From positions 16,526-80,525 of the forward strand of contig CAMNSU010000001.1 in the NCBI GenBank assembly GCA_946555455.1: a stretch of 64,000 nt of DNA, given 5' to 3'. The translations under genes were made by a program, and so were the position numbers. This document shows, in pieces, positions 1 to 64,000 of this stretch (positions are counted from its first letter, which is position 1; the number at the start of each line of letters is the position of its first letter). The notes below the pieces were generated by a model. The model saw nothing but the letters and a program-made list of their open reading frames with translations. It ran no database searches and was not told the DNA's origin. The DNA is from an uncultured Clostridia bacterium (GTDB lineage: Bacteria; Bacillota; Clostridia; RUG12999).

Positions 1-2421
1 CACATAATGGTCGCATACAAAAGCGTCAAACGCCCGTTCATAGTCTGTGTTTTGGTTTTTTCCTGCATAAATGCGCGCGCCTGTGTGTCCGGTATAACAC
101 AGCGGTATCGCTGTCCGTTGCAAAAGCGGCGCCGCGCCACCAAATACATATCGTTTTCCCGCTTCCGATTCCAGCACCAAAATTTCATTCTCCCACCGAA
201 ATGCGATATCCTCCGGCAGCGCCAATCCTTGTATATTCCGCAAACGAACCGTGCCGCCGCAGCGGCAAAACAACTCTATCCGCACCGTTTTTCCGTCTTT
301 CCGCCATGCAGACACCTCCACGCCGCCTTTTGCCAATAGCCGCTCAAATGCGCAATCCCGCCATGTTTTAGGCAATGCCGGAAACACTTCTATCATGCCG
401 TCGCCGCTGCTTTGCAGCAGCAATTCTGTCACCGCGGCAACCGTTTCTCCGGTGCATTCCATCATTGCCGGATAATACATCGGCGGTTTGTTCACCAAGC
501 ATAAATTCAGCCAGCGGTTTGTTTCTTCTGTGCCCAATCCGTTCGCGCGCAAATGCAAATCATATCCTTTTTCGTAGAGCGTACGCAATGCCAGTTCGCC
601 CAGTCCCATACGCGCCGCCGCACATGCCAGCCAGCCGAATCCAAACACGCCCAGTTCCGTATGGTCTATCGCATAGCGCACCGTTGCTTCCGCAATATCC
701 CGCCGATTCTGTGGACTGAATCTGTTCCATTCCTCCGCCGGAAAGATTGGCATGAGCAGCGACGGGTGCCGCAAATGAATACCGGGCGCCGCTTCATGGG
801 AATCTTTTAAAATAACACCGTAATTTTGATATTCCGCCGTTTCATATTCCGGCAAACGCGCCAAAAGTGCGCCGCATATCTCCGCCATACCATCATCTGT
901 CCGTAAGATTTCCGCTGCACGCCGCGTGAAACGGAACAAATATTTTAGGCTGGCAATGGTAATCGCCGCATTATGTCCCAGCGGCCCCTGTTCCGGCGAA
1001 ACATCGGGAAACACCTCATAGGTTCCCGCTTCATTTTGTTCCAGCCGCGCCTGCCAAAACTGCACCTGTTTCACAAAATGCGGATATGCCCGCTGCCGCA
1101 AAAAAGTTTCATCTCCGCTGTATTCATATTGCCACCACAAAAACTGCGCGCACCACGGCCCTATACAGTTATAAAACGGGTGCGGATAGTCTCCCGCATA
1201 GCCAGACAGCCCATGAAATTCCTCCGCAAAACGGATACCTTCCGTTTCGTGCTGCAAGAATCCTTCGCAAAATACTTTTGACAATTCCAAATGATTTGCC
1301 GCATATGTCCCCCAGTAGGTCGCCTGAATATTCACATCCCAATACCACACGCTGCCCCACAGCGTCAAATGGCGGATATCCCACAGTCCGTTCAGTCCGC
1401 TTGCCTGTTCCCGCCGCACACCGCCGCGGCCGCTGCAACATTCCAACACATATAAATGCAAATACCAAAGATTTTCCAAAAAGGCGTCCGGTAAAATGAT
1501 GGAGGACTTTGCAAAAAATGTCTCCCAATGACGTTCATGCGCCGCGCACCGTTCCGGCAATGCCTGTGCATCTCGTCCGCTTTTTTCCTCCGCGGCGCGC
1601 CGGCAATCCTCCTGCTCCAATTCCGTTGCCACACTGACCAGCACGTCAAATTCCTGCGCCGCTTCCGACAGTTCAATTTCAATCTTATCGCCGCATTGTA
1701 CCGCTTTGCCCGCCGCGCCAAGCAGCCGCAGCGTTGTGCAAAACCGAAACGGTTCGTCCTGCGGATAGGCTTCCCAGCCAAACGACTGACACACAGAAAA
1801 CACATTGCCGCTTTGCTGTTTCAAAACTGGTTTTGTGTCTTTACTGTTTCTGCCGCGCGGCACTTCAAACACCAGCTTTGAAACGGTTCCCTGCTGCGCC
1901 TGACGAATATGGCACACCAACGAATCTGTTTCTTGCAAGACCTTTACGGTTGTTTCCACAAAATAAACGCCATGGTGCAGCCGGTAGGAAACCGCCGCAC
2001 GTTCCACCGACAGACGCATGTCCCGCTCCCAACCGTCCGTCTGCGGCGCATAGCAAATCTGAAGGTCACCCACTGCCGGCAGACTTTCTCCCTGCGCCAC
2101 ATGCAGGCGTTTTCCCTCCTGCAGCGGAAACAGCACCTTTTGATATGCCGTCGGCGGCTGTTCCACTGCCAACGCCGCTTTTGCGCGCTGCACAATATTT
2201 TCTTTTGTATCGCCGCCCGCCTTGTGATAGTGCCGCTGCGTTTTTTGCGCCGTGCGGCTATAGTCCGGCAGCCCGCTGTAATACACCTCGTAATGGTTCA
2301 TGGACAGCCGCATATGCCGGTCTTGCAAATATGCCATTGCGCCAAATGTCCCGTTTCCCAGCGGCAGCGCTTCCGTCCAATGTACCGCCGCATTTTCATA
2401 GCGAATTCCATGCCCCTCCAT
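1..2421 (-). CDS. GH95-like glycoside hydrolase (alpha-L-fucosidase family-like), C-terminally truncated by window edge; not in supplied ORF track because no stop codon lies inside the window
   Basis: Minus-strand frame from ATG at 2421 to position 1 verified codon by codon with no stop (807 codons). N-terminal W-EALPLGNG-FGAM and internal WDVNIQATYWG motifs typical of GH95. RBS GAGGAGAGAAAG a few nt upstream. No signal peptide. Confidence 0.6.
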   Translation of the reverse strand, partial: MEGHGIRYENAAVHWTEALPLGNGTFGAMAYLQDRHMRLSMNHYEVYYSGLPDYSRTAQKTQRHYHKAGGDTKENIVQRAKAALAVEQPPTAYQKVLFPLQEGKRLHVAQGESLPAVGDLQICYAPQTDGWERDMRLSVERAAVSYRLHHGVYFVETTVKVLQETDSLVCHIRQAQQGTVSKLVFEVPRGRNSKDTKPVLKQQSGNVFSVCQSFGWEAYPQDEPFRFCTTLRLLGAAGKAVQCGDKIEIELSEAAQEFDVLVSVATELEQEDCRRAAEEKSGRDAQALPERCAAHERHWETFFAKSSIILPDAFLENLWYLHLYVLECCSGRGGVRREQASGLNGLWDIRHLTLWGSVWYWDVNIQATYWGTYAANHLELSKVFCEGFLQHETEGIRFAEEFHGLSGYAGDYPHPFYNCIGPWCAQFLWWQYEYSGDETFLRQRAYPHFVKQVQFWQARLEQNEAGTYEVFPDVSPEQGPLGHNAAITIASLKYLFRFTRRAAEILRTDDGMAEICGALLARLPEYETAEYQNYGVILKDSHEAAPGIHLRHPSLLMPIFPAEEWNRFSPQNRRDIAEATVRYAIDHTELGVFGFGWLACAAARMGLGELALRTLYEKGYDLHLRANGLGTEETNRWLNLCLVNKPPMYYPAMMECTGETVAAVTELLLQSSGDGMIEVFPALPKTWRDCAFERLLAKGGVEVSAWRKDGKTVRIELFCRCGGTVRLRNIQGLALPEDIAFRWENEILVLESEAGKRYVFGGAAPLLQRTAIPLCYTGHTGARIYAGKNQNTDYERAFDAFVCDHYV

Positions 2422-2438
2422 TTGCTTTCTCTCCTCTG

Positions 2439-3149
2439 TCACAAATTTTTGACTGTTCTGTCGTCTTTGGGCGGCGCCGCCAACCCATATTTATACGCTG
2501 CCCGCCCCAAAATTTTCTGCCATGTACCGCCGCAGACCGCCAATAGCAGTACGTTGCACACGCCATGCGCCGCGTCCATGGGAAAACTCGTGATGCAGGA
2601 CGCGATAAATCCCACGCCAAACGCTGCGCCGTCCAGTTCTGCGAGATACCAGAGATTCATCATCCAACCGAACACCAGTCCCCACGCGAAAGCATATACC
2701 ATCTGCGGCATTTTCCGCCGCAGCAGCCATGTATCACGCAGCAGTCCTGTCACATAGCCCATCATGCCCCACAAAAACATTTGCCAAGGCGTCCACGGTC
2801 CCTGCCCCAAAAACAAGTTGGAAGCCACCGCCGCCACCGCGCCAATCATGAAACCGCTTTCGCCGCCCAGCACCAGCGCGGACGCCATAATCACAAATGA
2901 AGTGGGCTGTACGCTGGGAATTGCACCAAACGGCACGCGGCTAACCGCTGCCACCGCCGCCAGCACGCCCACCAGCACCACTTCCTCCGTCTGCACCTGC
3001 CGTCCCTCAAATCGCACCAAAAACGGCAGGGCGCATACGGCTATCATCGCAAAACTGAGCAGCAAAAACATGCCGTCCAGTTTCACTGCCAGCACCATCA
3101 GACCCGCGCACGCCACAAAACATATAATTGTCAGCCATTTCTGTTTCAA
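2439..3149 (-). CDS. ECF transporter S (substrate-capture) component, polytopic membrane protein
   Basis: 236-aa hydrophobic protein directly downstream of EcfA/EcfT, with a 4-nt overlap with the ATPase stop. Locus context (DUF4430, B12 riboswitch) suggests a corrinoid substrate. Confidence 0.65.
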   Translation of the reverse strand: MKQKWLTIICFVACAGLMVLAVKLDGMFLLLSFAMIAVCALPFLVRFEGRQVQTEEVVLVGVLAAVAAVSRVPFGAIPSVQPTSFVIMASALVLGGESGFMIGAVAAVASNLFLGQGPWTPWQMFLWGMMGYVTGLLRDTWLLRRKMPQMVYAFAWGLVFGWMMNLWYLAELDGAAFGVGFIASCITSFPMDAAHGVCNVLLLAVCGGTWQKILGRAAYKYGLAAPPKDDRTVKNL

Positions 3150-4687
3150 TGCTGTTCCTCCCGCAATTTATCATACGCCGTTGTATAAAAATAATTGTCC
3201 GCGAAAAATTCCGCCACCAGCTGCTGCGCCGTGATTCCGCCGCCGAAAAGCATGGCGCAGCGGTCTGCACTGCACTCCGCAAACGCAATGTCATGCGTCA
3301 CCATCAGAATGGTTTTGCCTTCCTCCTTCAGCTGCCGCAGCAGCTCCGCCAATTCCTCCTTGAACGCCGCATCCATGCCTTTTGTCGGCTCGTCCAGCAG
3401 CAAAATTGTGGGACGCTGCAACAATACGCTCAGCAGCGCCGTCTTTTGCTGCTGCCCGCCGCTGAGGTCATAAGGGTGTCTGTCCAGCACTTCCTCCAGT
3501 CCAAACCTCTGCACCAGCCGCTCCGTCTCCGCCGCGTCATATGTACCGATTTCCTTTGCATATTCATAAATTTCGCCGCGCACAGTGTCATGCGTGAAAT
3601 GCAGCATGGGGTTTTGCGCCAAATAGCCCAGCCGCTGACCATCGCCTATTTTCATCTTGCCGCGCTGCGGTTTTTCCAGCCCAAGCAAAAGTTTCAGCAG
3701 CGTCGATTTTCCTGCGCCGTTTGCACCCATCAGCGCCAACAGTTCCCCTTGATACAACGTCAAATCCAAATCTTGCAGCACCGCCGACGCGTGTTTTTCA
3801 TATCGAAAGGAAATACCGCGGCAGTTTAATACCTGCTCTGTTCCCGCGGGCACAGGCCGGTTCCGGCGGCTGCCTGTCACGCCACGCTGCCGCGCTTCTT
3901 TTACCGTAAACGGTACGCCGCCCTGTTTTCCGCTTTCCAAAAACCAAGCAGACACCTGCGGCACAAAAAGCCGCAGTTCCGGTTTTTCATAGAGCGCGCG
4001 GCAAACCGCTTCCGGTGCGCCTTGCGCAAACACCCGTCCGTCCTGCAAAAACACCACCTTGTCCGCCATAGCAAACACATTCTCCGTATGATGTTCCGCA
4101 ATGAGCACCGTGATACCGAATTCCTCGTTCACCTGTTTTAAAAACTGCAAAAAAGACCGCGCCGCCACAGGGTCAAGCTGCGCCGTCGGTTCGTCCAGCA
4201 AAATCATGGCGGGACGCAGCAGTAACACCGACGCAAGCGCCACCATCTGTTTTTCTCCGCCTGACAGCGCCTGAATCGGTTTGTCCATGAGATGTTCCAT
4301 ACCGAAAAAGCTCACCATTTCCGCAATCCGCCGCCGCATTTCACTTACTTGCGTCTGCTGATTCTCCAGCGAAAACGCCAATTCCTGCCACACGCTGCCC
4401 GTCACGCATTGCGCGTCCGGATTTTGGAACACCATACCGATTTCCCGCACCATGTTCTCACCATGGGCGTCAAGCGGTTTGCCGCGGTAGTATATGGTTC
4501 CGCTTTGCTGTCCCGCCGGACGGATTTCTTTTTTGAGCTGCCGCAGCAGCGTGGTTTTTCCGCTGCCTGTTGTTCCGCAAAGCAGCACAAACGCGCCCGC
4601 TTCCACGTCAAAAGAAATGTCCTGTAAAACAGGACTTTGAGAAAGCGCAAATGCAAAAGACAAGTGTTCTATTTGAAGCAGCGCCAT
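3146..4687 (-). CDS. ecfA: Energy-coupling factor transporter ATPase, fused EcfA1-EcfA2 (two ABC ATPase domains)
   Basis: Two Walker A motifs (GTTGSGKTT, GANGAGKST) and ABC signature motifs. Listed ORF starts at 4987, but the likely start is ATG 4687 (or 4696) with a GGAGG RBS. Confidence 0.85.
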   Translation of the reverse strand: MALLQIEHLSFAFALSQSPVLQDISFDVEAGAFVLLCGTTGSGKTTLLRQLKKEIRPAGQQSGTIYYRGKPLDAHGENMVREIGMVFQNPDAQCVTGSVWQELAFSLENQQTQVSEMRRRIAEMVSFFGMEHLMDKPIQALSGGEKQMVALASVLLLRPAMILLDEPTAQLDPVAARSFLQFLKQVNEEFGITVLIAEHHTENVFAMADKVVFLQDGRVFAQGAPEAVCRALYEKPELRLFVPQVSAWFLESGKQGGVPFTVKEARQRGVTGSRRNRPVPAGTEQVLNCRGISFRYEKHASAVLQDLDLTLYQGELLALMGANGAGKSTLLKLLLGLEKPQRGKMKIGDGQRLGYLAQNPMLHFTHDTVRGEIYEYAKEIGTYDAAETERLVQRFGLEEVLDRHPYDLSGGQQQKTALLSVLLQRPTILLLDEPTKGMDAAFKEELAELLRQLKEEGKTILMVTHDIAFAECSADRCAMLFGGGITAQQLVAEFFADNYFYTTAYDKLREEQH

Positions 4688-5535
4688 TTCTGCCATTCCT
4701 CCAATTCCAGCCAGACCGGCGTGATAAGGTAGCATCCGTAGAGCAAACAGGCGGTTGCCGGTTTCACGCCCCACAAAATCAAATCCATGCGCGGATACAC
4801 GGAAAAGACCAGTCCGCCCGACAAACGCAGATACAAAAGCGCCGCGCCGGTCAGAACAAAAAAGCCGCACAGTAGCGCATCTTCCCGCCGAAAACGGTAG
4901 GGAAAATAAAATGTCCGTTTTCTGTGCAGTCCATAGCCCCGCGCCCGCATAGACTGCGCCGCCAGCAGCGCGTCCTCCAGCGACCACGAAACCAGCGCGC
5001 CCAGTTCCCGCGCGCCGCGGCTTACCCTTCGGCGCAGTCCGCCCCGTTCTTCTTTATATTTCAGACGGTGGACGGCGTGCAATTGCCGCGCCCGCTGCCG
5101 CAGCACCGGTATCTCCCGCATACAAAGCAGCAGTGCAAAGGTTGTTTTTTGCGCCGCCCGCGAGAACAAATACATCCATTTATCTGCATCCAAATAAACA
5201 TTTCCTGCTAAAAATGCCAGCAATACACTCAACAGAGACAATGCCAGCAGTCCGCCATAGACCACCGATTCCAGCGTCACAGGATTTTCCCACAAATTGA
5301 ACAGCACTATCCGTCCCCGATGGGAAAACAGCGGATTGATGAGCAAAAACATTGCCGCCAGAATCAACATCATACCCAGATTGCGTTTCATCTGCCGCCC
5401 GCCGTCCAAAAGTCCGTTCACCAGCACCAACAGTATCACGGATTCCACCAAAACGATAGGGTGCAGCCACAGCATAGGAACTGCCGCCGTGCCCGCCAGA
5501 TAAAGCAGGCATGTGATAGGGTGCCGCTGTTTCAA
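4669..5535 (-). CDS. ecfT: ECF transporter transmembrane T component (EcfT/CbiQ family)
   Basis: 288-aa polytopic membrane protein with the C-terminal arginine-rich coupling region typical of EcfT. Sits immediately upstream of ecfA on the same strand. Confidence 0.8.
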   Translation of the reverse strand: MKQRHPITCLLYLAGTAAVPMLWLHPIVLVESVILLVLVNGLLDGGRQMKRNLGMMLILAAMFLLINPLFSHRGRIVLFNLWENPVTLESVVYGGLLALSLLSVLLAFLAGNVYLDADKWMYLFSRAAQKTTFALLLCMREIPVLRQRARQLHAVHRLKYKEERGGLRRRVSRGARELGALVSWSLEDALLAAQSMRARGYGLHRKRTFYFPYRFRREDALLCGFFVLTGAALLYLRLSGGLVFSVYPRMDLILWGVKPATACLLYGCYLITPVWLELEEWQKWRCFK

Positions 5536-5574
5536 CTGTTCCGCCTCCGTTTCTGTCTGTTTTCGGTTCTTCCG

Positions 5575-6255
5575 TTAAATGCCGCCGCCGACATCTTTTC
5601 CCAGTTCCAGCGTATAAATCCAGCGCACTTCATCACCGGCATTCAGTTTCATCTGCCCCGCACTGCGCTGCACAAAATTCCCGTTTACTTCCACCATCCA
5701 GCCGCTGCCCGCGCCGCGGTCAAATTCAAACAAATTGTCAATCCCCTCCACATAGGGGCTTTTGCTGCCGCCCGACGCGACCACCGGAATCCCTGCTTCT
5801 TTTGCCACGCGGCGCAGCACGGTATATGCCGTATCGCCGTCTTCCAGCGCCACAGCCGTCCGGCTGATGACGCTGGTGCCGTCGCTTGGGATTTCCACCG
5901 ACAGATAAACCACTTTTTCCTGCGTCGGCGCTTGTACCGGCGGCTGCTCTGCCGCAGGCTGCACGGGTGGTGCGGCAGGCTGAACGTCTCCCTGCGCCGC
6001 CGGCTGTGCCGCACTATTGCCCGCTTCCGCCGGTTTTTGCGTTGCTGCCGAATCGGTAGACTGCTGCGATTGCTGTGATTCTGCCGCTTCCGGCACAGTT
6101 TCCGTTTGCTGCGGCGGTTCCTCTGTCGGCGCGCCGCCCTGCTCCGTCACGGTCGGCGACGGGTCAGGCTGCGGCTCCGGTTCCTGTTTTCCGCACCCTG
6201 CCGCAAACAGCATACATAGACATAAAACGCCTATTATCCATTGTTTTTTGTTCAA
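5575..6255 (-). CDS. DUF4430-domain lipoprotein (putative surface corrinoid-binding protein)
   Basis: Lipobox LFAAGC after TTG start at 6255 (RBS GAGGTG 6 nt upstream). Listed ORF starts at TTG 6282. Has a Pro/Gln-rich linker, then a C-terminal GWMVEVNG...GDEVRWIYT DUF4430 signature. Confidence 0.65.
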   Translation of the reverse strand: MNKKQWIIGVLCLCMLFAAGCGKQEPEPQPDPSPTVTEQGGAPTEEPPQQTETVPEAAESQQSQQSTDSAATQKPAEAGNSAAQPAAQGDVQPAAPPVQPAAEQPPVQAPTQEKVVYLSVEIPSDGTSVISRTAVALEDGDTAYTVLRRVAKEAGIPVVASGGSKSPYVEGIDNLFEFDRGAGSGWMVEVNGNFVQRSAGQMKLNAGDEVRWIYTLELGKDVGGGI

Positions 6256-6285
6256 CTCAAACACCTCAATCCATGGAACCAAATT

Positions 6286-7809
6286 CTATTTCTGCCCTTG
6301 CAGCCGCATTCCCACAACTGCCACCATTTCCCGCGTCACCGTTCCCTGTGGGTCAAAATATCCGCCGTCTCCCTGCATGATTCCTGCCTGATAAACGGTA
6401 TAAACACCTGTTTTTGCCCATGCCGATATATCCGCATCGTCCGCTAACCGCGCTGATTCTGCTGTCTCAAACAATCCGCTGCGGCTTAAAAACACCGCCA
6501 TTTCCTCTCGCGTCAGCGGGTCGTTCGGACGGAAAGTATCTTGCGCATTCGGCGTAATCAGTCCGCCAGCCGCCGCGTTTTTCAGTTCCTCATAAAACCA
6601 ATCTGATTTTGTCACATCAGCATATAAATCGGTCGGTTCTATCTGTCCCGCTTCCGGCTGGTATGCCAAAATGCGCACCAGCAACGCCAAAAATTCCGCG
6701 CGGGTAATCGGTTTTTGCGGCGCAAAACTGCTGTCCGCATACCCTTTCACAATGCCCTGCCGCACCGCCTGCAAAATAGCGTCCCACGCCCAGTCCGACG
6801 CCGCTTCCAAATCGGTAATCTCCACCTGTGAAGGTGCTCCTCCTGCGGCATATTTTCGCTGCACGTCCCGCAAGTCAAACAATCTCGCCTTGCCGCCTCG
6901 CAGCCGCTCCCACGCACTCAAGGCATAGAGCACCTGCGTCGTCGCCATTTCGTTGGCCTCGGTATCTGCCATGAGATAGCGGAATCCGCCTTCCGGCGCG
7001 GTGCTGTCTGTTAAATAATCCACTATCGTGCGTCCCTGTTTGATAAACCGCGCGTCCTGTGTCGGGTCAATTTCCACTGCGCACAGCGCGGTCAGCACCT
7101 GCGCCGCGCTCATGCTGTTTTCCGCGCCCATTCCGGCGTAGCCCGCTGTGTCCAGCTGCACTTCCGCCAACCAATTTATCGCTTTTTCCACTGCCGCCGC
7201 TGCCGTCTCTTGCTGCCTGTGCGGCGCAAGCGCAGTGACTGCCGCCGCGGTTAAATCCACATCCGCGCCAAAGTTATCGGTAAAGACAAAATATCCTTTT
7301 TCCTTTTGCAGCGCGCATATTTTTTCCACCAGCTTGTCCGCCGTCCACAGTGCATCCGCCGGCAAGGAATAGTCTTGGCTATCCAGCACCAGCAAAGTAT
7401 ATATGTATCCGTTCAGTCCTTGTTTTTCCACCAAATCGCTTTTGCAAAGTTCCCCAATCAAGTCCACGCCCGCGACATTACGTGCGTCATATCCCAATGC
7501 ACCCGCAACCAGCGCCATACGCGCATAATCCGTGGCATAAGTCAAATGTCCTCTCGCACTGATGGTCTCCTGCAAATAGGTTCCCATGCGCTGCAAGTGC
7601 GCTTCCGCCGGTACATCTGCCGCACCGCTGCGCGCAAGTGCAAACAGATTCCAGTCTGCATTGGAGGAATATTCCTCCTCCTGCGCCATCAAATAAGACT
7701 GCGCTTTTTGCACCACGCCCGCTTCCTGCGCCTGTACGCCAAAGGCTCCCCATAATAGTATCATGCATAAAAGAAACGCCGTTTTTCTCCTGCGGCAAAT
7801 TTGTTTCAT
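6286..7809 (-). CDS. Secreted SLH-domain protein with N-terminal alpha/alpha-toroid (prenyltransferase/squalene-cyclase-like) repeat domain
   Basis: Signal peptide after ATG 7809 (MKQICRRRKTAFLLCMILLWGAFGVQAQ). RBS GGAGAGGGGA. C-terminal SLH repeats (SDWAWDAI, ITRAEFLALLV, DWFYEEL, LTREEMAVFL). Confidence 0.65.
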   Translation of the reverse strand: MKQICRRRKTAFLLCMILLWGAFGVQAQEAGVVQKAQSYLMAQEEEYSSNADWNLFALARSGAADVPAEAHLQRMGTYLQETISARGHLTYATDYARMALVAGALGYDARNVAGVDLIGELCKSDLVEKQGLNGYIYTLLVLDSQDYSLPADALWTADKLVEKICALQKEKGYFVFTDNFGADVDLTAAAVTALAPHRQQETAAAAVEKAINWLAEVQLDTAGYAGMGAENSMSAAQVLTALCAVEIDPTQDARFIKQGRTIVDYLTDSTAPEGGFRYLMADTEANEMATTQVLYALSAWERLRGGKARLFDLRDVQRKYAAGGAPSQVEITDLEAASDWAWDAILQAVRQGIVKGYADSSFAPQKPITRAEFLALLVRILAYQPEAGQIEPTDLYADVTKSDWFYEELKNAAAGGLITPNAQDTFRPNDPLTREEMAVFLSRSGLFETAESARLADDADISAWAKTGVYTVYQAGIMQGDGGYFDPQGTVTREMVAVVGMRLQGQK

Positions 7810-7843
7810 TGTTCCGTCCCCTCTCCGACCAAATTCTTTTCCC

Positions 7844-7872
7844 AGTATATCATCATCTTTTTCCAAAGTCAA
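7844..7872 (-). promoter_or_regulatory. sigma-A type promoter for the SLH/DUF4430/ECF operon (TTGACT-17-TATACT on minus strand)
   Basis: Minus-strand read TTGACTttggaaaaagatgatgaTATACT, about 35 nt upstream of ATG 7809. No riboswitch fits between. Confidence 0.55.
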
Positions 7873-7909
7873 CCGCCATTTTCTGATTTATTTTTTTTGC
7901 TTTTTTGTC

Positions 7910-7938
7910 TTGACTCTTTTCTGCGGCTGTGATATACT
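7910..7938 (+). promoter_or_regulatory. sigma-A type promoter (TTGACT-17-TATACT) driving the cobalamin riboswitch transcript
   Basis: TTGACT at 7910-7915, 17-nt spacer, TATACT at 7933-7938. Divergent from the minus-strand promoter. Confidence 0.6.
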
Positions 7939-7949
7939 GGTAATCACTA

Positions 7950-8262
7950 TTGGAAATATGAATTAGCGTGCGGTTTGCTTTTCGTCACAGAAAAGCGTTC
8001 AGGGAATACGGTGAAAATCCGTAACAGTCACTGCTACTGTAAGGAAGGACAACCTTTGCAAAAATCCACTGGCAGCTATACCATGCCGGGAAGGGGCAAA
8101 GGAAGGATGAATTCCGAGTCAGGATATCTGGACCGTTCGTTTGGCACAAATACCTTCTGTGTAAAGGGCATCGTGCGAATGGGCAGGGACGATAAAGCGT
8201 CCGGTCTATCACTCCAGATACGCACTATGCCGGTTCTTCAGACAGAACCGGCTTTTTGTATT
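7950..8262 (+). promoter_or_regulatory. Cobalamin (AdoCbl) riboswitch with terminator-type expression platform
   Basis: Hallmarks AGGGAAtacGGTGaAAATCCg (8001-8021), ACTGTAAGG, B12-box tCCACTGGcag (about 8066), GCCGGGAAGG (about 8085). Intrinsic terminator GCCGGTTCT-tcagac-AGAACCGGC plus T-run at 8229-8260. RBS AAGGAGGA at 8283. Confidence 0.8.
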
Positions 8263-8298
8263 TCTATTTCACTATCCATTTTAAGGAGGATTCATTTT

Positions 8299-10494
8299 AT
8301 GAAAACCAAATCTACTTTACTGCACAGAGCATGTCCATTGCTGGTGCTGTTCACTTTGTTTTGCTCGCTTTTCGCAGGTTCCATTGCCGCGGAAGAACAA
8401 ACAATAAGTGTCCAGATTGCCGTTGCGGGACAGTCGGACAGCGGTTTCGCTTTCCTGTCCCAACCGGCAGCTGTTGAACTGGAGAGCGAAAGCGCCAATG
8501 CGTTTGCCGCTTTGCAGACTTCCGGCATCACCTATGAAGCAACCGGCGGCTATGTGACTTCCATTTTGGGACAAGCTGCTTCCGGCATGGACGGCTGGCA
8601 GTTTACCATCAACGACACGCTTGTTTCCGTTGGCGCACAGCAAGCGGCGCTCTCTGACGGCGATGTTGTTCTATGGATTTATACCAAAGGCAGCAACGAT
8701 TATCTCATGCCGACTTGGCAAGCTATGACCGATACCGCGCCGGCAAACAAAACAGAATCCGAAGCGCTTATTGGCGACGGCACAGGTGTTACACTGGACG
8801 CGGACGGCACATTGCTGACGCTTTCCACTGCGCCCGCATCTATTACATACGCCAGCGCGGGCATTGGCGGCAGCGTGTTGTCTCAGGCATATCTGACCAA
8901 AGATGTACCTCTGGTTGTCAAAGACTATTCCATGACCAATGTAACAGGAACCCCCACCAATTTGCAGCTTACTTTAACAGAGGACGGTATTCTGGCGGCG
9001 CCTGCCGACCCTGAAAAACCGGTTCAGGTTGACGCATTTTTGCTGCAGGCGGACGGTGTGGTTTTCCGTCCCACCTCGATTACCTACACACCGGAGACTG
9101 TTTCGGCGGAAATCAGCGTTCAGTTTGCCATTGCGGGTCAAGATGACAACGGATTTTCTTTCCTTGTTCAGCCTGCTCCGCTCACTTTGACAGCCGAACA
9201 GCCACAGACCGTGCTTGGCACTTTAATTGCTTCCGGCACGGAATATGAAGCGACAGACGGTTTTGTCACCTCTGTAAACGGTATTGCAGCGGAAGGCATG
9301 GACGGCTGGCAGTTTCATGTCAATGACACGCCGGTTGCCACAGCGTCGGACAAAACCGCTTTGCAGCAAGGCGACACGGTTCTTTGGGTCTACAGCAAGG
9401 CGGATAACGGCTATCTCATGCCGACTTGGGAAGCCATGACCGGTACTGCACCGGTAAACAAACAACAGCCGGACGCAATGATTGGCGACGGCAAAACCAT
9501 TCAGCTTTCCGATTCAGAAACCAGACTCACGCTTAACCCTGCGCCTGCTTCTGTAACATTTGCCTGCGCAAGCGCAAGCAGCAGCGTGTTGGCGCAAAGC
9601 TGGCTGACTGCCGGCGAGCCGCTCGTTTTAAAAACCTTTACCCTAGACAAACTTTCCGGTACGGACACCAATTTGCAAGTCACGTTAAAAGACGGTGCAT
9701 TCTATCTTGCACCGGCAGATACCAAAAAAGCAGTAGATGTGAAACACTTCAGTCTGCAAGTGGATGGCGTGAACTATCGCGCTGCGGCGGTTTCCTACCG
9801 ACCGGCGACCAGTACGCCGACACCAACGCCAACTCCCACGCCCGGTCGTCCCAGCGGCGGCGGTCGCCCCAGTGGCAGCGGCGGTGGCGGAGGTGTTGTT
9901 GTGGTTCCGCCGACTTCCACGCCGGACGCTTCTGCCGGCGGACAACCTGCCCCAACTCCCGCGCCTGACGGCACAGAATTTTCACAGTCGGATTGGTTTT
10001 ATGCTCCGACGGTGGCGCTGATGGAGAAAAATATCATCAAAGGCGACGCGGATACCGGCGCAGTCCGTCCGAACGATACTATCAACCGCGAAGAAATCGC
10101 TTCTTTGCTTGTATCTGCTTATCAGTTGCCTGTTTTGACACATGAAAATGATTTTGCAGACAGCACCTCCTCCGAGTGGGCGCTGGATTTGCTCTATACA
10201 CTCAAAGAGCGCGGCGTGATGAACGGAGACGGCAGCGGTATGCAGGGACTGCAGCAGGCAACCCGCCTGGACGTTGCGGTGCTGTTGGCGCGCATGGAAG
10301 GTATCACCTCTGCGGACACCGCTGTGTTAGACCGGTTCAGCGACGCTGTTTCCATTCCGGACTGGGCGCGTGCTTCTGTTGCCGCAATGGTGGAAAAAGG
10401 ATATTTGTCCGGTTATGAAGATGGTACGCTGCGCCTGGAACAATCTATTTTGCGCTGCGAAACTTTTGCTTTGCTCTATCGCATGATTGGATAA
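8299..10494 (+). CDS. S-layer-anchored surface protein with two tandem DUF4430 domains, Pro/Thr-Gly linker and C-terminal SLH repeats (putative B12-capture protein)
   Basis: ATG 8299 (MKTKSTLL, signal peptide) with AAGGAGGA RBS. Listed ORF starts at 7975 inside the riboswitch. Two repeats carrying GMDGWQF-VND...GD-VLW-Y signature. TPTPTPTPTPG/GGGG linker. SLH motifs SDWFYAPTVALMEKNIIKG etc. Confidence 0.7.
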   Translation: MKTKSTLLHRACPLLVLFTLFCSLFAGSIAAEEQTISVQIAVAGQSDSGFAFLSQPAAVELESESANAFAALQTSGITYEATGGYVTSILGQAASGMDGWQFTINDTLVSVGAQQAALSDGDVVLWIYTKGSNDYLMPTWQAMTDTAPANKTESEALIGDGTGVTLDADGTLLTLSTAPASITYASAGIGGSVLSQAYLTKDVPLVVKDYSMTNVTGTPTNLQLTLTEDGILAAPADPEKPVQVDAFLLQADGVVFRPTSITYTPETVSAEISVQFAIAGQDDNGFSFLVQPAPLTLTAEQPQTVLGTLIASGTEYEATDGFVTSVNGIAAEGMDGWQFHVNDTPVATASDKTALQQGDTVLWVYSKADNGYLMPTWEAMTGTAPVNKQQPDAMIGDGKTIQLSDSETRLTLNPAPASVTFACASASSSVLAQSWLTAGEPLVLKTFTLDKLSGTDTNLQVTLKDGAFYLAPADTKKAVDVKHFSLQVDGVNYRAAAVSYRPATSTPTPTPTPTPGRPSGGGRPSGSGGGGGVVVVPPTSTPDASAGGQPAPTPAPDGTEFSQSDWFYAPTVALMEKNIIKGDADTGAVRPNDTINREEIASLLVSAYQLPVLTHENDFADSTSSEWALDLLYTLKERGVMNGDGSGMQGLQQATRLDVAVLLARMEGITSADTAVLDRFSDAVSIPDWARASVAAMVEKGYLSGYEDGTLRLEQSILRCETFALLYRMIG

Positions 10495-10652
10495 GTACAG
10501 CTATAGGTCAGAATCATACCATTCTTTTTTCTAACAGTATATTTTCTGTTTTATTCTGACTAGCGCCATTCGCACGAAAATGAATGAATCTATATGAGAC
10601 AAAGCCACTCCTTTTCAGGCGGTATCCAGATAAGTGATAACAATATGATATA

Positions 10653-10691
10653 AAAAATGCGTTCGGCAGACAATACCGAACGCATTTTTTA
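10653..10691. terminator. Bidirectional intrinsic terminator (GCGTTCGG-cagacaata-CCGAACGC flanked by A- and T-runs)
   Basis: Perfect 8-bp stem flanked by AAAAAAT and ATTTTTT, between convergent genes. Confidence 0.7.
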
Positions 10692-10780
10692 GCTTTCACT
10701 AAACGGTTCATTCTTATATCTTTTTTGCAAACCATTATATGATAATACCTAGGTATACTTATGGTACCATCTATGTTGTA

Positions 10781-11077
10781 TCATTTCTTTTCCTCTACAT
10801 AGCGTTCTACTCTCAGCTTCAATTTATATTTTTCCCGCAGGGCGGCTATCTGTGCCATTTGCTCTGATTTATGATGCAAGTCAAGTGCTTCCTGGCTCTG
10901 CCATCGGTCAATTAACAAAACTGTTTCTGTATCGTCCATTGGAAAATAATATTCATATCTTTCATTTCCCGTTTCCGCGCGTACTGCGCTCACAATCCCA
11001 CTCCGTACCATCTCTTCCGCAAATTTTCTGGCATTTCCGTTTTTTCCTGTATAATATAAATGAATGGTAATGCTCAT
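10781..11077 (-). CDS. Antibiotic-biosynthesis-monooxygenase (ABM) domain protein
   Basis: About 98 aa from MSITIHLYYTGKNG, with the ABM-like motif LIDRWQSQEALDLHHKS. Own RBS GAGGGAGGG upstream of ATG 11077. Confidence 0.65.
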   Translation of the reverse strand: MSITIHLYYTGKNGNARKFAEEMVRSGIVSAVRAETGNERYEYYFPMDDTETVLLIDRWQSQEALDLHHKSEQMAQIAALREKYKLKLRVERYVEEKK

Positions 11078-11338
11078 GGCGTTTCCCTCCCTCGATACAA
11101 TCCAATTTATTTTCACATCTTTTTTGGCAGCGGCAAACCACTTGACAGCAAACCGGTTCACGTTTTCGGAAATAGGCGTTGTACCGTCCGCTTGAGGCAA
11201 ACAAAAGTCGAATCTCATGCGGTTCCTAGGGCAGGAAAGCGACCTAAGCCACTGCTCCGTTTTCTCCACGAAATGCGCGGCGGCAAGCGTTGTTTTGCTG
11301 CTTCCGTTCGCGCCGCATATCACAATCCCCTCCGCCAT
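11078..11338 (-). pseudogene. In-frame N-terminal P-loop NTPase fragment (GANGSSKTTLA) fused upstream of the ABM ORF; probable gene remnant
   Basis: 87 codons with a Walker A motif but too short for an NTPase domain. Runs without a stop into the ABM gene, which has its own RBS and start. Confidence 0.4.
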
Positions 11339-11473
11339 ATTTATCTCCGCCGCTCATCAATTTGTCCTCTCATATAGGTGGAAATTTCGTCTCTTAGCAA
11401 TATTCTCTTTTTGACTAGTATACTGTAATAAATGTACTTTTTGGCGCAAAAGTACCAAACATGTAGAATCCTG

Positions 11474-11632
11474 AACTTTTCATTCATGAAATCTTCGGAC
11501 ATACCCTCTGGGGCACGCGCGTGCCGAAGATTTCATACCCTACAGCGTTCGGAGTGCCGCGTCACGCGGCGCGACACGCGAGTGAAGAACGGTGGCAGGG
11601 GGAATTCCCAAGGGGGGGATGAATCGACGGCG
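11474..11632 (+). repeat. R1 structured repeat, copy a (two more copies in tandem at 61364-61747)
   Basis: Shares CTTTTCAtTCATGAAATCTTCGG...CCGAAGATTTCATAC hairpin, GGAGTGCCG..GGCGCGACaCGCGAG core and G-rich 3' end with copies at 61.4-61.7 kb. Confidence 0.7.
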
Positions 11633-11696
11633 TAAGCCGGAGAGAATCCTTTCTTGGAAATCATTATACCATATCTATTCTTTTTATTGCAACAAA

Positions 11697-11735
11697 AAAT
11701 GAGATGCCGGATTATTCCATGCATCTCATTTCCTT
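11697..11735 (-). terminator. Intrinsic terminator ending the rpsM...rplQ (alpha) operon
   Basis: ATGAGATGC...GCATCTCAT stem followed by a T-run on the minus strand, just downstream of the rplQ stop. Confidence 0.7.
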
Positions 11736-11748
11736 ATCATACAAAATT

Positions 11749-12093
11749 TTAGTCAACCAGTTCCAAAATCGCCATGGGCGCTGCGTCTCCGCGGCGCGGA
11801 CCAGCTTTGATGATTCTGGTATATCCGCCATTTCTTTCTGCGTATTTCGGCGCAATTTCATCGAAGAGTTTCACAACTACTTCACGCTTTGTGATAAAGC
11901 CCAGCGCCTGGCGTTTTGTATGCAAGGTATTTTTCTTTCCAAGAGTAATCATTTTTTCAGCAAGCGAACGAACTTCTTTCGCTTTTGCTTCTGTCGTCAT
12001 GATTTTTCCGTTTTCCAGTAATGATGTTACCAGATTTCTCAGCATCATCATTCTGTGCGCGGTCGGACGACCCAGTTTTCTTGTACCTGGCAT
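11749..12093 (-). CDS. rplQ: 50S ribosomal protein L17
   Basis: Translation matches conserved L17. Confidence 0.95.
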
Positions 12094-12130
12094 ATCTCTT
12101 CAGCCTCCTTTGCGGGTTTATTTCGGAATT

Positions 12131-13078
12131 TTATTCTTCTTCTCTGCTCAGTGACAGACCCAGTGCATGCAGTTTTCCAATGACTTCTTCAAGGGATTTG
12201 CGTCCCAGGTTCCGAACCTTAATCATGTCCTCTTCGGTACGGTTGATTAAGTCTTCTACCGTATTGATTCCTGCGCGTTTCAAACAGTTATACGCACGAA
12301 CCGACAAATCCAGTTCTTCAATTGTCATTTCCAGCACTTTTTCCTTCTTGTTATCATCTTTTTCAATGATAATTTCCGTATTTTTCGCGTTGTCTGACAA
12401 TTCAATGAAGAAACTCAAATAGTCGCTTAAAATCTTTGCACTGATACTAACCGCCTCATCCGGCGACACAATACCATTGGTCCACACTTCAATGGTCAGC
12501 TTGTCATAATCGGTAATCTGTCCCACACGGGTGTTTTCCACCACGTAGTTCACTTTGTGAACCGGCGTATAGATGGAATCCATCTGAATGGTACCGATAA
12601 TGCCGCTGCCCGTTTTATTTTTCTCTGATGGCACATACCCTCTGCCTTTATCCACAGTCATATCCATCACCAGACTGCCATCGCTGCTTAATGTCGCGAT
12701 ATGCAAATCAGGATTCAGGATTTCCACATCAGCATCTGTTTTGATGTCACCTGCGCGAACTTCGCCTTCTCCGTTCATTTCCACAGAAAGCGTCCGCGGT
12801 CCTTCGCCGTCAATCTTTACAACCAGTTGTTTCAGATTGAGGACAATCTCAGTCACATCTTCTTTTACGCCATCAATTTTGGATATTTCGTGTTGAACAC
12901 CTTCAATTTTTACGGAAGTTACCGCCGATCCTTCCAGGGAGGACAGCATGATTCTGCGCAGGGAGTTTCCCAGCGTGATACCATATCCTCGCTCCAGCGG
13001 TTCTACGACGAACTTCCCATAGGTACCGTCCGAACTCAACTCCACCCGCTCGATACGCGGTCTTTCAATTTCTATCAT
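12131..13078 (-). CDS. rpoA: DNA-directed RNA polymerase alpha subunit
   Basis: 315-aa translation is canonical RpoA (NTD plus CTD). Confidence 0.95.
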
Positions 13079-13342
13079 CTCGTAACCCTCCTTATGACTT
13101 GAAGCAGAACATTTTCCTCTACTCGTATGTTTCGGGGCGTTTTCGCCGGCTATGCCGCAAACGCCTTGTCTGGTGGGAAAGAGTCTGCCGTCTTTCGCCG
13201 TTTCATCAACATTTCTAATAAGACCCTATTTCTGTTTGACCGGCATCCGGTCTGTGGAGACATTTTGCACTCCACATCCTTTCTACCTGCCGCGGCCTTA
13301 TATTCACTCACTTTATGAGGGCGATATACAGGCATCCTTTTA

Positions 13343-13969
13343 TTATTTGGAGTAAAGCTCAACAATCAAGTGTTCTTCCAGCGGGATTTCAACATCTTCA
13401 CGCGCCGGTGTGGAAACCACTTTTGCTTCCATCGCATCGCCGTTGTATTCTAACCAAGTCGGTTTTGTTCTGTTTGCATTCGCTTCCACGTTATTTTTGA
13501 ATTTATCCAATGCTGCACTCTTTTCAGAGAGTTTAATCACATCTCCGACTTTCAGCAGAATGGAAGAAATTGTCACTCTTCTGCCATTGATTTCAAAATG
13601 ACCGTGACGAATCAGCTGACGCGCTTCCGCACGGGACATGGTAAATCCCAATTTATAAACCGCGTTATCCAGCCGGCTCTCCAAAATTGCCAGCAGGTTT
13701 TCACCTGTAACACCTTTTTTGTTTGAAGCCATTTCAAAATATTTCCGGAATTGTTTTTCCAGAACGCCGTAGTGTCTTCTTGCTTTCTGTTTTTCACGCA
13801 ACTGCAGTCCGTATTCCGACAGTTTCTTACGGCTCATGCCATGTTGACCCGGCGCATATTTTCTTCTGTTAATCGCACATTTATCCGAGTAGCATCTGTC
13901 GCCTTTGAGATATAACTTATCTCCTTCACGGCGGCACAATCTACATACCGGTCCAGTATATCTTGCCAT
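13343..13969 (-). CDS. rpsD: 30S ribosomal protein S4
   Basis: [16 protein letters not shown]... canonical S4. Confidence 0.95.
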
Positions 13970-13998
13970 GTTTCGTTTGCACCTCCACTCTTTTCAAA

Positions 13999-14397
13999 TT
14001 ACACTCTTCTTCTTTTCGGCGGTCTGCAGCCGTTGTGCGGAATTGGTGTTGTATCCTTAATCATGGTAACTTCCAATCCAGCTGTCTGCAACGCACGAAT
14101 TGCCGCTTCACGACCAGCGCCCGGTCCTTTTACGAAAACTTCAACGGTTTTCAGACCGTGTTCCATTGCAGCGTTTGCTGCGGTTTCCGCTGCCATCTGT
14201 GCTGCAAACGGCGTGTTTTTACGGGAACCTCTAAAGCCCAGTCCGCCGGCGCTTGCCCAAGACAGAGCGTTGCCCGCTGTGTCCGTGATAGTAACAATAG
14301 TGTTATTGAAAGTTGAACGGATATGCACCGCACCTCTATCTACATGTTTTTTCTCGCGACGTTTTCTTGTACCTTTTTTCGTAGCCGTCTTTGCCAT
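13999..14397 (-). CDS. rpsK: 30S ribosomal protein S11
   Basis: Canonical S11 sequence. Confidence 0.95.
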
Positions 14398-14446
14398 TTT
14401 GCACTCTCCCTCCCCACTTATGGTTTTGGTTGATTCAAATCATCTA

Positions 14447-14815
14447 TTATTTTTTCTTGTTTGCAATTGTCTTTCTGGGACCTTTGCGGGTTCTTGCATT
14501 GGTTTTTGTTTTCTGACCGCGTACCGGCAGACCTTTTCTGTGTCTGATGCCGCGGTAGCAACCAATTTCCATCAGGCGTTTGATGTTCAGCGCCACTTCG
14601 CGGCGCAGGTCACCTTCCACCTGGTATTCTTTATCAATTGCAGCACGCAGTTTTGCGATGTCGTCCTCAGTCAGGTCTTTGACTCTGATGTCCGGATTGA
14701 CACCGGTTTCCTTCAGGATTTTCTGTGCGCTTGGTTTGCCAATTCCAAAAATATAGGTCAGCCCAATTTCCACACGTTTTTCTCTGGGCAAATCCACTCC
14801 GGCAATTCTCGCCAT
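14447..14815 (-). CDS. rpsM: 30S ribosomal protein S13
   Basis: [14 protein letters not shown]... canonical S13. Confidence 0.95.
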
Positions 14816-14937
14816 ACTTTTGCACCTCCTACTGCATCCAAATTGTAATATCTATTTCACTGAATCATACAAATACTTTTCTTTTATGGAAAGCATTTAT
14901 CAGCCGCTCATGATTCAACACTGAAATACGCCTATGT

Positions 14938-15051
14938 TTATCCCTGTTTTTGTTTGTGCTTCGGATTTTCACAGATTACCATAACTTTGCCTTTGCGTTT
15001 GATAATTCTGCACTTTTCGCACATGGGTTTTACAGATGGTTTCACCTTCAT
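14938..15051 (-). CDS. rpmJ: 50S ribosomal protein L36 (37 aa; below ORF-track length cutoff)
   Basis: Minus-strand read ATGAAGGTGAAACCATCTGTAAAACCCATGTGCGAAAAGTGCAGAATTATCAAACGCAAAGGC... gives [37 protein letters not shown]. Confidence 0.9.
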
Positions 15052-15102
15052 GTCGGGTACCTCCCTCATCTTCAAAGTATCTGCTTCTACTCTATGTTTC
15101 TT

Positions 15103-15321
15103 TTATTTCGCACGCCAGGTTATTCTTCCTTTGGTCAGGTCATAGGGCGACATTTCCACTGTGACTTTATCGCCCGGCAAAATCTTAATGAAATTCATTC
15201 TGAGTTTGCCGGAAATATGCGCCAAAATGGTGTGCCCGTTTTCCAATTCCACATGGAACATGGCATTGGGCAGTGTTTCTACCACTGTGCCTTCCAGTTC
15301 GATGATATTTTCTTTTGCCAA
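15103..15321 (-). CDS. infA: Translation initiation factor IF-1
   Basis: [22 protein letters not shown]... canonical IF-1. Confidence 0.95.
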
Positions 15322-15337
15322 GGAAACATCCTCCTTT

Positions 15338-15586
15338 TCAACGTGGCTGGGCAGCGCCCAGCAGAGTTCTGATTTTCTTATCCGTCAAATCGTCTGTAAT
15401 CGTGATGGGCTGCGCGTCCGTCAGACGCACATGCTTCCATTTCTTCCGTTTCGGTTTTTCCATTTTCCGCCGCTTACCGTCGGCAAGCAGAACATAGTCC
15501 CCCTCCTGCCGGAGCACCAGAAAAAGCGTTCCGCTGTCGTGCCCCGCCATTGATTTGACAATGCTTCCGGTTTTGATTTCTAGCAT
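15338..15586 (-). CDS. KOW-domain RNA-binding protein (common insert between map and infA in Clostridia)
   Basis: 82-aa basic protein with a KOW-like GxxV..AG..G motif. Confidence 0.55.
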
Positions 15587-16341
15587 GTTCCATCACCTAT
15601 CGTTGTGATTTCCGGTTCATCTTCCGTTATGATAATCGTGTTTTCATAATGGGCAGATAAACTTCCGTCTTTTGTCACAACGCCCCACCCATCTTTTAGC
15701 ACGCGTACCTCATAGTCTCCTGCATTGACCATTGGTTCTACCGCAATGGTCATGCCCGGTGCAAAACGGATACCGCGTCCCGGATTGCCGAAATTCGGCA
15801 CGTCCGGCGACTCGTGCAAATGGGCGCCGATTCCATGGCCGACTAAATCTCGAACGACTGAATAACCATGGGATTCTACATATGCCTGTACTGCGTGCGA
15901 TAAATCTCCCAAGCGGTTGCCCACTCGGGCTTTGCGAATGCCTTCAAAAAAGCTTTGTCGTGTCACCTCTATCAAGCGGGCTGCTTCCGGCGAAATCGTT
16001 CCGACCGGAAACGTTCTCGCCGCGTCCGCGTGATAACCGCAGTAGCAGACGCCAACATCCAGACTAATGATATCCCCTTCCGACAGTTTCATCTGTCTCG
16101 CGGGAATTCCATGCACCACCATCTCGTTCGGCGAAGCACAAATGCTTCCCGGGAAACCATTATAGTTTTTAAACGAGGGGGTTGCATTCCGACTGGTAAT
16201 GAAATCATATGCCAGCTGGTCCAGATGTTTCGTATCGACACCCGGGTGAATTTCTTCCCGCAGAACTTCAAATGTTTCCGCAAGAATCTTCCCCGCGTGC
16301 CGCATCAACTCTAATTCTTGTTTGCTTTTTGTTGTAATCAA
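15580..16341 (-). CDS. map: Type I methionine aminopeptidase
   Basis: Canonical MetAP. Listed ORF starts at TTG 16368, which overlaps the adk stop. The likely start is TTG at 16341 ((M)ITTKSKQELELMR) with RBS GAAGGAAGGTG. Confidence 0.9.
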   Translation of the reverse strand: MITTKSKQELELMRHAGKILAETFEVLREEIHPGVDTKHLDQLAYDFITSRNATPSFKNYNGFPGSICASPNEMVVHGIPARQMKLSEGDIISLDVGVCYCGYHADAARTFPVGTISPEAARLIEVTRQSFFEGIRKARVGNRLGDLSHAVQAYVESHGYSVVRDLVGHGIGAHLHESPDVPNFGNPGRGIRFAPGMTIAVEPMVNAGDYEVRVLKDGWGVVTKDGSLSAHYENTIIITEDEPEITTIGDGTC

Positions 16342-16357
16342 CCGGGCACCTTCCTTC

Positions 16358-16990
16358 TCATTTGTCAAGCGCTTGAAAGAGCATTTCAGTCGTATGCTCC
16401 ACTTCTTTCTGTCCCTTCACCGTAACCAGATTTCCTTTTTCACGATAAAAGCGAATCAGCGGCTCTGTTTGAGAATGATAGACCTCCAGCCGTATTTTCA
16501 CAGTTTCCTCTGTGTCGTCGTCGCGGGTCACAAGCGTTCCGCCGCATTTGTCGCACAGACTGTCTTTTTCAGATGGGTTGTCATCAATATGGTATACTGC
16601 TCCGCATTCGCCGCATTGTCTGCGTCCCGAAATCCGGCGGACGACTTCTTCATCCGCAACGTCAATCAAAATGACTTTATCAAACTGTATCCCCATATCG
16701 TCTGCAGCCTGTGCCTGCCGGAGCGTCCGCGGAAAACCGTCCAAAATGTACCCATTTTTACAGTCCTCCTCTGCAAGCCGCTCCCGCACGATAGCAATTG
16801 TCACATCATCAGGAACCAGCTGCCCTTTGTCGATATATTCTTTCGCCAGCTTTCCGGAAGGCGTCATCTGTTCCATCGCCTTTCGGAAAATTGCACCGGT
16901 GGAAATGGTTGGAATCCGGTAGCGTTCTACCAATTTCTCCGCCTGTGTTCCTTTTCCGGCTGCCGGCGGTCCTAATAATAAAAGTTTCAT
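16358..16990 (-). CDS. adk: Adenylate kinase
   Basis: GPPAAGKGTQ P-loop and the zinc-finger lid CDKCGG. Confidence 0.95.
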   Translation of the reverse strand: MKLLLLGPPAAGKGTQAEKLVERYRIPTISTGAIFRKAMEQMTPSGKLAKEYIDKGQLVPDDVTIAIVRERLAEEDCKNGYILDGFPRTLRQAQAADDMGIQFDKVILIDVADEEVVRRISGRRQCGECGAVYHIDDNPSEKDSLCDKCGGTLVTRDDDTEETVKIRLEVYHSQTEPLIRFYREKGNLVTVKGQKEVEHTTEMLFQALDK

Positions 16991-17050
16991 ATCGTCCCCT
17001 CTGAATCTCTTTTCTAAAATATCGTCCTCTTTGGTAAACGGAAGTTTTCC

Positions 17051-18346
17051 TTATTCGAGGAATCCTTTGTAATGACGCATCATGAGCTGAGATTCCAACT
17101 GACGGTAGGTTTCCAGTGCAACACCAACCAAAATCAGCAAGGAAGTTCCGCTAAATCCGATTGATACATTGGTTTTAGATGCCAACATCGGCAGTACCGC
17201 AATAAATGCGATAAAAATGGAACCCATTACTGTTACGCGGTTCATTACGCGGGAAATATATTCGCTAGTCGGACGTCCCGGGCGGATACCCGGAATAAAT
17301 CCGCCATTTGCTTTGATGTTGTTTGACATTTCAATCGGGTTGTACATCATCGCTGTGTAGAAGAATGTGAAGAAGATAATCAGGATGAAATACAACAGTG
17401 CATAGAACCAAGATGTTGGGCCAATGAATTTCAGAAATCCTTCCAGCCAAGACCCTTGTTTTGCACCGCCGAACAACTGCGCAATCGTTGACGGGAATGC
17501 CATCAGCGAGGACGCAAAGATAATCGGGATAACACCTGCCATTGCCACTTTAAACGGAATGTGGGTGCTCTGTCCGCCATACATTTTTCTGCCAACAACA
17601 CGTTTTGCATATTGTACCGGAATTCTGCGTTCTGCATCGTTCATCAAAACCACCAGCGCGAATACTATCAAAACGGCTGCGACAATAACAACGCCAATCA
17701 GCCAAGACATTGTTCCGCCCTGCACGGCAACGATAAACTGCTGAATCATACTCGGTACGCGTGTTACAATACCGGTAAAGATAATCATTGAAATACCATT
17801 GCCAACGCCTTTATCGGAAATCTGTTCTCCAATCCACATCAGGAATGCTGTTCCCGCTGTGAGCGAAATCACAATCGTTGCAAAACTCATGAATCCCGGA
17901 TTGGATACCAGACTGCTGTTCACCAGACCGACATAGATACCGGACGCTTGAATGAACGCCAGAATCACGGTGCTGTAGCGTGTCCATTTTTCAATGATTT
18001 TTCTGCCTTCTTGTCCTTCTTTTGCCAGACGTTCCAAAGCCGGAATCGCCACGGTCAAAAGCTGGATGATAATGGATGCCGTTACATACGGCGTAATACT
18101 CATAGCAAAGATAGATGCATTTTCCAGCGCACCACCGCCGATGATGTTCAAAAAGTTAAAAATCGACGCCTGACCAGCTTGTGTTGCACCAGCACCAATT
18201 CCCATGAGTTGGGCGATTGCATCGCTTTTTATGCCAGGGACGGAAATCACACAGCCCAATTGGAAGATTGCCAGCATTAATCCTGTAAAGAGCAGCTTCT
18301 TCCGCAGGTCGGGCACTTTCCATGCGTTAATTAAGGTTTTAATCAC
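17051..18346 (-). CDS. secY: Preprotein translocase subunit SecY
   Basis: 431-aa, 10-TM canonical SecY. Confidence 0.95.
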   Translation of the reverse strand: MIKTLINAWKVPDLRKKLLFTGLMLAIFQLGCVISVPGIKSDAIAQLMGIGAGATQAGQASIFNFLNIIGGGALENASIFAMSITPYVTASIIIQLLTVAIPALERLAKEGQEGRKIIEKWTRYSTVILAFIQASGIYVGLVNSSLVSNPGFMSFATIVISLTAGTAFLMWIGEQISDKGVGNGISMIIFTGIVTRVPSMIQQFIVAVQGGTMSWLIGVVIVAAVLIVFALVVLMNDAERRIPVQYAKRVVGRKMYGGQSTHIPFKVAMAGVIPIIFASSLMAFPSTIAQLFGGAKQGSWLEGFLKFIGPTSWFYALLYFILIIFFTFFYTAMMYNPIEMSNNIKANGGFIPGIRPGRPTSEYISRVMNRVTVMGSIFIAFIAVLPMLASKTNVSIGFSGTSLLILVGVALETYRQLESQLMMRHYKGFLE

Positions 18347-18347
18347 C

Positions 18348-18788
18348 TTACATCACCTCTACCTTTCCGCCTGCTGCTTCAATCTTTTCTTTCGCTCCTT
18401 TTGTCACGCGCGCTGCCTGGACAGTCAGTTTCTTTTCGATGCTGCCTGTTCCCAGTACAACCACGCCGTCATAAGTTTTGCGAATAACACCGGATTCTTT
18501 CAAAAGCTGCGGCGTTACGACAGTACCGTCTTCAAATTTATTCAAATCTGTCAGTTTTACTTCTGCATATTGTTTAGCAAAAATATTGGTAAATCCACGT
18601 TTCGGAATTCTTCTGTAGAGAGGCATCTGACCCCCTTCAAAACCCGGTCTTACACCGCCGCCGGAACGTGCATTCTGCCCTTTATGTCCTTTGCCGGCTG
18701 TTTTACCGTTTCCGCTTCCGTGTCCGCGACCTTTTCTCTTCACGTCTTTCGTGGAGCCGGGCGCCGGTGAAAGTTCATGTAGACGCAT
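18348..18788 (-). CDS. rplO: 50S ribosomal protein L15
   Basis: Canonical L15. Confidence 0.95.
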
Positions 18789-18816
18789 TTCCTTCGCCTC
18801 CTTTCGGTCTAATTTC

Positions 18817-18999
18817 TTATATCTCGCGAACGCTTACCAAATGCGTTACTTTATTTACCATACCTCTAATCTGAGGATTGTCAGGATGCACTTTCACATC
18901 TCTGATTTTTTTCAGTCCCAGTGCTTCGAGAGTCGCAATTTGATCTTTTTTGCGGCCGATTGCACTTTTGGTCTGTGTTACCTCAAGTTGTTTCGCCAT
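18817..18999 (-). CDS. rpmD: 50S ribosomal protein L30
   Basis: Canonical L30. Confidence 0.95.
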
Positions 19000-19017
19000 G
19001 ATAATTGCTCCCTCCTA

Positions 19018-19524
19018 TTACACTAACAGTTCTTTTACTTCTTTTCCTCTCAGCGCAGCAACTTCATCTGCCTGTTTGAGGTTCTTCAGCGCTTCGATGG
19101 TTGCGTTCACCACGTTGCGCGGATTGTTAGACCTCATGGATTTCGTTCTGATATCACGAACGCCGGCCAGTTCCAGGACCGCACGAACCGGTCCGCCTGC
19201 GATAACCCCTGTACCAGGACCAGCGGGTTTGAGCAGTACTGTACCTGCGCCGAATTTACCTACGATTTCATGTGTGATTGTGGTGCCTGCCATCGGGAAA
19301 GAAATCATGTTTTTCTTTGCATCTTCGATTCCTTTTCTAACAGCTTCCGGAATTTCAGCAGCTTTTCCCATACCGCAGCCCACATGACCATTTTCGTCAC
19401 CGACAACAACCAGTGCGCTGAAACGGAAGGTTCTACCACCTTTAACAACCTTGGCAACACGATTTATCGTAACAACTTTTTCTTTCAGTTCCGGTACGTT
19501 AGAATCCATCATTTTTTCCGCCAT
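19018..19524 (-). CDS. rpsE: 30S ribosomal protein S5
   Basis: Canonical S5. Confidence 0.95.
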
Positions 19525-19575
19525 TGTTTTCGCCTCCTTCTTGCAAACTATAGGGTCTATTTCAAAACAGTTCTA

Positions 19576-19938
19576 TTAGAATTCCAAGCCGCCTTCCCTG
19601 GCGCCTTCCGCTAAGGCCGCTACCCGTCCATGGTAGATGTAGCCGCCGCGGTCAAATACAACTGATGTAATTCCTGCCGCTTTTGCTTTTTCTGCGACCA
19701 GTTTTCCGACTTCTTTCGCCGCTTCGACGTTTCCGCCGTTTTTCCCTTCCATGGCTTTTTCCAAAGAAGAAGCCGCTACCAGAGTTTTTCCGGCTACGTC
19801 GTCGATTACCTGCGCATAGATATTGCTGAGCGAACGGTAAACGCACAGTCTCGGACGCTGTGCTGTCCCGCTGATATGTTTACGCACACGCGCGTGGCGT
19901 CTTTTTCTCGCAACATTGCTTCCAGCTTTTTTTATCAT
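19576..19938 (-). CDS. rplR: 50S ribosomal protein L18
   Basis: Canonical L18. Confidence 0.95.
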
Positions 19939-20003
19939 CTTGTTTTCGCCTCCTCCGCTACAAAATAAGGAAATTCAGGTTCGGCATGTCTCATGCCGCC
20001 GCA

Positions 20004-20549
20004 TTATTTCTTCGCTTTACCTGTTTTACCTTCTTTACGTCTGATGTGTTCATCCGCATATTTAATACCTTTGCCCTTGTAGGGTTCCGGCGGTCTTTTT
20101 TCCCGTACTTCCGCAGCGAACTGACCTACTTTTTGTTTGTCAATCCCTTTAATGATAATCTGGTTGGGAGAGGGCACATCAATTGTGATGTCGCCGTTTT
20201 CTTCCATTTCAACCGGATGGGAGTATCCCAGGCTGAGCACCAGTTTTTTGCCCTGTTTCTGGGCTCTATAACCAACACCGTTTACTTCCAGGACTTTTTC
20301 AAATCCTTCCGAAACGCCTGTTACCATATTGTTCAGCAGCGCGCGAGTCAAACCGTGCAGCGCTCTGTTTCTTTTTTCGTCATTAGACCGCGATACAATC
20401 ACTTCAGAACCTTGTACTTCCACTTTGATTTGTGAGTCAAATGTGTCTGTCAGTGTTCCTTTGGGACCTTTCACCGTCACATTCGCACCGTCGATTTTCA
20501 CATCAACGCCGGACGGAATCGCGATAGGCATTTTTCCTATTCTGGACAC
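20004..20549 (-). CDS. rplF: 50S ribosomal protein L6
   Basis: Canonical L6. Confidence 0.95.
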
Positions 20550-20584
20550 TGTTTACACCTCCTCGGCTTTCTCCATAATTTCTG

Positions 20585-20983
20585 TTACCATACAAATGCA
20601 AGAACTTCTCCGCCCACATTCGCGCTTCTCGCATCTTTGTCGGTCATGATGCCTTTTGAGGTCGAGATAATTGCAATACCCATACCCCGCAGCACTTTTG
20701 GAAGTTCATCCTTGCCGGCATATATTCTAAGTCCGGGCTTGCTCACTCTTTTGATTCCGGAGATCGCAGAAGATTTTCCCTGACCATATTTTAACGTGAC
20801 TCGAATGATACCCTGTACATTGCCATCTAACAGTTGATAGCCTTTGATGTAACCTTCATTGTTCAATATTTCGGCAATCGCTTTTTTCATGCCCGACGCC
20901 GGAATATCTACAGTATCATGTTTTGCAGCGCTGGCGTTTCTGATTCTTGTCAGCATATCTGCAATCGGATCTGTTATATTCAT
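20585..20983 (-). CDS. rpsH: 30S ribosomal protein S8
   Basis: Canonical S8. Confidence 0.95.
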
Positions 20984-21019
20984 GAAGTGTACCTCCTTCC
21001 TTCCTCTCGGTTTCTGTTT

Positions 21020-21205
21020 TTACCAGCTTGCCTTTTTCACACCCGGAATCTGACCTTTATACGCCAATTCACGGAAGCAAATACGGCAGATGCCGAATTT
21101 TCTCAAATATGCATGCGGACGTCCGCACAATTTACATCTGTTGTAGTATCTCGTTGAATACTTTGGCGTTCTCTGCTGTTTTAACACCATTGATTTTTTA
21201 GCCAC
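21020..21205 (-). CDS. rpsZ: 30S ribosomal protein S14 type Z (zinc-binding)
   Basis: 61 aa with a CxxC...CxxC zinc motif. Confidence 0.95.
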
Positions 21206-21221
21206 TTTTGTTTACCCCCTC

Positions 21222-21764
21222 TCAATTTTTACTAAACGGAGCACCCATCAGCGTTAATAACTCACGAGCTTCTTCATCAGTCTGCGCAGTCGTCACAAAG
21301 ATAATATCCATACCTCTGATTTTGTCAATCTTGTCGTATTCAATTTCAGGGAAAATGAGCTGTTCTCTCACACCCATAGAATAGTTCCCTCTGCCGTCAA
21401 AGGAGTTCGGGTTGATACCCCGAAAGTCACGTACACGCGGCAGTGCAACATTGAACAATCTATCCATAAATTCGTACATTTTTTCTGCACGAAGTGTTAC
21501 CTTAACACCGATATTCATGCCTTCTCTGAGTTTGAAGTTTGCGACGGATTTTTTCGCTTTTGTCACAACCGCTTTCTGCCCAGTGATGGCTTCGAGATCC
21601 GCTACCGCTGCATCCAGCGCTTTCGGATTTTCTTTTGCTTCTCCCATTCCGATATTGACAACGATTTTCTCAAATTTCGGAATCTGCATCACGCTTTTAT
21701 ATTCAAATTTTTTCATCAGCGCGGGAGCAACTTCTTTTGTATAAAACTCTTTCATTCTCGCCAT
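21222..21764 (-). CDS. rplE: 50S ribosomal protein L5
   Basis: Canonical L5. Confidence 0.95.
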
Positions 21765-21795
21765 TGCTGCTTTCCTCCTTCCTTTTCATAAGATG

Positions 21796-22119
21796 TTAGT
21801 CGTCCAGAACTTCTCCGCAATGTTTGCAGTATCTGGCGCGGGTTCCGTCGCCCAGAACCTTTCTGCCAATTCTGGTCGGCTCGCCGCATTTTCCGCAAAT
21901 CCGCATTACTTTGGACGCATACAGCGGCGCTTCTTGTTTCAGGATTCCGCCATCATCGCCTTGGCGGCGCGGTTTTGTGTGGCGGCTGACCATGTTGATT
22001 TTTTCCACCACTACTTTGTTCTGCGCCGGAAACGCTTCGATTACTTTTCCTTTTTTGCCTTTATCTTTACCGGAGATAACAATGACGTTATCGCCTGTCT
22101 TGATATGCATTTTACTCAT
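21796..22119 (-). CDS. rplX: 50S ribosomal protein L24
   Basis: Canonical L24 (KOW). Confidence 0.95.
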   Translation of the reverse strand: MSKMHIKTGDNVIVISGKDKGKKGKVIEAFPAQNKVVVEKINMVSRHTKPRRQGDDGGILKQEAPLYASKVMRICGKCGEPTRIGRKVLGDGTRARYCKHCGEVLDD

Positions 22120-22171
22120 TCTCTCGCCTCCTCGTCAGTCATTTGACTTGTGCTTTTCAAACAAACCGGGA

Positions 22172-22540
22172 TTATAATACTTCCGGCGCCAGAGACAGGA
22201 TTTTCATATATTCCTTGTCACGCAATTCTCTTGCAACCGGTCCGAAAATACGAGTCCCTCTCGGGTTTTTATCGTCTCTGATAATGACCGCGGCATTTTC
22301 GTCAAATCTGATGTAGGAGCCATCGCTGCGGCGGGTTTCTTTTACCGTCCGTACCACAACCGCTTTTACTACTTCACCTTTTTTAACAACGCCGCCGGGT
22401 GTTGCTTTTTTAACAGAAGCCACTACAACGTCTCCGATGTGTGCAATCTTTCTGCCGCTTCCGCCCAGCACACGGATACACATCAGTTCTTTTGCGCCGG
22501 TGTTATCCGCAACCTTCATGATTGTCTGCTGTTGAATCAT
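22172..22540 (-). CDS. rplN: 50S ribosomal protein L14
   Basis: Canonical L14. True start is [17 protein letters not shown] at 22540; the listed ORF extends to 22576. Confidence 0.95.
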
Positions 22541-22630
22541 GGATTTTGCATCTCCTTCCCACGCACTCCTCTGCATTATCTGCTTATGAAGCGCGACATA
22601 TAGTAACGTTCGGTATCAACCGACGTTGGA

Positions 22631-22888
22631 TTATTTCGCTTTCTCTACAATTTCAACAAGCCGCCATCTTTTGTCTTTAGAAAGGGGTCTTGTTTCCATC
22701 ACTCTCACGCGGTCGCCAATCTGACAGGTATTGTTCTCGTCGTGAGCTTTGAGTTTATATGTTCTGCGAACGATTTTTCCGTACAGTGGGTGTTTGACGT
22801 TTTCTTCAATTGCAACCGTGATGGTTTTATCCATTTTGTCGCTGACAACTTTGCCCACTCTTACTTTTCTGTAATTGCGTTCTGCCAC
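22631..22888 (-). CDS. rpsQ: 30S ribosomal protein S17
   Basis: Canonical S17. Confidence 0.95.
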
Positions 22889-22941
22889 GTTCCTTCCTCC
22901 TTTTTACGAAAATGTCTGTTTTTCGGAACATCTCTTCTGAT

Positions 22942-23142
22942 TTATACCGATTCCTTCAATTCCGTTTCCCGCATGACGGTTTTCACCCGTGCAATGGTGC
23001 GTTTCACTTCAACCATTTTCATGGGATTGTCTAACTGGTTGGTGGCATGTTGAAATCGCAGATTGAACAGTTCCTGTTTCAGTTCTTTCAGTTTCAGTTC
23101 GAGTTCATCCTGAGTCATATCACGAATTTCATTAACCTTCAT
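22942..23142 (-). CDS. rpmC: 50S ribosomal protein L29
   Basis: 66 aa from [31 protein letters not shown]. The listed ORF is over-extended to 23262. Confidence 0.9.
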
Positions 23143-23572
23143 TTGCCTCACCTTCCGTTTCCATGTCCTTGCGGACAACAAATTTACACTTAATCGGAAG
23201 TTTGTGGATTGCACGAGACATAGCAGCCTTTGCAACTTCTTCCGATACACCGGCGATTTCAAACAGAATACGATCCGGTTTTACAACCGCTACCCAATAT
23301 TCCGGAGACCCTTTTCCGCTACCCATTCGGGTTTCAGCCGGTTTTTCCGTAACAGGCTTGTCAGGGAAAATTTTAATCCAAACCTGACCGCCCCTTCTGA
23401 TATATCTTGTCATAGCGATACGGGCTGCTTCAATCTGGTTGGAAGTAATCCAGCCGGGCTCCAGCGCCTGTATGCCGAATTCACCATAAGTGATTTTGTT
23501 TCCGCGGGTTGCACGGCCTTTCATGCGGCCTCTCTGTACCCGGCGGTATTTCACACGTTTGGGCATCAACAT
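23132..23572 (-). CDS. rplP: 50S ribosomal protein L16
   Basis: [19 protein letters not shown] canonical L16. Confidence 0.95.
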
Positions 23573-23573
23573 A

Positions 23574-24239
23574 TTATTTTCCTCCTCCCTGTGCAGTTAC
23601 CTTCTTACTTTCCGGAAGGACTTCCCCTTTATAGATCCATACTTTTACGCCGATTTTACCATAGGTTGTATCTGCTTCATAGAATCCATAATCAATATCT
23701 GCACGCAATGTTTGCAGCGGAATGGTTCCTTCATGATAGTGTTCGCTGCGCGCGATTTCTGCGCCGCCGAGACGACCGGAGCACTGGGTTTTAATTCCCT
23801 TTGCGCCACATTTCATCACGCGTGCCATGGTAGATTTCATAGCGCGGCGGAAGGAAATACGGCGTTCCAGCTGAGATGCGATATTTTCCGCAACCAACTG
23901 CGCGTCCATATCCGGCGTTTTGATTTCCTTGATGTTAATGTTCACCGGTTTGTCAATCATTTTGATCAAATCGGTTTTCAGTTTTTCGATTTCACTGCCG
24001 CTGCGGCCGATGATGATACCCGGTTTTGCAGCATGAATATTAATGAAAACTTTATTTGCTTTACGTTCGATTTCAAATTTGGAAACGCCCGCTGCAAACA
24101 AACGTTTTTTCAGAAATTTTCTGATTTTCACGTCCTCAACCAACTGGTCGCCGAATGCAGAATCTTCTGCATACCATTTTGAATCCCAGTCTTTGATGAC
24201 GCCAACTCTAATTCCGTGTGGATGCACTTTTTGACCCAA
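23574..24239 (-). CDS. rpsC: 30S ribosomal protein S3
   Basis: Canonical S3. Confidence 0.95.
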
Positions 24240-24242
24240 TGA

Positions 24243-24584
24243 TTACACCTCCTCTTTTTCCTTCAAAACAATTTTCAAATGACTTGTTCTTTTGTTAATG
24301 CGGAATGCACGTCCCTGTGCGCGGGGCTGCACCCGTTTCATAATCGGTCCCGGATCTGCTGTCACTTCCGCAACATAAAGAGCGTCTGCGTTCATGCTGT
24401 GGTTGTTTTCCGCATTTGCAATCGCGGTTCCCAGAACCTTAATCAATAGTTCGGACGCTGCTTTGGGGGTGTTTTTCAAAATACCCATTGCTTCGCCGAC
24501 CGGTTTATTTCTGATTAAATCCATAACGATTTTCGCTTTACGCGGTGAAATACGAGCATATTTGTGTGTTGCCGTAGCTTCCAT
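24243..24584 (-). CDS. rplV: 50S ribosomal protein L22
   Basis: Starts at MEATATHKYARISPRKAK. The listed ORF extends to 24608. Confidence 0.95.
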   Translation of the reverse strand: MEATATHKYARISPRKAKIVMDLIRNKPVGEAMGILKNTPKAASELLIKVLGTAIANAENNHSMNADALYVAEVTADPGPIMKRVQPRAQGRAFRINKRTSHLKIVLKEKEEV

Positions 24585-24637
24585 GGCTCGCTCCTCCTTT
24601 CCCGTCACTTATACGTTCCATCTATATTTCGTTCTCA

Positions 24638-24913
24638 TTATCTTGCGTTGGATTTTCCGCCCTGGTGACCTTTAAAAGTCCGCGTCGGTGCGAATTCACC
24701 CAGCTTGTGGCCTACCATGTCTTCCGTGCAGTAGACCGGCACATGTTTGCGTCCGTCATGAACGGCGATTGTATGGCCTACCATTTCAGGAAATATCGTA
24801 GAGGATCTTGACCACGTTTTGAGTACTTTTTTCTCATTCTTTTCGTTGAGTTCAATTACCCGTTTCAGCAGTTTTTCCTGCACGAAAGGTCCCTTTTTCA
24901 ACGATCTGCTCAT
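24638..24913 (-). CDS. rpsS: 30S ribosomal protein S19
   Basis: Canonical S19. Confidence 0.95.
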
Positions 24914-24946
24914 TTCTTTCCCTCCTTCATCTAGGCTTTGACGTGA

Positions 24947-25780
24947 TTATCTGTCATGTCTGGATTTCACGATATATTTGTTCGTGGATTTCTTTTTCGA
25001 TCTCGTCTTCAGACCCAGAGCCGGTTTACCCCAAGGAGTAACAGGGCTTGGCATACCGATAGGCGATTTACCTTCACCACCGCCGTGCGGATGGTCGCAG
25101 GGGTTCATGACGACACCACGTACGGTCGGGCGCCAACCCATATGACGTTTACGTCCCGCTTTACCGATGGAGATGTTTTCGTGGTCGATGTTGCCGACCT
25201 GTCCGATGGTTGCTTTGCATTCCATGCGAATCAGTCTCATTTCACCGGAGGGGAGTCTGACATGGGCGAATTTGCTTTCTTTCGCCATCAGTTGCGCGCT
25301 GTTTCCTGCACTGCGCACCAACTGTCCGCCGCGTCCCGGTACCAGTTCAATGTTGTGAATCGTTGTACCAACCGGCATATCTGCCAAACGCATTGCGTTA
25401 CCAGGTTTGATATCGCTCTGCGGACCGGATTCCACTTTGTCGCCTACGCGCAGTCCCAGCGGCGCTAAAATGTATCTCTTTTCGCCGTCCTCATACTGCA
25501 CCAGCGCAATGTTTGCACTCCGGTTCGGATCGTATTCAATCGTCAGCACAGTTGCTGTCATGTTGTCTTTATCACGTTTAAAGTCGATTACTCTGTATTT
25601 TCTTCTGTTCCCGCCTCCTCTGTGGCGAACCGTGATTCTGCCATAGGAGTTTCTTCCGGCATTTTTCTTCATTGGTTCCAGCAAGGAACGTTCCGGTTTA
25701 TTGGTTGTGATTTCTTCAAAGGTGGAAACCGTCATAAACCGTCTGGCCGGAGAGGTGGGGTTATATTTTTTGATAGCCAT
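24947..25780 (-). CDS. rplB: 50S ribosomal protein L2
   Basis: Canonical L2. Confidence 0.95.
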
Positions 25781-25819
25781 TTAAGACCTACCTCCTTTAA
25801 GAATTTGTAGGGCGCGGTA

Positions 25820-26110
25820 TTAAACCATACCTTCAAAGAATTCGATTGTTTTGCTGTCTTCCGTCAGTGTGACAATCGCTTTTTTCCAGTCAGCGCGTTT
25901 GCCGCTGTGTGCACCCATTCTTTTGATTTTGCCGGTCATGTTCATGGTGTTCACGTCTTTGACTTTCACGCCGAACACTTCTTCCACGGCCTGTCTGATT
26001 TGTACCTTCGTTGCATTTTTCGCTACCTGGAAGGTGTACTTTTTGTTTTCCAACTGACCCATGCTTTTTTCGGTGATAATCGGTTTTACAATCACATCAT
26101 AAGCGTTCAT
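25820..26110 (-). CDS. rplW: 50S ribosomal protein L23
   Basis: Canonical L23. Confidence 0.95.
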
Positions 26111-26730
26111 TATGCGTACACCTCCTCAATTTTGGCAATCGCCGCTTCGGTGGTTACCAAGGTTTCATATTTCAAAATTTCATATACGTTCATTGTACCG
26201 ACTGTTGAAACCGCCACGCCTTTGATGTTACGCGCACTGCGGTATACCACGTCGTTTTTCTCAGGAAGCAAAATCAATGCTTTCTTCGCATTCAGGTTTG
26301 TCAGCATGTCAGCGATTGCTTTGGTTTTGATTTCATCCAGAGCAATGTTGTCCACTGCTATCAGTTCTCCGTCATTCACCTTTGCACTCAGTACGCTGCG
26401 CATTGCCAGACGTTTCACTTTTTTGTTCACGGTATAACGGTAGCTGCGCGGTTTCGGTCCCAGTGCAACGCCGCCGCCCGTCCACTGCGGTGCGCGGATA
26501 CTGCCCTGTCTTGCACGGCCGGTTCCTTTTTGTCTCCAAGGTTTTCTGCCGCCGCCGCGTACTTCCGATCTTGTTTTGGTACTCTGCGTACCCTGCCGTT
26601 GGTTTGCCAAGTAGTTCACAACCACTTCATGAATGGCGTATTGATTCACTTCGCATCCAAATACATTGTCGTTTAAAGTGATGTCTTTCACTTTTTCTCC
26701 CGCCATATTAACTAATACTGCGTTAGGCAT
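26110..26730 (-). CDS. rplD: 50S ribosomal protein L4
   Basis: Canonical L4. GGAGG RBS sits 9 nt before the ATG at 26730 (MPNAVLVN...). The listed start at 26739 abuts the RBS. Confidence 0.95.
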
Positions 26731-26755
26731 AATCTGCATCCTCCTTTCCTAATTC

Positions 26756-27385
26756 TTATTTTCTGTTGGTATCTTTTATATAAAGCAGTCCGCCTTTCGG
26801 TCCCGGAACTGCGCCTTTGACCAGAAGCAGATTTCTTTCGGTATCCACTTTTACAATGTCCAGATTCTGAATGGTAACACGTTCGTTTCCGAGGTGACCA
26901 GGCAGTTTCTTTCCTTTAAATACACGGGACGGAGAAGAACATGCGCCCAGAGAACCCACGCCGCGGTGGTATCCGCTACCGTGCGTCATTGGACCGCGGT
27001 GCGTACCCCAACGTTTGATGGTACCTGCATAGCCTTTTCCTTTGCTTCTTCCGGTTACGTCAACCGCTTCTCCGGCTTCAAACGTATCCGCTTTCACAAC
27101 GTCGCCCACGTTCAATTCTTCTGTGTTATCCAGACGGAATTCGCACAGGAACCGTTTGTAAGGCACGCCCGCTTTGTCAAAGTGACCTTTCAGCGGTTTT
27201 GTCATTTTACTTTCTTTTTTGTCTGCGAAACCCATTTGCACTGCACTATAGCCGTCGGTTTCCACAGTTTTCTTTTGTGTGATAACGCAGGGACCTGCTT
27301 CAATTACAGTAACCGGCGTTACTTTTCCATCTTCGGCGAACACTTGGGTCATGCCAAGTTTTCTGCCCATGATTGCTTTCTGCAT
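26756..27385 (-). CDS. rplC: 50S ribosomal protein L3
   Basis: Canonical L3. Confidence 0.95.
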
Positions 27386-27492
27386 TTTTCCTTACCTCCT
27401 ATGGTTATTGGTTGACACTTTCGCGCCAACATGACCTAAAACCCTGTTTATTCATGACATAAACGGATGTTCAGTGGTTGTTTTAACTGTTT

Positions 27493-27804
27493 TTATGCTA
27501 ATTTCATGTCGATTTCCACACCAGCAGGCAAATCCAAACGTTTCAGCGCTTCGATTGTTTTCGCGGTTGGCTCTACATCAATCAGCCGTTTGTGTGTTCT
27601 CATTTCGAACTGTTCACGGGAATCTTTATACTTATGAACAGCACGCAGAATCGTGATGATTTCCTTTTTGGTCGGCAGCGGAATCGGTCCGGACACTTTC
27701 GCGCCCGTTCTTTTCGCTGTTTCCACGATTTTCGCAGCTGATTGGTCAATCAGCGTGTGGTCATAAGATTTTAAACGGATTCTCATTTTCTGTGTGTTTG
27801 CCAT
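27493..27804 (-). CDS. rpsJ: 30S ribosomal protein S10
   Basis: Canonical S10; first gene of the cluster. Confidence 0.95.
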
Positions 27805-28127
27805 AACACTTGTCGCCTCCTATATATTGATTACTGCGTCTCTTGTGCGACTCTTTCCGTACACGGTTCCGGGTGTGTCATGAACACCCAAAATAAATAC
27901 CCGGAAGTACGCCTAGCATACAGTCCCGGGTACACATGACGATTCTTTCACAGGCGCGCAGGCAGACCACAGGCGTCCGCCGCTGCTTGTCAAACATTTA
28001 TCGTTCTCTTGTGTACAGTGACTATGCCGCCCGGTTTCTTGAATCGGACATTCTCCATGGAAATTTCCCATTCTCAGATGGAATGCAACCTCCCACTTCA
28101 TCGACTGCCTCGTCACAGCAAGTATTA

Positions 28128-28156
28128 TTATACCGCATTTCCGGCAGGATTTCAAA
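28128..28156 (-). promoter_or_regulatory. sigma-A promoter of the S10 operon (TTGAAA-17-TATAAT, minus strand), giving a leader of about 316 nt
   Basis: Minus-strand read TTGAAAtcctgccggaaatgcggTATAAT. Leader 27805-28120 is GC-rich with several hairpins. Confidence 0.6.
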
Positions 28157-28426
28157 CCTTTTTTTCTGTTTTTTCGTAGAAATTTGCAGAAATTACCTGT
28201 CTCATTTTATGCATTTTGTCTATACCATCTCCGGCGCACCCATCCATGCGCCCAATGCCCGCCGGAACCTGTTTTTATTCTAAACATTTCCATGGGAATT
28301 TATACAAAAATTTGCGTTTTTCCTCACTTTTTCCATCAAAAGCCACCGGCTTGCAGTAAAAACGCATACCACTTATATAGAAAGCCGCCTCCCATATAGG
28401 AAGCGGCTTCAGGTTATATAGTTTCA

Positions 28427-29329
28427 TTATCCTTTGACTGCGCCAATCATCACGCCTTTGGTGAAATATTTTTGCAGGAACGGATAAACAAGCAAAATCG
28501 GCACCGTTGAAACGATAATCGTTGAATATTTAATAATTTCTCCCAGCGCCTGCTGGTCTGCCGTCTTTGTCGCCATCACCATATCGTCCTGCTGGTTCTC
28601 TATCAATATCTGCCGCAGGAACAACTGCAACGGATACAAGTCGTCGTTACGCAGGTAAATCATTTCCTGGAACCATGAATTCCAGTGCTGCACAGCATAG
28701 TAGAGAATAATAACCGCAATGGTCGGCATTGCCAACGGGAAAATAATCTTCACCATGATACGGAACGGACTTGCGCCGTCTATCTTTGCAGCTTCCTCCA
28801 AACTCGCGGGCACTCCCGCAAATCCTGTCCGCAGGATAATCAGGTTGAATGTACTGATTGCCGTCGGCAATATCGGCGCCCACCGCGTGTCCACCAGTCC
28901 CAAATCCTGCACCAACAAATAGGTCGGAATCAGTCCGCCGTTGAAATACATTGTGAAGATAATCAACAGCATGATGGGTTTGTTCAGCAGCAGTCCCGGA
29001 CGTGACGTCACATATGCCAGCGAAATCGTGAACGCCATATTCACTGCCGTTCCAACTATCACATAAAAAAGTGTGTTGCCATAGCCCGTTAGGATTTCCG
29101 GTTTTTCCAGCACTACTTTATACGCGTCAAGCGAAAATCCCTGCGTCCAAAACAGCGGCCCTGTATGTTTCGCAAACAGTGTCGGATTGGAAAAAGAGGC
29201 AAGTACAACGTATAACAACGGATATAATGTCACCAGCGCCAATGCCGCCAATACCGCCGTATTGACAACTATAAAGGCGCTCTGTAATGGGGTACGTTTT
29301 ATCATTTTCTTTTCCTCCTTCCTTACCAC
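28427..29329 (-). CDS. Carbohydrate ABC transporter permease (LplC/AraQ-like)
   Basis: 6-TM permease with EAA loop (EEAAKIDGAS). Confidence 0.85.
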   Translation of the reverse strand: MVRKEEKKMIKRTPLQSAFIVVNTAVLAALALVTLYPLLYVVLASFSNPTLFAKHTGPLFWTQGFSLDAYKVVLEKPEILTGYGNTLFYVIVGTAVNMAFTISLAYVTSRPGLLLNKPIMLLIIFTMYFNGGLIPTYLLVQDLGLVDTRWAPILPTAISTFNLIILRTGFAGVPASLEEAAKIDGASPFRIMVKIIFPLAMPTIAVIILYYAVQHWNSWFQEMIYLRNDDLYPLQLFLRQILIENQQDDMVMATKTADQQALGEIIKYSTIIVSTVPILLVYPFLQKYFTKGVMIGAVKG

Positions 29330-30417
29330 AAACTGTTTTCACTGAATTTACGGCTGAAAAAGTTCGCTAAGAACACCAGTACACAGTTGATACCGGAGTT
29401 CACCAAGCCAACCGCCGCCGACAAGCTGTAATTAGACCGCTGCAAACCTTGCCGATAAATATAGGAAGAAATGATATCCGCCTTTTCATAGATAACCTCG
29501 TTGTATAACAAGATAACTTTATCCGCGCCCAAACTCATGATACTTCCGATACGCAGAATCAGCATAATCACAACGGTAGAGGCAATGCCGGGCAGTGTGA
29601 CGGCAAAAAGCTGCCGGATTTTACCGGCGCCGTCAATTTCCGCCGCTTCATATAATTCCATATCCAGTCCTGCCATTGCCGCAAGATAGATGATACTGTC
29701 CCAGCCAATCTTTTGCCAGACCTCCGAAATGACATAAATAGGTCGGAACATATTTGCATTGGACAGCAAGTTTCCGTGGTCGCCGCCCGTGAGAAAATTC
29801 AATAGTTGTGTGATGATACCGCGGTTAGACGTAAAGTCCACTATCATACCGCAGATAACTACCATAGATATAAAATGCGGCAGGTATGTAATGGTCTGCA
29901 CCGTCTTTTTGAACCACATTGCACGTACTTCGTTCAGCATCAGCGCCAAAATAATGGGCGCCGGAAACGTGAACACCAACAGCAAGAAGTTCAAAATAAT
30001 GGTGTTGCTGAACACACGCCCGAAAAATGGGCTGCCAAAAAACTCCCGAAAATTGTCCAGTCCAACCCAGGGACTGTTCCAAATACCGCCGGACGGCGTG
30101 TAATCATTAAATGCAATCAGTACGCCATACATCGGCCCATACATAAAGATAATATAAAATACAAGTCCCGGAAGCGCCAGCAGATAGGTCGACCAGTTTC
30201 TTCGCAAATCGCGTGCCAAGATATCCATTGCGCTCGCGAATTTCCCTTTTTCCGCTAACACTGCGCTTCCATCATGTGTTTTTAAATCCATTCCGCTCCA
30301 CTCCTTTTCTTCTATTTTTTTGCCGCAGGCAATGAGACCTTCCGACATTCTCTCTACTTCTACCATAACGGATTTTTCCGCCGTCTGCAATGGGCAATAT
30401 GTAAAATCCGTCTGCAT
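29323..30417 (-). CDS. Carbohydrate ABC transporter permease (LplB/AraP-like); start probably downstream of the listed one (about 30291)
   Basis: Permease with EAA loop (YEAAEIDGAG). The first 40-60 listed residues are a non-membrane extension. Confidence 0.8.
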   Translation of the reverse strand: MQTDFTYCPLQTAEKSVMVEVERMSEGLIACGKKIEEKEWSGMDLKTHDGSAVLAEKGKFASAMDILARDLRRNWSTYLLALPGLVFYIIFMYGPMYGVLIAFNDYTPSGGIWNSPWVGLDNFREFFGSPFFGRVFSNTIILNFLLLVFTFPAPIILALMLNEVRAMWFKKTVQTITYLPHFISMVVICGMIVDFTSNRGIITQLLNFLTGGDHGNLLSNANMFRPIYVISEVWQKIGWDSIIYLAAMAGLDMELYEAAEIDGAGKIRQLFAVTLPGIASTVVIMLILRIGSIMSLGADKVILLYNEVIYEKADIISSYIYRQGLQRSNYSLSAAVGLVNSGINCVLVFLANFFSRKFSENSLW

Positions 30418-30555
30418 TTTCAGATAAAAACCGATTTTGCCTATTGTCCTTTTATACTTCTCATACGTCTGCTCATTTTTTGCGGCGTGACATAGCCTGA
30501 CGCTATAGGTTTGAACCCGCCTAAAACGGCGATATTTCGGTATCTTTCGGATTGT

Positions 30556-30595
30556 CGTCTCCCGTAGGCATAGTTCGAGCCTATATACTTTCGCT
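30556..30595. other. Intercistronic stem-loop between the SBP and permease genes
   Basis: TTCGAGCCTATAT...ATATAGGCTCGAA 13-bp stem. Confidence 0.5.
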
Positions 30596-30621
30596 GCATA
30601 TAGGCTCGAAATGTTTTTTGA

Positions 30622-32238
30622 TTATTTATTCATCTCTCTGTCATATGCATCCTGACGGATTTTAATGACGTCTTCGATACCCATAGTTTTCAGTGTTTCA
30701 ATAAACTGGTCAAAATTGCTCAGCGGTTCTGCGCCGATGATGAATTTACCGGTCATTTCCGCAACATAGGAAGTGATGTCCGCTTCCTTGCTTGCTTTTT
30801 CGTCGCTTTCCTCCACCGTATATTTCAGCGGACGCAACAGCATACCTTTGTCTGCTTCCAGTGCATATTTCACAGAATCCGCTTTTACTTGTTTCAGTTC
30901 GTCAGACAAGTTGGATTCCAACTCATTTGCCGCGGCATATTGAATGATACCGGCAAATCCTGTATTGGTCATATACTTACAAATTGCTTCATACGGCGTT
31001 TTGCCCTCCGGATTTTTCTGAATCAAATCGGTGAACTTTTTAGTGCCGTCCGCTTCTTTGGTATAGGTTTCGCCTTCAAAGCCCCAGTTCATCATATCAG
31101 ACGCTTCTTCGCTGTAGAGATAATCAAAATAGCGTACAGCTTCCACAACATTTTTACAAGAAGTTGTAATCATTGCGCCGTCGCCGCGCATGGTCTGGAT
31201 AATGGCTGCATTCGGATAATAATTTTTGCCGCCGTTCCATGTCGGATAGGGCACTGCCGTCAGCTTGATGTTAGGGTTGAGCTGCATATATTTCGGCATG
31301 GAGTTGTTGTTGTCAATATAAAATGCACCCAACTGGTCGTTCAGCACCAGAGAATCCAGTTCTTTTCCGTTGGTGTTGAGAAAATTCTCGTTAATCAGTT
31401 TTTCGCTGTACCATTTGTTCATGGTTTCCAAATATGCTTTGAAGTTCGGACTTAAAACGGCATGGGTAACTTTGCCTTCCGCTTCATCATAATAGTATTC
31501 ATATTTACTAAATCCAAATGCACTGGTGAATGCTTCTTTGAACATCCAGTTGAGACTGCTGAACGGCACTTCGTCCTGCTGTCCGTTGCCATTCAAATCC
31601 GTCTCACGGAATTTTTTCAGCACATTATACCATTCGTCAATGGTAGTCGGCACCTTTTCGCCCACTTTATCCAGCCAGTCCTGACGAATGAAATATCCGT
31701 CATAGCACAGGAATTTCTGGTCGTCTACTGTTTTCGGGAACATCAGAATTTCACCGTTTGCCATCAGCAATTGTTCCTTGATGTCCGGTTTTTCTTCAAA
31801 TAATTTGCGCATATTGGGCGCTAATTTTTCTATATATGGCGCCAAATCCAGACAAACGCCGTTTTTCAGCTGTTTCATTCCTGTGTCCATCCAGCCGTTG
31901 AAAATAACATCCGGATAGTTATTGGACGCTAAAATAATGTTGAGCTGTTCTGCAGCCGTTCCTGTCGGATGCTGGAATTCCAGTTCCACACCGGTGATTT
32001 CTTTTAATTTCTGGAATGCCAACATGTCTCCATAGTTTTTCACATACCCTTGTGATTTGTTGTCCATCCAAACGGACAGTTTCACGCCGTCGTCTGTGAT
32101 AGGCATTTTGTTTTCCGTCAGCGTTTCCAGTTCATTCACATCCACTTTTGCTGTCTGTGTTCTACCGCCGCAGCCTGCCAGCAAACCTGCCGCCAACGTC
32201 AAAGCCAATGCGCCGCACAATACTTTTTTTGCTTTCAT
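30622..32238 (-). CDS. Extracellular solute-binding lipoprotein (family 1, LplA-like) of the sugar ABC importer
   Basis: Lipoprotein signal MKAKKVLCGALALTLAAGLLAGC after ATG 32238. About 540-aa SBP. Confidence 0.85.
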   Translation of the reverse strand: MKAKKVLCGALALTLAAGLLAGCGGRTQTAKVDVNELETLTENKMPITDDGVKLSVWMDNKSQGYVKNYGDMLAFQKLKEITGVELEFQHPTGTAAEQLNIILASNNYPDVIFNGWMDTGMKQLKNGVCLDLAPYIEKLAPNMRKLFEEKPDIKEQLLMANGEILMFPKTVDDQKFLCYDGYFIRQDWLDKVGEKVPTTIDEWYNVLKKFRETDLNGNGQQDEVPFSSLNWMFKEAFTSAFGFSKYEYYYDEAEGKVTHAVLSPNFKAYLETMNKWYSEKLINENFLNTNGKELDSLVLNDQLGAFYIDNNNSMPKYMQLNPNIKLTAVPYPTWNGGKNYYPNAAIIQTMRGDGAMITTSCKNVVEAVRYFDYLYSEEASDMMNWGFEGETYTKEADGTKKFTDLIQKNPEGKTPYEAICKYMTNTGFAGIIQYAAANELESNLSDELKQVKADSVKYALEADKGMLLRPLKYTVEESDEKASKEADITSYVAEMTGKFIIGAEPLSNFDQFIETLKTMGIEDVIKIRQDAYDREMNK

Positions 32239-32574
32239 ACTTTTCTCTTCCCCTTTCTTGTTTTGCACTCACAAACACATCTTTTCTTTGTGCATGGAAT
32301 CCGGATGGTATCCCGCCATGAACAGGCAGGGTACAGAACCACTTTTTATGTCTTTTATCCGGCTACATAAAACATCTGCCGGAAATCCGTACTAGTTCCA
32401 TCGCTTTTTCATTGTAGCACAGCTTTTTCCTGAAAATCAATATGCAATTTACGTTTTGATTGCTCAATTTATGAGATGTGGAGCGCAAAATTAGATACTT
32501 TTTTCAGAAAAAGCGGCGATTCTCTTGTTTTGCAAACAAATATCGGAAATTGCCTATCGCTGCGTCAGCAAAAA

Positions 32575-32625
32575 AAGAGAGGGCTATACTTTGCACAAAG
32601 TACAACCCTCTTTTTTCTCTATTAT
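32575..32625 (-). terminator. Intrinsic terminator after the AraC-family sensor gene
   Basis: AGAGGGTTGTACTTTGTGCAAAGTATAGCCCTCT followed by CTTTTTTT on the minus strand. Confidence 0.6.
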
Positions 32626-32633
32626 TCTATTTT

Positions 32634-34883
32634 TTAAAATTGTTCTCTATATTTTCCCGGCGTTGTTCCATAGCGTTTTTTAAAGGCACGGATAAAAGTT
32701 CCTGCGTCAATAAAGCCGCAGCGGTGCGCAATTTCCTCCAGTTTCAAATCCGAACGCAGCAGGGATTCCGCATTTTTCAGCCGGACATTTAAAATATAAT
32801 CCCGCAAAATTTCACCGGTCTGTTGTTTAAATGTTTTGGATAAATAACTGGAAGATAGCTTGAACACCCCCCCTAGTTCATTCACATTCAAATTCACATC
32901 TGCATAATTTTCCTGGACATATTCCATGACTTTATCACCAAGTGTCGTTTCTTTTGCCGGACGCTCTTTTTGGGGAATCCGACAAAGTTTTTCTGTCAGT
33001 GCTTGCGCCCTGCTATATAGTTCGTCCATGGTTAAGCAGGTTTCCAGCGCTCCGATTTCCTGTTCTTCTGCGCCGTCCTCTTCCATCGTACCGCTTCGCA
33101 GCAGTTTCAGGAAGGCACTCATCATATCATATTTCATGAATTTCAGTTCCTGCGCACTGCTCGGTCTGTCGCCATGTTGATGGAAAATTTGCCGGAGCAA
33201 CCCTTCCGCTTCTCCCTCCGCGCCACGGCGGATACTATCCAACAATTGTTGTTCCAGTTCTACCGTAAACTCATACCGGTTTTCGTTCCAATCCACATCC
33301 TGATATGCCAAAATATCCTGATCCATGGCATGGCGCCATGCAAACAAATCCATGGTCTGTGCATATGCCCGCTGCAATTGCTGCAAATCCGAAAACGATT
33401 CGCTCAGCAGCACAGAATAGTAAATACCGACACGCACTTTTGTAAATTCCTGCGCTTCACCAATACGGCTGCGTAAATCTTCACTGTTTTCCTGCTGCAT
33501 ACCAATCAGGCAAAGCAGCATGTTTTCATCAATCCGCACCGACAGCGTATGATATTCGTCGCCCAGCATTTCATCAAATACATTGGTAATTGCCAGTTCC
33601 ATCAATTCCTGTTCATTTTCATTTTCAAAATCTATCGTTCCGAAATAGTCGCTGAAATCATTGATGGACAGCAGTGCCGCGACATAAACAGGATATTCAA
33701 ATATCACATTATATTGACTAAACACGTCCTGCACTGACCCGCTGTCTTCCCGCAGGAACTTGATATAGGCATTGCGGAAAGAAATATTTTGATATTTCTT
33801 TTTCAGCAGTTCACTTTCTTTTGCACTTTTTAAAATGCCGCGCAGTGTTGTCTGGATATAGTCAAATTCATCCGTACGCGGCGCACCGGAAAGGGAATTG
33901 CCGGAAATCAGCTTCAAAATATTTTCTACCGGCGTATATTGCCGTCTGGCAAAAATATTCGCAAGCAAAATCCCCAGCACCGTAAACAGTGCGGCAAGTA
34001 ACGTCATTATCATAAGGAAAAAGTTCAATCCGCTCCAGTAGAGACCGGCGGACAGCGCATAAATACTTGTTAGATTGGCTTCATTCTCCGACACAAACGC
34101 CACAATTTTCTTGCCGCCCTGATTCAGCGTGTAGTTTCCTTCTCCCTTTTGAACCAGTTCCTCCACCGAATCTTCCAGCAGCAAAGAGGACTGTGATTGA
34201 TAGATAACAGCGTCGTCTACGCCCAGCAGCAGGAGTTCCCGTTCTTCATTCCAATTGATATCCGGAAACATGCGTTCAAATTGCCCTGCACTCATTTGGC
34301 ATACCAACACACCGGTTTTTTCTGCCGCCTCCATGGGAATGGACTGCAAATACATCACATCGCCGTTTTGATTTTTACACAACCGCTGGACATGCGGCTG
34401 CCGCATAAATGCTTTCCAAGATGCATAGTCCGCGTTTTCCGGCAAAATTTCTTCCGGTAAAAACTCCCGGTAAGCCGTTTGCATACGGTTTGCGCCATCA
34501 TAGTCTACCATCATTTCCTGTGCAATATCATAAATCGAAATGTGATCCATATTCTGGTTGTTGGCGGATATCGTACTGATTGCCTTACGCAAATTCTGCT
34601 GGTTCAACGCCTGATTTGCACCATCATTTTGGAGTGCCGCAATAATCTCTTTATCTAAGGATACGCGAATACCAAGTTTATCCAAATCATTTTTCAGCGT
34701 ATGACAAGTGGTATTCATGGTAGAGAAGGCTTCCCTGTTTGCTTTGGTAATTTCCTCCTGCACAATGCTCTTCGCCACCATTGTCATCACAAATGCAAAC
34801 AACATAAATAACAATACAAATGTCACATAGGAAATCAGCCAAGTATGGTACGGTTTCTTTTTGCCCTGCCAAAACAATCGCAT
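32634..34883 (-). CDS. Membrane-anchored AraC-family transcriptional regulator with large N-terminal sensor region (regulator of the adjacent sugar ABC system)
   Basis: N-terminal TM helix, large extracytoplasmic-like domain, second TM and C-terminal AraC HTH (...GTFIRAFKKRYGTTPGKYR). Start ATG 34883 with GGAGGA RBS. Confidence 0.8.
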   Translation of the reverse strand: MRLFWQGKKKPYHTWLISYVTFVLLFMLFAFVMTMVAKSIVQEEITKANREAFSTMNTTCHTLKNDLDKLGIRVSLDKEIIAALQNDGANQALNQQNLRKAISTISANNQNMDHISIYDIAQEMMVDYDGANRMQTAYREFLPEEILPENADYASWKAFMRQPHVQRLCKNQNGDVMYLQSIPMEAAEKTGVLVCQMSAGQFERMFPDINWNEERELLLLGVDDAVIYQSQSSLLLEDSVEELVQKGEGNYTLNQGGKKIVAFVSENEANLTSIYALSAGLYWSGLNFFLMIMTLLAALFTVLGILLANIFARRQYTPVENILKLISGNSLSGAPRTDEFDYIQTTLRGILKSAKESELLKKKYQNISFRNAYIKFLREDSGSVQDVFSQYNVIFEYPVYVAALLSINDFSDYFGTIDFENENEQELMELAITNVFDEMLGDEYHTLSVRIDENMLLCLIGMQQENSEDLRSRIGEAQEFTKVRVGIYYSVLLSESFSDLQQLQRAYAQTMDLFAWRHAMDQDILAYQDVDWNENRYEFTVELEQQLLDSIRRGAEGEAEGLLRQIFHQHGDRPSSAQELKFMKYDMMSAFLKLLRSGTMEEDGAEEQEIGALETCLTMDELYSRAQALTEKLCRIPQKERPAKETTLGDKVMEYVQENYADVNLNVNELGGVFKLSSSYLSKTFKQQTGEILRDYILNVRLKNAESLLRSDLKLEEIAHRCGFIDAGTFIRAFKKRYGTTPGKYREQF

Positions 34884-35028
34884 TCCGTTTCCTCCTATTC
34901 TAAATCCGGCATTCATCTTTGGTTAGTTCTTTTCTTTGATAACAAGGAATGTAAAAGCCATTTTACAAAATGAACTGGCTTTTGTCTGCTGCGCTGTATG
35001 CACCTGCCAAAATCGTCCCGCTTTCTCT

Positions 35029-35170
35029 CATGTGACTATTATATCATGTCCGCAGGGCGGACTGATATAATTTCGTGCATCTCCGCCGGTTGCCGCGTTT
35101 TTATGCGCGGCGAGGCGGAGGCACTTTTCAAATTCATATAATAGTCACTCATGTGACTATTATATCGCCT
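35029..35170 (+). repeat. R2 composite palindromic element, copy a (second copy at 57401-57532)
   Basis: 34-bp palindrome ATTATATCAtgtccgcagggcggacTGATATAAT (35038-35071). Nested GC hairpin CTCCGCCggttgCCGCG-tttttatg-CGCGGcgaGGCGGAG (35081-35120). Then CACTTTTCA and palindrome ATAATAGTCACtcaTGTGACTATTAT (35138-35163). Confidence 0.7.
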
Positions 35171-35255
35171 GATTCGCCATATGTCAATAGTTTCCATCTT
35201 ATTCCACCATACGCTTTTGAAATAGCGTCGCTGCTATTGTAGGCAAATATGCTAT

Positions 35256-35305
35256 AAAAAGAAAACGGCTGCCGTAGGGCGAGTACGGCAGCCGTTTTCT
35301 TTAGG
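35256..35305. terminator. Bidirectional intrinsic terminator (AAAACGGCTGCCGTA...TACGGCAGCCGTTTT)
   Basis: 15-bp stem flanked by A- and T-runs. Confidence 0.7.
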
Positions 35306-35506
35306 GGTGTTATAAAAGATGATTTTATACACTTCGTTAGACGGCAAAATGACAAAAAAGTTCCGGTTTCAGGGAGAAAAATTTTATTTTTCTCTGCCGC
35401 TTCCCACAGTCACCAACCCCTCCCTCCATTCATACACTATATTGAATCCTAAATTAGTTTTTTCCGGATTGTATACGAAACGTTTAAAATGGGAGGATGG
35501 AAAATC

Positions 35507-36373
35507 ATGAAAAAAATAGCAGTAGTCGGCGGAGATTTACGACTTGCAAAAGTTGCAGAATATCTGGCAGAAGATGGATATGTAGTCAAGATATATGGTT
35601 CAAACGCGCCTTTTTCCGGTGGTGTAAAAGTACATATCACACAGACACTGCGGGACTGTCTCCACGATGCACATGTAATTGTTCTGGGGCTTCCGGCTAC
35701 CTGTGACGATGAAACGGTCAGCACACCGAATTTTGACCAGCCAATTTATATCCGTGACATTCTCCGGTATATGCCCAAAGACGCGCTCTTGCTGGCAGGA
35801 CGCATCAGTGAAAAATTGCACGGCGAAATGATTATGCACGGCATACGCTGTGTGGACTATTTCCAGCGCGAAGAATTGACCGTCCGCAACAGCATTCCAA
35901 CCGCGGAAGGCGCCCTGCAAATTGCCATGGAGGAGCTGCCTATCACGCTGCACGGCAGCCGCAGTTTGGTTTTGGGGTTTGGACGGATTGGAAAAGTGCT
36001 TGCAAAAATGCTGCACGGAATCGGAAGTGACGTCACGTGCAGCGCACGCAAGCACTATGACAAAGCGTGGATACATTGCATGGGATATCATGCAATTGAT
36101 ACCGCGGACATTCTTCCGGTGATAGACCAGTTTGACGTGATTTTCAACACCATTCCAGTCAAGATACTTTCAAGCGAAGTCCTCAGCCGTGTCCGCCGCG
36201 ACAGCCTGGTGGTTGACCTTGCCTCAAAACCGGGCGGGGTGGACTTTGACGCGGCAAAAGAGCGAGGGCTGAATGTTATTTGGGCGCTTTCCCTGCCGGG
36301 AAAGGTTGCGCCTGCAACAGCGGGAGAAATTATTAAAGAAACCATTGTAAACATTATGAATGAAATCCTATAA
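35507..36373 (+). CDS. dpaA: Dipicolinate synthase subunit A (SpoVFA)
   Basis: MKKIAVVGGDLRLAKVAEYL Rossmann N-terminus and DpaA family features. RBS GGGAGGATGG. Candidate sigma-K -10 CATACACTA about 60 nt upstream. Confidence 0.85.
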   Translation: MKKIAVVGGDLRLAKVAEYLAEDGYVVKIYGSNAPFSGGVKVHITQTLRDCLHDAHVIVLGLPATCDDETVSTPNFDQPIYIRDILRYMPKDALLLAGRISEKLHGEMIMHGIRCVDYFQREELTVRNSIPTAEGALQIAMEELPITLHGSRSLVLGFGRIGKVLAKMLHGIGSDVTCSARKHYDKAWIHCMGYHAIDTADILPVIDQFDVIFNTIPVKILSSEVLSRVRRDSLVVDLASKPGGVDFDAAKERGLNVIWALSLPGKVAPATAGEIIKETIVNIMNEIL

Positions 36374-36497
36374 TCATTGGTATTTGGGAAAGCTGTTTTT
36401 GCCGCAGCAGTATATCCTTTCACGTTTTTTCATCTCCGTCCGTTTTGGCGGCGGCTGAAAAATCTCGCTATTTTTTGCGGCAGAAGGAGGGAATTTT

Positions 36498-37079
36498 ATG
36501 GATTTAAACGGCATTCGGGTCGGTTTTGCCATGACCGGCTCGTTTTGTACCTTTGCACAAGTCCTGCCGCAGGTGCAAAACCTTGTGGACATGGGCAGCA
36601 AAGTGACGCCTATTATGAGTGAAACCGCTGCCGGAACAGACACACGTTTTGGCAGCGCTGAATATTTCAGGTCTTCTCTGGAAGAAATGACGGGAACGCC
36701 TGTTATCAGCACCATCAAAGACGCTGAACCGATTGGACCGAAAAAGCTGCTCGATATTCTGGTGATTGCTCCCTGCACCGGCAACACCATATCCAAACTG
36801 GCAAACGGTATCACGGACAGCAGCGTTTGTATGGCTGCAAAAGCGCACCTGCGCAACGGTCGTCCTTTGGTGATTGCTGTTTCCACAAACGATGCGCTGG
36901 GCACCAGCGCCCGCAATATCGGACAACTGCTCAATGCCAAAAATATTTACTTAGTACCTTTCCGGCAAGATGACCCTGTCCACAAACAAACTTCCATGGT
37001 TGCGGATATGCAGCGCATTGCTGCTACGCTGGAAATGGCGCTGGAAGGAAAACAAATCCAGCCTCTTGTGATTACCTGA
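36498..37079 (+). CDS. dpaB: Dipicolinate synthase subunit B (SpoVFB, flavoprotein)
   Basis: 193-aa flavoprotein-family sequence immediately downstream of dpaA. Confidence 0.85.
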   Translation: MDLNGIRVGFAMTGSFCTFAQVLPQVQNLVDMGSKVTPIMSETAAGTDTRFGSAEYFRSSLEEMTGTPVISTIKDAEPIGPKKLLDILVIAPCTGNTISKLANGITDSSVCMAAKAHLRNGRPLVIAVSTNDALGTSARNIGQLLNAKNIYLVPFRQDDPVHKQTSMVADMQRIAATLEMALEGKQIQPLVIT

Positions 37080-37226
37080 TAAAACTATTGGGGGACGTTC
37101 CGCGTCATCTTAGGACAAGGAACTTACCCTTATTTTACAGAAAGAACCTGACATTTTGTTCCGTGTTCTTTCCTATATTTATAGATAAATGCTAATGTAC
37201 TATATACGTGAATCCTGTTTTCTCTT

Positions 37227-37260
37227 GACCCGCTGCTTTTTATGCAGCGGGTCATTTTTG
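37227..37260 (+). terminator. Intrinsic terminator after dpaB (GACCCGCTGC-tttttat-GCAGCGGGTC plus T-run)
   Basis: Perfect 10-bp stem followed by TTTTTG. Confidence 0.75.
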
Positions 37261-37341
37261 TGTGCAAACGAATTGATTTCTTGCCTAAAATGCGTTATAC
37301 TATAGATATTATCTTATCAACGACGAAAGGAATGACATACC

Positions 37342-37683
37342 ATGCCATTTATCAACACCAAAACAACGCTTTCCATGACACAGGAACAAAAAACTGCCGT
37401 GAAACAGCGGTTTGGCGAAGCTGTTACTTGTCTTGGCAAAAGCGAATCGTTTCTGATGGTGGGCTTTGAACCGACAGCCGACCTCTATTTTAAAGGCGAC
37501 AATTCGCAGCCGCTCGCGTTTGTGGAAGTGAAACTATTCGGCGACGCATCCCCCTCCGCCTATGACCGTATGACAGACGCAGTCTGCTCCATTTTACAGG
37601 AAGAACTCGGCATCTCCCCCGCCAACATTTATGTGCAATATTCCCCTTGTGACCATTGGGGCTGGAACGGGCGGAATTTCTAA
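37342..37683 (+). CDS. Tautomerase-superfamily protein (Pro1 catalytic, PptA/4-OT-like)
   Basis: Starts MPF... with about 113 aa in a two-repeat beta-alpha-beta pattern. Promoter TTGATT-17-TATACT at 37277-37305. Confidence 0.55.
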   Translation: MPFINTKTTLSMTQEQKTAVKQRFGEAVTCLGKSESFLMVGFEPTADLYFKGDNSQPLAFVEVKLFGDASPSAYDRMTDAVCSILQEELGISPANIYVQYSPCDHWGWNGRNF

Positions 37684-37755
37684 ATTCCCTCCGGCGCGCG
37701 GCGCAAGCATCGGCTTTTTGCCACTTATCTCAACGGACACAGAAAGGAGTTCCCC

Positions 37756-38655
37756 ATGTCATACCAAGAAATCACCTGCAACACCGCCATAGGGCGTTTG
37801 AAACGCCAATTTCCTTATGCATGGGACATGAACCCCTATCGCGGCTGTGCGCATGGCTGCCGGTATTGTTTCGCCATGTATTCCCACAAGTATCTGGATG
37901 GCGGCAGCAAAGACTATTTCAATGATATCTACGTGAAAACAAACATTGTAGACCGTTTGGAACTGCAATTGCGCCGCCCCTCTTGGAAGCGTGAAATTAT
38001 CAATATCGGCGGTGTGGCGGACTGCTACCAGCCTGCTGAGGCACATTACCGGCTCATGCCGGAAATTCTGAAATTGCTGATTCGCTACCGCACCCCCTGC
38101 ATTATTTGCACCAAATCTGCGCTGGTCCTGCGGGACTATGACTTGATTGACGAACTATCGCGGCTGACCTATGTGAACGTTGCCGCTACTGTCACTTGTA
38201 TGGACGAAACAATCCGTCAAAAGCTGGAGCCGGGTGGTGCGCCTTCCATGCAGCGTTTTTCCGTGCTGAAAGAATTTTCTAAAACAAATGCTTCCACCGG
38301 TCTGCATGTGATGCCGATTATTCCCTATTTAACAGACAACGAAGCAAATCTTCGCGCTTTATTTGCGCAGGCGGCGGACTGCCGCGTGGGATATGTATTG
38401 CCCGGCACGCTTTATTTGCGCGGAAACACCCGCCAAGTCTTTTTTTCTTTCATACAAGAGACTTTCCCTGCACTTTATGAACCGCTTACGCAGCTTTACA
38501 AAAAAGGCAGCGCCGGCAAGGACTACAAAGACCGTCTCTATCAAATGGTGAACAAACTCAGGCGGCAGTATGGACTTAGCAGCAGCTATTCCGCGCTCAT
38601 GCGTGAAAAGATGCCGCGCACGGAAAACCGTCAGCTTTCCATGTTTGACGACTAG
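37756..38655 (+). CDS. Radical SAM protein, SplB/DNA-repair-photolyase-like (COG1533 family)
   Basis: CxxxCxxC motif GCAHGCRYC near the N-terminus. About 300 aa. Confidence 0.6.
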   Translation: MSYQEITCNTAIGRLKRQFPYAWDMNPYRGCAHGCRYCFAMYSHKYLDGGSKDYFNDIYVKTNIVDRLELQLRRPSWKREIINIGGVADCYQPAEAHYRLMPEILKLLIRYRTPCIICTKSALVLRDYDLIDELSRLTYVNVAATVTCMDETIRQKLEPGGAPSMQRFSVLKEFSKTNASTGLHVMPIIPYLTDNEANLRALFAQAADCRVGYVLPGTLYLRGNTRQVFFSFIQETFPALYEPLTQLYKKGSAGKDYKDRLYQMVNKLRRQYGLSSSYSALMREKMPRTENRQLSMFDD

Positions 38656-38787
38656 GCATAAGATTCGACTTTTGCTTGCCTATTCTTGTCAAGTGATGGT
38701 AAACTTCCCTCTTGATTTTTATTGTAGTTTTTGCTATAATAAAGTCATATTATGACACTATTTGAAAACAGAAAGGAAGGGTCTTTT

Positions 38788-39300
38788 ATGTTAGACAAAA
38801 AAGTTGCTGAATTACTGAATGCGCAGATCAATAAAGAACTGTATTCTGCTTATATCTATCTGGAAATGGCAGACTACTACTCTGATGAAGGACTGGGCGG
38901 GTTTGAAAACTGGTTCTATATCCAGACGCAGGAGGAACGCGACCACGCCATGCTGTTCCGCGCTTATTTGCTGAACAACGGTGAAAAAGTGACGCTGGAT
39001 ACCATTGAAAAACCAGGGAAATCCTATGATAATTTCCGTGCGCCGCTGGAAACCGCGCTGGAGCACGAACGCTATGTCACTTCTTTGATTAACGCCATCT
39101 ATGACGCGGCATATAGCGTGAAAGATTTCCGCACCATGCAGTTTTTGGACTGGTTTGTGAAAGAGCAGTGTGAAGAAGAGAAAAATACGGACGATTTAAT
39201 CAAACGTTTTGATTTGTTCGGCAGCGACGCAAAAGGGTTGTATATGCTGGACAGCGAACTGGGCGCACGCGTTTACTCCGCACCGTCTCTGACGCTTTAA
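38788..39300 (+). CDS. Ferritin-like non-heme iron storage protein
   Basis: Ferritin diiron motifs (E...ExxH). Start MLDKKVAELLNAQINKE with RBS AAAGGAAGGG. Promoter TTGATT-17-TATAAT at 38706-38740. Confidence 0.85.
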   Translation: MLDKKVAELLNAQINKELYSAYIYLEMADYYSDEGLGGFENWFYIQTQEERDHAMLFRAYLLNNGEKVTLDTIEKPGKSYDNFRAPLETALEHERYVTSLINAIYDAAYSVKDFRTMQFLDWFVKEQCEEEKNTDDLIKRFDLFGSDAKGLYMLDSELGARVYSAPSLTL

Positions 39301-39324
39301 TCGTATTTCTTGATAGAATCTATG

Positions 39325-39355
39325 CAGCCGGAACGAAAATGTTCCGGCTGTTTTT
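39325..39355 (+). terminator. Intrinsic terminator after the ferritin gene (CAGCCGGAAC-gaaaat-GTTCCGGCTG-TTTTT)
   Basis: 10-bp stem plus T-run. Confidence 0.75.
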
Positions 39356-39426
39356 GTCTTTACAAAAATTCTATGATATGCTATAATAAGAACAAATGTT
39401 TTTGTATCAAAAGGTGGTGGAATCCT

Positions 39427-40767
39427 ATGCAGCAGCAATCCTTATTTGAACGGCAGCAGGAAAGCCCTCTTGCCAGCCGTCTGCGTCCCGAAACGCTGGA
39501 CGATTTTGTGGGGCAGCGTCATTTGCTGGGCGAAGGAAAGATTCTCCGACAACTGATTGACCGCGACCAAATTTCTTCCATGGTTTTCTGGGGGCCGCCC
39601 GGCGTGGGCAAAACCACGCTCGCGCGCATTATTGCAGGGCGCACCCGCGCGGATTTTATCAATTTCAGCGCAGTTACCAGCGGTATTAAAGAAATCAAAG
39701 AAGTGATGGGCAAGGCGGAACAACGCCGCGTGATGGGCGACAAAACCATTGTGTTTGTTGACGAAATCCACCGTTTTAATAAAGCGCAGCAGGACGCGTT
39801 TTTGCCGTTTGTGGAAAAAGGCAGCATTATTCTGATTGGCGCAACGACAGAAAATCCGTCGTTTGAAATCAACGCCGCGCTGCTCTCCCGCTGCAAAGTA
39901 TTTGTCTTGCAGGCGCTTTCCACCGCCGACCTCACCGCCTTGCTCCGCCACGCGCTGAAAGACCCGCGCGGGTTTGGCGGACAGCAAATCGACATTGGAG
40001 AAGATATGCTGGAAGCTGTCGCAGGCTTTGCAAACGGCGACGCGCGCGTTGCGCTGGGCACGCTGGAAATGGTGGTACTCAACGGTGAACTAAGCGGCGA
40101 AACTGTCCGCGTGACAAAAGAAACGCTGGAACAGTGTATCAGCCGGAAATCCCTTTTATATGATAAAAACGGTGAGGAACACTATAATCTCATTTCCGCC
40201 CTGCACAAATCCATGCGCAACAGCGACCCTGATGCGGCAGTTTATTGGCTGGCGCGTATGCTGGAGGCAGGCGAAGACCCGCTCTATGTCGCCCGCCGGT
40301 TGGTGCGGTTCGCCAGCGAAGATATCGGCATGGCGGACAGCCGCGCGCTGGAGCTTGCGGTCAGCGCCTATCAGGCATGTCATTTTATCGGTATGCCGGA
40401 GTGCGACGTGACATTGACCCACGCGGTTGTGTATCTGTCCCTTGCGCCCAAGTCCAACGCGCTCTATACTGCCTATGGCAGAGCGAAACGCGACGCCGCG
40501 GAAATGTTGGCGGAACCGGTACCGCTGCACATTCGCAACGCGCCCACTAAACTGATGAAAGAACTGCACTACGGCGAAGGATATCAGTATGCGCATGACG
40601 CCGCGGACAAACTAACGGACATGCAATGCCTGCCCGATACGCTGCTCACCCGCCGCTATTACCGCCCGGGCACGCAGGGGTCGGAGGCAAAAGTGCGCCA
40701 GCGCTTGATACAGATTGAGGATTGGCGCAGCAACCACGGCGCGCCGCCAAAAGAAACAGAACTTTAA
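39427..40767 (+). CDS. rarA: Replication-associated recombination protein A (AAA+ ATPase RarA/MgsA)
   Basis: Walker A GPPGVGKTT, Walker B VFVDEIHRF and the MgsA C-terminal domain. Start ATG 39427 with RBS AAAGGTGGTGG. Promoter TTTACA-17-TATAAT at 39359-39387. Confidence 0.9.
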   Translation: MQQQSLFERQQESPLASRLRPETLDDFVGQRHLLGEGKILRQLIDRDQISSMVFWGPPGVGKTTLARIIAGRTRADFINFSAVTSGIKEIKEVMGKAEQRRVMGDKTIVFVDEIHRFNKAQQDAFLPFVEKGSIILIGATTENPSFEINAALLSRCKVFVLQALSTADLTALLRHALKDPRGFGGQQIDIGEDMLEAVAGFANGDARVALGTLEMVVLNGELSGETVRVTKETLEQCISRKSLLYDKNGEEHYNLISALHKSMRNSDPDAAVYWLARMLEAGEDPLYVARRLVRFASEDIGMADSRALELAVSAYQACHFIGMPECDVTLTHAVVYLSLAPKSNALYTAYGRAKRDAAEMLAEPVPLHIRNAPTKLMKELHYGEGYQYAHDAADKLTDMQCLPDTLLTRRYYRPGTQGSEAKVRQRLIQIEDWRSNHGAPPKETEL

Positions 40768-40780
40768 TGAATATATAAAA

Positions 40781-40815
40781 ATGTCGCTGAGATAAAATTT
40801 ACCCCAGCGACATTT
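40781..40815. terminator. Bidirectional terminator between rarA and the RHH gene pair
   Basis: ATGTCGCTG...CAGCGACAT stem flanked by A- and T-runs. Confidence 0.6.
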
Positions 40816-40980
40816 TTATTTCTCTGATTTTTCTTGGTGAACCAAATACTCTTTTAAAATGATATTCACAAATTGTGACAACGACCTGTCATCTTCCTCC
40901 GCCAGTTTGCTTATCTTCTGCACAACCTCTGGGTCTAATGTTATGCTGATTCGCTGCTTCTTCGATTTCATTATATCCAT
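40816..40980 (-). CDS. Ribbon-helix-helix (CopG/Arc-like) small DNA-binding protein, 54 aa (below ORF-track cutoff)
   Basis: Minus-strand ORF MDIMKSKKQRISITLDPEVVQKISKLAEEDDRSLSQFVNIILKEYLVHQEKSEK. RBS GAAGGGA. Confidence 0.6.
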   Translation of the reverse strand: MDIMKSKKQRISITLDPEVVQKISKLAEEDDRSLSQFVNIILKEYLVHQEKSEK

Positions 40981-40982
40981 TT

Positions 40983-41147
40983 TTATTTCCCTTCTTTCTC
41001 TTTCTTTTTCATATGTTCTACATGTCGCTTTAATACTAAATTGATGTATTGCGAAAAACTTCTGCTATTTTTGTCTGCCAAAATTCTAATATTTTCGTCT
41101 ACCTCTTCGTCAATGGTAATACTCACTTTCTTTTTCAAAGGCTTCAT
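40983..41147 (-). CDS. Ribbon-helix-helix small DNA-binding protein, 54 aa, paralog of the downstream gene; apparently leaderless
   Basis: MKPLKKKVSITIDEEVDENIRILADKNSRSFSQYINLVLKRHVEHMKKKEKEGK. The TATAAT -10 (41153-41158) lies only 5 nt upstream of the ATG. -35 TTGACA is 18 nt further upstream. Confidence 0.55.
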   Translation of the reverse strand: MKPLKKKVSITIDEEVDENIRILADKNSRSFSQYINLVLKRHVEHMKKKEKEGK

Positions 41148-41550
41148 TCTAAATTATACCATTAAATCGTCTTTTGTGTCAATAAGTCATATAGAGTAGT
41201 ATAAAATAATATCATATGGTATATTTATTCACTAAAAAGTGCGCAACTACTTGTTGATTTCCGGACGGAATTTCCCCATGACGCGTATATCCGCGAACTG
41301 GGGGAAGCGGTGGATATTCCCCTATCCACAAAAATAACGAATGCGCGAAAAGCAGCGTAAAGAAAAAAGATACCAGAGAAAAAGTAAGAGGGGGAGGTGC
41401 CGCAGGCGACGGAGGACATTTTTCGTTGGTACTTTTTTCCTTATGCGGTCGTGGAAAACGCCCCGCACCATCATCAACCGGCAGGACGTATCCGAAAACA
41501 GAATGAAAAAAAATGACTGAATTTGTCGGATATTTTTGGCGCTAAAACAC

Positions 41551-41590
41551 TTGACTTTATTTAGTCTCCGTGCTATTATAATGCAGTATC
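41551..41590 (+). promoter_or_regulatory. Strong sigma-A promoter (TTGACT-17-TATTATAAT) followed within about 15 nt by hairpin CCCGCG...CGCGGG plus T-run (41603-41642)
   Basis: Consensus -35 and extended -10 elements. Predicted transcript is about 50 nt unless read through. Confidence 0.55.
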
Positions 41591-41692
41591 AGTCTTTCCC
41601 GCGTTCGCTTTTTTGCGGCGCGGGTTCTCTTTTTTTAACAATAAGCGATATGCTGCTTTGTCCATTCCTTTCTATCTTTTGCGCAAAATCAA

Positions 41693-41748
41693 AAGGGACT
41701 GCAAACGAAACGCCCTAAAAACCGTTTCATTTGCAGTCCCTTTCTATA
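41693..41748. terminator. Long imperfect inverted repeat (GGGACTGCAAAcGAAACG/CGTTTCATTTGCAGTCCC), terminator for the convergent metallophosphoesterase gene
   Basis: 18-bp stem with one mismatch, followed by a T-rich tract on the minus strand. Confidence 0.6.
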
Positions 41749-41800
41749 GGGGAATACCACTTTTCTTGTGAAATCCCAATCTATCCCGCCACTCTGCGTA

Positions 41801-42526
41801 TCACACAGACGGCGGCGTAATATGATACTGGTGATATGTCGCCGCCGCGCCCTCCGCTTGAATTAACGCATAGCAAAACGGCGCTTCACACAAAGCCGCG
41901 CCGGTGAGATACATCACACCGCCGCTCTGCATGGGCGGCATACCGCGGTGCAAATGTCCGCTGACGGACAGCAACACATGGTGTTCTTCATAAAACCGCA
42001 TCATCTGTTCCGCTTCCGCCAAATTATAGGGATATTCGTCCTCAATAGGCGGATAAACAGGGCTGTGCTGAAATACAATGACCGGCTGCTCCGGCGGCAC
42101 TACCGCAAACAGTTCCTCCATTTTTGCCCAGTCGCGCTGTCCCGGAACGCCGGGGCGATAGCAATCTGAGAAGCCCAGCAAATAATAACCGCCTGCCGTG
42201 ACCGGCTGCGTTTCGTCCGCAAACATATTTTGGAACAATTTCTCCGGCGCGTCATGATTGCCGCGCACCACCAAAACCGGTTTGTTCTGCGCTTTCATAA
42301 TTTGTTTCAGTTCCAGCAAATCTTCCTCTGCACCCGCGGCGTTGCCGTTGTCCGTAAGGTCGCCGCCCAGCACAATAACGTCATATGCTTCCGCCGGCAC
42401 TTGTTCAAACACTTGTTTTAACAACGTCGCCGCCAAATGTGTCTGCCTGACGGCAACATTGCAGGTATGCTCCGCCTTGCCGATATAATGCAAATCAGTG
42501 AGAAACAGTATCCGTAATTTTTCCAT
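41801..42526 (-). CDS. Metallophosphoesterase (calcineurin-like), cytoplasmic
   Basis: DxH(x)nGDxxD(x)nGNH[DE] motifs (LTDLHY...GGDLTDNG...RGNHD). Confidence 0.75.
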   Translation of the reverse strand: MEKLRILFLTDLHYIGKAEHTCNVAVRQTHLAATLLKQVFEQVPAEAYDVIVLGGDLTDNGNAAGAEEDLLELKQIMKAQNKPVLVVRGNHDAPEKLFQNMFADETQPVTAGGYYLLGFSDCYRPGVPGQRDWAKMEELFAVVPPEQPVIVFQHSPVYPPIEDEYPYNLAEAEQMMRFYEEHHVLLSVSGHLHRGMPPMQSGGVMYLTGAALCEAPFCYALIQAEGAAATYHQYHITPPSV

Positions 42527-42839
42527 ATTTAGGCTTCATTCCCCTCTGTAAAAACTCATTTTTCTCTGTTTTAGAACCATTTCTGCGAATCGTTTCATTT
42601 TCAGCAGTATCTCATCTTACCGTATTGGCACATAACCGACTTGCTCTATCAAACATTGCCCTTCTTCGGACAATATCCATCATGTTTTGCAGATCTGTTT
42701 GACTCCCCGACCTTTCCGGTCACCGGAACGCGATAATATTCGCCCGTCTGCTGGTTCAGTATTACCCAATGTGCCATATGAATGGTATATTTTCTTTGTT
42801 TCTGCGGCACCTATTTATACTTTTATTCATAAATATATA

Positions 42840-43508
42840 TCACGATATCGCTTTATCGTTGATTGTTTTTAGCGTCCGATATAGTTCCAATCCTTTTGTT
42901 CTGCCGAATATTTTCAGCGCCGTCAGATAGATTCCTCTGCCCGTCACGCCGTTTGCCGAAACAAAATCCATCATCAAATTCAATTTATCCGCATATTCCG
43001 CGCTTCCGCAAACCTGATGCAGTGCACGATAGATTCGTCGTTCCTCCAAAAACCGTTGATAGGTTTCCTCCAAATCCGCCGATTGCAGTTCCTTTTGAAT
43101 GTGGTGTCTTCTCTGTGAATTTTCGTTTAATGCAATAATACTTTCCTCGATATTTTGACGCATAACAACATTCCGACTTGGATTTGCGCATTGACTCCAA
43201 TAATCACAGACAGCCCGAAAATCCTTGTCTTTGCTGACAATGGCAACGTCTCCCTGATATCCGCTGCCATATAATTCTCCAATTTTCCCTGCTATGTAGA
43301 AATCAAGCGCATTTTTTCCGGACCGGACAAGTTTACAGATATCTATTTTACAGCCGGATTCAAATATTTTCCGAAGTTTGCCATATGCAACATTTTTACT
43401 GTTCTGGCTAAAAAAGAAAGTGATATTGTCCTGTGGACACAAATATTCCGCGCCCCTTAATCCGGCGCTGTGTGTATTTTCCAAATCTATCATAAAATAA
43501 ATCATCAT
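42840..43508 (-). CDS. NYN-domain (PIN-like RNase fold) protein with C-terminal helical/LOTUS-like region
   Basis: NYN-type acidic motifs FMIDLEN, GKNALDFYIAG and DVAIVSKDKDF. AT-rich context. Confidence 0.5.
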   Translation of the reverse strand: MMIYFMIDLENTHSAGLRGAEYLCPQDNITFFFSQNSKNVAYGKLRKIFESGCKIDICKLVRSGKNALDFYIAGKIGELYGSGYQGDVAIVSKDKDFRAVCDYWSQCANPSRNVVMRQNIEESIIALNENSQRRHHIQKELQSADLEETYQRFLEERRIYRALHQVCGSAEYADKLNLMMDFVSANGVTGRGIYLTALKIFGRTKGLELYRTLKTINDKAIS

Positions 43509-43756
43509 GCACTTCCCCTTTATGGAAAAATTTATGTCGTCTATCCTATAACAGTCAGTCTCTCTTCTTTCATGGAACAGCAGAAAATGAATCCATTTAT
43601 AAAAACACTGTTTACATTACCCATCTCGCTGTACACTTTACAGTTGCAGTATATCCTATCTTTAAACTGCTACATTTTTATTGTACATCAGTCCATCAGC
43701 AATGTCAACAGAATTTTATTTTAAACGCATACATGCAACACATTTCATACAAACGA

Positions 43757-43790
43757 AAAAATCCTATCTTACGACAGGATTTTTTTGTTT
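43757..43790. terminator. Bidirectional intrinsic terminator (AAAAAATCCTaTCttacgaCaGGATTTTTTTG)
   Basis: Stem flanked by A- and T-runs. Ends the DcdV-like/zinc-ribbon transcript. Confidence 0.65.
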
Positions 43791-43970
43791 GGGAAAGCCG
43801 AATGGTTTAGATGCCATTGGTTTTCATAAGTTATCTTCTTTGCTGAAAAATATTTTTTAAACAGTAAAACATCAATATTAAATTTATGTGTTATAATGTT
43901 CATATAATAAACAAAATTCAGTTTTTTTATATTTCATTGTTCTCAAATCCCTATAATTTTTATTTAACGA

Positions 43971-44153
43971 TTACACTTTACTTAAAGCATATTTCTTTTG
44001 ATTCGTAATGTCTTTTTTCTCAAAACATGAATATTTTTTAGAATCTTTTCTGGATATCATTTCACTTACCCAAGAACATTTTGTACATGTTACTCTTCCA
44101 TAATACGCATTGTACTCTGCAATGCTACCACATCTTTGACAAATTGTACACAT
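43971..44153 (-). CDS. 60-aa Cys4 zinc-ribbon protein, translationally coupled to the upstream DcdV-like gene
   Basis: CTICQRC...CTKC motif. RBS AAAGGAG 8 nt upstream of ATG 44153. 24-nt gap to the previous stop. Confidence 0.55.
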   Translation of the reverse strand: MCTICQRCGSIAEYNAYYGRVTCTKCSWVSEMISRKDSKKYSCFEKKDITNQKKYALSKV

Positions 44154-44177
44154 AATAATTACTCCTTTAAATTATAA

Positions 44178-45338
44178 TCATGCTTCATATTTGAAAAACT
44201 TAAAAAACGCTCTAAAGGTAACGCCTTCAAATGACTCCGTTTCAACTCCGCCTTTTTTTAAAATCTCTTTTGCTTCCTCAACGGGATATGGTTCAAAATA
44301 AACCACCTTTTTAATTCCTGCTTGAACAATCTTGTTTGCACATAGATTACATGGATATGTAGTAACATATATGGTAGAATCTGTTAAATCCACTCCTCTG
44401 CCCACCAAGTTCATGATTGCATTTTCCTCACCATGTAATGCTCTACATTTCTCTAATAATTTAATTTTCCCCTTAACCAGTTCTACAGCAGTATCTTCAC
44501 TTTCCAGTTGGAGTTCTCCGCACAATTCTTTTGCTAATCTTTCTCGTTCAATATCCCTGTAGCACTCACCTTTCATCGTTATGCATTCTTGGAGGGTTCG
44601 GGGAACGCCATTAAATCCAGAACTTATAATTCGATCATACTTATCAGCTATCACTGCCCCAACTTTTCTTTTAATACACTTAGAACGTCTGCCGCTTGTA
44701 TATGCCGCCGCCATCAATGTCTCCACCAAGGTTGGATTTGAGTTTATCGGTTCATCTAAAGATTTTAAATATGCCGTTATTTTAGAGTCCATTTCTTTAT
44801 ACGCTTCATTTGGATTTCCCGGATTAATCTCTTTATTATTAGATAATATTAAATCAGATTCAAAAAAACAATCTGAAATTTTTTGCCCATATTTAGGTTC
44901 TGTCTTCCCTTGATCTTTCCTTTCGTCAGCATCAAACAAATCCTTTGAGCCATTATATGTTTCTCTTACTCTTCCCCATCTAACATCATATTCCGCAAAA
45001 ATTCCTATTAAGATAAATTCGGTGTGGTTTTCTCTAAAATAATTTATCTCTGCCGGATTTCGTATACTTTCAATCACAAAGTTACTTTGAGAATCTTTAG
45101 CTATAATTTTATCAACTTCTTTAGCTAATATACTGGGATCATCCTCTCTTAACCTATTTCCAAACTCTTGCAGTGCTTTACGATTAGGAGCGTCTTCTCC
45201 ATGTTTTTCTTTATATTTTTCTCTTAAAAATTTAGATAATGAACAACATTCATACCCCTTGTTTTTAAAAAAATGCTCCGCTAAAAAACTGACCCCGCTG
45301 CCAAAAGCACCTGTTAAACCAATGATTTTCCGTCCCAT
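44178..45338 (-). CDS. P-loop kinase-like domain fused to dCMP/dCTP deaminase domain (DcdV / dCTP-deaminase defence-like)
   Basis: N-terminal IIGLTGAFGSGVS, a CoaE-like P-loop with Lys replaced by Val. C-terminal CMP/dCMP deaminase motifs VGAVIA..GFNGVP, HGEENAI and PCNLCA. Promoter TTGAAA-17-TAAAAT and RBS AAGGGTGGTGA upstream. Confidence 0.65.
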   Translation of the reverse strand: MGRKIIGLTGAFGSGVSFLAEHFFKNKGYECCSLSKFLREKYKEKHGEDAPNRKALQEFGNRLREDDPSILAKEVDKIIAKDSQSNFVIESIRNPAEINYFRENHTEFILIGIFAEYDVRWGRVRETYNGSKDLFDADERKDQGKTEPKYGQKISDCFFESDLILSNNKEINPGNPNEAYKEMDSKITAYLKSLDEPINSNPTLVETLMAAAYTSGRRSKCIKRKVGAVIADKYDRIISSGFNGVPRTLQECITMKGECYRDIERERLAKELCGELQLESEDTAVELVKGKIKLLEKCRALHGEENAIMNLVGRGVDLTDSTIYVTTYPCNLCANKIVQAGIKKVVYFEPYPVEEAKEILKKGGVETESFEGVTFRAFFKFFKYEA

Positions 45339-45627
45339 GTATATTTCACCACCCTTGTTGCATAAATTTTATCATAATCGGTAATATTTTTCAATAGAAA
45401 ATTAATAATTTATAATATTTATACAATAAATTTCTAAATATACTTAGCAAACTTTAATTTATATTATATTTATTATTCAATTTTTTAAACATCACTATTA
45501 TGTTGTTTTAATTCTCCTATTCTCCTTGTCCATCTTCATTCCGTTTGTTAAATCTGTATATTCTAATTTGCATATAAAAAGCGACAAACATCATTATAAG
45601 CATGTTATAAATAACGTTTGTCGCTTT

Positions 45628-45704
45628 TGGTGGATCCTCGGGGACTCGAACCCTGGACCGTCCGGTTATGAGCCGGATGCTCTAACCAACTGAGCTAAGG
45701 ATCC
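45628..45704 (-). tRNA. tRNA-Met (CAT anticodon; Ile2/lysidine type not excluded)
   Basis: Minus-strand read GGATCCTTAGCTCAGTTGGTTAGAGCATCCGGCTCATAACCGGACGGTCCAGGGTTCGAGTCCCCGAGGATCCACCA folds as a cloverleaf with a 7-bp acceptor stem, CAT anticodon and encoded CCA. A terminator-like hairpin GCGACAAAC...GTTTGTCGC lies downstream at 45590-45627. Confidence 0.85.
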
Positions 45705-45879
45705 CTATTCAATTTTTACCTATCTATTATACCAGTTCCGGCAGCATTTGTCAATGTTTTTTTGGAAGATTCCCATATGTAGGCAAAGAAATGGGACAGG
45801 CAAACAAAAGTCGAATCTCCTGATTCACAAAAAATGGGGTATACCAATTCCGTATACCCCATGCGTATTTACCAAAACA

Positions 45880-46002
45880 CTACCGGAACACTTTGCGCAG
45901 CGCTAAAATACAAAGATATATAACTGCAATCACCAGAAAAATCATGAGCATCCCTTTTCCCATCATGGGAAGCGTCTGCAAAAACAATTCTACTTGGAAC
46001 AT
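45880..46002 (-). CDS. OadG-like small membrane protein (sodium-pump decarboxylase gamma subunit), 40 aa (below ORF-track cutoff)
   Basis: MFQVELFLQTLPMMGKGMLMIFLVIAVIYLCILALRKVFR immediately after the oadB stop. Confidence 0.5.
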   Translation of the reverse strand: MFQVELFLQTLPMMGKGMLMIFLVIAVIYLCILALRKVFR

Positions 46003-46003
46003 C

Positions 46004-47143
46004 TTATAACACCGCCTCTACCAACATAATAATGAGTCCGCCGGCAATGACCGACGCAATCTGTCCGCCGACATTTGCGCCCGCCGCGTGCATGAGCAAA
46101 TGGTTCTCCGGATCCTCTTGAATCCCCATCTTGTGAATCACGCGCGCCGACATGGGAAACGCCGAAATCCCCGCCGCGCCAATCATGGGATTTACCTTTT
46201 TCTTGGTGAACAAGTTCATCAGTTTTGCAAACAAAACGCCGCCCACCGTATCAAAAATGAACGCAATCAGCCCCAGCAGCAAAATCATGAGCGTTTCCTT
46301 GGTTAAAAACATGCTTGCCTGCATTTTTGCCGCAACCGTAATCCCAAGCAGCAGCGTAATCAGGTTTGCGAGTTCCTTTTGCGCGCTTTCCGACAGGGAA
46401 CGCAGCACGCCGCACTCACGAATCAAATTGCCGAACATCAAAAAACCAATCAATGCAACAGACCGCGGCGCAACAATACCGGCAATGACCGTAATGATAA
46501 TCGGGAACAGGACTTTCACAATCTGCGGTACCTCGTTGCCGCTGTATCCCATACGGATTTTCCGTTCTTTTTTTGTGGTAATGCAGCGGATAACCGCAGG
46601 CTGGATAATGGGTACCAACGCCATATAGGAATATGCCGCTACGATAATAGGCCCGATGTACTTGCTGCTGAAATAGTTTGCCACGAAAATGGAAGTCGGC
46701 CCGTCCGCCGCGCCAATAATCGCAATAGACGCCGCGTCGCGGATATCAAACCCAAAGAGCGCCGCAACCGACAGCGTAAAGAAAATGCCAAACTGCGCCG
46801 CCGCGCCGAACAGCAGCATTTTCGGATTGGACAACAACGGCCCAAAATCAATCATTGCCCCAATTCCGATAAATAATAATAATGGGAATAACTCGTTGGC
46901 AATACCGGAGTTAAACAACACGTCCAGCACGCCCGGCTCCACTGCGCCGTGAATAGTCTGGGTAATCGCGCCCGACATGGGCAGGTTGACCAAAATTGCT
47001 CCAAATCCAATGGGGAGAAGCAACGACGGTTCCATATCCTTTTTAATCGCCAAATAAATTAGCAGCGCGCCAATTGCCCACATAACGACGCTTTGCCATG
47101 TGATGTTTGCAAAATTACTGAAAAATTCTGCCACCTCGTCCAC
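46004..47143 (-). CDS. oadB: Na+-translocating decarboxylase beta subunit (OadB/GcdB/MmdB family)
   Basis: 379-aa polytopic protein with the conserved OadB-family core. Confidence 0.85.
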   Translation of the reverse strand: MDEVAEFFSNFANITWQSVVMWAIGALLIYLAIKKDMEPSLLLPIGFGAILVNLPMSGAITQTIHGAVEPGVLDVLFNSGIANELFPLLLFIGIGAMIDFGPLLSNPKMLLFGAAAQFGIFFTLSVAALFGFDIRDAASIAIIGAADGPTSIFVANYFSSKYIGPIIVAAYSYMALVPIIQPAVIRCITTKKERKIRMGYSGNEVPQIVKVLFPIIITVIAGIVAPRSVALIGFLMFGNLIRECGVLRSLSESAQKELANLITLLLGITVAAKMQASMFLTKETLMILLLGLIAFIFDTVGGVLFAKLMNLFTKKKVNPMIGAAGISAFPMSARVIHKMGIQEDPENHLLMHAAGANVGGQIASVIAGGLIIMLVEAVL

Positions 47144-47206
47144 ACCTTTCTCTGAAATTGATGATACTGTCTTTTGATTAGTCTATGCAAAACTGCGAAA
47201 TCCACA

Positions 47207-47270
47207 CCTTTTTCTATAAAAAAAGAGACTTCACGTTTCACAGACGAATCCCTGAGAAACGAAAAGTCTC
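47207..47270 (-). terminator. Intrinsic terminator after proS (nested hairpin GAGACTT...AAGTCTC plus T-run)
   Basis: Minus-strand hairpin followed by TTTTTTTAT. Confidence 0.6.
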
Positions 47271-47504
47271 GCTTTTTACTGTACGCACCGGATTATGCTT
47301 TCCATAATCGTGATGACGAAACGCACCGCGCCAAAACCGGCGCCAAGCTACTCCCTTTTCCATACCAATAGTATACAAAAAAAGGAGAGAATTGTCAAGA
47401 GGGAAATGTTTTGTGGGCGAGGTACTTACTGTAGTCCACCGTGTCAATCGTCACAAACTTTTTTCCCAAATATGGAGAAACCGTATCAATGGATATGCGG
47501 TGGA

Positions 47505-49211
47505 TTATCCCAGTTGTCCTTTGATGTAATCCACTGCTTTTTTTACCGCTTCTTCCGGCGACAGTTCCAGTTTTTCGTCCGCTGTGCGTTCAACATATTC
47601 CACAATGCCGTCTCCGGAACTTCTGCCGGCAGTGATACGCACCGGAAATCCCATCAGTTCTGCATCTTTGAATTTCACGCCGGCACGTTCTGCGCGGTCG
47701 TCCAGAACCGCTTCAATGCCTTGCGCCAAAAGCTGTTCATACATCTGTTCCGCCAGCTGCATCTGCACCTCGTCTTTGTTGTTTGCAGGCACCACCACCA
47801 CATGATAAGGGGCAACGCTTACCGGCCACACAATCCCTTTTTCGTCGCTGTATTGTTCAATCACGGCAGCGAGACAACGGCTGACGCCGATACCATAGCA
47901 GCCCATCACAACGACGTTGGATTTTCCGTTTTCGTCCAGCACTGCCGCATTCAAGGCTTTGGAATACTTGGTGCCCAGTTTGAAAATATGTCCCACTTCC
48001 ACGCCCTGCGCTGTGCCAATTGGTTTGCCGCAGTGCGGGCACGCGTCGCCTGTCACAATAGTGCGCAAATCCAGCACTGCCGTCGGCGTGAAATCGCGGT
48101 TCAACTGTACGTTTTTATAATGATAGTCCGTTTCGTTTGCGCCGACCACAAAATTCTGCATTTGTTCCACTTCGCTGTCCATCAGCAAATCGCAGGAAAT
48201 GCCGATGGGTCCTGCGAACCCAACCGCCGCATGTGTCACTTCCTGCACCACTGCCGGTTCCGCCAATGCGAGTTCCTGACAGTTCAAATAGTTTTTCAGT
48301 TTCACTTCGTTCACTTCGCGGTCGCCGCGCACCATCACGGCAACCGGTTTTTCGTCCGCCGTATAGACAATGGTTTTCACGAACAATTCCGCGCCGCAGT
48401 TCATATATTGCTGCAATTCTTCAATCGTTTTCACATTGGGCGTGTGTATTTTTTCCAGCGGCAAATCTCCTGCCGGACACTCCACTTTAGTCGGTATGCA
48501 GGGTGCTTTTTCACTGTTTGCCGCATAGCCGCACGCATCACAAAACGCAATGGTATCTTCGCCCACTTCGCTTTTCACCATGAATTCCTGACTGCCGCTG
48601 CCGCCCATTGCGCCGGAATCTGCGTCCACCACAATGTAATCCAGTTTCATTGTGTCAAACGCCTGACAGTAGGCTGCATACATATTCTGATAGCTTTTAT
48701 CCAGCCCTGCTTCGTCTTTGTCAAAGCTATAGGCGTCTTTCATGATAAATTCGCGGCTGCGCATCACGCCGAACCGTGGACGGCGTTCGTCGCGGTATTT
48801 CGTTTGAATCTGGTATATGGTCATGGGGAGCGCTTTATAGGATTTCACTTCGTTTTTCACCAGTTCCGTGAACACTTCTTCATGCGTTGGTCCCAGACAA
48901 AAATCACGTTCTCCGCGGTCTTTCAGCCGGAACATATCGGGACCAAACACTTCCCAGCGTCCCGACGCCTGATAGGTCTCCGCCGGCAGCAGCGCCGGCA
49001 TTAAAACCTCCAGCGCACCATGCGAATCCATGGCGTCCCGAATGATTTGTTCCACTTTACGCAAAGACCGCAATCCCAGCGGCAGCCACGAGTAAATCCC
49101 CGCTGCATTTTTACGCATCAAGCCTGCCCGCAGCATGAGTTGATGGCTTTTGATTTCCGCTTCCGCCGGCACCTCCCGCAAGGTGGCGACCAACATCTTT
49201 GACATTTTCAT
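47505..49211 (-). CDS. proS: Prolyl-tRNA synthetase
   Basis: Canonical class II ProRS. True start [19 protein letters not shown] at 49211; the listed ORF extends to 49367. Confidence 0.95.
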
Positions 49212-49219
49212 ATCCTGTT

Positions 49220-49702
49220 CTACATCCTTTCTTTCCGTTCTATCAAAACCACAGCCAACGCGCTGATTCCTTCTTCCCTGCCGATGGATCCCAGCCGTTC
49301 TGTCGTCGTTGCTTTCACAGAAACGCTGCCGGTTTCCAAACCTATCTCCTGCGCAATGTTGCTGCACATTTGCGGCAGGTACGGCATGAGTTTCGGGCGC
49401 TGCGCTATGATAATACTGTCAATATTCACCACAGCATAGCCTTCGTTTTCCAAAAGCGCCGCCGTGTGCTGTAACAATTTCATGGAGGAAATGCCGCGGT
49501 ATGCTTCGTCCGTATCGGGAAAATGCTGTCCGATATCGCCCAGCGCCGCCGCGCCCAGCATGGCGTCCATAATCGCGTGCAGCAGTACGTCTGCATCCGA
49601 ATGACCGTCCAGCCCTTTTTCATGTGGAATTTCCACGCCGCCCAATATCAGTTTACGTCCCGCCGCAAAACGGTGTACGTCATATCCGTTTCCAATCCGC
49701 AT
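49220..49702 (-). CDS. ispF: 2-C-methyl-D-erythritol 2,4-cyclodiphosphate synthase
   Basis: [12 protein letters not shown]...[11 protein letters not shown] canonical IspF. Confidence 0.95.
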
Positions 49703-49717
49703 GATATCCCTCCCGCT

Positions 49718-50392
49718 TCAGTCTTGTCCCGTCCCGAAATAACGGCGGCAAATTTGTTCCGCCTGCATCAAATCGTCGGGATGGGTCAGCTTGATATTAT
49801 AATAATCGCCCTCTACCATGGCGACTTTCTCACCGCGTTCCAGCGCCAAAGAACACAAATCCGTCAGTCCTTCATGCGCATAGGGAAGCAGGCGTTTTAA
49901 GGTTCCGTATAAAAACGTTTGCGGCGTTTGCACGTGATAGAGTTTGCTGCGCGGCGGTACCTGTTTCAGCCACGCGCCGTCTTCCGACACCGCAATGGTA
50001 TCCACACAAGGGACAAACACGCCGCTTGCGCCGGACTGCCGCGCCGCCTGTACGGTCTGCGCCAGCACCTGCGCGCTCACAAACGGGCGCACGCCGTCAT
50101 GCGTGATAATCACGTCGCCGTCTGCGCAGTCCAGCGACGAAACCAGATTTTGCACGGTTTCCATGCGCGTCCTGCCGCCCGGCAGCACCGTCACGTTTTC
50201 CTGCGGAAACATCTGCTTGGTCTCTTTTACATAGTCCGGCGGGGTTCCGATTAAAATTTTGTCGCTTGCCGCTAAAAAACGGCGGACCGTATGCACCAGC
50301 ACCGGTTCGCCCAAAAGCGGCAAAAACTGTTTGGGCACAGCATGTCCCATACGCGTTCCGCTGCCGCCTGCCACAATACATGTAATGACCAT
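49718..50392 (-). CDS. ispD: 2-C-methyl-D-erythritol 4-phosphate cytidylyltransferase
   Basis: IVAGGSGTRMG motif. Canonical IspD. Confidence 0.9.
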   Translation of the reverse strand: MVITCIVAGGSGTRMGHAVPKQFLPLLGEPVLVHTVRRFLAASDKILIGTPPDYVKETKQMFPQENVTVLPGGRTRMETVQNLVSSLDCADGDVIITHDGVRPFVSAQVLAQTVQAARQSGASGVFVPCVDTIAVSEDGAWLKQVPPRSKLYHVQTPQTFLYGTLKRLLPYAHEGLTDLCSLALERGEKVAMVEGDYYNIKLTHPDDLMQAEQICRRYFGTGQD

Positions 50393-50399
50393 TTTATCT

Positions 50400-50876
50400 T
50401 CAGCCTGCCAATCGAATCAGCGTTTGCTCCATTTCATCTTTGGAACAATTTTTTGCCAAAATCAGTTCGCTGATGAGAATATGTTTTGCGCTGGAGAGCA
50501 TTTTTCGTTCAGAAGAGGAAAGCCCTTTCAGTTTGTCGCGGCACATCAGCGTTTTCACCACTTGCGCCACTTCATAAATATCGCCGCTTTTGATACGTTC
50601 CACATTTTCGCGGTAACGTTTATTCCAGTTTTCGCAGACATTTTCCTGATAATCAGAAAAATATTCCAGCACCTTTTCCGCTTCATCCATGCTGATGATG
50701 TAGCGTGTCAGCTTCGCGCCGTGCGGTTTGGTGGGCAGCATGACCGTCATGTCGTCATACGACATTTTAATCACATAATACCGCTGCACTTCACCCATCA
50801 CTTCTTTGTCTTCAATTGCTTCTACGATTCCAGCGCCATGCATGGGATAAGAAATTTTATCTCCAATGCTGTACAT
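50400..50876 (-). CDS. CarD/CdnL-family RNA polymerase-binding transcription regulator
   Basis: MYSIGDKISYPMHGAGIVEAIE N-terminal Tudor-like domain. The listed ORF is over-extended to 51071. Confidence 0.8.
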   Translation of the reverse strand: MYSIGDKISYPMHGAGIVEAIEDKEVMGEVQRYYVIKMSYDDMTVMLPTKPHGAKLTRYIISMDEAEKVLEYFSDYQENVCENWNKRYRENVERIKSGDIYEVAQVVKTLMCRDKLKGLSSSERKMLSSAKHILISELILAKNCSKDEMEQTLIRLAG

Positions 50877-51077
50877 AGGCTTTACACTTCCTCCCAAATT
50901 TCGCGGCTTTTGGTTTTTGAACCGACTTTTCCCATAGTTTATATTATACACCAGTTTTCTGCAAATGTCAAAGTAAAAAATCGCCGAAATCCTATTTAAA
51001 AAATAGGGCTGTGGAACAACACCGATTGGAAAATCGGTTTGCCACAGCCCGCCATCATTATTTTTTAACATATCTAC

Positions 51078-52172
51078 TTAGCCGCATCTTGCGAGAATCT
51101 CCTGTGCCTCCTGTTTATCCTGCACGCTCATAAAAAAGCTAATCCCAGTCGCATATTTTTCAAAATCCATGGTATCAAACTCGTTTCTCTCCAGCCCATA
51201 CCCCACCATGGGAACGCCTTTTTCCATGACCTCCGGCGCAAGAAAGTCCAAATATTCCTGTCCGAAGGCGACGTTCGGCATCCGAATATTGTTAAGCCCC
51301 ACCACATGCTTGGAATGCACCATATCAAACACCCAGTGGTCGGCTCTGCCGCAGAAATGAATAGACGCTTGCCCCAATTCCTGCATGATTTTATCGTCAT
51401 AGGCTTGTGCAAATTCATGATACATATCGGGCGACAGATTGACCGCGGAATCGTCCCGCAGCAAAATTTTTCCGGGGAATAAATCGTGCCAGTGGCAGCA
51501 AAATTCGTCATATTCGTCGTTCAGATAGGGTTTGATTTTTTTCATGCGTTTGATATAGGTTTCCGTCACGAGCGCCAAAAGTTCATGCACCAGCTCCGGC
51601 TCCGCATACATATCCACATAGATGTCGGGGCCGTAAATCAGATGCGCCGTGTCCAGCGGCCCCTGATAGTCCGGGTGATAGAGTTTAATGGCTTCATTGC
51701 ATTTGGGATATTTTGAAAGCGTTTCTCTGAAAAATTCATAGGTTTCCACGATTTTTTGTCCGAATCCGGTTTCATTCTCCGGCACGCCTTTGGCGATAAT
51801 CTCCCGCACCTCATCTTGGGAGACGTGCTCCACCCACGGCATGTTTCCGTTTATGATTTTAGAGGTCAGCCCAAAGGCGCAGGGCAGCGCACCCACACCG
51901 TAATTTGCCCGTATCATGGGAATTCCGCAGCTTTTTGTTTCAATGTCCGGCGCACAGGCAAGCAGTTCGTTGAACATCATTTTACCCATATCCGCATGAA
52001 TTTCTTCCATGGTATACGGTGTAAAATCCTTGCTCGGATAGGCAAACCGCATACAAATACGGTCAGTTTTTTCAAAGCGCATGACGCTTTTTTGAAACGC
52101 AATGTTTTTTCGGTGGTGGTCTACGTCGATAATTTCCTCATAATAGTTGAGGAGCCGTTCCAACTGTTCCAT
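51078..52172 (-). CDS. URO-D-family methyltransferase (corrinoid-dependent MT-II, MtaA/CmuA-like)
   Basis: URO-D (TIM barrel) family-like sequence, in an operon with a corrinoid protein. Confidence 0.6.
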   Translation of the reverse strand: MEQLERLLNYYEEIIDVDHHRKNIAFQKSVMRFEKTDRICMRFAYPSKDFTPYTMEEIHADMGKMMFNELLACAPDIETKSCGIPMIRANYGVGALPCAFGLTSKIINGNMPWVEHVSQDEVREIIAKGVPENETGFGQKIVETYEFFRETLSKYPKCNEAIKLYHPDYQGPLDTAHLIYGPDIYVDMYAEPELVHELLALVTETYIKRMKKIKPYLNDEYDEFCCHWHDLFPGKILLRDDSAVNLSPDMYHEFAQAYDDKIMQELGQASIHFCGRADHWVFDMVHSKHVVGLNNIRMPNVAFGQEYLDFLAPEVMEKGVPMVGYGLERNEFDTMDFEKYATGISFFMSVQDKQEAQEILARCG

Positions 52173-52184
52173 GTTTCTTCTCCT

Positions 52185-53195
52185 TTATGCGTTTTCGTTA
52201 TAAAATTCCTCTACCGCTGCAAAGAATGCATCAATATTCTCCCATGGACTGGCGGGCGGAATATCGCAGCCGGAGGAAATCACAAAATTCGGATATGCAT
52301 GGCATTCCGACAGAATGCGTTTCGTTTCCGCCTTGACCGATTCCGGCGTGCCGCTTCGGATTTGCCCCGCCGGGTCAACATTGCCCATCACAACCGTATC
52401 GCTCGGCACATTCCGGAGCACCTCTTTCATGGACACGGCATTGCCAAAATGATAGGCGGCGGCTTTGGTGGACAAAATAGAGTCCATCATCAGCAAAACA
52501 TTGTTGCCGCAGTTGTGGTAAATCACAAGAAAATCGTCTGTTTGCACGGCTTCCACAATCTGCCGCACATAGCCCTCGGAAAATTCTTTCGCCAACTCGG
52601 GCGACAGCATACCGGTCAGCGGCTCCGCCATCACAACGCCGTTCGCGCCGCTTTCTTTATATGCTCTGATATATTGTATCAAAAAATCAGTGGCTTTTTG
52701 CAAAACCGTATGTACCATTTCCGGCTCGGTATAGCAATAAATCATGGCTTCGCTGACGTCCATCAGCCGTCCGGCAAGCGAAAACGGGCCGATAACGCCG
52801 GCGAAAACAGGACGGTCTGTAATGAGGGTGCAGGCAGTCTGCGCCGCTTTGATATATTTGCCGCATCTTGCGGCTTTGATATCCGGCACTGTCAGCGCCT
52901 CCGCTTCTTGGGGCGACGTGACAAGCGCGCCGATAACCGTTGGCACCTCGTCGTCGGAAAACCGCACCTGCGCGCCGAAGGCTTCCGCTTCCACCGACAA
53001 ATCCATCATGCTCACGGACGCAAGCGTGTCTTTGCTGTCCGCAATCCGTTTCATGCCGTTTGCCTGAAGCTCGCTGCTGTCCGTCAGCTCCCTGACGGTC
53101 ACGTCCAGCAGACTGACGCTTGGAAACGACAAAATGGGCATTGGTTTTTTTCGGGGCGTTTGTTTGATAGTTTCCAGCCATTGTTTCATATTCAT
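52185..53195 (-). CDS. URO-D-family methyltransferase, second paralog (MT-I/MT-II of a corrinoid methyltransfer system)
   Basis: URO-D family. Likely start MNMKQWLETIKQ at 53195; the listed ORF extends to 53255. Confidence 0.6.
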   Translation of the reverse strand: MNMKQWLETIKQTPRKKPMPILSFPSVSLLDVTVRELTDSSELQANGMKRIADSKDTLASVSMMDLSVEAEAFGAQVRFSDDEVPTVIGALVTSPQEAEALTVPDIKAARCGKYIKAAQTACTLITDRPVFAGVIGPFSLAGRLMDVSEAMIYCYTEPEMVHTVLQKATDFLIQYIRAYKESGANGVVMAEPLTGMLSPELAKEFSEGYVRQIVEAVQTDDFLVIYHNCGNNVLLMMDSILSTKAAAYHFGNAVSMKEVLRNVPSDTVVMGNVDPAGQIRSGTPESVKAETKRILSECHAYPNFVISSGCDIPPASPWENIDAFFAAVEEFYNENA

Positions 53196-53209
53196 CACAA
53201 TAAATCTCC

Positions 53210-53854
53210 TTACGCAATTTCGCCGCAGCAAATTTTCAGCGCGACGTCGGAACAAGTCGCGGCGTCGGGCGTATAGAAATCCGCACCGATACTGTCGCAG
53301 AACTGCTGTGTCACAGGCGCGCCGCCAATCATGATTTTCACCGATTCTTGTATACCGGCTTCCTTTGCTTTGTCCACAACGGTTTTCATTTCATTCATGG
53401 TGGTCGTCAACAGCGCGGAACAACAAATGATATTCACGTTATGCTCTTTTGCCTGTTCAATGAACCGTTCCGGCGGAACATCAACACCAAGGTCAATCAC
53501 TTCCAACCCTTTTCCCTCCAACATCATTTTCACAATGTTTTTGCCAATGTCATGCATGTCGCCTTTGACGGTTCCAATCACAACGGAGCCTCTGTTTTTC
53601 ACGCCCGCGGAAATCAAATGGGGGCGGAGGATTTCCACACCGGCGTTCATTGCCCGCGCGGCAATCAATACCTCCGGTACAAATACCTCGTTCTTTTTGA
53701 ACTTTTCGCCGATAATAGACATGCCGCTCAGCAGTCCTTCCTCCAGAATCTCCTGCGGCGCAATCCCTTCCGCAACCGCCTGTTCCACCAATTCTTTCAC
53801 TTTGGGCGCTCTGCCTTTTTGCAGTAGCGTACTGATTTCGTTTAAAATACTCAT
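53210..53854 (-). CDS. Cobalamin-binding corrinoid protein (MtaC/MtbC-like)
   Basis: B12-binding DxHxxG motif (GDMHDIGKN) in a Rossmann-like domain, after an N-terminal helical cap. Start MSILNEIS at 53854. Confidence 0.8.
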   Translation of the reverse strand: MSILNEISTLLQKGRAPKVKELVEQAVAEGIAPQEILEEGLLSGMSIIGEKFKKNEVFVPEVLIAARAMNAGVEILRPHLISAGVKNRGSVVIGTVKGDMHDIGKNIVKMMLEGKGLEVIDLGVDVPPERFIEQAKEHNVNIICCSALLTTTMNEMKTVVDKAKEAGIQESVKIMIGGAPVTQQFCDSIGADFYTPDAATCSDVALKICCGEIA

Positions 53855-53873
53855 GGCTGTTCTCCTTGTTTTT

Positions 53874-55004
53874 TTATGTAACCGCCGTGTGCCGTTCCCT
53901 GAATTTTTTCGGAGAAAGACCCGTTGCGGTTTTGAACTGTTTGGTAAAATAACTTTGGTCTTCAAAACCGGTCAAGGCTGCAATATCGGCAATTGTCATG
54001 GAATCGTCCAAAAGCAGATGTTTGCTTTTGTCAATGCGGACTTTGCTGATATAGGAAGAAATACTCATATGCATTTCTTCATTGAAAATCTTACTGATAT
54101 AGGATTTGCTCATATAGACATGTTCCGCAATGTCGCCCAGCGAAATTTTATGCATATAGTTGCTTTTGATAAACGCCGTGATTTTGTGCATGGTATCGGC
54201 GTGTTTGACGTCGCCGAACTCAAAAACATAGCTGACAAAACGGTTGATGACGCTGGACAGCCAAAGACTCAGTTTTTCCAGACTGTCAAACCGGTCGATT
54301 TCTTTGATATAGTTATTATTCAGGTTGAATATCTGCGCCGTATCCGCGCCGCCTTCAATCGCGGAACGCGAAAGCAGCACCAAAAGCTCCAGCGCACGCG
54401 CTTTAATCACATTAAAATCGCCGTTAGACTGAAAAAAGATTTCACCCAAAAGACGGTTCAGATAGTCCCGCGCACTCGTTCCGTCGCCGCCGGCAATCGC
54501 GGATTGCAGTTTTTTCTCAAGGTCAATGGGATAATCGCCGTTTTCCGGCAATATTTCCAGTTCCCGATAAATCGTGTTGAGAAAATCGGCGGTCGTGTCC
54601 GGCATGGATTCCTCCCAAACGGTGCAAAACACAGCGGAAGCAATTTCCGCCAAATCGTTCACCTTGGCGGTTTCCATGTGCGGCAGGGAATACGTCTCTT
54701 CAAAATCCTCAGGGTCGCCCATCAAAATCGGGCCGAGAATCACGCCGCTGCTTAAAATATCAAATTCGCCGACTACCGGAACGGCAACAAAAATAAAGTC
54801 CATGGGACAGTAGTAAATATATTTGTTGTCCCAGCGCACCGATTCATAGCAGCCATAGAGATGTGTGTTTTTATAATCGCAGCGGTGGGGACAACGGCTG
54901 CAAAAGGTGTTGCCAAACGCCGAAAATTCTTTCAGCCGAACGTCAAAAAGATTCGTGTCAATGCCGAGCAGCGCTGAAAAATGCTGCATACGCTTGTGAA
55001 GCAT
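53874..55004 (-). CDS. AraC-family transcriptional regulator
   Basis: C-terminal AraC HTH (...LTGFEDQSYFTKQFKTATGLSPKKFR). Confidence 0.75.
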   Translation of the reverse strand: MLHKRMQHFSALLGIDTNLFDVRLKEFSAFGNTFCSRCPHRCDYKNTHLYGCYESVRWDNKYIYYCPMDFIFVAVPVVGEFDILSSGVILGPILMGDPEDFEETYSLPHMETAKVNDLAEIASAVFCTVWEESMPDTTADFLNTIYRELEILPENGDYPIDLEKKLQSAIAGGDGTSARDYLNRLLGEIFFQSNGDFNVIKARALELLVLLSRSAIEGGADTAQIFNLNNNYIKEIDRFDSLEKLSLWLSSVINRFVSYVFEFGDVKHADTMHKITAFIKSNYMHKISLGDIAEHVYMSKSYISKIFNEEMHMSISSYISKVRIDKSKHLLLDDSMTIADIAALTGFEDQSYFTKQFKTATGLSPKKFRERHTAVT

Positions 55005-55106
55005 AGCGTGTTCATCCTTTCAAGTCTTATTTTATTCGTTTTGGGCGCCAAATGATAGAAACTTGTTATTCTTTTTTGTAAAATATTTGATTCTTTTTGC
55101 AATAGA

Positions 55107-55140
55107 ATTGAAAAATATCAAAAAATCTAGTATGATAGAA
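55107..55140 (+). promoter_or_regulatory. sigma-A promoter (TTGAAA-17-TATGAT) for the RACo/DUF2284 operon
   Basis: TTGAAAaatatcaaaaaatctagTATGAT. Confidence 0.5.
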
Positions 55141-55153
55141 GAAAGATTGCGAG

Positions 55154-56569
55154 GTGCCCGATTTGTTTACAGTAACCATTCAAACGAAAGACCAATGTTT
55201 CACGCAAAAATATGAGCAGGCGGTGCTTGCCGCACAGGCGCTTGCCGACGCGGGTATCGTTCAGTCAAAACCCTGCGGCGGGAGGGGCGTTTGCGGCAAA
55301 TGTACTATCCGTTTGAACGGCAGAGAGGTTCTGTCCTGCAAAACCATGATTGATTCGGATTCCACTATTGATTATACCACCGCCGCCCATGACGTTCAAG
55401 GGATAACCGCCGGTATAATGCGGCATTTTCCCAAAAATCCGCTGGTACAGGAAGGATTTGGCGCGGCAATTGATATTGGTACGACCACCATTGCCGGATA
55501 TATTTATCGGTTCCCGGCGTGCGAACTGGTGAAAACCGCTTGCGTTCCCAACGCACAGAGCGAATTTGGCGCGGACGTTATTTCGCGTATTGATTGCTTT
55601 GCTGCCGGCGGTGCAGAAAAACTTTTCCGGCGTGTCCATGAAGCGATTCGCGAACTGACAGAGGGATTTCCTATCCAAAAATACGTCATTTGCGGCAACA
55701 CGGCAATGCTGCATTTGCTGACAAAAACCAATCCGTCCTCTCTGGCAGTCGCGCCCTATGTTGCCGAAACGCTGTTTGGCGCATGGCGGGAAAATGCATA
55801 TCTCATGCGCTGCATTTCGGCATTTGTCGGCGCGGATACGGTGGCGGCAGCGCTGGCAAGCGGCATGATGGAACAAAAAACCGGCTTGCTGATTGACATT
55901 GGAACAAACGGCGAAATGGTGCTGAAACATGGCGAAAAACTGCTGTGCTGTTCCACGGCGGCAGGGCCTTGTTTTGAGGGCGCAGGGATTTCCTGCGGAA
56001 CGCCGGCGGTGTCGGGGGCAATTCAGAAGGTTTTTGTCAAAGAAAACGCGCTTTCCTTCACCACCATTGACGCGCGGCCGCCGGTCGGCATATGCGGAAC
56101 AGGATTGGTGGACGCTGCCGCGGCGCTGCTGCAACTTGGTGTGATTGACGAAAGCGGCTATATGGAAAACGCGTTTTATTTCGGCGCAAGCAGCGTCTAT
56201 CTGTCGCCGGAGAACGTACGCAAATTTCAACTCGCAAAATCCGCTGTCCGCGCCGGAATGGAAACGCTGCTGCACGCGGCGGAGGTGCGCTATGAAGATA
56301 TCGACGCTTTTTATATCGCCGGCGGATTCGGCAGTTTTTTAAACATCAAAAGCGCTGTAGCAACGGGGCTCATTCCGGCGGCGCTGGAAGAAAAGGCGGT
56401 TGCTATCGGCAACGGCGCAGGCATTGGCGCGGCGGCGGTACTGCAAAGCAAAGAATGCCTGTCGCTGTCCGAAAAAATTGCCGCGCAGGCGGAAACGCTG
56501 ACGCTGACAGACAATGCCTATTTCGCAGACCAATATATTGAAAATATGATGTTCGAGGTGGCGCCATGA
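55154..56569 (+). CDS. ASKHA-fold corrinoid reductive activase (RACo-like) with N-terminal 2Fe-2S ferredoxin domain
   Basis: N-terminal CxxxxC..C ferredoxin-like Cys cluster (CGGRGVCGKC...C) plus actin-like ATPase domains. Listed start is GTG 55154; TTG 55163 with a GAGGTG RBS is also possible. Confidence 0.7.
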   Translation: MPDLFTVTIQTKDQCFTQKYEQAVLAAQALADAGIVQSKPCGGRGVCGKCTIRLNGREVLSCKTMIDSDSTIDYTTAAHDVQGITAGIMRHFPKNPLVQEGFGAAIDIGTTTIAGYIYRFPACELVKTACVPNAQSEFGADVISRIDCFAAGGAEKLFRRVHEAIRELTEGFPIQKYVICGNTAMLHLLTKTNPSSLAVAPYVAETLFGAWRENAYLMRCISAFVGADTVAAALASGMMEQKTGLLIDIGTNGEMVLKHGEKLLCCSTAAGPCFEGAGISCGTPAVSGAIQKVFVKENALSFTTIDARPPVGICGTGLVDAAAALLQLGVIDESGYMENAFYFGASSVYLSPENVRKFQLAKSAVRAGMETLLHAAEVRYEDIDAFYIAGGFGSFLNIKSAVATGLIPAALEEKAVAIGNGAGIGAAAVLQSKECLSLSEKIAAQAETLTLTDNAYFADQYIENMMFEVAP

Positions 56570-57090
56570 TATTGCAAGAACTCGAAAAAATGGGGTTTGA
56601 CCGCACGGCGGAAATTGCCGTATCCGAAATCGCGTTTGAACCGTCTTTGATTGATTTGTGCAAGATGAACACCTGCGGCAACTACGGAAAAAACTATACC
56701 TGTCCGCCGCTGGTGGGCGAACCGCAGGAATTGATCCGCCGCGCCAAAACGTATCAAACGGCGGTGGTGTTTCAAAAAATCTATCCGCTTGAAGATTCGT
56801 TTGATATTGAAGGAATGGACGCCGCCCGTCGCCGGTTTCGCAGCGCATTAGAGGACGTTCAGGCGGTCTGTCAAACCAGATTAACCGACTACTTACTGCT
56901 GGGCGCAGGCGGCTGTAGCTGCTGCGACTGCTGCGCGGCACAGACGGACGAACCCTGCCGGTTTCCGGAAAAAGCCATTCCATCTCTGGAAGCATATGCC
57001 ATCAATGTGTCGTCTCTGGCGGCGGCGTGCGGCATGAGGTATATCAACGGCGCAAACACCGTGACCTATTTCGGCGCTGTGCTTGTTTAA
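56566..57090 (+). CDS. DUF2284 metal-binding (Cys-rich) protein associated with corrinoid methyltransferases
   Basis: Cys clusters CGNYGKNYTCPP and CSCCDCC. Overlaps the RACo stop by 4 nt. Confidence 0.6.
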   Translation: MILQELEKMGFDRTAEIAVSEIAFEPSLIDLCKMNTCGNYGKNYTCPPLVGEPQELIRRAKTYQTAVVFQKIYPLEDSFDIEGMDAARRRFRSALEDVQAVCQTRLTDYLLLGAGGCSCCDCCAAQTDEPCRFPEKAIPSLEAYAINVSSLAAACGMRYINGANTVTYFGAVLV

Positions 57091-57099
57091 AAAATTCAC

Positions 57100-57150
57100 A
57101 AAAAAGAGCAGTCGGTAAAACAACTGTTTTACCGACTGCTTCTTTTTTAT
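57100..57150. terminator. Bidirectional intrinsic terminator (GCAGTCGGTAAAACA...TGTTTTACCGACTGC)
   Basis: 15-bp stem flanked by A- and T-runs. Confidence 0.75.
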
Positions 57151-57400
57151 ATTTCATGTATCATTTGTATCAAAAAAACCCCGCTCTGCCGTTGCACATA
57201 ATCACCCTCAAACCTGTATTAACCAGGTGGGTACCACCTCCGGAGATTCATACGTCCCCTGGCACCGGACATAGCGTCCGGCGGGGGCATGTACTACAAA
57301 CCGGAAAGCCGGTTCCCTTGAGAATTCATTGGTTTAAGTAATTCCTGTGTTCGCACATCGCAGGGATTTTCCCATATCCAAAGCGCTCCGCGCTTCCCTT

Positions 57401-57532
57401 TAATAGTATTATATCATAAACGCGAAGCGTTTTGATATAATTTCGTGCATCTCCGCCGGTTGCCACGTTTTATGCGTGGCGAGGCGGAGGCACTTTTCAT
57501 TCTATAATAGTCACTCTGTGATTATTATATCA
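57401..57532 (+). repeat. R2 composite palindromic element, copy b
   Basis: ATTATATCAtaaacgcgaagcgtttTGATATAAT (57408-57441), where the central hairpin differs from copy a but stays self-complementary. Identical core ttcgtgcatctccgccggttgcc.cgttttatgcg.ggcgaggcggaggcacttttca. Right palindrome ATAATAGTCACtctGTGAtTATTAT. Confidence 0.7.
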
Positions 57533-57580
57533 TATTATGCTACTAAGTGCAATGGATTATGCGAATTTACCATAAATTTT

Positions 57581-57928
57581 TTAATCTTCAAAATCAAAAA
57601 CATCGCTGTTTTTCTCTTTGAAAATTGCATACACTTCTTCTGAAATCATGGGGTCGTTGATTTGCAGCAGCGATTCTTCGCCATCTTCCGTTTCTTCCAG
57701 TTCCATAATCAGCACGCCATTGTCATCCGGCGGCAATAAAATCACATAAGTTGCGTCTCCATATTCAATACTGTCGAGAAATTCAAATTCTACTTCATTG
57801 CCTTCTTCATCTGTCAACACAACGAAATTATCCATTTCCTCCTCGCTGTGGTCATGCCCGCAAGAGCAATCGTGTCCATGTACATGTTCTTCTGCCATTT
57901 GACATACGCCTCCTTCCTTTTTCTCCAT
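57581..57928 (-). CDS. DUF1292-domain acidic protein
   Basis: Highly acidic C-terminal domain of the DUF1292/YrzB-type. The start may be the internal MAEEHVHG (57898), which has a GGAGG RBS. Confidence 0.55.
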   Translation of the reverse strand: MEKKEGGVCQMAEEHVHGHDCSCGHDHSEEEMDNFVVLTDEEGNEVEFEFLDSIEYGDATYVILLPPDDNGVLIMELEETEDGEESLLQINDPMISEEVYAIFKEKNSDVFDFED

Positions 57929-58040
57929 TATAACAATATTCTGTTTCTTTTACAAGAGAATATGTATAATTTTTTTGAAACATTTTTTGTCGGTTCTCAT
58001 ATACTGGTAGTAATCATAGAATGGAAGCAGGTGGAAAATC

Positions 58041-58295
58041 ATGAAACGAGTTGATATTAATGCGCTGCGCGGTTTGGCGAACATGCCCAGCGGAGAAATG
58101 GAACAGAAACTTGCCGATATGCTGCAAAAATCCGGCAACGGCGCGTTGGCAGGCAAAATCAATGCTTCAGCGATAGACCAGCTCAAACGGCAGCTTACCG
58201 CAATGGACCAGTCGCAGCTGGACGCGCTGGTTTCCCAAATGCAGAACATCGACAGCGGCACACTGCAAAAACTGCGGAACATGCTGAACAAATAA
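58041..58295 (+). CDS. Small protein, possibly SpoVIF-like (stage VI sporulation protein F family)
   Basis: 84 aa. C-terminal ...SGTLQKLRNMLNK resembles the SpoVIF C-terminus. Weak. Confidence 0.35.
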   Translation: MKRVDINALRGLANMPSGEMEQKLADMLQKSGNGALAGKINASAIDQLKRQLTAMDQSQLDALVSQMQNIDSGTLQKLRNMLNK

Positions 58296-58329
58296 AACCG
58301 CGCCATACAGAACAGGAGGTATCACACGA

Positions 58330-58740
58330 ATGGCAAATCAAGATTTATCTACTGCAATCGAAATGTTGAAAAATCTGTTGGGTTCGGACGCGGGCGGCAA
58401 AGTGGACGAAATTGTGGAAACGCTGGGTCTGGGCGGCGCGGCGAACAAAAACAGCGCGCCGGTGCAGCCGGATTTCACCGCGGAGCCGGTGCAGGAAGTG
58501 TCCGCACCGCCGGCAGTAGCGCCGGCTGTACCTGCGCCGACCAATAACACGCCCATGGATCTCTCCGGACTGCTTTCGGGGCTGGGCAACATGGCAAACG
58601 TGCAGAATAACCCACATATGAATTTGCTTGTGGCTCTAAAGCCGTACATGAACCCACTGCGTGCGTCTAAAATCGACAGCGCCATGAAAATCATACAGCT
58701 TGCTCAAATCACCCGCGGTATGGGATTGTTTGGCAAATAA
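58330..58740 (+). CDS. Hypothetical Ala/Pro-rich small protein
   Basis: 136-aa ORF with an RBS. Low-complexity central region. Confidence 0.45.
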   Translation: MANQDLSTAIEMLKNLLGSDAGGKVDEIVETLGLGGAANKNSAPVQPDFTAEPVQEVSAPPAVAPAVPAPTNNTPMDLSGLLSGLGNMANVQNNPHMNLLVALKPYMNPLRASKIDSAMKIIQLAQITRGMGLFGK

Positions 58741-58775
58741 GAAAAAGGGCTGGCTGGAAAGGGGACGACATTTTT

Positions 58776-59066
58776 ATGGAAAAGGCATACTACAAACACT
58801 ATGGGGCGGCGGGCGGTTCTCCTGCACCGGAGACGCCGCCGTCCGCTTCGGGGAAACAGGCGCATACCGCCGGACTGGGCGGGTCGCTGGGCGCGCTCAG
58901 CGGCGGACTGGGGAATACGCTGCGCAATTTCGCGCTGGACGACATTATTCTGTTGGCGCTGATACTGTTTTTAATCAACAGCGACATAGACGATAATCTG
59001 CCGGTTATTTTGCTGATTATTTTGTTCATGGTCGGTTTTAACAAGAGCGAAGAAGAAACGGAATAA
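58776..59066 (+). CDS. Hypothetical small membrane protein
   Basis: Gly-rich N-terminus and a C-terminal hydrophobic helix (IILLALILFLINSD...VILLIILFMVGF). Confidence 0.4.
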   Translation: MEKAYYKHYGAAGGSPAPETPPSASGKQAHTAGLGGSLGALSGGLGNTLRNFALDDIILLALILFLINSDIDDNLPVILLIILFMVGFNKSEEETE

Positions 59067-59074
59067 CTCTTGTC

Positions 59075-59105
59075 AAAACGCCGGAAATAGGTTATAATAC
59101 ATAAT
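59075..59105 (+). promoter_or_regulatory. sigma-A promoter (TTGTCA-16-TTATAAT) with an about 100-nt structured leader ahead of the pfkB-family kinase gene
   Basis: Consensus elements present. The leader contains a GCCGCA...TGCGGC hairpin. Confidence 0.5.
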
Positions 59106-59207
59106 ATACAAAACGATAGATTCATCTGCGAAGATATCCCGCCGCACAGCAAGCGTATTTGCCTTTTGCGGCAGGGAAAATGCATAGGATAAAGGAGGCT
59201 ACATATC

Positions 59208-60242
59208 ATGTTAGACCAAATGAAAAACACACCGTTTGACGTGCTGGGCTTTGGAGAAGTTATGCTGCGGCTTTCACCTGTCGGCAAGGAACGTATTTCT
59301 CAAAGCGAAACGTTTGACAAACGTGCGGGCGGCGCGGAACTGAACGTTGTCAGCGGCATTTCCCAGCTTGGCTGCCGCACCGGTATTATCACAAAACTGC
59401 CGGACAACGAAATCGGAAAATTTATCAAAAACAAAATCCGCTACAGCGGTATCAGCGACGATTTCATTACCTATGATAAGAGCGCGGAAAAACGCCTTGG
59501 CATTTACTACTACGAAAGCGGCGCATATCCGCGTGTGCCGACCGTGGTCTATGACCGCGCAAATTCTTCGTTTGCGGCTTGTCATGTGGAAGATGTGAAC
59601 GAAGCGGCATATGCCAGCACCAAGGTCTTTCACCTCAGCGGTATCACGCTTGCGCTGAATCCGACCATTCGCGAAACGGCGCTGGAAATGATTCAAAAGT
59701 TCAAAAAACAGGGGACGTTTATCTCTTTTGATGTGAACTACCGCGCCAGCCTTTGGGACGAGGATACCGCCCGCGAATGCCTGATGCAGGTCATGCAGGA
59801 CGTGGACATTCTGTTTGTGTCGGAGGAAACGCTGCGGCGCATGTTCCGGCAAACGGGCGATATTCATGAAATTCAGCGAAAATTTGCGCGGCAGTTTGAC
59901 AATGTGAAGGTGATTGCCAGCACGCGCCGCGTGGCAAAAACGCCGACGCGTCACACATGGCAGTCTCTCGCCTATTCTGTGGAAGAGGACAGTTTTTTTG
60001 AAGAAGCGCCCTATGAAGATATTGAGGTGGTAGACCGTATTGGCAGCGGCGACGCTTATGTGGCGGGCGCGCTCTATGGTCTGATTCAGCACCGGACGCT
60101 GGAGGACGCTGTGCGCTACGGTAACGCCATGTCCGCACTGAAAAACACCATTCCGGGCGACATGACCGCTTGTGACGCCGGCGATATCCGCCGCGTGATA
60201 GACGCGCATATGAAAGGACAAGCAAGCGAAATGGTGCGCTGA
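59208..60242 (+). CDS. PfkB-family carbohydrate kinase (KdgK/ribokinase-like)
   Basis: GG motif near the N-terminus and a C-terminal GSGDAYVAG (DTxGAGD-like) anion hole. Confidence 0.8.
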   Translation: MLDQMKNTPFDVLGFGEVMLRLSPVGKERISQSETFDKRAGGAELNVVSGISQLGCRTGIITKLPDNEIGKFIKNKIRYSGISDDFITYDKSAEKRLGIYYYESGAYPRVPTVVYDRANSSFAACHVEDVNEAAYASTKVFHLSGITLALNPTIRETALEMIQKFKKQGTFISFDVNYRASLWDEDTARECLMQVMQDVDILFVSEETLRRMFRQTGDIHEIQRKFARQFDNVKVIASTRRVAKTPTRHTWQSLAYSVEEDSFFEEAPYEDIEVVDRIGSGDAYVAGALYGLIQHRTLEDAVRYGNAMSALKNTIPGDMTACDAGDIRRVIDAHMKGQASEMVR

Positions 60243-60357
60243 CTTTGGCAAATGACGCATTGTGGGGCGATATTTTCCGGGAAATGTTCCCCCAATTGTC
60301 GCTACGGGTATATCCCTCGTGAAAAATGTCCTCCGGATTTGGGCTATGCCCAAATCC

Positions 60358-60515
60358 TCCCCCTCTTACTTTTTCTGAGGGAAATACCCTCCGCTCCTTG
60401 CCCCCCATTTTCTCCTCCTTTACTTTTCTTGGGGGATATAGCTTCCGCTCTTTGCCCCCGTCTGCTATCCCTTTTACTTTTTGGGGGCGGGAGGTGCTCC
60501 GCGCTTTGTCCTGTC
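60358..60515. repeat. Three tandem direct repeats of about 54 nt (CT-rich...TTACTTTT...GGGGG...CTCCGCTC.TTGCCCCC), each with an internal hairpin, in a convergent intergenic region
   Basis: Units start at about 60358, 60412 and 60466. Preceded by perfect hairpins GGGTATATCCC and GGATTTGGGC-tat-GCCCAAATCC (60343-60365). Confidence 0.6.
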
Positions 60516-60553
60516 TGCTCCTTGGTTTTTGTTTTGCATAGGTGGCAGCGGAT

Positions 60554-60835
60554 TTAGAGTGCGCCCATATATTTAAGCGTGCGTATTGTATTGCGCAGCA
60601 TACACCGGCGGTGATAGTCAACCTCCAGCGATTCGCCATAGGACATGTCCTCCAGATATTTCTGCGCCTGTTTTCTGTCTTCCGGACGGACAAGCTCTAG
60701 GAGTTTATCACGGCTTTCCTCATAATGTATCTGATATTCATATTCGCTGGGATTATCACATTCAAAATTATTGCAATCCAATACATATAACTGCTCCATA
60801 AATCCCTGAAATACCGAATCAAATGTTTCTCGCAT
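60554..60835 (-). CDS. Hypothetical 93-aa acidic cytoplasmic protein
   Basis: ORF with RBS AAAGGATGA. No recognisable domain. Confidence 0.45.
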   Translation of the reverse strand: MRETFDSVFQGFMEQLYVLDCNNFECDNPSEYEYQIHYEESRDKLLELVRPEDRKQAQKYLEDMSYGESLEVDYHRRCMLRNTIRTLKYMGAL

Positions 60836-60927
60836 ATGTTATCATCCTTTCTAAAACACTAACTAATATTACGGTACTAGTATACCATATCTTTTAGAGT
60901 ATGTCAAGTCTTTTTGGGGGGACAATT

Positions 60928-61362
60928 ATGAAAAACATGTCACAACACTTAATCGAATTGCGCAAAAACTATCAGTTTACGCAAAAACAGGTAGCAGAGA
61001 CTTTAAAAATGAAAGAAAATGCATATCGCCATTACGAGAAAGGACGGAGTATTCCTAATATTGGTTGTCTCATTCAATTAGCTGAATTATACCATACGTC
61101 CATAGAATATATTGTTAGAGGAAATAAGTTGGATAACATATATATTTCTCACAAAATAACGTCGTTTCCGAAACGTTTGAAAGAAATCCGTAAAAGAAAT
61201 CATATGACACAGCTGCAACTAGCCAAATTTTTAGGATTAGAAGAGGTATCATATCAATATTATGAATATGGCACGCATGAACCCAAACTAGAAAATTTGA
61301 TAAAATTAGCAGACCTGTTTCATGTAACGCTGGACGAATTATTGGGACGAAATGAAACATAA
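60928..61362 (+). CDS. XRE-family transcriptional regulator with two helix-turn-helix domains
   Basis: Two Cro/C1-type HTH units (QKQVAETLKMKENAYRHYEKGRSIP; QLQLAKFLGLEEVSYQYYEYGTHEP). Start MKNMSQHL with RBS GGGGGGA. Confidence 0.75.
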   Translation: MKNMSQHLIELRKNYQFTQKQVAETLKMKENAYRHYEKGRSIPNIGCLIQLAELYHTSIEYIVRGNKLDNIYISHKITSFPKRLKEIRKRNHMTQLQLAKFLGLEEVSYQYYEYGTHEPKLENLIKLADLFHVTLDELLGRNET

Positions 61363-61363
61363 A

Positions 61364-61557
61364 GCTGACGGATACGTCACTTTTCAATCATGGAATGTCT
61401 GGACATGCGCCAGACATTCCATACTTTGCGGCGTTTGGAGTGCCGAGGAACGAGGCGCGACGCGAGAGCGAAAAACGCCGTCAGGAGGAGCCCACGAGGG
61501 GGACGCAGTGACAACGACCAACGGGAGATGGAACAAGTCCCTCTCGTGAAGATATGG
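61364..61557 (+). repeat. R1 structured repeat, copy b (tandem unit 1)
   Basis: Begins 2 nt after the XRE stop. Hairpin ATGGAATGTCTGGACATgcgcCAGACATTCCAT. GGAGTGCCG...GGCGCGACGCGAG core. GGGGGAC...GTCCCTC 3' stem. Confidence 0.7.
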
Positions 61558-61747
61558 GCTGACGGATACGTCACTTTTCAATCATGAAATCTTCGGACAT
61601 GTGCCGAAGATTTCATACTTCTCAGTCGCCAGCGTTTCGCTAGGAACGCTGCGCGAGCGAAGGCGACTGCAAAGGGGGATTCCAACAAGGGGGACGGTAT
61701 GACAGCGACAAAGGGAGCTGGAAAGAGTCCCCCTTTTGACCACAATA
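61558..61747 (+). repeat. R1 structured repeat, copy c (tandem unit 2) ending in a terminator-like hairpin immediately upstream of the phosphoesterase RBS
   Basis: Hairpin ATGAAATCTTCGGACATgtGCCGAAGATTTCAT. 3' stem GGGGGAC...GTCCCCC followed by TTTT (61690-61737). Confidence 0.7.
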
Positions 61748-61765
61748 CACGCGGAGGTGGTTTTT

Positions 61766-62575
61766 ATGACTCCTTGGACATGGATTTTATCAGCGGGCGG
61801 GCTTGCCGCCGCGGGCGCAGGCTATGGCATCTTGGAAGCAAAAAGCCTGCGCGTGCGGCGCATTACCATCACCGGCGCGCCTGCGTCGTTGCACGGCAAA
61901 ACCGCCGCCGCATTTTCAGACGTGCATTTCGGGCGATTTGTCACGCCGGCGCAACTGCGCCGCTGCGTGGAAAAAATAAATGACTTGCGCCCCGATTACC
62001 TTTGGTTTTTGGGCGATTTTTCCGACAAACACCGCAGTCACTATGACCTGCAAACGCGGGCGGCTGTGGCAAAACTGCTGCGCGGCTGCGCGCCGCAAGC
62101 GGAAAAACTCGCCGTGCTGGGCAACAACGACTTGCATATGCCCGCCGCGCGTGCATTCAGCGCGGAACTGTTGGCGGCGGGCGGTTTTCGCGTGCTGCAA
62201 AACGAAGCCGTCCGTTTGACAGAGGACGCGTCTGTCATTGGACTGGAGGAATGGAAATATGGAAAGCCGGACGTGCAAAAAGCCTTAAACGGCGCCGCGC
62301 CCTATGTCATTTGTCTCATGCATCACCCTGATTATGCGGATATCAGCGCGCAGCATCAAATTCCTGTCCAGCTATCGGGGCATTCCCACGGCGGGCAGGT
62401 GAAACTGCCGCTGCTTTACCGCTATATGCTGCCGCACGGCGGACGCAAATACCACACGGGCGAATATCAGGTCGGTGCAACGCGCCTTATTATTTCAAAC
62501 GGCGTTGGCGTGCACACGCTGCCGTTCCGTTTTCTTGCCCCGCCCGATATTTTGCATATCACATTTACCGAATAG
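61766..62575 (+). CDS. Membrane-anchored metallophosphoesterase (YkuE-like)
   Basis: N-terminal TM helix MTPWTWILSAGGLAAAGAGYGIL. Calcineurin-like motifs SDVHFG, GDFSD, GNND and HHP. RBS GGAGGTGG. Confidence 0.75.
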   Translation: MTPWTWILSAGGLAAAGAGYGILEAKSLRVRRITITGAPASLHGKTAAAFSDVHFGRFVTPAQLRRCVEKINDLRPDYLWFLGDFSDKHRSHYDLQTRAAVAKLLRGCAPQAEKLAVLGNNDLHMPAARAFSAELLAAGGFRVLQNEAVRLTEDASVIGLEEWKYGKPDVQKALNGAAPYVICLMHHPDYADISAQHQIPVQLSGHSHGGQVKLPLLYRYMLPHGGRKYHTGEYQVGATRLIISNGVGVHTLPFRFLAPPDILHITFTE

Positions 62576-62678
62576 ACATAAGAGCGGACGCCATATAGCG
62601 CCCGCCCTTGTTTTATGTGGAAGTATCTCTTATGTAGTTCCCTGTTAGGCGACCGGTTCCTACGTTGTTTTATCACCT

Positions 62679-63488
62679 CTAGTCAAAGGTCAGCACTTTG
62701 ATGTTCACGTTTGGCACGGTCAGCGCTGCATATTCCTCAAGCGCAGGACGCACCCGCCGCTGCACCATTTTCGCTGTTTCGCGGATATCCACACCGAATT
62801 TTAAAATCACGTCGATTTCCACCGTAACGCCCGCACCCGTTTTCAGCCGCGTTACCCGCACGTCTTTGACTTTCACGTCCCGCACCTTGTGCGCTTCATG
62901 TTTCACGATATCCACAATGACCTTGGTGGTCAGCTTATAATCGCCCATGTAACTATAGGTCGGTCGAATAATCGTTTTGTCCGCTTCAAAAAAGTTTTTG
63001 TCCTGCATACGGAAAAACACTTTCAGGGAATCGAGAAAATAGCCTGAAAAATGTTTTTTCACTTCAAAGGTGGGCGCGGGAATGACGTGTTTCCCCTGCG
63101 TTTCGCGCATTCGTTTCGCGAGAGCGATTTCCTCCGGCGAAGCAATATCCGTCAGCAAAATAATTCTCTCCGGCGGCGGCAGTTCCAGCCGCTGCGCAAT
63201 CCGCTGCACCATACGCTCCGACGTTCCCAGCAGCAAAATGGAAATATCCCCACGCGCGCGAATGGCGTCCCGCATGGGAATGGCGTCCTTGTCATACATG
63301 AAAATTGCGTGTTTCACAGACGCAATCATGGTCTTTTCCGATTTGGCGGACTTGCCCGCCACGATATGCCCTTTATAAATCAGCAATCCGTCGTCGATAA
63401 TATAATCCAGATTGTTTTCTTTTGCAATCCATTGGGCGCGGAAACTTTTTCCGCTGCCGCTTTCTCCAACCAACGCAACTACTTTCAT
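62679..63488 (-). CDS. P-loop NTPase domain fused to Asp23/Gls24 (alkaline-shock) domain
   Basis: Start MKVVALVGESGSGKS (Walker A) with RBS AAGAGGGA. C-terminal Asp23-family region (YKLTTKVIVDIV...VTVEIDVILKFGVDI...). The listed ORF is over-extended to 63641. Confidence 0.6.
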   Translation of the reverse strand: MKVVALVGESGSGKSFRAQWIAKENNLDYIIDDGLLIYKGHIVAGKSAKSEKTMIASVKHAIFMYDKDAIPMRDAIRARGDISILLLGTSERMVQRIAQRLELPPPERIILLTDIASPEEIALAKRMRETQGKHVIPAPTFEVKKHFSGYFLDSLKVFFRMQDKNFFEADKTIIRPTYSYMGDYKLTTKVIVDIVKHEAHKVRDVKVKDVRVTRLKTGAGVTVEIDVILKFGVDIRETAKMVQRRVRPALEEYAALTVPNVNIKVLTFD

Positions 63489-63514
63489 TGCCTCAATCCC
63501 TCTTTTCTCTGTTT

Positions 63515-64000
63515 TTATACCAACGGCTCTATCAGCCGGCAAATCCCTTCGCATATTTTTTGCAGTCCGTTTCGTTTCCGGTGGTTTTCCAGCGTGAGTT
63601 CGCGGCTGTTTTTCACGTCCGCTAAAAATGTATTTCTGCATTGCCGCGCAAACGTTTCATCATAGACCAGCGCATTCATTTCATAGTCCAGCCGAAACGA
63701 CCGCGAATCAAAATTCGCAGACCCCACCGACGCAACACAATCGTCCATCACAACTGTTTTGGCGTGCAAAAACCCTTTGTGCGTATAGACCTTGATACCG
63801 CAGCGGAGCAATTCTTCCACATGGGACAGTGTAATATAATATACAAATTTTTTATCCGGTATGCCAGGTATCATCACCCGCACGTCCACGCCGCCGCGCG
63901 CCGCCAGCCGAAGCGCTTCGGTCAGCGATTCGTCCGGCACGAGATAGGGCGTTTGAATATAGATATATTTTTTCGCACTGTTTACCATCTTCACATAAGA
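63515..64000 (-). CDS. Cardiolipin synthase / phospholipase D family protein, C-terminal part (N-terminus beyond window)
   Basis: C-terminal PLD HKD motif (HAKTVVMDD...GSANFD). Confidence 0.75.
   Translation of the reverse strand, partial: SYVKMVNSAKKYIYIQTPYLVPDESLTEALRLAARGGVDVRVMIPGIPDKKFVYYITLSHVEELLRCGIKVYTHKGFLHAKTVVMDDCVASVGSANFDSRSFRLDYEMNALVYDETFARQCRNTFLADVKNSRELTLENHRKRNGLQKICEGICRLIEPLV

What the first reader, a model, noticed from the sequence alone, without database searches (positions are those of the whole stretch)
5575..10494. B12 capture locus resembling a split intrinsic-factor/transcobalamin: alpha-toroid SLH protein plus DUF4430 proteins, with a riboswitch only on the divergent gene
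The minus operon encodes an SLH-anchored protein whose N-terminus is an alpha/alpha-toroid repeat domain. It also encodes a lipoprotein with a DUF4430 domain, and the ECF T-A-S transporter. The divergent gene, under an AdoCbl riboswitch, encodes an S-layer protein with two DUF4430 copies. Mammalian intrinsic factor and transcobalamin bind B12 between an alpha6/alpha6 domain and a beta-domain. If DUF4430 is homologous to the beta-domain of those proteins, this locus would encode both halves as separate secreted proteins. The ECF operon uses a plain sigma-A promoter with no room for a riboswitch, so only the high-capacity capture protein is B12-repressed.
Basis: partly seen in the sequence, partly recalled or inferred. 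Interest (0 to 1): 0.6.

Follow-up and report, generated by a model that had tools for sequence, protein, structure and literature searches.

The report
Split transcobalamin-like B12 scavenging locus
This gut Clostridia locus most likely scavenges vitamin B12, using two separate surface proteins that match the two halves of human transcobalamin plus an ECF transporter, but this type of system was already predicted in 2007 and 2019, so it is a new example with an unusual regulatory layout rather than a discovery.

Summary
On the minus strand there is a secreted alpha/alpha-toroid protein with 3 SLH repeats, then a DUF4430 lipoprotein, EcfT, a fused EcfA-A', and an S component related to CbrT. 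On the plus strand, transcribed divergently, there is a 101-bit cobalamin riboswitch, a terminator, and a 731-aa protein with two DUF4430 domains and an SLH anchor.

The split-transcobalamin reading holds up. Toroid and DUF4430 are fused in most relatives. A 430-aa single-chain relative, P0259, is collinear with the two window proteins. Its model matches only transcobalamin, intrinsic factor and haptocorrin as top solved structures. The toroid on its own is a generic a6/a6 barrel. By sequence it is closer to squalene-hopene cyclase repeats, but the DxDD catalytic motif is broken (DVDL).

The order DUF4430 then EcfT is conserved in 50 of 52 related loci. In 16 of 33 distinct groups a B12 riboswitch precedes the whole operon in the same direction. 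Only this lineage (4 species) has the riboswitch and the first gene facing the other way.

The idea is not new. Burroughs et al. 2007 predicted it, and Verplaetse et al. 2019 described the split form with an ECF transporter in L. sakei. No binding has been shown here.

Verdict: new member of a known kind, with modest interest.

The parts
7956..8149 (+). Cobalamin riboswitch aptamer (RF00174)
   Evidence: cmscan gives 101.1 bits against a gathering score of 31.5, E=3.9e-24, matching model positions 1-189 of 189. It is conserved in L001, L002 and L003.
7910..7938 (+). Predicted sigma-A promoter of the riboswitch gene (TTGACT-17-TATACT, TG-extended)
   Evidence: Consensus scan matches 10 of 12 positions. 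Both the -35 and -10 boxes are invariant in 4 species.
8229..8262 (+). Intrinsic terminator serving as the riboswitch expression platform (transcriptional OFF switch)
   Evidence: A 9-bp stem with 6 GC pairs followed by TTTTTGTATT. It lies between the aptamer and the RBS/ATG at 8284-8301.
8299..10494 (+). Riboswitch-controlled 731-aa surface protein. It contains a signal peptide, then two copies of a module (DUF4430 plus a ~130-aa unassigned domain), then a Pro/Thr/Gly linker and a C-terminal SLH region.
   Evidence: Pfam DUF4430 E=8.5e-23 in 2 stretches; SLH E=9e-15. The two modules are 52% identical to each other. DUF4430 domains are at residues 31-143 and 267-380, which is nt 8383-8718 and 9100-9432. 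The SLH region, residues 552-729, aligns to the SLH end of the L012 protein.
7844..7872 (-). Predicted sigma-A promoter of the toroid/DUF4430/ECF operon, with a leader of only ~28-35 nt
   Evidence: TTGACT-17-TATACT with an extended TG, matching 10 of 12. The boxes, the leader and the RBS are invariant in the window, L001, L002 and L003. No RNA family hit on this strand.
6286..7809 (-). Secreted alpha/alpha-toroid protein with 3 SLH repeats (507 aa). The toroid is roughly residues 28-320 (nt 6850-7728) and the SLH region is nt 6289-6825.
   Evidence: AF2 pLDDT 91.6 with ~12 helices. Foldseek matches a6/a6 barrels, including transcobalamin. SLH E=6.5e-34. The SLH part matches B. anthracis Sap, E=1e-9. 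The motif is DVDLT, not DxDD.
5575..6282 (-). DUF4430 (transcobalamin beta-like SLBB) lipoprotein. The likely start is TTG at 6255, giving 226 aa. It has a low-complexity linker. The DUF4430 domain is at nt 5578-5910.
   Evidence: Pfam PF14478 E=4.7e-16. The 97%-identical NCBI protein P0007 is 226 aa and named 'DUF4430 domain-containing protein'. It is 38% identical to the C-terminal domain of P0259. The lipobox was read from the sequence.
4669..5535 (-). EcfT (CbiQ-family) transmembrane component
   Evidence: Pfam CbiQ E=1.1e-5, 25.6 bits against a 25 cut-off. In relatives the gene is always directly preceded by DUF4430.
3146..4690 (-). Fused EcfA-A' ATPase with two ABC domains
   Evidence: Pfam ABC_tran in 2 stretches, E=8.3e-61. 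NCBIfam ECF_ATPase_1 scores 330 bits against a 315 cut-off.
2439..3149 (-). ECF S component related to the cobalamin-specific CbrT
   Evidence: Its only PDB relative is the 182-aa 'Membrane protein' chain of 6fnp, E=1e-9 over 150 residues. My own knowledge is that 6fnp is ECF-CbrT, the structure reported in PMC5997447. Pfam ECF-ribofla_trS E=7.8e-11.

Best explanation
This is a corrinoid (vitamin B12) scavenging system of a monoderm gut Clostridia bacterium. It belongs to the widespread 'toroid + transcobalamin-like SLBB (DUF4430) + dedicated ECF transporter' operon type.

Proposed mechanism (inferred). The membrane-tethered DUF4430 lipoprotein binds a corrinoid. The S-layer-tethered alpha/alpha toroid then closes over it. 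This would resemble the separately expressed alpha and beta domains of human transcobalamin, which assemble only when cobalamin is present. The ligand is handed to a CbrT-like S component and imported by EcfT and EcfA-A'. A second wall-anchored protein with two DUF4430 domains acts as an outer antenna.

Regulation (shown at sequence level). Only the antenna gene is behind a cobalamin riboswitch with a terminator. The five-gene uptake operon starts from its own conserved sigma-A-type promoter with a leader too short for a riboswitch. When B12 is plentiful the cell would therefore stop making the antenna but keep the basal uptake machinery.

Origin of the layout (inferred). The common arrangement is riboswitch, then surface DUF4430 protein, then toroid, DUF4430, T, AA' and S, all in one direction. 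A single inversion of the riboswitch plus the first gene would give the layout seen here.
For: Anatomy.

S component is related to CbrT.

Toroid and DUF4430 are functionally linked.
- 138 of the 163 proteins then on file, the 150 best toroid relatives among them, carry DUF4430 in the same chain.
- L003, whose toroid is 66% identical to the window's, encodes a toroid-DUF4430-toroid-SLH fusion.
- P0259 (430 aa, toroid+DUF4430) is collinear with the two window proteins.
- The AF2 model of P0259 (pLDDT 88.7) has transcobalamin, intrinsic factor and haptocorrin as its 15 best PDB matches, E=1.8e-9 to 1.6e-7, over 435-472 columns. The next fold scores 4.9e-5.
- The DUF4430 part of the profile hits the isolated TC beta-domain 5no0 (E=0.014), TC residues 307-372, and haptocorrin residues 334-431.

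Operon conservation: a DUF4430 gene ends less than 400 nt before EcfT in 50 of 52 related loci, and a toroid gene precedes it in 39.

B12 link: a cobalamin riboswitch lies upstream and co-directional in 16 of 33 distinct groups. L050, L063 and L089 have exactly riboswitch, toroid, DUF4430, T, A, S.

The divergent promoters and riboswitch are conserved in 4 species.

Literature. Separately expressed TC-alpha and TC-beta co-elute only with cobalamin, and TC-beta alone binds Cbl and Cbi (PMC5599065). Burroughs et al. predicted B12 scavenging (PMC1796856). ECF-CbrT transports Cbl and Cbi (PMC5997447).
Against: No binding, transport or expression data exist for any member with B12.

The toroid alone is no closer to TC than to prenyltransferases, with TMq 0.50-0.59 for all of them. 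It has no sequence-level match to the TC alpha-domain.

In the P0259 model the two domains do not sit as they do in holo-TC (rmsd about 24 A), so the sandwich geometry is not shown.

About half of the related operon groups have no B12 riboswitch. Seven long loci were confirmed riboswitch-free by Rfam.

The only experimentally studied homologous operon, L. sakei lsa1836-1840, was linked to heme uptake (bioRxiv 10.1101/864751).

Promoters and transcription starts are predictions only.
Confidence: 0.65

Rival explanations
1. The system imports heme or another tetrapyrrole rather than corrinoids, as proposed for the homologous L. sakei lsa1836-1840 operon.
For: Verplaetse et al. (bioRxiv 10.1101/864751) describe the same alpha-like, beta-like, T, AA', S gene set in an operon they link to heme uptake in L. 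sakei. They also docked heme between the two modelled proteins. About half of the related operon groups lack a B12 riboswitch.
Against: Here the paralogous DUF4430 protein is under a 101-bit cobalamin riboswitch. In 16 of 33 related groups the whole operon is under one. The only solved relative of the S component is the CbrT chain of 6fnp. The fused relative matches only the B12 carriers TC, IF and HC.
Confidence: 0.1
2. DUF4430 proteins bind and deliver B12 on their own. The toroid does not form a TC-like sandwich. Instead it has a different accessory role, such as scaffold, wall spacer, binder of another ligand or of corrinoid variants, or stripping B12 from host or foreign carriers.
For: Several riboswitch-controlled relatives have DUF4430 + ECF with no detectable toroid, for example L023, L069 and L082. 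The antenna protein has no toroid. TC-beta alone binds Cbl (PMC5599065). The toroid is not specifically TC-like. The AF2 model of the fusion does not place the domains as in holo-TC.
Against: Toroid and DUF4430 are fused in the great majority of relatives, often adjacent with short linkers in the TC order. They are neighbouring genes in 39 of 52 loci. A near-invariant Asp and Thr (415 and 410 of 420) point to a conserved functional site.
Confidence: 0.18
3. The toroid protein is an enzyme of the terpene-cyclase or prenyltransferase type, or a glycan-active a6/a6 enzyme. Its placement next to DUF4430 and ECF would then be unrelated to B12.
For: The best sequence matches in the PDB are squalene-hopene cyclase (E=1.3e-15) and drimenyl-diphosphate synthase. 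Foldseek's top hits are prenyltransferase beta subunits and class II cyclases. The motif DVDLTA aligns with the SHC catalytic DVDDTA.
Against: The DxDD motif is not intact. The position equivalent to SHC D377 is I, M, L or V in all but a few of 420 domains and is never Asp. The protein is a single ~290-aa barrel, not the two-domain cyclase. It is secreted and SLH-anchored. Fusion and operon linkage to DUF4430 and ECF is near-universal.
Confidence: 0.04
4. The operon is a cobalt/nickel (CbiMNQO-type) transporter, as the Pfam and NCBIfam names CbiQ and CbiO suggest.
For: CbiQ and cbiO family hits.
Against: There are no CbiM or CbiN genes. The S component is of the ECF-ribofla_trS/CbrT type. The extracellular partners are TC-like corrinoid-binding folds.
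Confidence: 0.03

Closest known systems
Bacterial transcobalamin-like SLBB proteins with alpha/alpha toroid in CbiO/CbiQ operons (Burroughs, Balaji, Iyer & Aravind 2007, PMC1796856)
   Same: The shared features are secreted or surface SLBB (DUF4430) proteins, association with an alpha/alpha toroid, a second paralogous SLBB protein in the neighbourhood, and linkage to CbiO-like ATPase and CbiQ-like membrane genes. B12 scavenging was predicted for them. All of these features are met here.
   Different: That paper emphasises fused toroid-SLBB architectures. Here the two are separate genes, anchored differently (SLH versus lipid). The paper does not describe the riboswitch layout.
L. sakei lsa1836-1840 ECF-like system (Verplaetse et al., bioRxiv 10.1101/864751)
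   Same: The gene set is the same: S component, AA', T, a secreted beta-like protein and a secreted alpha-like protein. It was explicitly interpreted as the beta and alpha 'subunits' of a transcobalamin-like binder feeding an ECF transporter.
   Different: It was assigned to heme uptake. The text mentions no riboswitch. It has no SLH anchoring and no separate 2xDUF4430 antenna gene.
Mammalian transcobalamin / intrinsic factor / haptocorrin
   Same: Both have a two-part architecture of an a6/a6 barrel plus a beta-grasp domain with a hairpin insert. The fused relative P0259 has these three proteins as its only top structural matches. Split TC and IF domains reassemble on cobalamin (PMC5599065).
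   Different: In mammals it is a single chain; here there are two genes. The toroid has no sequence-level similarity to the TC alpha-domain. No receptor-recognition function is expected. The ligand is delivered to an ECF transporter.
ECF-CbrT cobalamin transporter of Lactobacillus delbrueckii (PMC5997447, PDB 6fnp)
   Same: The S component is homologous to CbrT (E=1e-9). Both have an EcfT plus two ATPase domains.
   Different: Here the ECF module is dedicated and encoded in the operon with a fused A-A', and it comes with extracellular partner proteins. [quoted passage not shown]
Bacteroides BtuG/BtuH surface B12-capture relay (PMC8941943, PMC13616437)
   Same: It works alike: riboswitch-linked surface-exposed corrinoid binders capture B12 ahead of the membrane transporter in a competitive gut setting.
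   Different: The folds are unrelated (to my own knowledge BtuG is a beta-propeller), the bacterium is diderm, and the transporter is the TonB-dependent BtuB. The two are not homologous.

Membership tests
Cobalamin riboswitch (Rfam RF00174) | Covariance-model score above the curated gathering threshold over the full aptamer | tested here: met
   101.1 bits against 31.5, model positions 1-189 of 189, E=3.9e-24.
Cobalamin riboswitch (Rfam RF00174) | Expression platform located between the aptamer and the regulated gene | tested here: met
   An intrinsic-terminator-like hairpin at 8229-8252 plus a T-run sits 47 nt before the ATG. This is a consensus prediction only.
Transcobalamin-like SLBB clade / DUF4430 (PF14478) | Match to the DUF4430 profile above the curated cut-off | tested here: met
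   Lipoprotein: 59.4 bits against 23.8. Antenna protein: 81 bits in 2 copies.
Transcobalamin-like SLBB clade / DUF4430 (PF14478) | Beta-grasp fold with a beta-hairpin inserted after the helix, the hallmark given in PMC1796856 | tested here: met
   In the AF2 model of relative P0259 the helix at 348-358 is followed by strands 363-368 and 373-379. The window lipoprotein aligns through this segment at 38% identity. The window protein itself was not modelled.
Transcobalamin-like SLBB clade / DUF4430 (PF14478) | Homology to the beta-domain of transcobalamin, IF and haptocorrin | tested here: met
   Profile A4 hits TC-beta 5no0 (E=0.014), TC residues 307-372 (E=0.097) and HC residues 334-431 (E=0.35), all in the beta-domain. 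Foldseek of P0259 gives TC/IF/HC as ranks 1-15. The literature agrees: PMC1796856, PMC4350170.
Eukaryotic cobalamin-binding proteins (TC/IF/HC) | N-terminal a6/a6 toroid homologous to the TC alpha-domain | tested here: inconclusive
   The fold is the same: an a6/a6 barrel with TC hits at E~2e-3 and TMq 0.50-0.58. But these rank 40-43, behind prenyltransferases and cyclases. There is no sequence-level match to the TC alpha-domain.
Eukaryotic cobalamin-binding proteins (TC/IF/HC) | Alpha and beta domains joined in one polypeptide | tested here: not met
   They are separate genes in the window (7809..6286 and 6282..5575). They are fused in relatives P0259 and L003.
Eukaryotic cobalamin-binding proteins (TC/IF/HC) | Cobalamin bound at the alpha/beta interface | not testable with these tools
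   No ligand-aware or multimer prediction was available. In the apo AF2 model of P0259 the domains are not in the holo-TC arrangement (rmsd ~24 A).
ECF transporter, CbrT (cobalamin) type | S component homologous to CbrT | tested here: met
   phmmer gives E=1e-9 to 6fnp chain A over query residues 52-201, and this is the only PDB hit.
ECF transporter, CbrT (cobalamin) type | EcfT plus two EcfA ATPase domains | tested here: met
   CbiQ scores 25.6 bits against 25. ABC_tran is found twice. ECF_ATPase_1 scores 330 bits against 315.
ECF transporter, CbrT (cobalamin) type | ATP-dependent cobalamin or cobinamide uptake | not testable with these tools
   This needs a transport assay.
Class II terpene cyclase (squalene-hopene cyclase type) | Intact DxDD general-acid motif | tested here: not met
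   The window has D183-V-D185-L186. The position equivalent to SHC D377 is I, M, L or V in all but a few of 420 family domains and is never Asp.
Class II terpene cyclase (squalene-hopene cyclase type) | Two a/a-barrel domains enclosing the active-site cavity | tested here: not met
   The model shows one barrel of ~290 residues followed by SLH repeats.
SLH-anchored cell-wall proteins | Three tandem SLH repeats | tested here: met
   Toroid protein: 3 stretches, E=6.5e-34, and it matches the B. anthracis Sap SLH domain at E=1e-9. Antenna protein: SLH E=9e-15, with one repeat above the per-stretch threshold; residues 552-729 align to a triple-SLH terminus.

The most novel reading that the evidence does not exclude
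The ECF transporter, a class usually described as working without extracytoplasmic binding proteins, is here served by a three-tier extracellular relay. First, a riboswitch-repressed S-layer antenna with two beta-domains. Second, a ligand-induced 'split transcobalamin' formed between a wall-anchored alpha-toroid and a membrane-anchored beta-lipoprotein, which physically bridges wall and membrane. Third, the CbrT-like S component. An ancient inversion has uncoupled regulation of the antenna from that of the uptake core.
Probability: 0.35. Interest if true: 0.55.

Novelty: new member of a known kind. Interest (0 to 1): 0.3.

Why it matters
The family is very large. The toroid has 5261 representative clusters at E<=1e-3. 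The DUF4430 search found at least 573 metagenome hits, many from human gut. As far as I could find in the literature searched here, it has not been biochemically characterised for B12.

If the mechanism is right, these proteins are the Gram-positive counterpart of the Bacteroides BtuG/BtuH capture systems. They would also be bacterial relatives of mammalian B12 carriers, and they would show that an ECF transporter can use extracellular binding proteins.

This particular locus adds a compact, naturally split version with separately regulated modules. That makes it convenient for testing cobalamin-induced alpha/beta assembly. It does not change current concepts.

Tried and rejected
- DUF4430 profile from 8 sequences (A2) against the PDB gave only 3u7z (a protein annotated as 'putative metal binding protein'; I recall it as a DUF4430 member) at E=0.097. 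The profile was too shallow to reach TC.
- Single-sequence PDB search with the lipoprotein gave nothing relevant.
- The word-indexed homologue searches with the toroid and with DUF4430 returned only 6 and 8 hits. The exhaustive representatives search was needed.
The DUF4430 alignment A6 was used instead.
- Rodionov et al. 2009 (PMC2612444) is not held.
- Terpene-cyclase reading: rejected on the broken DxDD motif and the single-barrel, secreted architecture.
- Cobalt transporter reading: rejected because there is no CbiM/N and the S component is CbrT-like.
- A riboswitch on the minus-operon leader: searched for with permissive Rfam settings and not found.
- Orthology of the antenna with the large upstream DUF4430/SLH proteins of L012: only the SLH and DUF4430 segments align. 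The 'inversion' scenario therefore rests on gene order, not on orthology.


Full report
OBSERVATION

The window carries two back-to-back transcription units.

On the minus strand, a TG-extended TTGACT-17-TATACT promoter (7872-7844) lies about 35 nt before an ATG at 7809. Five tightly packed genes follow:
- a 507-aa secreted protein with a ~290-residue N-terminal domain and three SLH repeats (Pfam SLH E=6.5e-34; SQHop_cyclase_C and Prenyltrans hits below their cut-offs);
- a DUF4430 lipoprotein (PF14478, E=4.7e-16);
- EcfT (CbiQ family);
- a fused double ATPase (NCBIfam ECF_ATPase_1, 330 bits);
- an S component whose only relative among solved structures is the CbrT chain of 6fnp (E=1e-9).

A GH95-like gene follows and runs off the window.

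On the plus strand, a similar promoter (7910-7938) is followed by a full-length cobalamin riboswitch (RF00174, 101.1 bits, 7956-8149). Next come an intrinsic terminator (8229-8252), an RBS and an ATG at 8299. The 731-aa product has a signal peptide and a tandem duplication of a ~240-residue module made of DUF4430 plus an unassigned domain. The two copies are 52% identical. A Pro/Thr/Gly linker and an SLH region follow.

A permissive Rfam scan of 1-12000 finds no other riboswitch on either strand. Three things need correcting: the ECF genes lie outside the stated coordinates, the listed 839-aa ORF reads through the riboswitch, and the TTG at 7872 is a -35 box rather than a start codon.

WHAT THE TOROID IS

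With a 28-sequence alignment, AlphaFold2 gives a confident a6/a6 barrel (pLDDT 91.6, pTM 0.88). Foldseek against the PDB returns prenyltransferase beta subunits and class II terpene cyclases first (E~1e-4). Transcobalamin appears only at ranks 40-43 (E~2e-3), and all of these have similar TM-scores of 0.50-0.59. A sequence profile hits squalene-hopene cyclase (1.3e-15), drimenyl-diphosphate synthase, alpha-2-macroglobulin TED and GGTase beta, but not transcobalamin. On its own, then, the domain is a generic member of the six-hairpin toroid fold.

The refutation test that the finding itself named is an intact terpene-cyclase Asp motif. That motif is not present. The window motif D183-V-D185-L186-T187 aligns with the SHC motif D374-V-D376-D377-T. 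Across 420 domains of the family, the D377-equivalent position is I, M, L or V in all but a few and is never Asp. D185 (415 of 420) and T187 (410 of 420) are nearly invariant. The protein is also a single barrel, secreted and wall-anchored.

THE LINK BETWEEN TOROID AND DUF4430

The exhaustive search found 5261 representative clusters at E<=1e-3. Most of the best 150 are giant surface proteins with 2-3 toroids. My HMM built from the window's DUF4430 domains finds DUF4430 in the same chain in 138 of the 163 proteins then on file, typically directly adjacent to a toroid. Among 117 further homologues, 100 are stand-alone toroids of about 323 aa, so the split state is common. Another 14 have toroid followed by DUF4430.

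The closest non-identical lineage, L003, has a toroid 66% identical to the window's. It encodes toroid-DUF4430-toroid-SLH as one protein.

P0259 is a 430-aa lipoprotein with toroid (23-305) plus DUF4430 (324-428), about the size of transcobalamin. It is collinear with the two window proteins: 33% identity over 312 residues (E=1e-30) and 38% identity (E=2e-14). Its AF2 model (pLDDT 88.7) has rat, human and bovine transcobalamin, intrinsic factor and haptocorrin as its 15 best PDB matches. These score E=1.8e-9 to 1.6e-7 over 435-472 aligned columns. The next fold scores 4.9e-5. The rmsd of about 24 A shows that both domains align in order but are not placed as in the holo crystal structures.

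The model shows the beta-hairpin after the helix, which defines the transcobalamin-like SLBB clade (PMC1796856). A profile of toroid-DUF4430 fusions weakly hits the beta-domain, and only the beta-domain, of TC (5no0, E=0.014; 4zrp residues 307-372) and of haptocorrin.

Together with the literature (PMC1796856; PMC4350170), this establishes DUF4430 as the TC-type beta-domain. It also establishes the family as two-part TC-like binders, of which the window encodes a split version.

THE LINK TO B12 AND TO THE ECF TRANSPORTER

I collected contexts by exact-protein look-ups and by a metagenome scan with a DUF4430 alignment (at least 573 relatives, 80 loci kept). I annotated them by six-frame HMM searches. 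I searched them for riboswitches with Rfam and with my own covariance model.
- Of 60 loci outside the window's lineage, 52 contain EcfT.
- In 50 of those 52, a DUF4430 gene ends less than 400 nt upstream of EcfT.
- In 39, a toroid gene precedes that DUF4430 gene.
- 45 have T, A and S all present.

After merging near-identical loci there are 33 groups. In 16 of them a cobalamin riboswitch lies upstream, and it is always co-directional with the operon. L050, L063 and L089 have exactly riboswitch, toroid, DUF4430, EcfT, EcfA, EcfS. L012 and L014 have riboswitch, then a large DUF4430/SLH surface protein, then toroid-SLH, DUF4430 and ECF. Seven long loci without a hit were confirmed riboswitch-free by Rfam. 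Riboswitch-less versions are therefore also common.

Only the window and its three relatives L001-L003 have the riboswitch and a DUF4430 surface-protein gene facing away from the operon. In these four species both promoters, the short minus-strand leader and its RBS are invariant, even though the spacer between them has diverged. A single inversion of 'promoter-riboswitch-first gene' in the common layout would give exactly this back-to-back arrangement. This is an inference from gene order. The antenna is not demonstrably orthologous to the large upstream proteins of L012.

MECHANISM

Shown at sequence or model level: the parts, their anchoring signals, their homology, the riboswitch with its terminator, and the short-leader promoter.

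Inferred: the DUF4430 lipoprotein binds a corrinoid, the wall-tethered toroid closes over it, and the ligand passes to the CbrT-like S component. The precedent is that individually expressed TC-alpha and TC-beta co-elute only when cobalamin is added, and that TC-beta alone binds Cbl and Cbi (PMC5599065). ECF-CbrT transports Cbl and Cbi (PMC5997447).

The 2xDUF4430 SLH protein would be an outer antenna made only when intracellular B12 is low. The uptake core would be expressed independently of B12. 'High capacity' is not supported by any data.

COMPARISON WITH WHAT IS KNOWN

Burroughs et al. (2007) already described bacterial TC-like SLBB proteins. They noted fusion to alpha/alpha toroids, a second paralogous SLBB protein in the operon, linkage to CbiO/CbiQ genes and a predicted B12-scavenging role. 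[quoted passage not shown]

Verplaetse et al. (2019) described the L. sakei operon lsa1836-1840 with the same genes: S, AA', T, beta-like and alpha-like. They interpreted the last two as subunits of a transcobalamin-like binder feeding an ECF transporter, although they attributed heme uptake to it.

What this locus adds is SLH versus lipid anchoring of the two halves, and a lineage-specific regulatory split. I found no paper reporting B12 binding by any bacterial DUF4430 or toroid protein. The library is incomplete, so this is not proof that none exists.

RIVALS

- Heme or another tetrapyrrole as substrate (0.10) is disfavoured by the riboswitch data and the CbrT-like S component.
- An independent, non-sandwich role for the toroid (0.18) remains open. 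Some riboswitch-controlled operons lack a toroid, and the apo model does not show the holo arrangement.
- An enzymatic role for the toroid (0.04) and a cobalt transporter (0.03) are unlikely.

VERDICT

This is a new member of a known, though biochemically uncharacterised, kind, with a derived regulatory layout. Interest is 0.3.

Noticed in passing
window 1-2442 (-): A GH95-like gene (Glyco_hydro_95_cat family in relatives) starts overlapping the stop of the S-component gene and runs off the left end of the window. A GH95 gene also follows the S gene in L001 and L003. It may be co-transcribed with the ECF operon.
   Followed up: partly
window 7254-7268 (-), toroid residues 181-187; family-wide: The motif D-x-D-[ILMV]-T-[AG]-M is nearly invariant in 420 toroid domains (Asp185 in 415 of 420, Thr187 in 410 of 420). 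It aligns with the catalytic DVDDTA of squalene-hopene cyclase, but the last Asp is always replaced. Its role is unknown. It could be a candidate ligand-contact or helix-capping site.
   Followed up: partly
P0015-P0163 (representatives search): Many relatives are giant surface proteins of 1000-3500 aa with 2-3 toroids and 1-10 DUF4430 copies. P0030, for example, has ten DUF4430 domains. This suggests multivalent capture arrays.
   Followed up: no
P0279, P0265 and about 12 similar proteins: One chain holds a toroid, then a stretch that looks like two transmembrane helices, then DUF4430. This would place both domains outside the membrane on a membrane-embedded hairpin.
   Followed up: no
L023, L033, L069, L082: In L023, L069 and L082 the riboswitch is followed within about 0.5-1.3 kb by DUF4430, and in L023 and L069 DUF4430 runs straight into the ECF genes (L082 ends before any ECF gene). 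No toroid was detectable in any of the four. L033 has two cobalamin riboswitches about 6 kb apart on the same strand, the nearer one about 3.5 kb upstream of DUF4430.
   Followed up: no
window 8719-9099 and 9433-9800 (+): The ~130-residue segment after each DUF4430 in the antenna protein has no Pfam or NCBIfam match. It was not modelled.
   Followed up: no
window 10781-11338 (-): A 185-aa ORF with a P-loop-like GANGSSKT lies between the antenna gene and rplQ. It was not examined.
   Followed up: no
window 57174-57369 (-), 28024-28109 (-), 45631-45704 (-): Rfam also finds 6S RNA (79.5 bits), an S10-Clostridia ribosomal leader (36.2 bits, just above its cut-off) and a tRNA. The locus sits next to the rpoA/rplQ/rpsD/rpsK ribosomal cluster, and L004 shows a comparable neighbourhood.
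   Followed up: no
L004, L010/L011: In some human-gut relatives the toroid-DUF4430-ECF genes are preceded, in the same direction, by a transglutaminase-core protein and a 1500-1650-aa Cadherin-like surface protein. No riboswitch was found within the sequence fetched.
   Followed up: no

Follow-up and report, generated by a model that had tools for sequence, protein, structure and literature searches.

R2, a family of small, probably mobile non-coding repeats with putative promoters and terminators that occupies −10 boxes in uncultured gut Clostridia

Two copies of a repeat, here called R2, lie in the window, i.e., the whole 64-kb stretch of DNA that was analyzed: copy a at 35032-35167 and copy b at 57402-57533, each 132-136 nt in length, with a net size of R2 of 113-121 bp. 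Copy a is flanked by an AraC-type gene on the minus strand (32634-34916) and by dpaA on the plus strand (35507-36373; the true start gives a DpaA of 288 aa, the ORF one of 294 aa), and the gene coordinates confirm the position between these two genes given in an earlier note on this DNA. For copy b, that note had named a place upstream of the DUF1292 gene; as this minus-strand gene has its end at 57581, copy b is actually situated past the 3′ end of that gene and immediately upstream of one for 6S RNA.

Each copy consists of three hairpins in series (HP1, HP2, and HP3), of which the outer two, HP1 and HP3, are made of four copies of the half-site ATTATAYCA/TGRTATAAT, with sites 1 and 4 in one orientation and sites 2 and 3 in the opposite one (Table 1). 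From left to right, R2 is composed of site 1, (GTGACT)ATTATATCA; a 6-bp inner hairpin; site 2, TGATATAAT; TTCGTGC; a nested GC hairpin of ~20 bp leading into GCAC-TTTTCA; site 3, ATATAATAGTCAC; a loop of 3-4 nt; and site 4, GTGACTATTATATCA. A two-copy element with a ATTATATCA-hairpin-TGATATAAT core had already been described in the earlier note, and this core was found again as HP1 of both copies, together with central hairpins (GTCCGCaggGCGGAC vs. AAACGCgaaGCGTTT) that do differ and are both self-complementary. What had been taken for an identical 60-nt nested GC hairpin ending in CACTTTTCA is present with its tail in both copies, but a compensatory pair and an indel set the two apart; likewise, the second palindrome is perfect in copy a (ATATAATAGTCAC-tcat-GTGACTATTATAT), but has a 3-nt loop and one G-T mismatch in copy b. 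Instead of separate dyads there are four copies of one half-site, and it had been overlooked that the opening 15-19 nt of copy a are a direct repeat of its closing 15-19 nt. The two copies are identical in 112 of 137 aligned columns and are covered by the repeat families D5 and D11, with a recurrence far beyond chance. All five exact TGATATAAT matches of the window fall within R2, the half-site has no occurrence outside the two copies, and six TGGTATAAT boxes of the window are unoccupied by R2.

Table 1. Features of the two R2 copies and of their surroundings, with positions in the window
Feature	Position	Strand or direction	Description
Copy a, left direct repeat	35027-35045	+	CTCATGTGACTATTATATC; holds site 1; exact 19-nt repeat with 35148-35166, period 121
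Copy a, site 1	35038-35046	-	Leftward extended −10 box TGATATAAT; proximal to the AraC-type gene (start codon 34916)
Copy a, HP1	35038-35071	+	9-bp outer arms ATTATATCA/TGATATAAT, 1-nt bulge, inner stem GTCCGC-agg-GCGGAC
Copy a, site 2	35063-35071	+	Rightward extended −10 box TGATATAAT; 3 nt ahead of the foot of HP2
Copy a, HP2	35075-35124	+	Nested GC-rich stem of ~20 bp, then TTTTCAAAT tail to 35133
Copy a, HP3	35136-35165	+	Site 3 ATATAATAGTCAC, loop tcat, site 4 GTGACTATTATAT
Copy a, predicted distal leftward sigma-A promoter	35159-35187	-	−35 TTGACA at 35187-35182, 17-nt spacer, −10 TATAAT at 35164-35159 within site 4
Copy b, site 1	57408-57416	-	Leftward TGATATAAT; ~40 nt upstream of the 6S RNA 5′ end, at the position of the single −10 box of empty-site strains
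Copy b, HP1	57408-57441	+	Inner stem AAACGC-gaa-GCGTTT
Copy b, site 2	57433-57441	+	Rightward TGATATAAT
Copy b, HP2	57445-57493	+	Followed by TTTTCA tail to 57499
Copy b, HP3	57502-57532	+	Site 3 TATAATAGTCAC, loop tct, site 4 GTGATTATTATATCA
Copy b, site 4	57532-57524	leftward	Reads TGATATAAT; still attached to the sequence upstream of the −10 box in empty-site strains
6S RNA gene (context of copy b)	57174-57369	-	Rfam RF00013, 79.5 bits

Several other features were noted around the two copies and at related loci (L numbers). Between copy a and dpaA, at 35258-35302, there is a bidirectional terminator-like hairpin with 19-bp arms (AAAGAAAACGGCTGCCGTA-gggcgag-TACGGCAGCCGTTTTCTTT) that is conserved in L015 and L041, where the loop is identical, the stem changes are compensatory, and the trailing GGGGTGTTATAAAAGATGATTT is invariant; no gene ends at this hairpin, which may serve to end a short transcript or to shield dpaA from the promoter that points the other way. 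For the 6S RNA gene, the predicted start lies ~35-40 nt ahead of the 5′ end given by Rfam, and this stretch has a small hairpin (AAGCGC-gga-GCGCTT) conserved in strains that have no R2 at this site, which suggests that 6S RNA is made as a processed precursor. A second repeat, R1, is a GC-rich unit of ~195 nt at 11436-11662, 61364-61557, and 61558-61754 of the window as well as at 9817-10030 of L002. Read as a minus-strand RNA, its four copies share 45 pairs, 19 of them compensatory, with no match in Rfam, and R1 has the look of a gene for a structured RNA not yet described, which has a leftward promoter of its own (TTGCAA-18-TGGTATAAT, 11663-11671). The R1 tandem pair follows a double-HTH XRE gene (60901-61362), and the R1 of L002 has R2 copies on both sides. 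In L017 (3955-5657), from another strain of the species, three tandem paralogous double-HTH XRE genes of 144 aa each are found where the window has one, a strain-variable, cassette-like organization in which R1 units possibly lie between the genes. In the conspecific L016 (1-7100), small HTH, sigma-70-like, and large unannotated genes lie beside a PfkB gene, an arrangement that is not that of the window and is probably a prophage or an integrated element. The Rfam matches in the window further include three ordinary features, a cobalamin riboswitch (7956-8149, 101 bits), a tRNA (45631-45704), and an S10-Clostridia ribosomal leader (28024-28109, 36 bits, barely over the threshold), which supports the Clostridia origin.

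The plus strand of R2 folds into three hairpins (−70 kcal/mol, z-score −11 vs. shuffles). Over five full copies, 98.7% of the stem positions are paired and compensatory changes occur in 12 of 48 pairs (5/15 in HP1, 3 in HP2, and 4/13 in HP3), while none of 500 shuffles was as good. Copies a and b differ in HP2 by a single compensatory pair (GCCGCG/CGCGGC vs. GCCACG/CGTGGC) and a 1-nt loop indel; across all copies, HP2 occurs in two unrelated apical versions. The inner 6-bp stem of HP1 is GTCCGC, AAACGC, or ATCTGC, three sequences that are unrelated to each other and each perfectly self-complementary, and the arms of HP3 are of the types GTGACT, GCGTAT, ATGACT, or ACGTCT (inner arms AGTCAC, ATACGC, AGTCA, or AGACG). 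These modules, i.e., three HP1 cores, two HP2 types, and four HP3 arm types, are combined differently among copies, making R2 a mosaic. In L002 and L006, every half-site reads ATTATACCA/TGGTATAAT in place of ATTATATCA/TGATATAAT, and at the variable position (T or C) site 2 agrees with the version in the flank in all six copies compared. Since the stem sequence varies and the pairing is kept, the ends of R2 are probably recognized as folded single-stranded DNA or by structure; the conservation of pairing fits both folded single-strand recognition and a correction of arm against arm in palindromic DNA. Palindromes of the −10 type are confined to R2 copies and were absent from all other promoters in ~110 kb examined. 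A coding function was rejected, given that the only ORF, which runs on the minus strand across HP2, loses its frame at the loop indel that sets copy a apart from copy b. Judged by eye, R2 fits none of sigma-54 (GG-N10-GC), CodY, CRP/FNR (TGTGA-N6-TCACA), Fur/PerR 7-1-7 boxes, the Spo0A box, and dif.

A covariance model of R2, built from five copies, recovered only copies a and b in the 64 kb (152 and 142 bits). The wider search for copies that had been suggested in the earlier note yielded seven further full, partial, or truncated ones in relatives (L001, three in L002, L006, L041, and L026/L027), so that R2 is not restricted to two copies and amounts to at least nine, which occupy different loci and come from no fewer than four genomes or metagenome bins. 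When one genome per species was scanned for the pattern, the outcome was a single true locus (L001, from a Clostridia metagenome-assembled genome), and a scan of metagenomes gave L002 and L006 as true loci together with seven chance matches (L003-L005 and L007-L010); within L002, the covariance model added two copies, one of them without HP1. The genome and metagenome scans needed near-exact matches (exact anchors) and missed diverged copies, which is why only nine copies are known. In L026 and L027, which belong to the species of the window, as well as in L041, with a DpaA 70% identical, the contigs start inside HP2 of the copy upstream of dpaA. Three independent short-read contigs that start in this hairpin indicate that R2 breaks assemblies and is under-represented in metagenome-assembled genomes. 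No match to R2 was found in phage and plasmid collections by blastn, nor in viral contigs by pattern scans for the core, the HP3 palindrome, and HP2; Rfam holds no R2 family at the gathering threshold over the window, nor at E ≤ 10 over 34900-35500 save for a meaningless miRNA match.

The comparison at the dpaA locus bears on the age of R2. The HP2 of L041 is identical to that of the window at 41 of 47 bases, with a DpaA of the low identity given above, and in L015 (DpaA 85% identical to that of L041) a reduced palindrome, TATAAcAAACGC-tt-GCGTTTaTTATA, is found at this locus. As R2 is shared there with the diverged L041, some copies are old, among them the one at the dpaA locus, and some may be kept for a host function, or homogenized by gene conversion, rather than recently transposed.

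A script and a promoter scan showed that, with one exception, all copies have TGRTATAAT at site 1 and site 4, both facing leftward, and at site 2, facing rightward. The exception, site 4 of copy a (CGATATAAT), has no TG, yet a perfect TTGACA stands 17 nt upstream of it (12/12 consensus match), and the same −35/−10 arrangement of this distal promoter is conserved in the syntenic L015. Judged by sequence, the three sites fit sigma-A extended −10 promoters. Excising R2 with one repeat restores a plausible leftward promoter, namely TTGACA-17-TATAAT for copy a, TTGCAA-17 in L006, and TTGAAA-16 and TAGGCA-17 for the full copy and for L002_2166 of L002, respectively. According to gene orientation, the left neighbor is transcribed leftward in six of seven copies, these neighbors being the AraC-type gene, 6S RNA, a Cu_amine_oxidN1 gene, pyruvate formate-lyase, a signal-peptide gene, and R1. 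The divergent extended −10 boxes proposed in the earlier note thus hold as a fit to sigma-A, but the left box is the host's own, duplicated or replaced, and not newly delivered, while the right box, which faces a terminator-like hairpin, is perhaps no more than the inverted copy that HP1 requires in order to form.

This hairpin, HP2, combines a GC stem of ~20 bp with a TTTTCAAAT tail of only four T and stays below the threshold of a standard terminator scan. Its T tract varies among copies, from TTTTTATT in L002_2166 to none in L041, and is degenerate in L041 and L015. A native terminator between convergent genes in L035 has the same GGCGGCATTTTCAAAT design as the HP2 tail. Together with its TTTT tail, HP2 resembles a one-way terminator of low strength, which would act rightward only, facing site 2. 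Because the ordinary L035 terminator ends in GGCGGCATTTTCAAAT, the CACTTTTCA common to R2 and R1 is probably just a terminator tail.

Empty sites were found in close relatives. The DUF1292 protein beside copy b occurs as a 100% identical protein on at least 21 contigs, and all ten conspecific loci examined (L016-L025) have no R2 at the site of copy b. In these, the 6S RNA is followed by ...TACATATAGTATATCA|TATTATGCTACT... with one leftward box, TGATATACT, and the flanks are otherwise nearly identical to the window. The outgroup lineages (DUF1292 93% and 89% identical) also lack R2 and have a single box, TGATATAAT in L040 and TGTTATACT in L035-L039, so the empty state is ancestral and copy b an insertion; the 6S RNA gene was also present at the empty-site loci L016, L035, L040, and L042. 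At the filled locus, ATTATATCA stands on either side and site 1 is at the old distance from 6S. Aligned against the empty allele, copy b is an insertion of ~116 nt into the predicted −10 box of the 6S promoter. The 25 nt left of copy b diverge from the empty allele more than the remaining flank does, and for this reason the event may not have been a clean cut-and-paste. Copy b provides the one empty site within a species. In L001, an R2 of 136 nt flanked by TATATCAT separates a Fur-family gene from rubrerythrin, two genes that are ≤ 11 nt apart or overlapping, with no R2, in relatives; this comparison is between species, as rubrerythrin homologues were recovered only from relatives ≤ 92% identical. 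In L002, an R1 RNA gene has an R2 in its −10 box, and the same box is unoccupied in the window (11663-11671).

The direct repeats flanking R2 are 19, 12, 8, 11, 15, and 18 nt long, a range of 8-19 nt that does not fit a target-site duplication with a set length. In copy a and L002_2166, sites 1 and 3 are perfect inverted repeats of 13 nt, in the other copies inverted repeats of only ~7-9 nt (ATTATA/TATAAT), and the outermost ends of R2 (sites 1 and 4) are direct, not inverted, repeats. Among the called genes within ~10-20 kb per locus, there was no transposase or recombinase linked to R2 and no autonomous parent.

R2, found in uncultured gut Clostridia, is probably a new family of a generally known kind, the small non-coding mobile repeats carrying promoters and terminators. 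As a whole explanation, we think it probable, with room for doubt, that R2 is a small non-autonomous mobile element that sits in −10 boxes, duplicates the box, and preserves the promoter of the host. R2 would always lie in the same orientation in ATTATAYCA, the reverse complement of the sigma-A extended −10 box TGRTATAAT, or in a look-alike, and its insertion would leave a box on both flanks (sites 1 and 4, within the direct repeats), while the ends of the element (sites 2 and 3) would be inverted copies of the target box. With sites 2 and 3 inverted to the box, each junction forms a perfect hairpin or palindrome (HP1 and HP3), and the duplicated host box together with the inverted copies of the element would explain the back-to-back −10 boxes. 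At site 1, a TG-extended −10 box would remain as far from the gene as it was before, and 6S RNA or the AraC-type gene would thereby stay expressed; site 4 would stay joined to the original −35 region and now read through R2; and site 2 would be neutralized by HP2 and its U tract, which starts 3 nt downstream. Within an operon, HP2 could uncouple the downstream gene. R2 may thus tolerate or prefer −10 boxes because it rebuilds them, and its ends are probably recognized, folded as discussed above, by a putative enzyme acting in trans. A further step, which we regard as rather unlikely, would make R2 a promoter-homing element that chooses its target by nucleic-acid complementarity of its inner arms (sites 2 and 3) to ATTATAYCA. 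The element, or an enzyme on folded strands, would then pair with the −10 region, perhaps melted in the open complex, and integration would regenerate the box on both sides; if true, transposition would be aimed at active promoters without inactivating them.

The earlier note had read the 34-bp dyad as the operator of a dimeric regulator and the whole as a mobile promoter/operator cassette. Its mobile part is supported, R2 being multi-copy and inserted (ten conspecific assemblies and two outgroups are empty), but the operator part is not supported, since the inner stems of HP1 differ completely between copies. An account in which the dyads bind a dimeric factor or another symmetric DNA-binding protein, the neighbors form one regulon, and mobility is secondary would be in line with HP3, the 13-bp arms and variable 3-4 nt spacer of which overlap the −10/+1 of the distal leftward promoter, the classical position of a repressor, with a palindrome having been retained at one and the same position of the promoter in the window, L041, and L015, three diverged relatives, and with the four half-sites of a copy changing in concert. 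One protein, however, cannot read all three of the unrelated HP1 inner stems, and the arms differ even inside one genome (L002 has GCGTAT twice and ATGACT once); moreover, the 6S promoter of conspecific strains operates without R2, the neighboring genes are functionally unrelated, and no candidate regulator was found, so we hold this account to be improbable. About equally improbable is that R2 acts at the RNA level, either as a hairpin RNA of ~50 nt (from site 2 through HP2) or as a structured 5′ leader of the leftward genes transcribed from site 4, its hairpins being under selection as RNA. An extended −10 box only 3 nt away from a stable, U-tailed hairpin, covariation in three of three stems, and, in copy a and L015, the position of the element or its remnant inside the 5′ UTR that starts at the conserved distal promoter would all suit an RNA, but the predicted start at site 2 strips the outer 4 bp of HP2 and leaves the terminator stem alone, HP2 exists in two unrelated apical versions, and HP3 cannot form in the site 4 transcript because its right arm is the −10 box itself. 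The G-U wobbles that arose by substitution favor the plus strand by 3 to 1, a count that is not significant, and there is neither a match in Rfam nor an ORF other than the one broken by the loop indel.

Less credible still is a substrate of site-specific recombination, be it an invertible promoter/terminator switch between sites 1 and 3 or the att scar of a small integrative element. The 13-nt perfect inverted repeats of copy a and L002_2166 do enclose ~90 bp with a one-way promoter and a terminator, HP3 resembles the core site of a recombinase (13-bp arms, short spacer), and direct repeats of variable length are typical of att-type integration. Against this, one internal orientation was seen in 9/9 copies and in both independent assemblies of copy a (L026 and L027), with the limit that assemblies are a consensus in which minor flipped forms are invisible; most copies have a site 1 truncated to 8-11 nt, the spacer varies in sequence, and no recombinase gene adjoins any copy.

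Small mobile repeats that bring promoters or terminators are already known. Correia elements (CREE), MITEAba12, and QMITE1 are non-coding, multi-copy elements of ~100-200 bp with sigma-70-type end boxes able to drive their neighbors (PMC10969869). R2 resembles Correia and other promoter MITEs in being small, multi-copy, highly base-paired, located just upstream of genes, and present or absent depending on the strain (PMC10969869). However, Correia elements have terminal inverted repeats of 26 bp and a fixed TA duplication, whereas R2 has no consistent long ones and direct repeats of 8-19 nt, and Correia makes a promoter at a random TA, whereas R2, with three separate hairpins, sits inside a pre-existing −10 box. 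Measured against the definition of MITEs, R2 is smaller than 300 bp, non-coding, multi-copy, and has an empty site, but lacks the fixed duplication and shows clear terminal inverted repeats in two copies only.

REP, BIME, and REPIN sequences are likewise short intergenic palindromic units with a mosaic structure, pairing that is conserved while the sequence varies, and probably recognition as a folded strand. In REPIN populations, positions may be old while the sequences are homogeneous within a genome (PMC8049555). REPs are known mostly from Proteobacteria, where they tend to follow genes, and their 5′ tetranucleotide (GTAG-like) is conserved, in contrast to R2, which lies in promoter regions and has −10 boxes as arms. 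A RAYT (Y1 HUH) gene was absent from the called genes around any R2 copy (~10-20 kb per locus).

In IS200/IS605-derived elements and integron attC sites, the hairpin ends are conserved by structure, integration is orientation-specific at a short specific sequence, and complementarity of element and target is involved; in these systems, as in REP/RAYT, folded single-stranded DNA is what is recognized. IS200/IS605 elements insert without target duplication and both of their end hairpins share one sequence and polarity, while attC requires the integron integrase and an attI site. None of these hallmarks (no duplication, matching end hairpins; integrase, attI) was found for R2.

The pneumococcal BOX, RUP, and SPRITE repeats have in common with R2 a small size, an interspersed distribution in Firmicutes, and a suspected mobility, with few insertions of recent date (PMC3049150). 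BOX is modular (A-B-C) and SPRITE is a terminator-like stem with a U-rich tract (PMC3049150). The three are over-represented between convergent genes, whereas R2 is found at the 5′ ends of genes or between divergent ones; an empty site exists for R2 but could not be found for SPRITE, and there is no sequence similarity between them.

An insertion inside a −10 box that rebuilds the box on both sides was not described in PMC10969869, PMC3049150, or the literature searched. If general, this behavior would show how a selfish element can settle in the part of intergenic DNA under the strongest constraint and yet spare the gene, and promoters of stable RNAs and regulators (6S RNA, AraC-type, pyruvate formate-lyase) would gain leaders, terminators, and second starts. 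R2 could also mislead predictions of promoters or sRNAs in metagenome-assembled genomes of gut Clostridia. Finally, R2 is like the "putative mobile promoters" of Nijveen, Matus-Garcia, and van Passel, near-identical stretches of ~100 nt or more upstream of non-homologous genes (PMC3575422); those are defined by similarity only, whereas R2 adds an anatomy, an empty site, and the −10 box as the point of insertion.

Follow-up and report, generated by a model that had tools for sequence, protein, structure and literature searches.

How a bacterium silences a dangerous deaminase that it carries for its own defence is a question with a sole known answer, the proteobacterial AvcI small RNA (sRNA). 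In the E. coli dCTP deaminase and in DcdV/AvcD of V. cholerae, dCTP and dCMP are turned into dU nucleotides once a phage has shut off host expression (bioRxiv 10.1101/2021.04.26.441389; 10.1101/2021.03.31.437871), and the defining antitoxin of AvcID is an sRNA of 152-174 nt whose gene directly precedes that of the toxin, is read in the same direction and shares its transcript (bioRxiv 10.1101/2021.03.31.437871; PMC10511110). Nucleotide-depletion defences are well known, and the discovery of another homologue is routine, as a PADLOC scan would flag the gene. The stretch analysed here (hereafter the window, 64,000 nucleotides from an uncultured Clostridia bacterium) carries such a homologue, and raises the question of what might regulate the enzyme in this setting.

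The gene is located on the minus strand at 44178..45338, starts with ATG and encodes a fusion of a kinase-like domain and a dCMP deaminase of 386 aa, homologous to the anti-phage dCTP deaminase / AvcD (DcdV). An earlier note, made from the letters alone, had placed a P-loop domain followed by a dCMP deaminase at exactly these coordinates, and Pfam, AlphaFold and fold comparison agree on this architecture. The P-loop kinase-like domain at the N-terminus (about residues 1-195; 44754..45338, minus strand) is matched by Pfam AAA_18 at residues 6-131 (1.7e-7), and the zinc-dependent dCMP-deaminase domain at the C-terminus (about residues 200-386; 44181..44741, minus strand) is matched by dCMP_cyt_deam_1 (PF00383) at residues 206-348 (7e-21) and by PDB entries both in sequence and in fold. 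The AlphaFold model of the whole protein is confident (pLDDT 90.9, pTM 0.87). Searched against solved structures, the N half has its best fold match in the adenylate-kinase-related protein 3lw7 (TM 0.84), followed by dephospho-CoA kinases and then UMP/CMP kinases, and the C half matches the dCMP deaminases of S. mutans (2hvw, TM 0.84), T4 (1vq2), human (2w4l) and PBCV-1 (7fh4). Neither a two-domain relative nor an AvcD structure was found in this search. The fold and the catalytic site of the C-terminal half are common to ComEB, T4 Cd, human DCTD and PBCV-1 bi-DCD; these housekeeping and viral enzymes, however, consist of one domain (about 140-190 aa) and lack the P-loop domain.

Direct reading of the protein confirmed the two zinc-ligand motifs reported before, HGEENAI starting at H302 (catalytic H302/E304; 44424..44435, minus strand) and PCNLCA starting at P329 (P329-C330..C333; 44340..44354, minus strand), together with the glycine-rich loop GLTGAFGSGVS at residues 7-17 (45288..45320, minus strand). 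H302, E304, P329, C330 and C333 are invariant among the aligned homologues (set A1), and so are C221, C252, C259 and C298, as well as G7, G10, F12, G13 and G15 of the P-loop. Between GFNGVPR and ALHGEE, the deaminase domain contains an expanded helical segment of 52 residues (248-299; 44442..44597, minus strand) featuring C252, C259, C274 and C298, which exceeds that of the human enzyme by about 30 residues. The inter-motif segment of T4 Cd is comparably long and that of the Klebsiella enzyme even longer; hence the Cys-containing insertion of some 50 residues described previously is real, with four cysteines, but it is a trait of the lineage and not of this protein alone.

A similar correction applies to the Walker A lysine, whose replacement by Val in GLTGAFGSGVS was confirmed. 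A GSGKT loop with the lysine occurs in only 1 of about 113 homologues, the others having T, C, S or A at this position, and the Klebsiella anti-phage enzyme has Ile (GAVGSGIK). The founding members of the family also lack the lysine, as can be read from the mutants that were made, namely DcdV S52K (bioRxiv 10.1101/2021.03.31.437871) and E. coli AW1.7 G29A/C30A (bioRxiv 10.1101/2021.04.26.441389), and their P-loop is needed for defence (bioRxiv 10.1101/2021.04.26.441389; 10.1101/2021.03.31.437871). Judging from these alignments, the loss of the lysine is a family-wide trait of which Val is one variant, and no defect of this copy. The N-terminal domain is thus not a conventional intact kinase, in agreement with the earlier note.

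Family profiles match the protein from end to end. The PADLOC dCTPdeaminase model PDLC02373 aligns with residues 5-383 (E=1.8e-95, 319 bits, profile positions 156-520 of 630), and NCBIfam NF041025 (anti-phage dCTP deaminase) is covered at positions 3-432 of 437 with 233 bits, a score that does not reach its equivalog cutoff of 400 bits. Three members of the same clade (P0010, P0085 and P0119) score 236-270 bits against NF041025, compared with 478 bits for a Klebsiella plasmid enzyme and 499 bits for an E. coli plasmid enzyme. The Klebsiella plasmid protein, named 'anti-phage dCTP deaminase' by PGAP, is 28% identical over residues 5-382 (E=4e-38). ComEB (TIGR02571) yields 65 bits against an equivalog cutoff of 219, which sustains the previous claim that this is not a housekeeping comEB, and dCMP-deaminase families of PHROGs match the C-terminal half. 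Tal et al. delimited their family as proteins of >350 aa with an N-terminal kinase-like and a C-terminal cytidine/dCMP deaminase domain (bioRxiv 10.1101/2021.04.26.441389), and AAA_18 and dCMP_cyt_deam_1 are found here in one protein of 386 aa; likewise, architecture and family HMMs identify the P-loop kinase-like and deoxycytidylate deaminase domains which characterise AvcD/DcdV toxins. Defence by E. coli AW1.7 requires both the zinc site (C370A/C401A) and the glycine-rich loop (G29A/C30A) (bioRxiv 10.1101/2021.04.26.441389), and the zinc-site and loop residues are present here (H302, E304, C330, C333; G7, G10, G13, G15).

The protein therefore shares with the Tal-type dCTP deaminases (PDLC02373, NF041025) the domain order, end-to-end homology, the HxE and PCxxC motifs, the loop without the Walker A lysine, the expanded Cys-containing deaminase segment, and the patchy distribution of a mobile gene. 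The domain order had been likened to that of DcdV and dCTP-deaminase defence proteins, and the PADLOC, NF041025 and Klebsiella alignments, together with the kinase-like and dCMP-deaminase folds of the two halves, bear this out. The Tal-type proteins are nevertheless longer (499-576 aa against 386 aa), and about 35 N-terminal and 100 C-terminal residues of theirs are missing here, at an identity of 28%. The protein belongs to a distinct, shorter subfamily. Its homology to DcdV / dCTP-deaminase defence proteins, in an islet that was acquired horizontally, is supported, and a role in defence is the probable reading of the gene.

Immediately downstream of the deaminase, and on the same strand, a gene at 43971..44153 encodes a zinc-ribbon protein of 60 aa (C2/C5...C23/C26), whose putative ribosome-binding site AAAGGAG (44162..44168, minus strand) is located in the 24-nt gap past the deaminase stop. 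The C-terminal tail of this protein, which is basic with hydrophobic residues in alternation, is predicted to be disordered and ends in KKYALSKV; AlphaFold assigned pLDDT 69-82 to the core and <50 to the tail. Of 75 intact related loci, 45 have the zinc-ribbon gene directly after the deaminase gene, and among the 43 assessable loci at least 40% identical this holds for 42. In 23 of the 45 loci the two genes overlap by 1-4 nt, often by 4 nt. The two proteins diverge in step (Mantel r=0.76), the zinc-ribbon gene is under purifying selection (pN/pS 0.08-0.5), and the pairing was found in Clostridia, Bacteroidota, Planctomycetota, archaea and phage contigs, the planctomycetal partner being a protein of 190 aa with further domains. 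No Pfam or PADLOC family was matched by the zinc-ribbon protein, for which sub-threshold zinc-ribbon matches were obtained at most; a large-database search with the 60 aa returned 4 close matches in all, and no published description of the partner was found. The earlier note had listed the gene among the neighbours of the island; it is indeed present, but linkage, selection and co-divergence establish it, at the level of comparative genomics, as a conserved and often translationally coupled operon partner rather than a mere neighbour.

Transcription signals are consistent with a two-gene unit, as one predicted promoter and one predicted terminator flank the deaminase and zinc-ribbon genes. A consensus scan identified the promoter at 45366..45394 on the minus strand (TTGAAA, 17-nt spacer, TAAAAT, with TG before the -10), about 30 nt 5' of the deaminase start codon, which would give a leader of about 25-30 nt. 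The operon is closed by a predicted intrinsic terminator at 43756..43785 (minus strand; 13-bp stem, then a run of T). The only upstream conservation shared with two related loci (L002 and L003) is the block formed by promoter and ribosome-binding site. When an AvcI-like sRNA was sought upstream, the 237 nt examined folded no better than shuffled sequences (z=-0.18), and no Rfam match was found in the region upstream of the deaminase. The 185 nt of the 3' region, inspected for such an RNA as well, are not conserved, and their fold signal (z=-3.86) is accounted for by the terminator, so that a 3' sRNA finds no support either. An upstream sRNA of the AvcI/DifV type is not supported, given the short leader and the lack of a conserved or structured upstream RNA and of Rfam matches; AvcI sequences are poorly conserved among the known systems, which leaves room for a wholly different RNA. 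While the conserved partner here is encoded downstream, proteobacterial loci have instead an ORF of roughly 60 codons upstream of the deaminase, a position which coincides with the site given for difV (bioRxiv 10.1101/2021.03.31.437871). Two of the five DcdV mutations conferring insensitivity to DifV, K511E and Q514R, are located in the C-terminal region, and the 386-aa protein ends about 100 residues before its Klebsiella homologue.

The genomic setting is that of a small islet of foreign composition. GC ranges between 0.24 and 0.40 across 43450-45700 (islet ~33%), against about 0.50 in the flanks, and the gene lies just downstream of a tRNA-Met(CAT) (45628..45704, minus strand), as had been described; the tRNA marks the upstream edge of the islet, has a terminator hairpin of its own after it (about 45578-45627) and is outside the system. 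The neighbouring PIN7 (NYN-like) gene (42840..43508) and two RHH genes (40816..41147), identified by Pfam, are present as reported earlier, but do not recur in related loci. PIN7, RHH and a metallophosphoesterase were rejected as parts of the system, since PIN7 has its own promoter beyond the operon terminator and none of them is among the recurrent neighbour families.

Across 185,579 species genomes, 123 relatives were found, scattered over bacterial and archaeal phyla. Flanks differ even between relatives that are 80-85% identical; the conserved synteny in related genomes that was to be expected of a housekeeping gene is therefore not seen. Among the 100 nearest ORFs of the 45 partner-carrying loci no neighbour family recurs, integrases and transposases being the commonest, and many neighbours in related loci are housekeeping genes. 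Few of these 100 ORFs match defence models (HmaC, type IIG RM/DrmMI, AbiU, DUF499); the criterion for the Tal-type family would be an enrichment near known defence systems, with a defence score above 0.33. In one phage contig (L087) the cassette is located between terminase and portal genes, and SPP1_portal matches in 2 of the 100 scanned neighbours, among which are ORFs of L021 and L029, suggest a similar arrangement there. Foreign GC, scattered relatives, differing flanks, integrase and transposase neighbours and the phage contig together argue for the mobility of the cassette.

Insertion at the tRNA by an integrase was considered and rejected, as no integrase was found within 40500-45800 and the 3' end of the tRNA-Met does not recur there as a direct repeat. 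A region of lower GC at 10-35 kb is not evidently a prophage according to a PHROGs spot check. As to presence or absence within the species, all Logan contigs of this species end within the tRNA-Met, an artefact of repeats, and an exact-pattern scan of metagenomes found nothing. The cassette was seen in 0 of 35 metagenome OadB relatives, which are at most 79% identical and without shared synteny, and hence uninformative.

Taken together, these observations favour, with reasonable rather than high confidence, a mobile two-gene variant of dC-nucleotide-depletion defence whose regulator is a protein instead of an RNA, the defence activity and the role of the partner being inferred. The cassette would be compact and horizontally acquired, comprising promoter, deaminase, zinc-ribbon gene and terminator (about 45394 to 43756, minus strand). 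Its N-terminal domain would bind a nucleotide to capture substrate or to regulate the enzyme, and would not act as a phosphotransferase, and the deaminase would deplete dC nucleotides during infection. The zinc-ribbon protein would take the role of AvcI, binding the deaminase and keeping it inactive, until the shutoff of host transcription or translation causes its loss or displacement and releases the enzyme. The cassette would then correspond to the type III system AvcID (DcdV-DifV) of V. cholerae, but with a protein as regulator in the manner of type II. The two share a toxin of the same family and the proposed logic of a preformed enzyme restrained by a labile partner and freed when host expression is shut down; in contrast to AvcID, a 5' sRNA is not supported and the conserved partner is a protein encoded 3'.

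A type II (protein-protein) toxin-antitoxin module consists of two neighbouring genes on one transcript, for an enzyme that inhibits growth and for a small protein which binds and neutralises it; of these features, the operon structure and the conserved pairing are seen here. A further comparison is offered by toxin-first pairs of type II such as MqsR-MqsA, in which a zinc-binding domain of the antitoxin contacts the toxin. In both, the enzyme or toxin is encoded first and is followed at once, in the same operon, by the gene for a small zinc-binding protein with a flexible part that could render it labile, whereas no sequence similarity between the two was detected, the zinc-ribbon protein lacks an HTH DNA-binding domain, and neutralisation here is hypothetical. 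That the zinc-ribbon protein is a specific inhibitor of the deaminase is suggested by gene context, and we hold it to be somewhat doubtful: as a downstream coupled gene would yield at most one product per enzyme, a stoichiometric subunit or sensor fits at least as well as an antitoxin in excess. More tentative still is the broader proposal that the class of antitoxin was switched within one toxin family, from an upstream sRNA in proteobacteria to a downstream zinc-ribbon protein that restrains or arms the enzyme in this widespread clade with its disordered C-terminal tail docked on it, while a still more distant clade would use another small protein, the third, whose C-terminal peptide is conserved; a third small ORF family, free of zinc ligands, occurs in loci L052-L081.

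The partner is also where the protein-regulated cassette meets its main competitor, according to which, as in the earlier note, the deaminase is a single-gene defence, acting alone or under an unrecognised RNA, and the zinc-ribbon gene is carried along on the transcript as a passenger or encodes a transcriptional autoregulator without direct action on the enzyme. The PADLOC system model, strongly matched, consists of one gene, defence was obtained from one cloned gene by Tal et al. (bioRxiv 10.1101/2021.04.26.441389), and the zinc-ribbon protein belongs to no Pfam or PADLOC family. A passenger is, however, hard to square with near-universal linkage across phyla, stop/start overlaps and co-divergence, and neither flank holds a conserved or structured RNA, which makes this explanation unlikely.

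Further from defence, the enzyme could be metabolic, deaminating dCMP/dCTP to supply dUMP/dTTP. Its nucleotide-binding domain would then be regulatory, sensing dCTP/dTTP allosterically as classical dCMP deaminases do, and a small protein would serve it as accessory subunit. Its closest solved folds are indeed housekeeping and viral dCMP deaminases, related loci often have housekeeping neighbours, and the score falls under the NCBIfam equivalog cutoff; but a gene found in a tiny and scattered share of genomes, with GC foreign to its host, unconserved synteny, a ComEB score far below the cutoff and full-length homology to validated defence enzymes is improbable as a metabolic one. Little probability is likewise given to a module serving a phage or mobile element rather than the host, be it prophage superinfection exclusion, an addiction (toxin-antitoxin) cassette or a leftover gene of phage nucleotide metabolism. 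The position between terminase and portal genes in L087 with the SPP1_portal matches elsewhere, the frequency of integrases and transposases among neighbours and the PHROGs matches of the C-terminal half all speak for it, yet no prophage genes, integrase or att repeats are found around the islet in the window. It also overlaps with the cassette favoured here, as a prophage which excludes other phages still provides phage defence.

What is new in this locus is the conserved zinc-ribbon partner and, with it, a protein instead of an RNA as candidate regulator. For many non-proteobacterial homologues the partner is a concrete candidate for an alternative regulator; the 259 cluster representatives found in public data at E<=1e-30 represent the whole fusion family and not this clade alone. 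It is suggested that definitions of 'dCTP deaminase' systems as single genes miss a component, and the family may offer a natural case for the study of how RNA and protein antitoxins are exchanged within toxin families. If the antitoxin switch proved true, the enzyme would be triggered by a halt of translation as well as of transcription, unlike AvcID (PMC10511110), and the cassette would represent a new type of two-gene defence system.

The open reading frame at 44178..45338 (-) starts with ATG and encodes 386 aa. Pfam assigns residues 6-131 to a P-loop NTPase/kinase domain (AAA_18) and residues 206-348 to a dCMP/cytidine deaminase domain (PF00383). The fusion of kinase-like and deaminase halves read from the sequence in the earlier note was thus borne out, both by Pfam and by a confident AlphaFold model (pLDDT 90.9, pTM 0.87, with a 36-sequence alignment as input). 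The PADLOC dCTP-deaminase defence model matched residues 5-383 (E=1.8e-95), while the NCBIfam equivalog 'anti-phage dCTP deaminase' (NF041025) was covered end to end with 233 bits, not reaching its cutoff of 400. An enzyme of small Klebsiella plasmids, named 'anti-phage dCTP deaminase' by PGAP and scoring 478 bits on NF041025, aligned with our protein over residues 5-382 (28% identity, E=4e-38). Judged by these matches, the deaminase is a genuine, full-length homologue of validated defence enzymes, as the earlier note had proposed in comparing it with DcdV and the dCTP deaminases; with 65 bits, the housekeeping ComEB model stayed below its cutoff of 219. By sequence, the protein falls in a distinct subfamily, shorter by ~35 residues at the N-terminus and by ~100 at the C-terminus. 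The gene is best described as a new member of a known defence family, its defence role being assigned by homology, and a PADLOC scan alone would flag it automatically.

This subfamily appears to be large. Searches returned 1553 homologues at E<=1e-5 in a 90%-clustered database, the best 120 of which are nearly all 381-420 aa long and derive from Oscillospiraceae/Clostridia MAGs, and 259 representatives at E<=1e-30 in a 50%-clustered one, the latter count spanning the whole fusion family. Among 185,579 species represented by one genome each, 123 confirmed relatives were found in Clostridia, Bacteroidota, Planctomycetota, Acidobacteriota, Dehalococcoidia and several archaea. From these one-genome-per-species data 80 related loci were fetched, of which 75 were intact. 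The deaminase frame is broken in the other five (L023, L027, L048, L050, L063); a pseudogene, a split gene or a frameshift introduced in sequencing could each account for this. For L023 and L027, the break comes after ~145 codons and the frame resumes as a 228-aa ORF starting near an SDLILSNN motif.

The motifs GLTGAFGSGVS, HGEENAI and PCNLCA are all present, and the replacement of the Walker A lysine by valine is real, but it is not the peculiar defect it had seemed. Among the best 120 homologues, whose loop consensus is G[LF]TG[AS]FG[SC]G[T/C/S/A][ST], lysine occupies this position in a single protein (P0081), valine is found in ours only, and the Klebsiella enzyme carries isoleucine (GAVGSGIK). 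A P-loop without lysine is, on this comparison, a normal family trait, and the N-terminal domain does not have the loop of an intact kinase. Function is abolished by the Walker A mutation S52K in DcdV, the Vibrio cholerae defence deaminase (bioRxiv 10.1101/2021.03.31.437871), and by the loop mutations G29A/C30A in the founder enzyme of E. coli AW1.7 (Tal et al., bioRxiv 10.1101/2021.04.26.441389); the glycine-rich loop is therefore needed, while the lysine that is catalytic in true kinases is absent. We infer that the N-terminal domain serves in nucleotide binding and not in phosphotransfer.

In fold searches the N-terminal half of the model best matched the adenylate-kinase-related 3lw7 (TM 0.84), followed by dephospho-CoA and UMP/CMP kinases, and the C-terminal half matched dCMP deaminases, including S. 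mutans 2hvw (TM 0.84), T4 Cd, human DCTD and the PBCV-1 bifunctional dCMP/dCTP enzyme; sequence and fold searches retrieved no solved structure with both domains. The long insertion between the deaminase motifs, recognised in the earlier note, corresponds to residues 248-299, a segment that exceeds its human counterpart by ~30 residues. The 36-sequence alignment shows no variation at the catalytic-site residues H302, E304, P329, C330 and C333, nor at four cysteines that lie away from the catalytic site (C221, C252, C259 and C298; window 44442-44676). These cysteines may form a second, structural zinc site; the Klebsiella enzyme has the first three in common with our protein, but not C298.

The deaminase is accompanied by a conserved partner across phyla. 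A CxxC...CxxC ORF homologous to the 60-aa zinc-ribbon protein encoded at 43971..44153 (-) lies directly 3' of the deaminase in 45 of the 75 intact loci, and in 42 of the 43 assessable loci whose deaminase is at least 40% identical to ours; L008 is the one clear exception, and L045 is cut at a contig end. In 23/45 loci the partner's start and the deaminase stop share 1-4 nt, and the other gaps are mostly <40 nt; in the window, a gap of 24 nt holds an AAAGGAG ribosome-binding site. The partner evolves as a protein (pN/pS 0.08-0.5 among seven loci), and it diverges in parallel with the deaminase (Mantel r=0.76, a value reached by none of 2000 permutations). Its consensus, C-P-x-C-G...[YF]-[DN]-x-Y-[FY]...C-x2-C-x-W, is followed by a variable linker and commonly by a C-terminus that is basic and has alternating hydrophobic residues (for example KKYALSKV or KKAVAVK). 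AlphaFold models the zinc-ribbon core as a beta-hairpin (pLDDT 69-82) and residues 44-60 as a disordered tail (pLDDT <50). In Planctomycetota the zinc ribbon forms the N-terminus of a conserved ~190-aa protein whose middle part gives weak, sub-threshold matches to DUF2283 (E=0.007-0.05), and in seven loci (L020, L022, L026, L033, L038, L040, L041) there is a 4-nt overlap between this ORF and the deaminase stop. Public gene calls include a nameless 60-aa protein on contigs shared with deaminase clusters; a description of such a partner was not found in the literature, the coverage of which was incomplete, and this is absence of evidence only.

A more distant deaminase clade (31-36% identity, ~400-460 aa; L052-L081) occurs in Planctomycetota, Desulfobacterota, Aminicenantes and Lentisphaerota. 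There, the directly downstream ORF has 50-66 aa and no CxxC (e.g. L070 7254-7409, L068, L074, L058, L064, L069), and about 11-13 of 16 such ORFs end in a recurring peptide (LLKGRPFHIKYY, LTKNMPFTIKAY, ILKNRPISIKFI, ILQGRTIRLNVF); they may constitute a second family of small partners.

The transcription unit comprises only these two genes, bracketed by one promoter (45394-45366 (-); TTGAAA, 17 nt, TG-n-TAAAAT; ~30 nt from the start codon) and one terminator hairpin (43785-43756 (-)). The PIN7-domain (NYN-like) gene at 42840-43508 (-) has a near-consensus promoter to itself (43708-43680), and its 222-aa product matched nothing in PADLOC, NCBIfam or PHROGs; further contigs of this species carry it together with the downstream metallophosphoesterase gene. 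Of the neighbours to which attention had been drawn, the zinc-ribbon gene proved to be the conserved partner, but the PIN7 and RHH genes were rejected as components, their families not recurring in related loci. Two tandem 54-aa RHH (CopG-like) genes occupy a low-GC islet of their own (40816-41147 (-), GC 0.33), with a 25-nt direct repeat at the 3' ends of both ORFs, around the stop codons, and resemble a duplicated pair of antitoxins or regulators without an adjoining toxin gene.

The islet noted beside the tRNA-Met gene is real (GC 0.24-0.40 against ~0.50 around it), and the cassette is of foreign base composition, patchy and mobile. Flanking genes differ on both sides among relatives instead of showing conserved synteny, and 13 of the 20 loci examined have tRNAs of differing kinds in the vicinity. 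None of the three signs that the earlier note would have counted against its reading (conserved synteny, a deaminase half grouping with ComEB, a conventional intact kinase) was found. Among the 100 nearest ORFs from the 45 partner-carrying loci, no family occurs more than three times; integrases and transposases are commonest, many are housekeeping genes and a few are defence genes (HmaC, type IIG RM/DrmMI, AbiU). Two relatives lie on viral contigs (IMG/VR). In one, UViG_3300045988_184641 (L087, 3772-9279), the pair sits moron-like in a phage or prophage packaging module, with the large terminase subunit on one side and an SPP1-type portal gene on the other. L021 and L029 carry a nearly identical partner gene, and because SPP1_portal matches occur among the neighbours (2/100 ORFs, in a scan that includes ORFs of both loci), the same insertion is probable there. 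No integrase or att-like repeat was found around the islet within the window. Short-read contigs of this species (L082-L086, L001) all break inside the tRNA-Met gene (45628-45704), which suggests a multi-copy tRNA. At ~10000-35000 the GC content is 0.41-0.50, against 0.51-0.58 in the first 10 kb, and nearly every gene there lies on the minus strand; PHROGs spot checks of seven large ORFs gave no phage structural matches.

DcdV, also called AvcD, is paired with an sRNA antitoxin (DifV/AvcI) in the type III toxin-antitoxin system AvcID; this RNA, of 152-174 nt, is encoded just 5' of the enzyme, on the same strand, and is co-transcribed with it (bioRxiv 10.1101/2021.03.31.437871). Proteobacterial plasmid loci carry a ~60-codon ORF at exactly this position. 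An AvcI-like RNA is not supported here: upstream conservation with L002 (85%) and L003 (80% identical) is confined to the promoter and RBS block, the 237 nt upstream show no more structure than shuffled sequence (fold z=-0.18) and yield zero Rfam matches, and as far as the terminator the 3' region showed no conservation and no fold signal other than the terminator hairpin. Of the five mutations that make DcdV insensitive to DifV, two (K511E, Q514R) are close to the C-terminal end of that 532-aa protein. Ours stops ~100 residues short of the Klebsiella homologue's end, so, judging from the Klebsiella alignment, part of the RNA-responsive surface may be missing. Concerning the plasmids, NZ_CP024195.1 (L092), a ColRNAI-type Klebsiella pneumoniae plasmid (MOB-suite ColRNAI replicon cluster) with ~20 similar 4.6-kb plasmids, carries beyond its replication, Rop and regulator genes only a 566-aa anti-phage dCTP deaminase, with a 60-codon ORF directly upstream in the avcI position; the other plasmids, of 4.6-4.7 kb, have the same deaminase match.

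Homologous enzymes deaminate dCTP/dCMP once a phage shuts off host transcription, starving phage DNA synthesis (10.1101/2021.04.26.441389; 10.1101/2021.03.31.437871; PMC10511110), and the cassette would likewise deplete dC nucleotides on infection. The zinc-ribbon protein would take the place of AvcI, holding the enzyme silent until then, a tentative role to which we give somewhat less than an even chance. An antitoxin made in excess would fit translational coupling no better than a 1:1 subunit, and the protein could alternatively be a stoichiometric activator or sensor subunit, or else an autoregulator. The conservation of the zinc-ribbon ORF with the deaminase across phyla points to a protein-regulated variant of the defence system. 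Translation inhibitors do not activate AvcID (PMC10511110); if the regulator is a protein, the present system should, unlike AvcID, respond to them.
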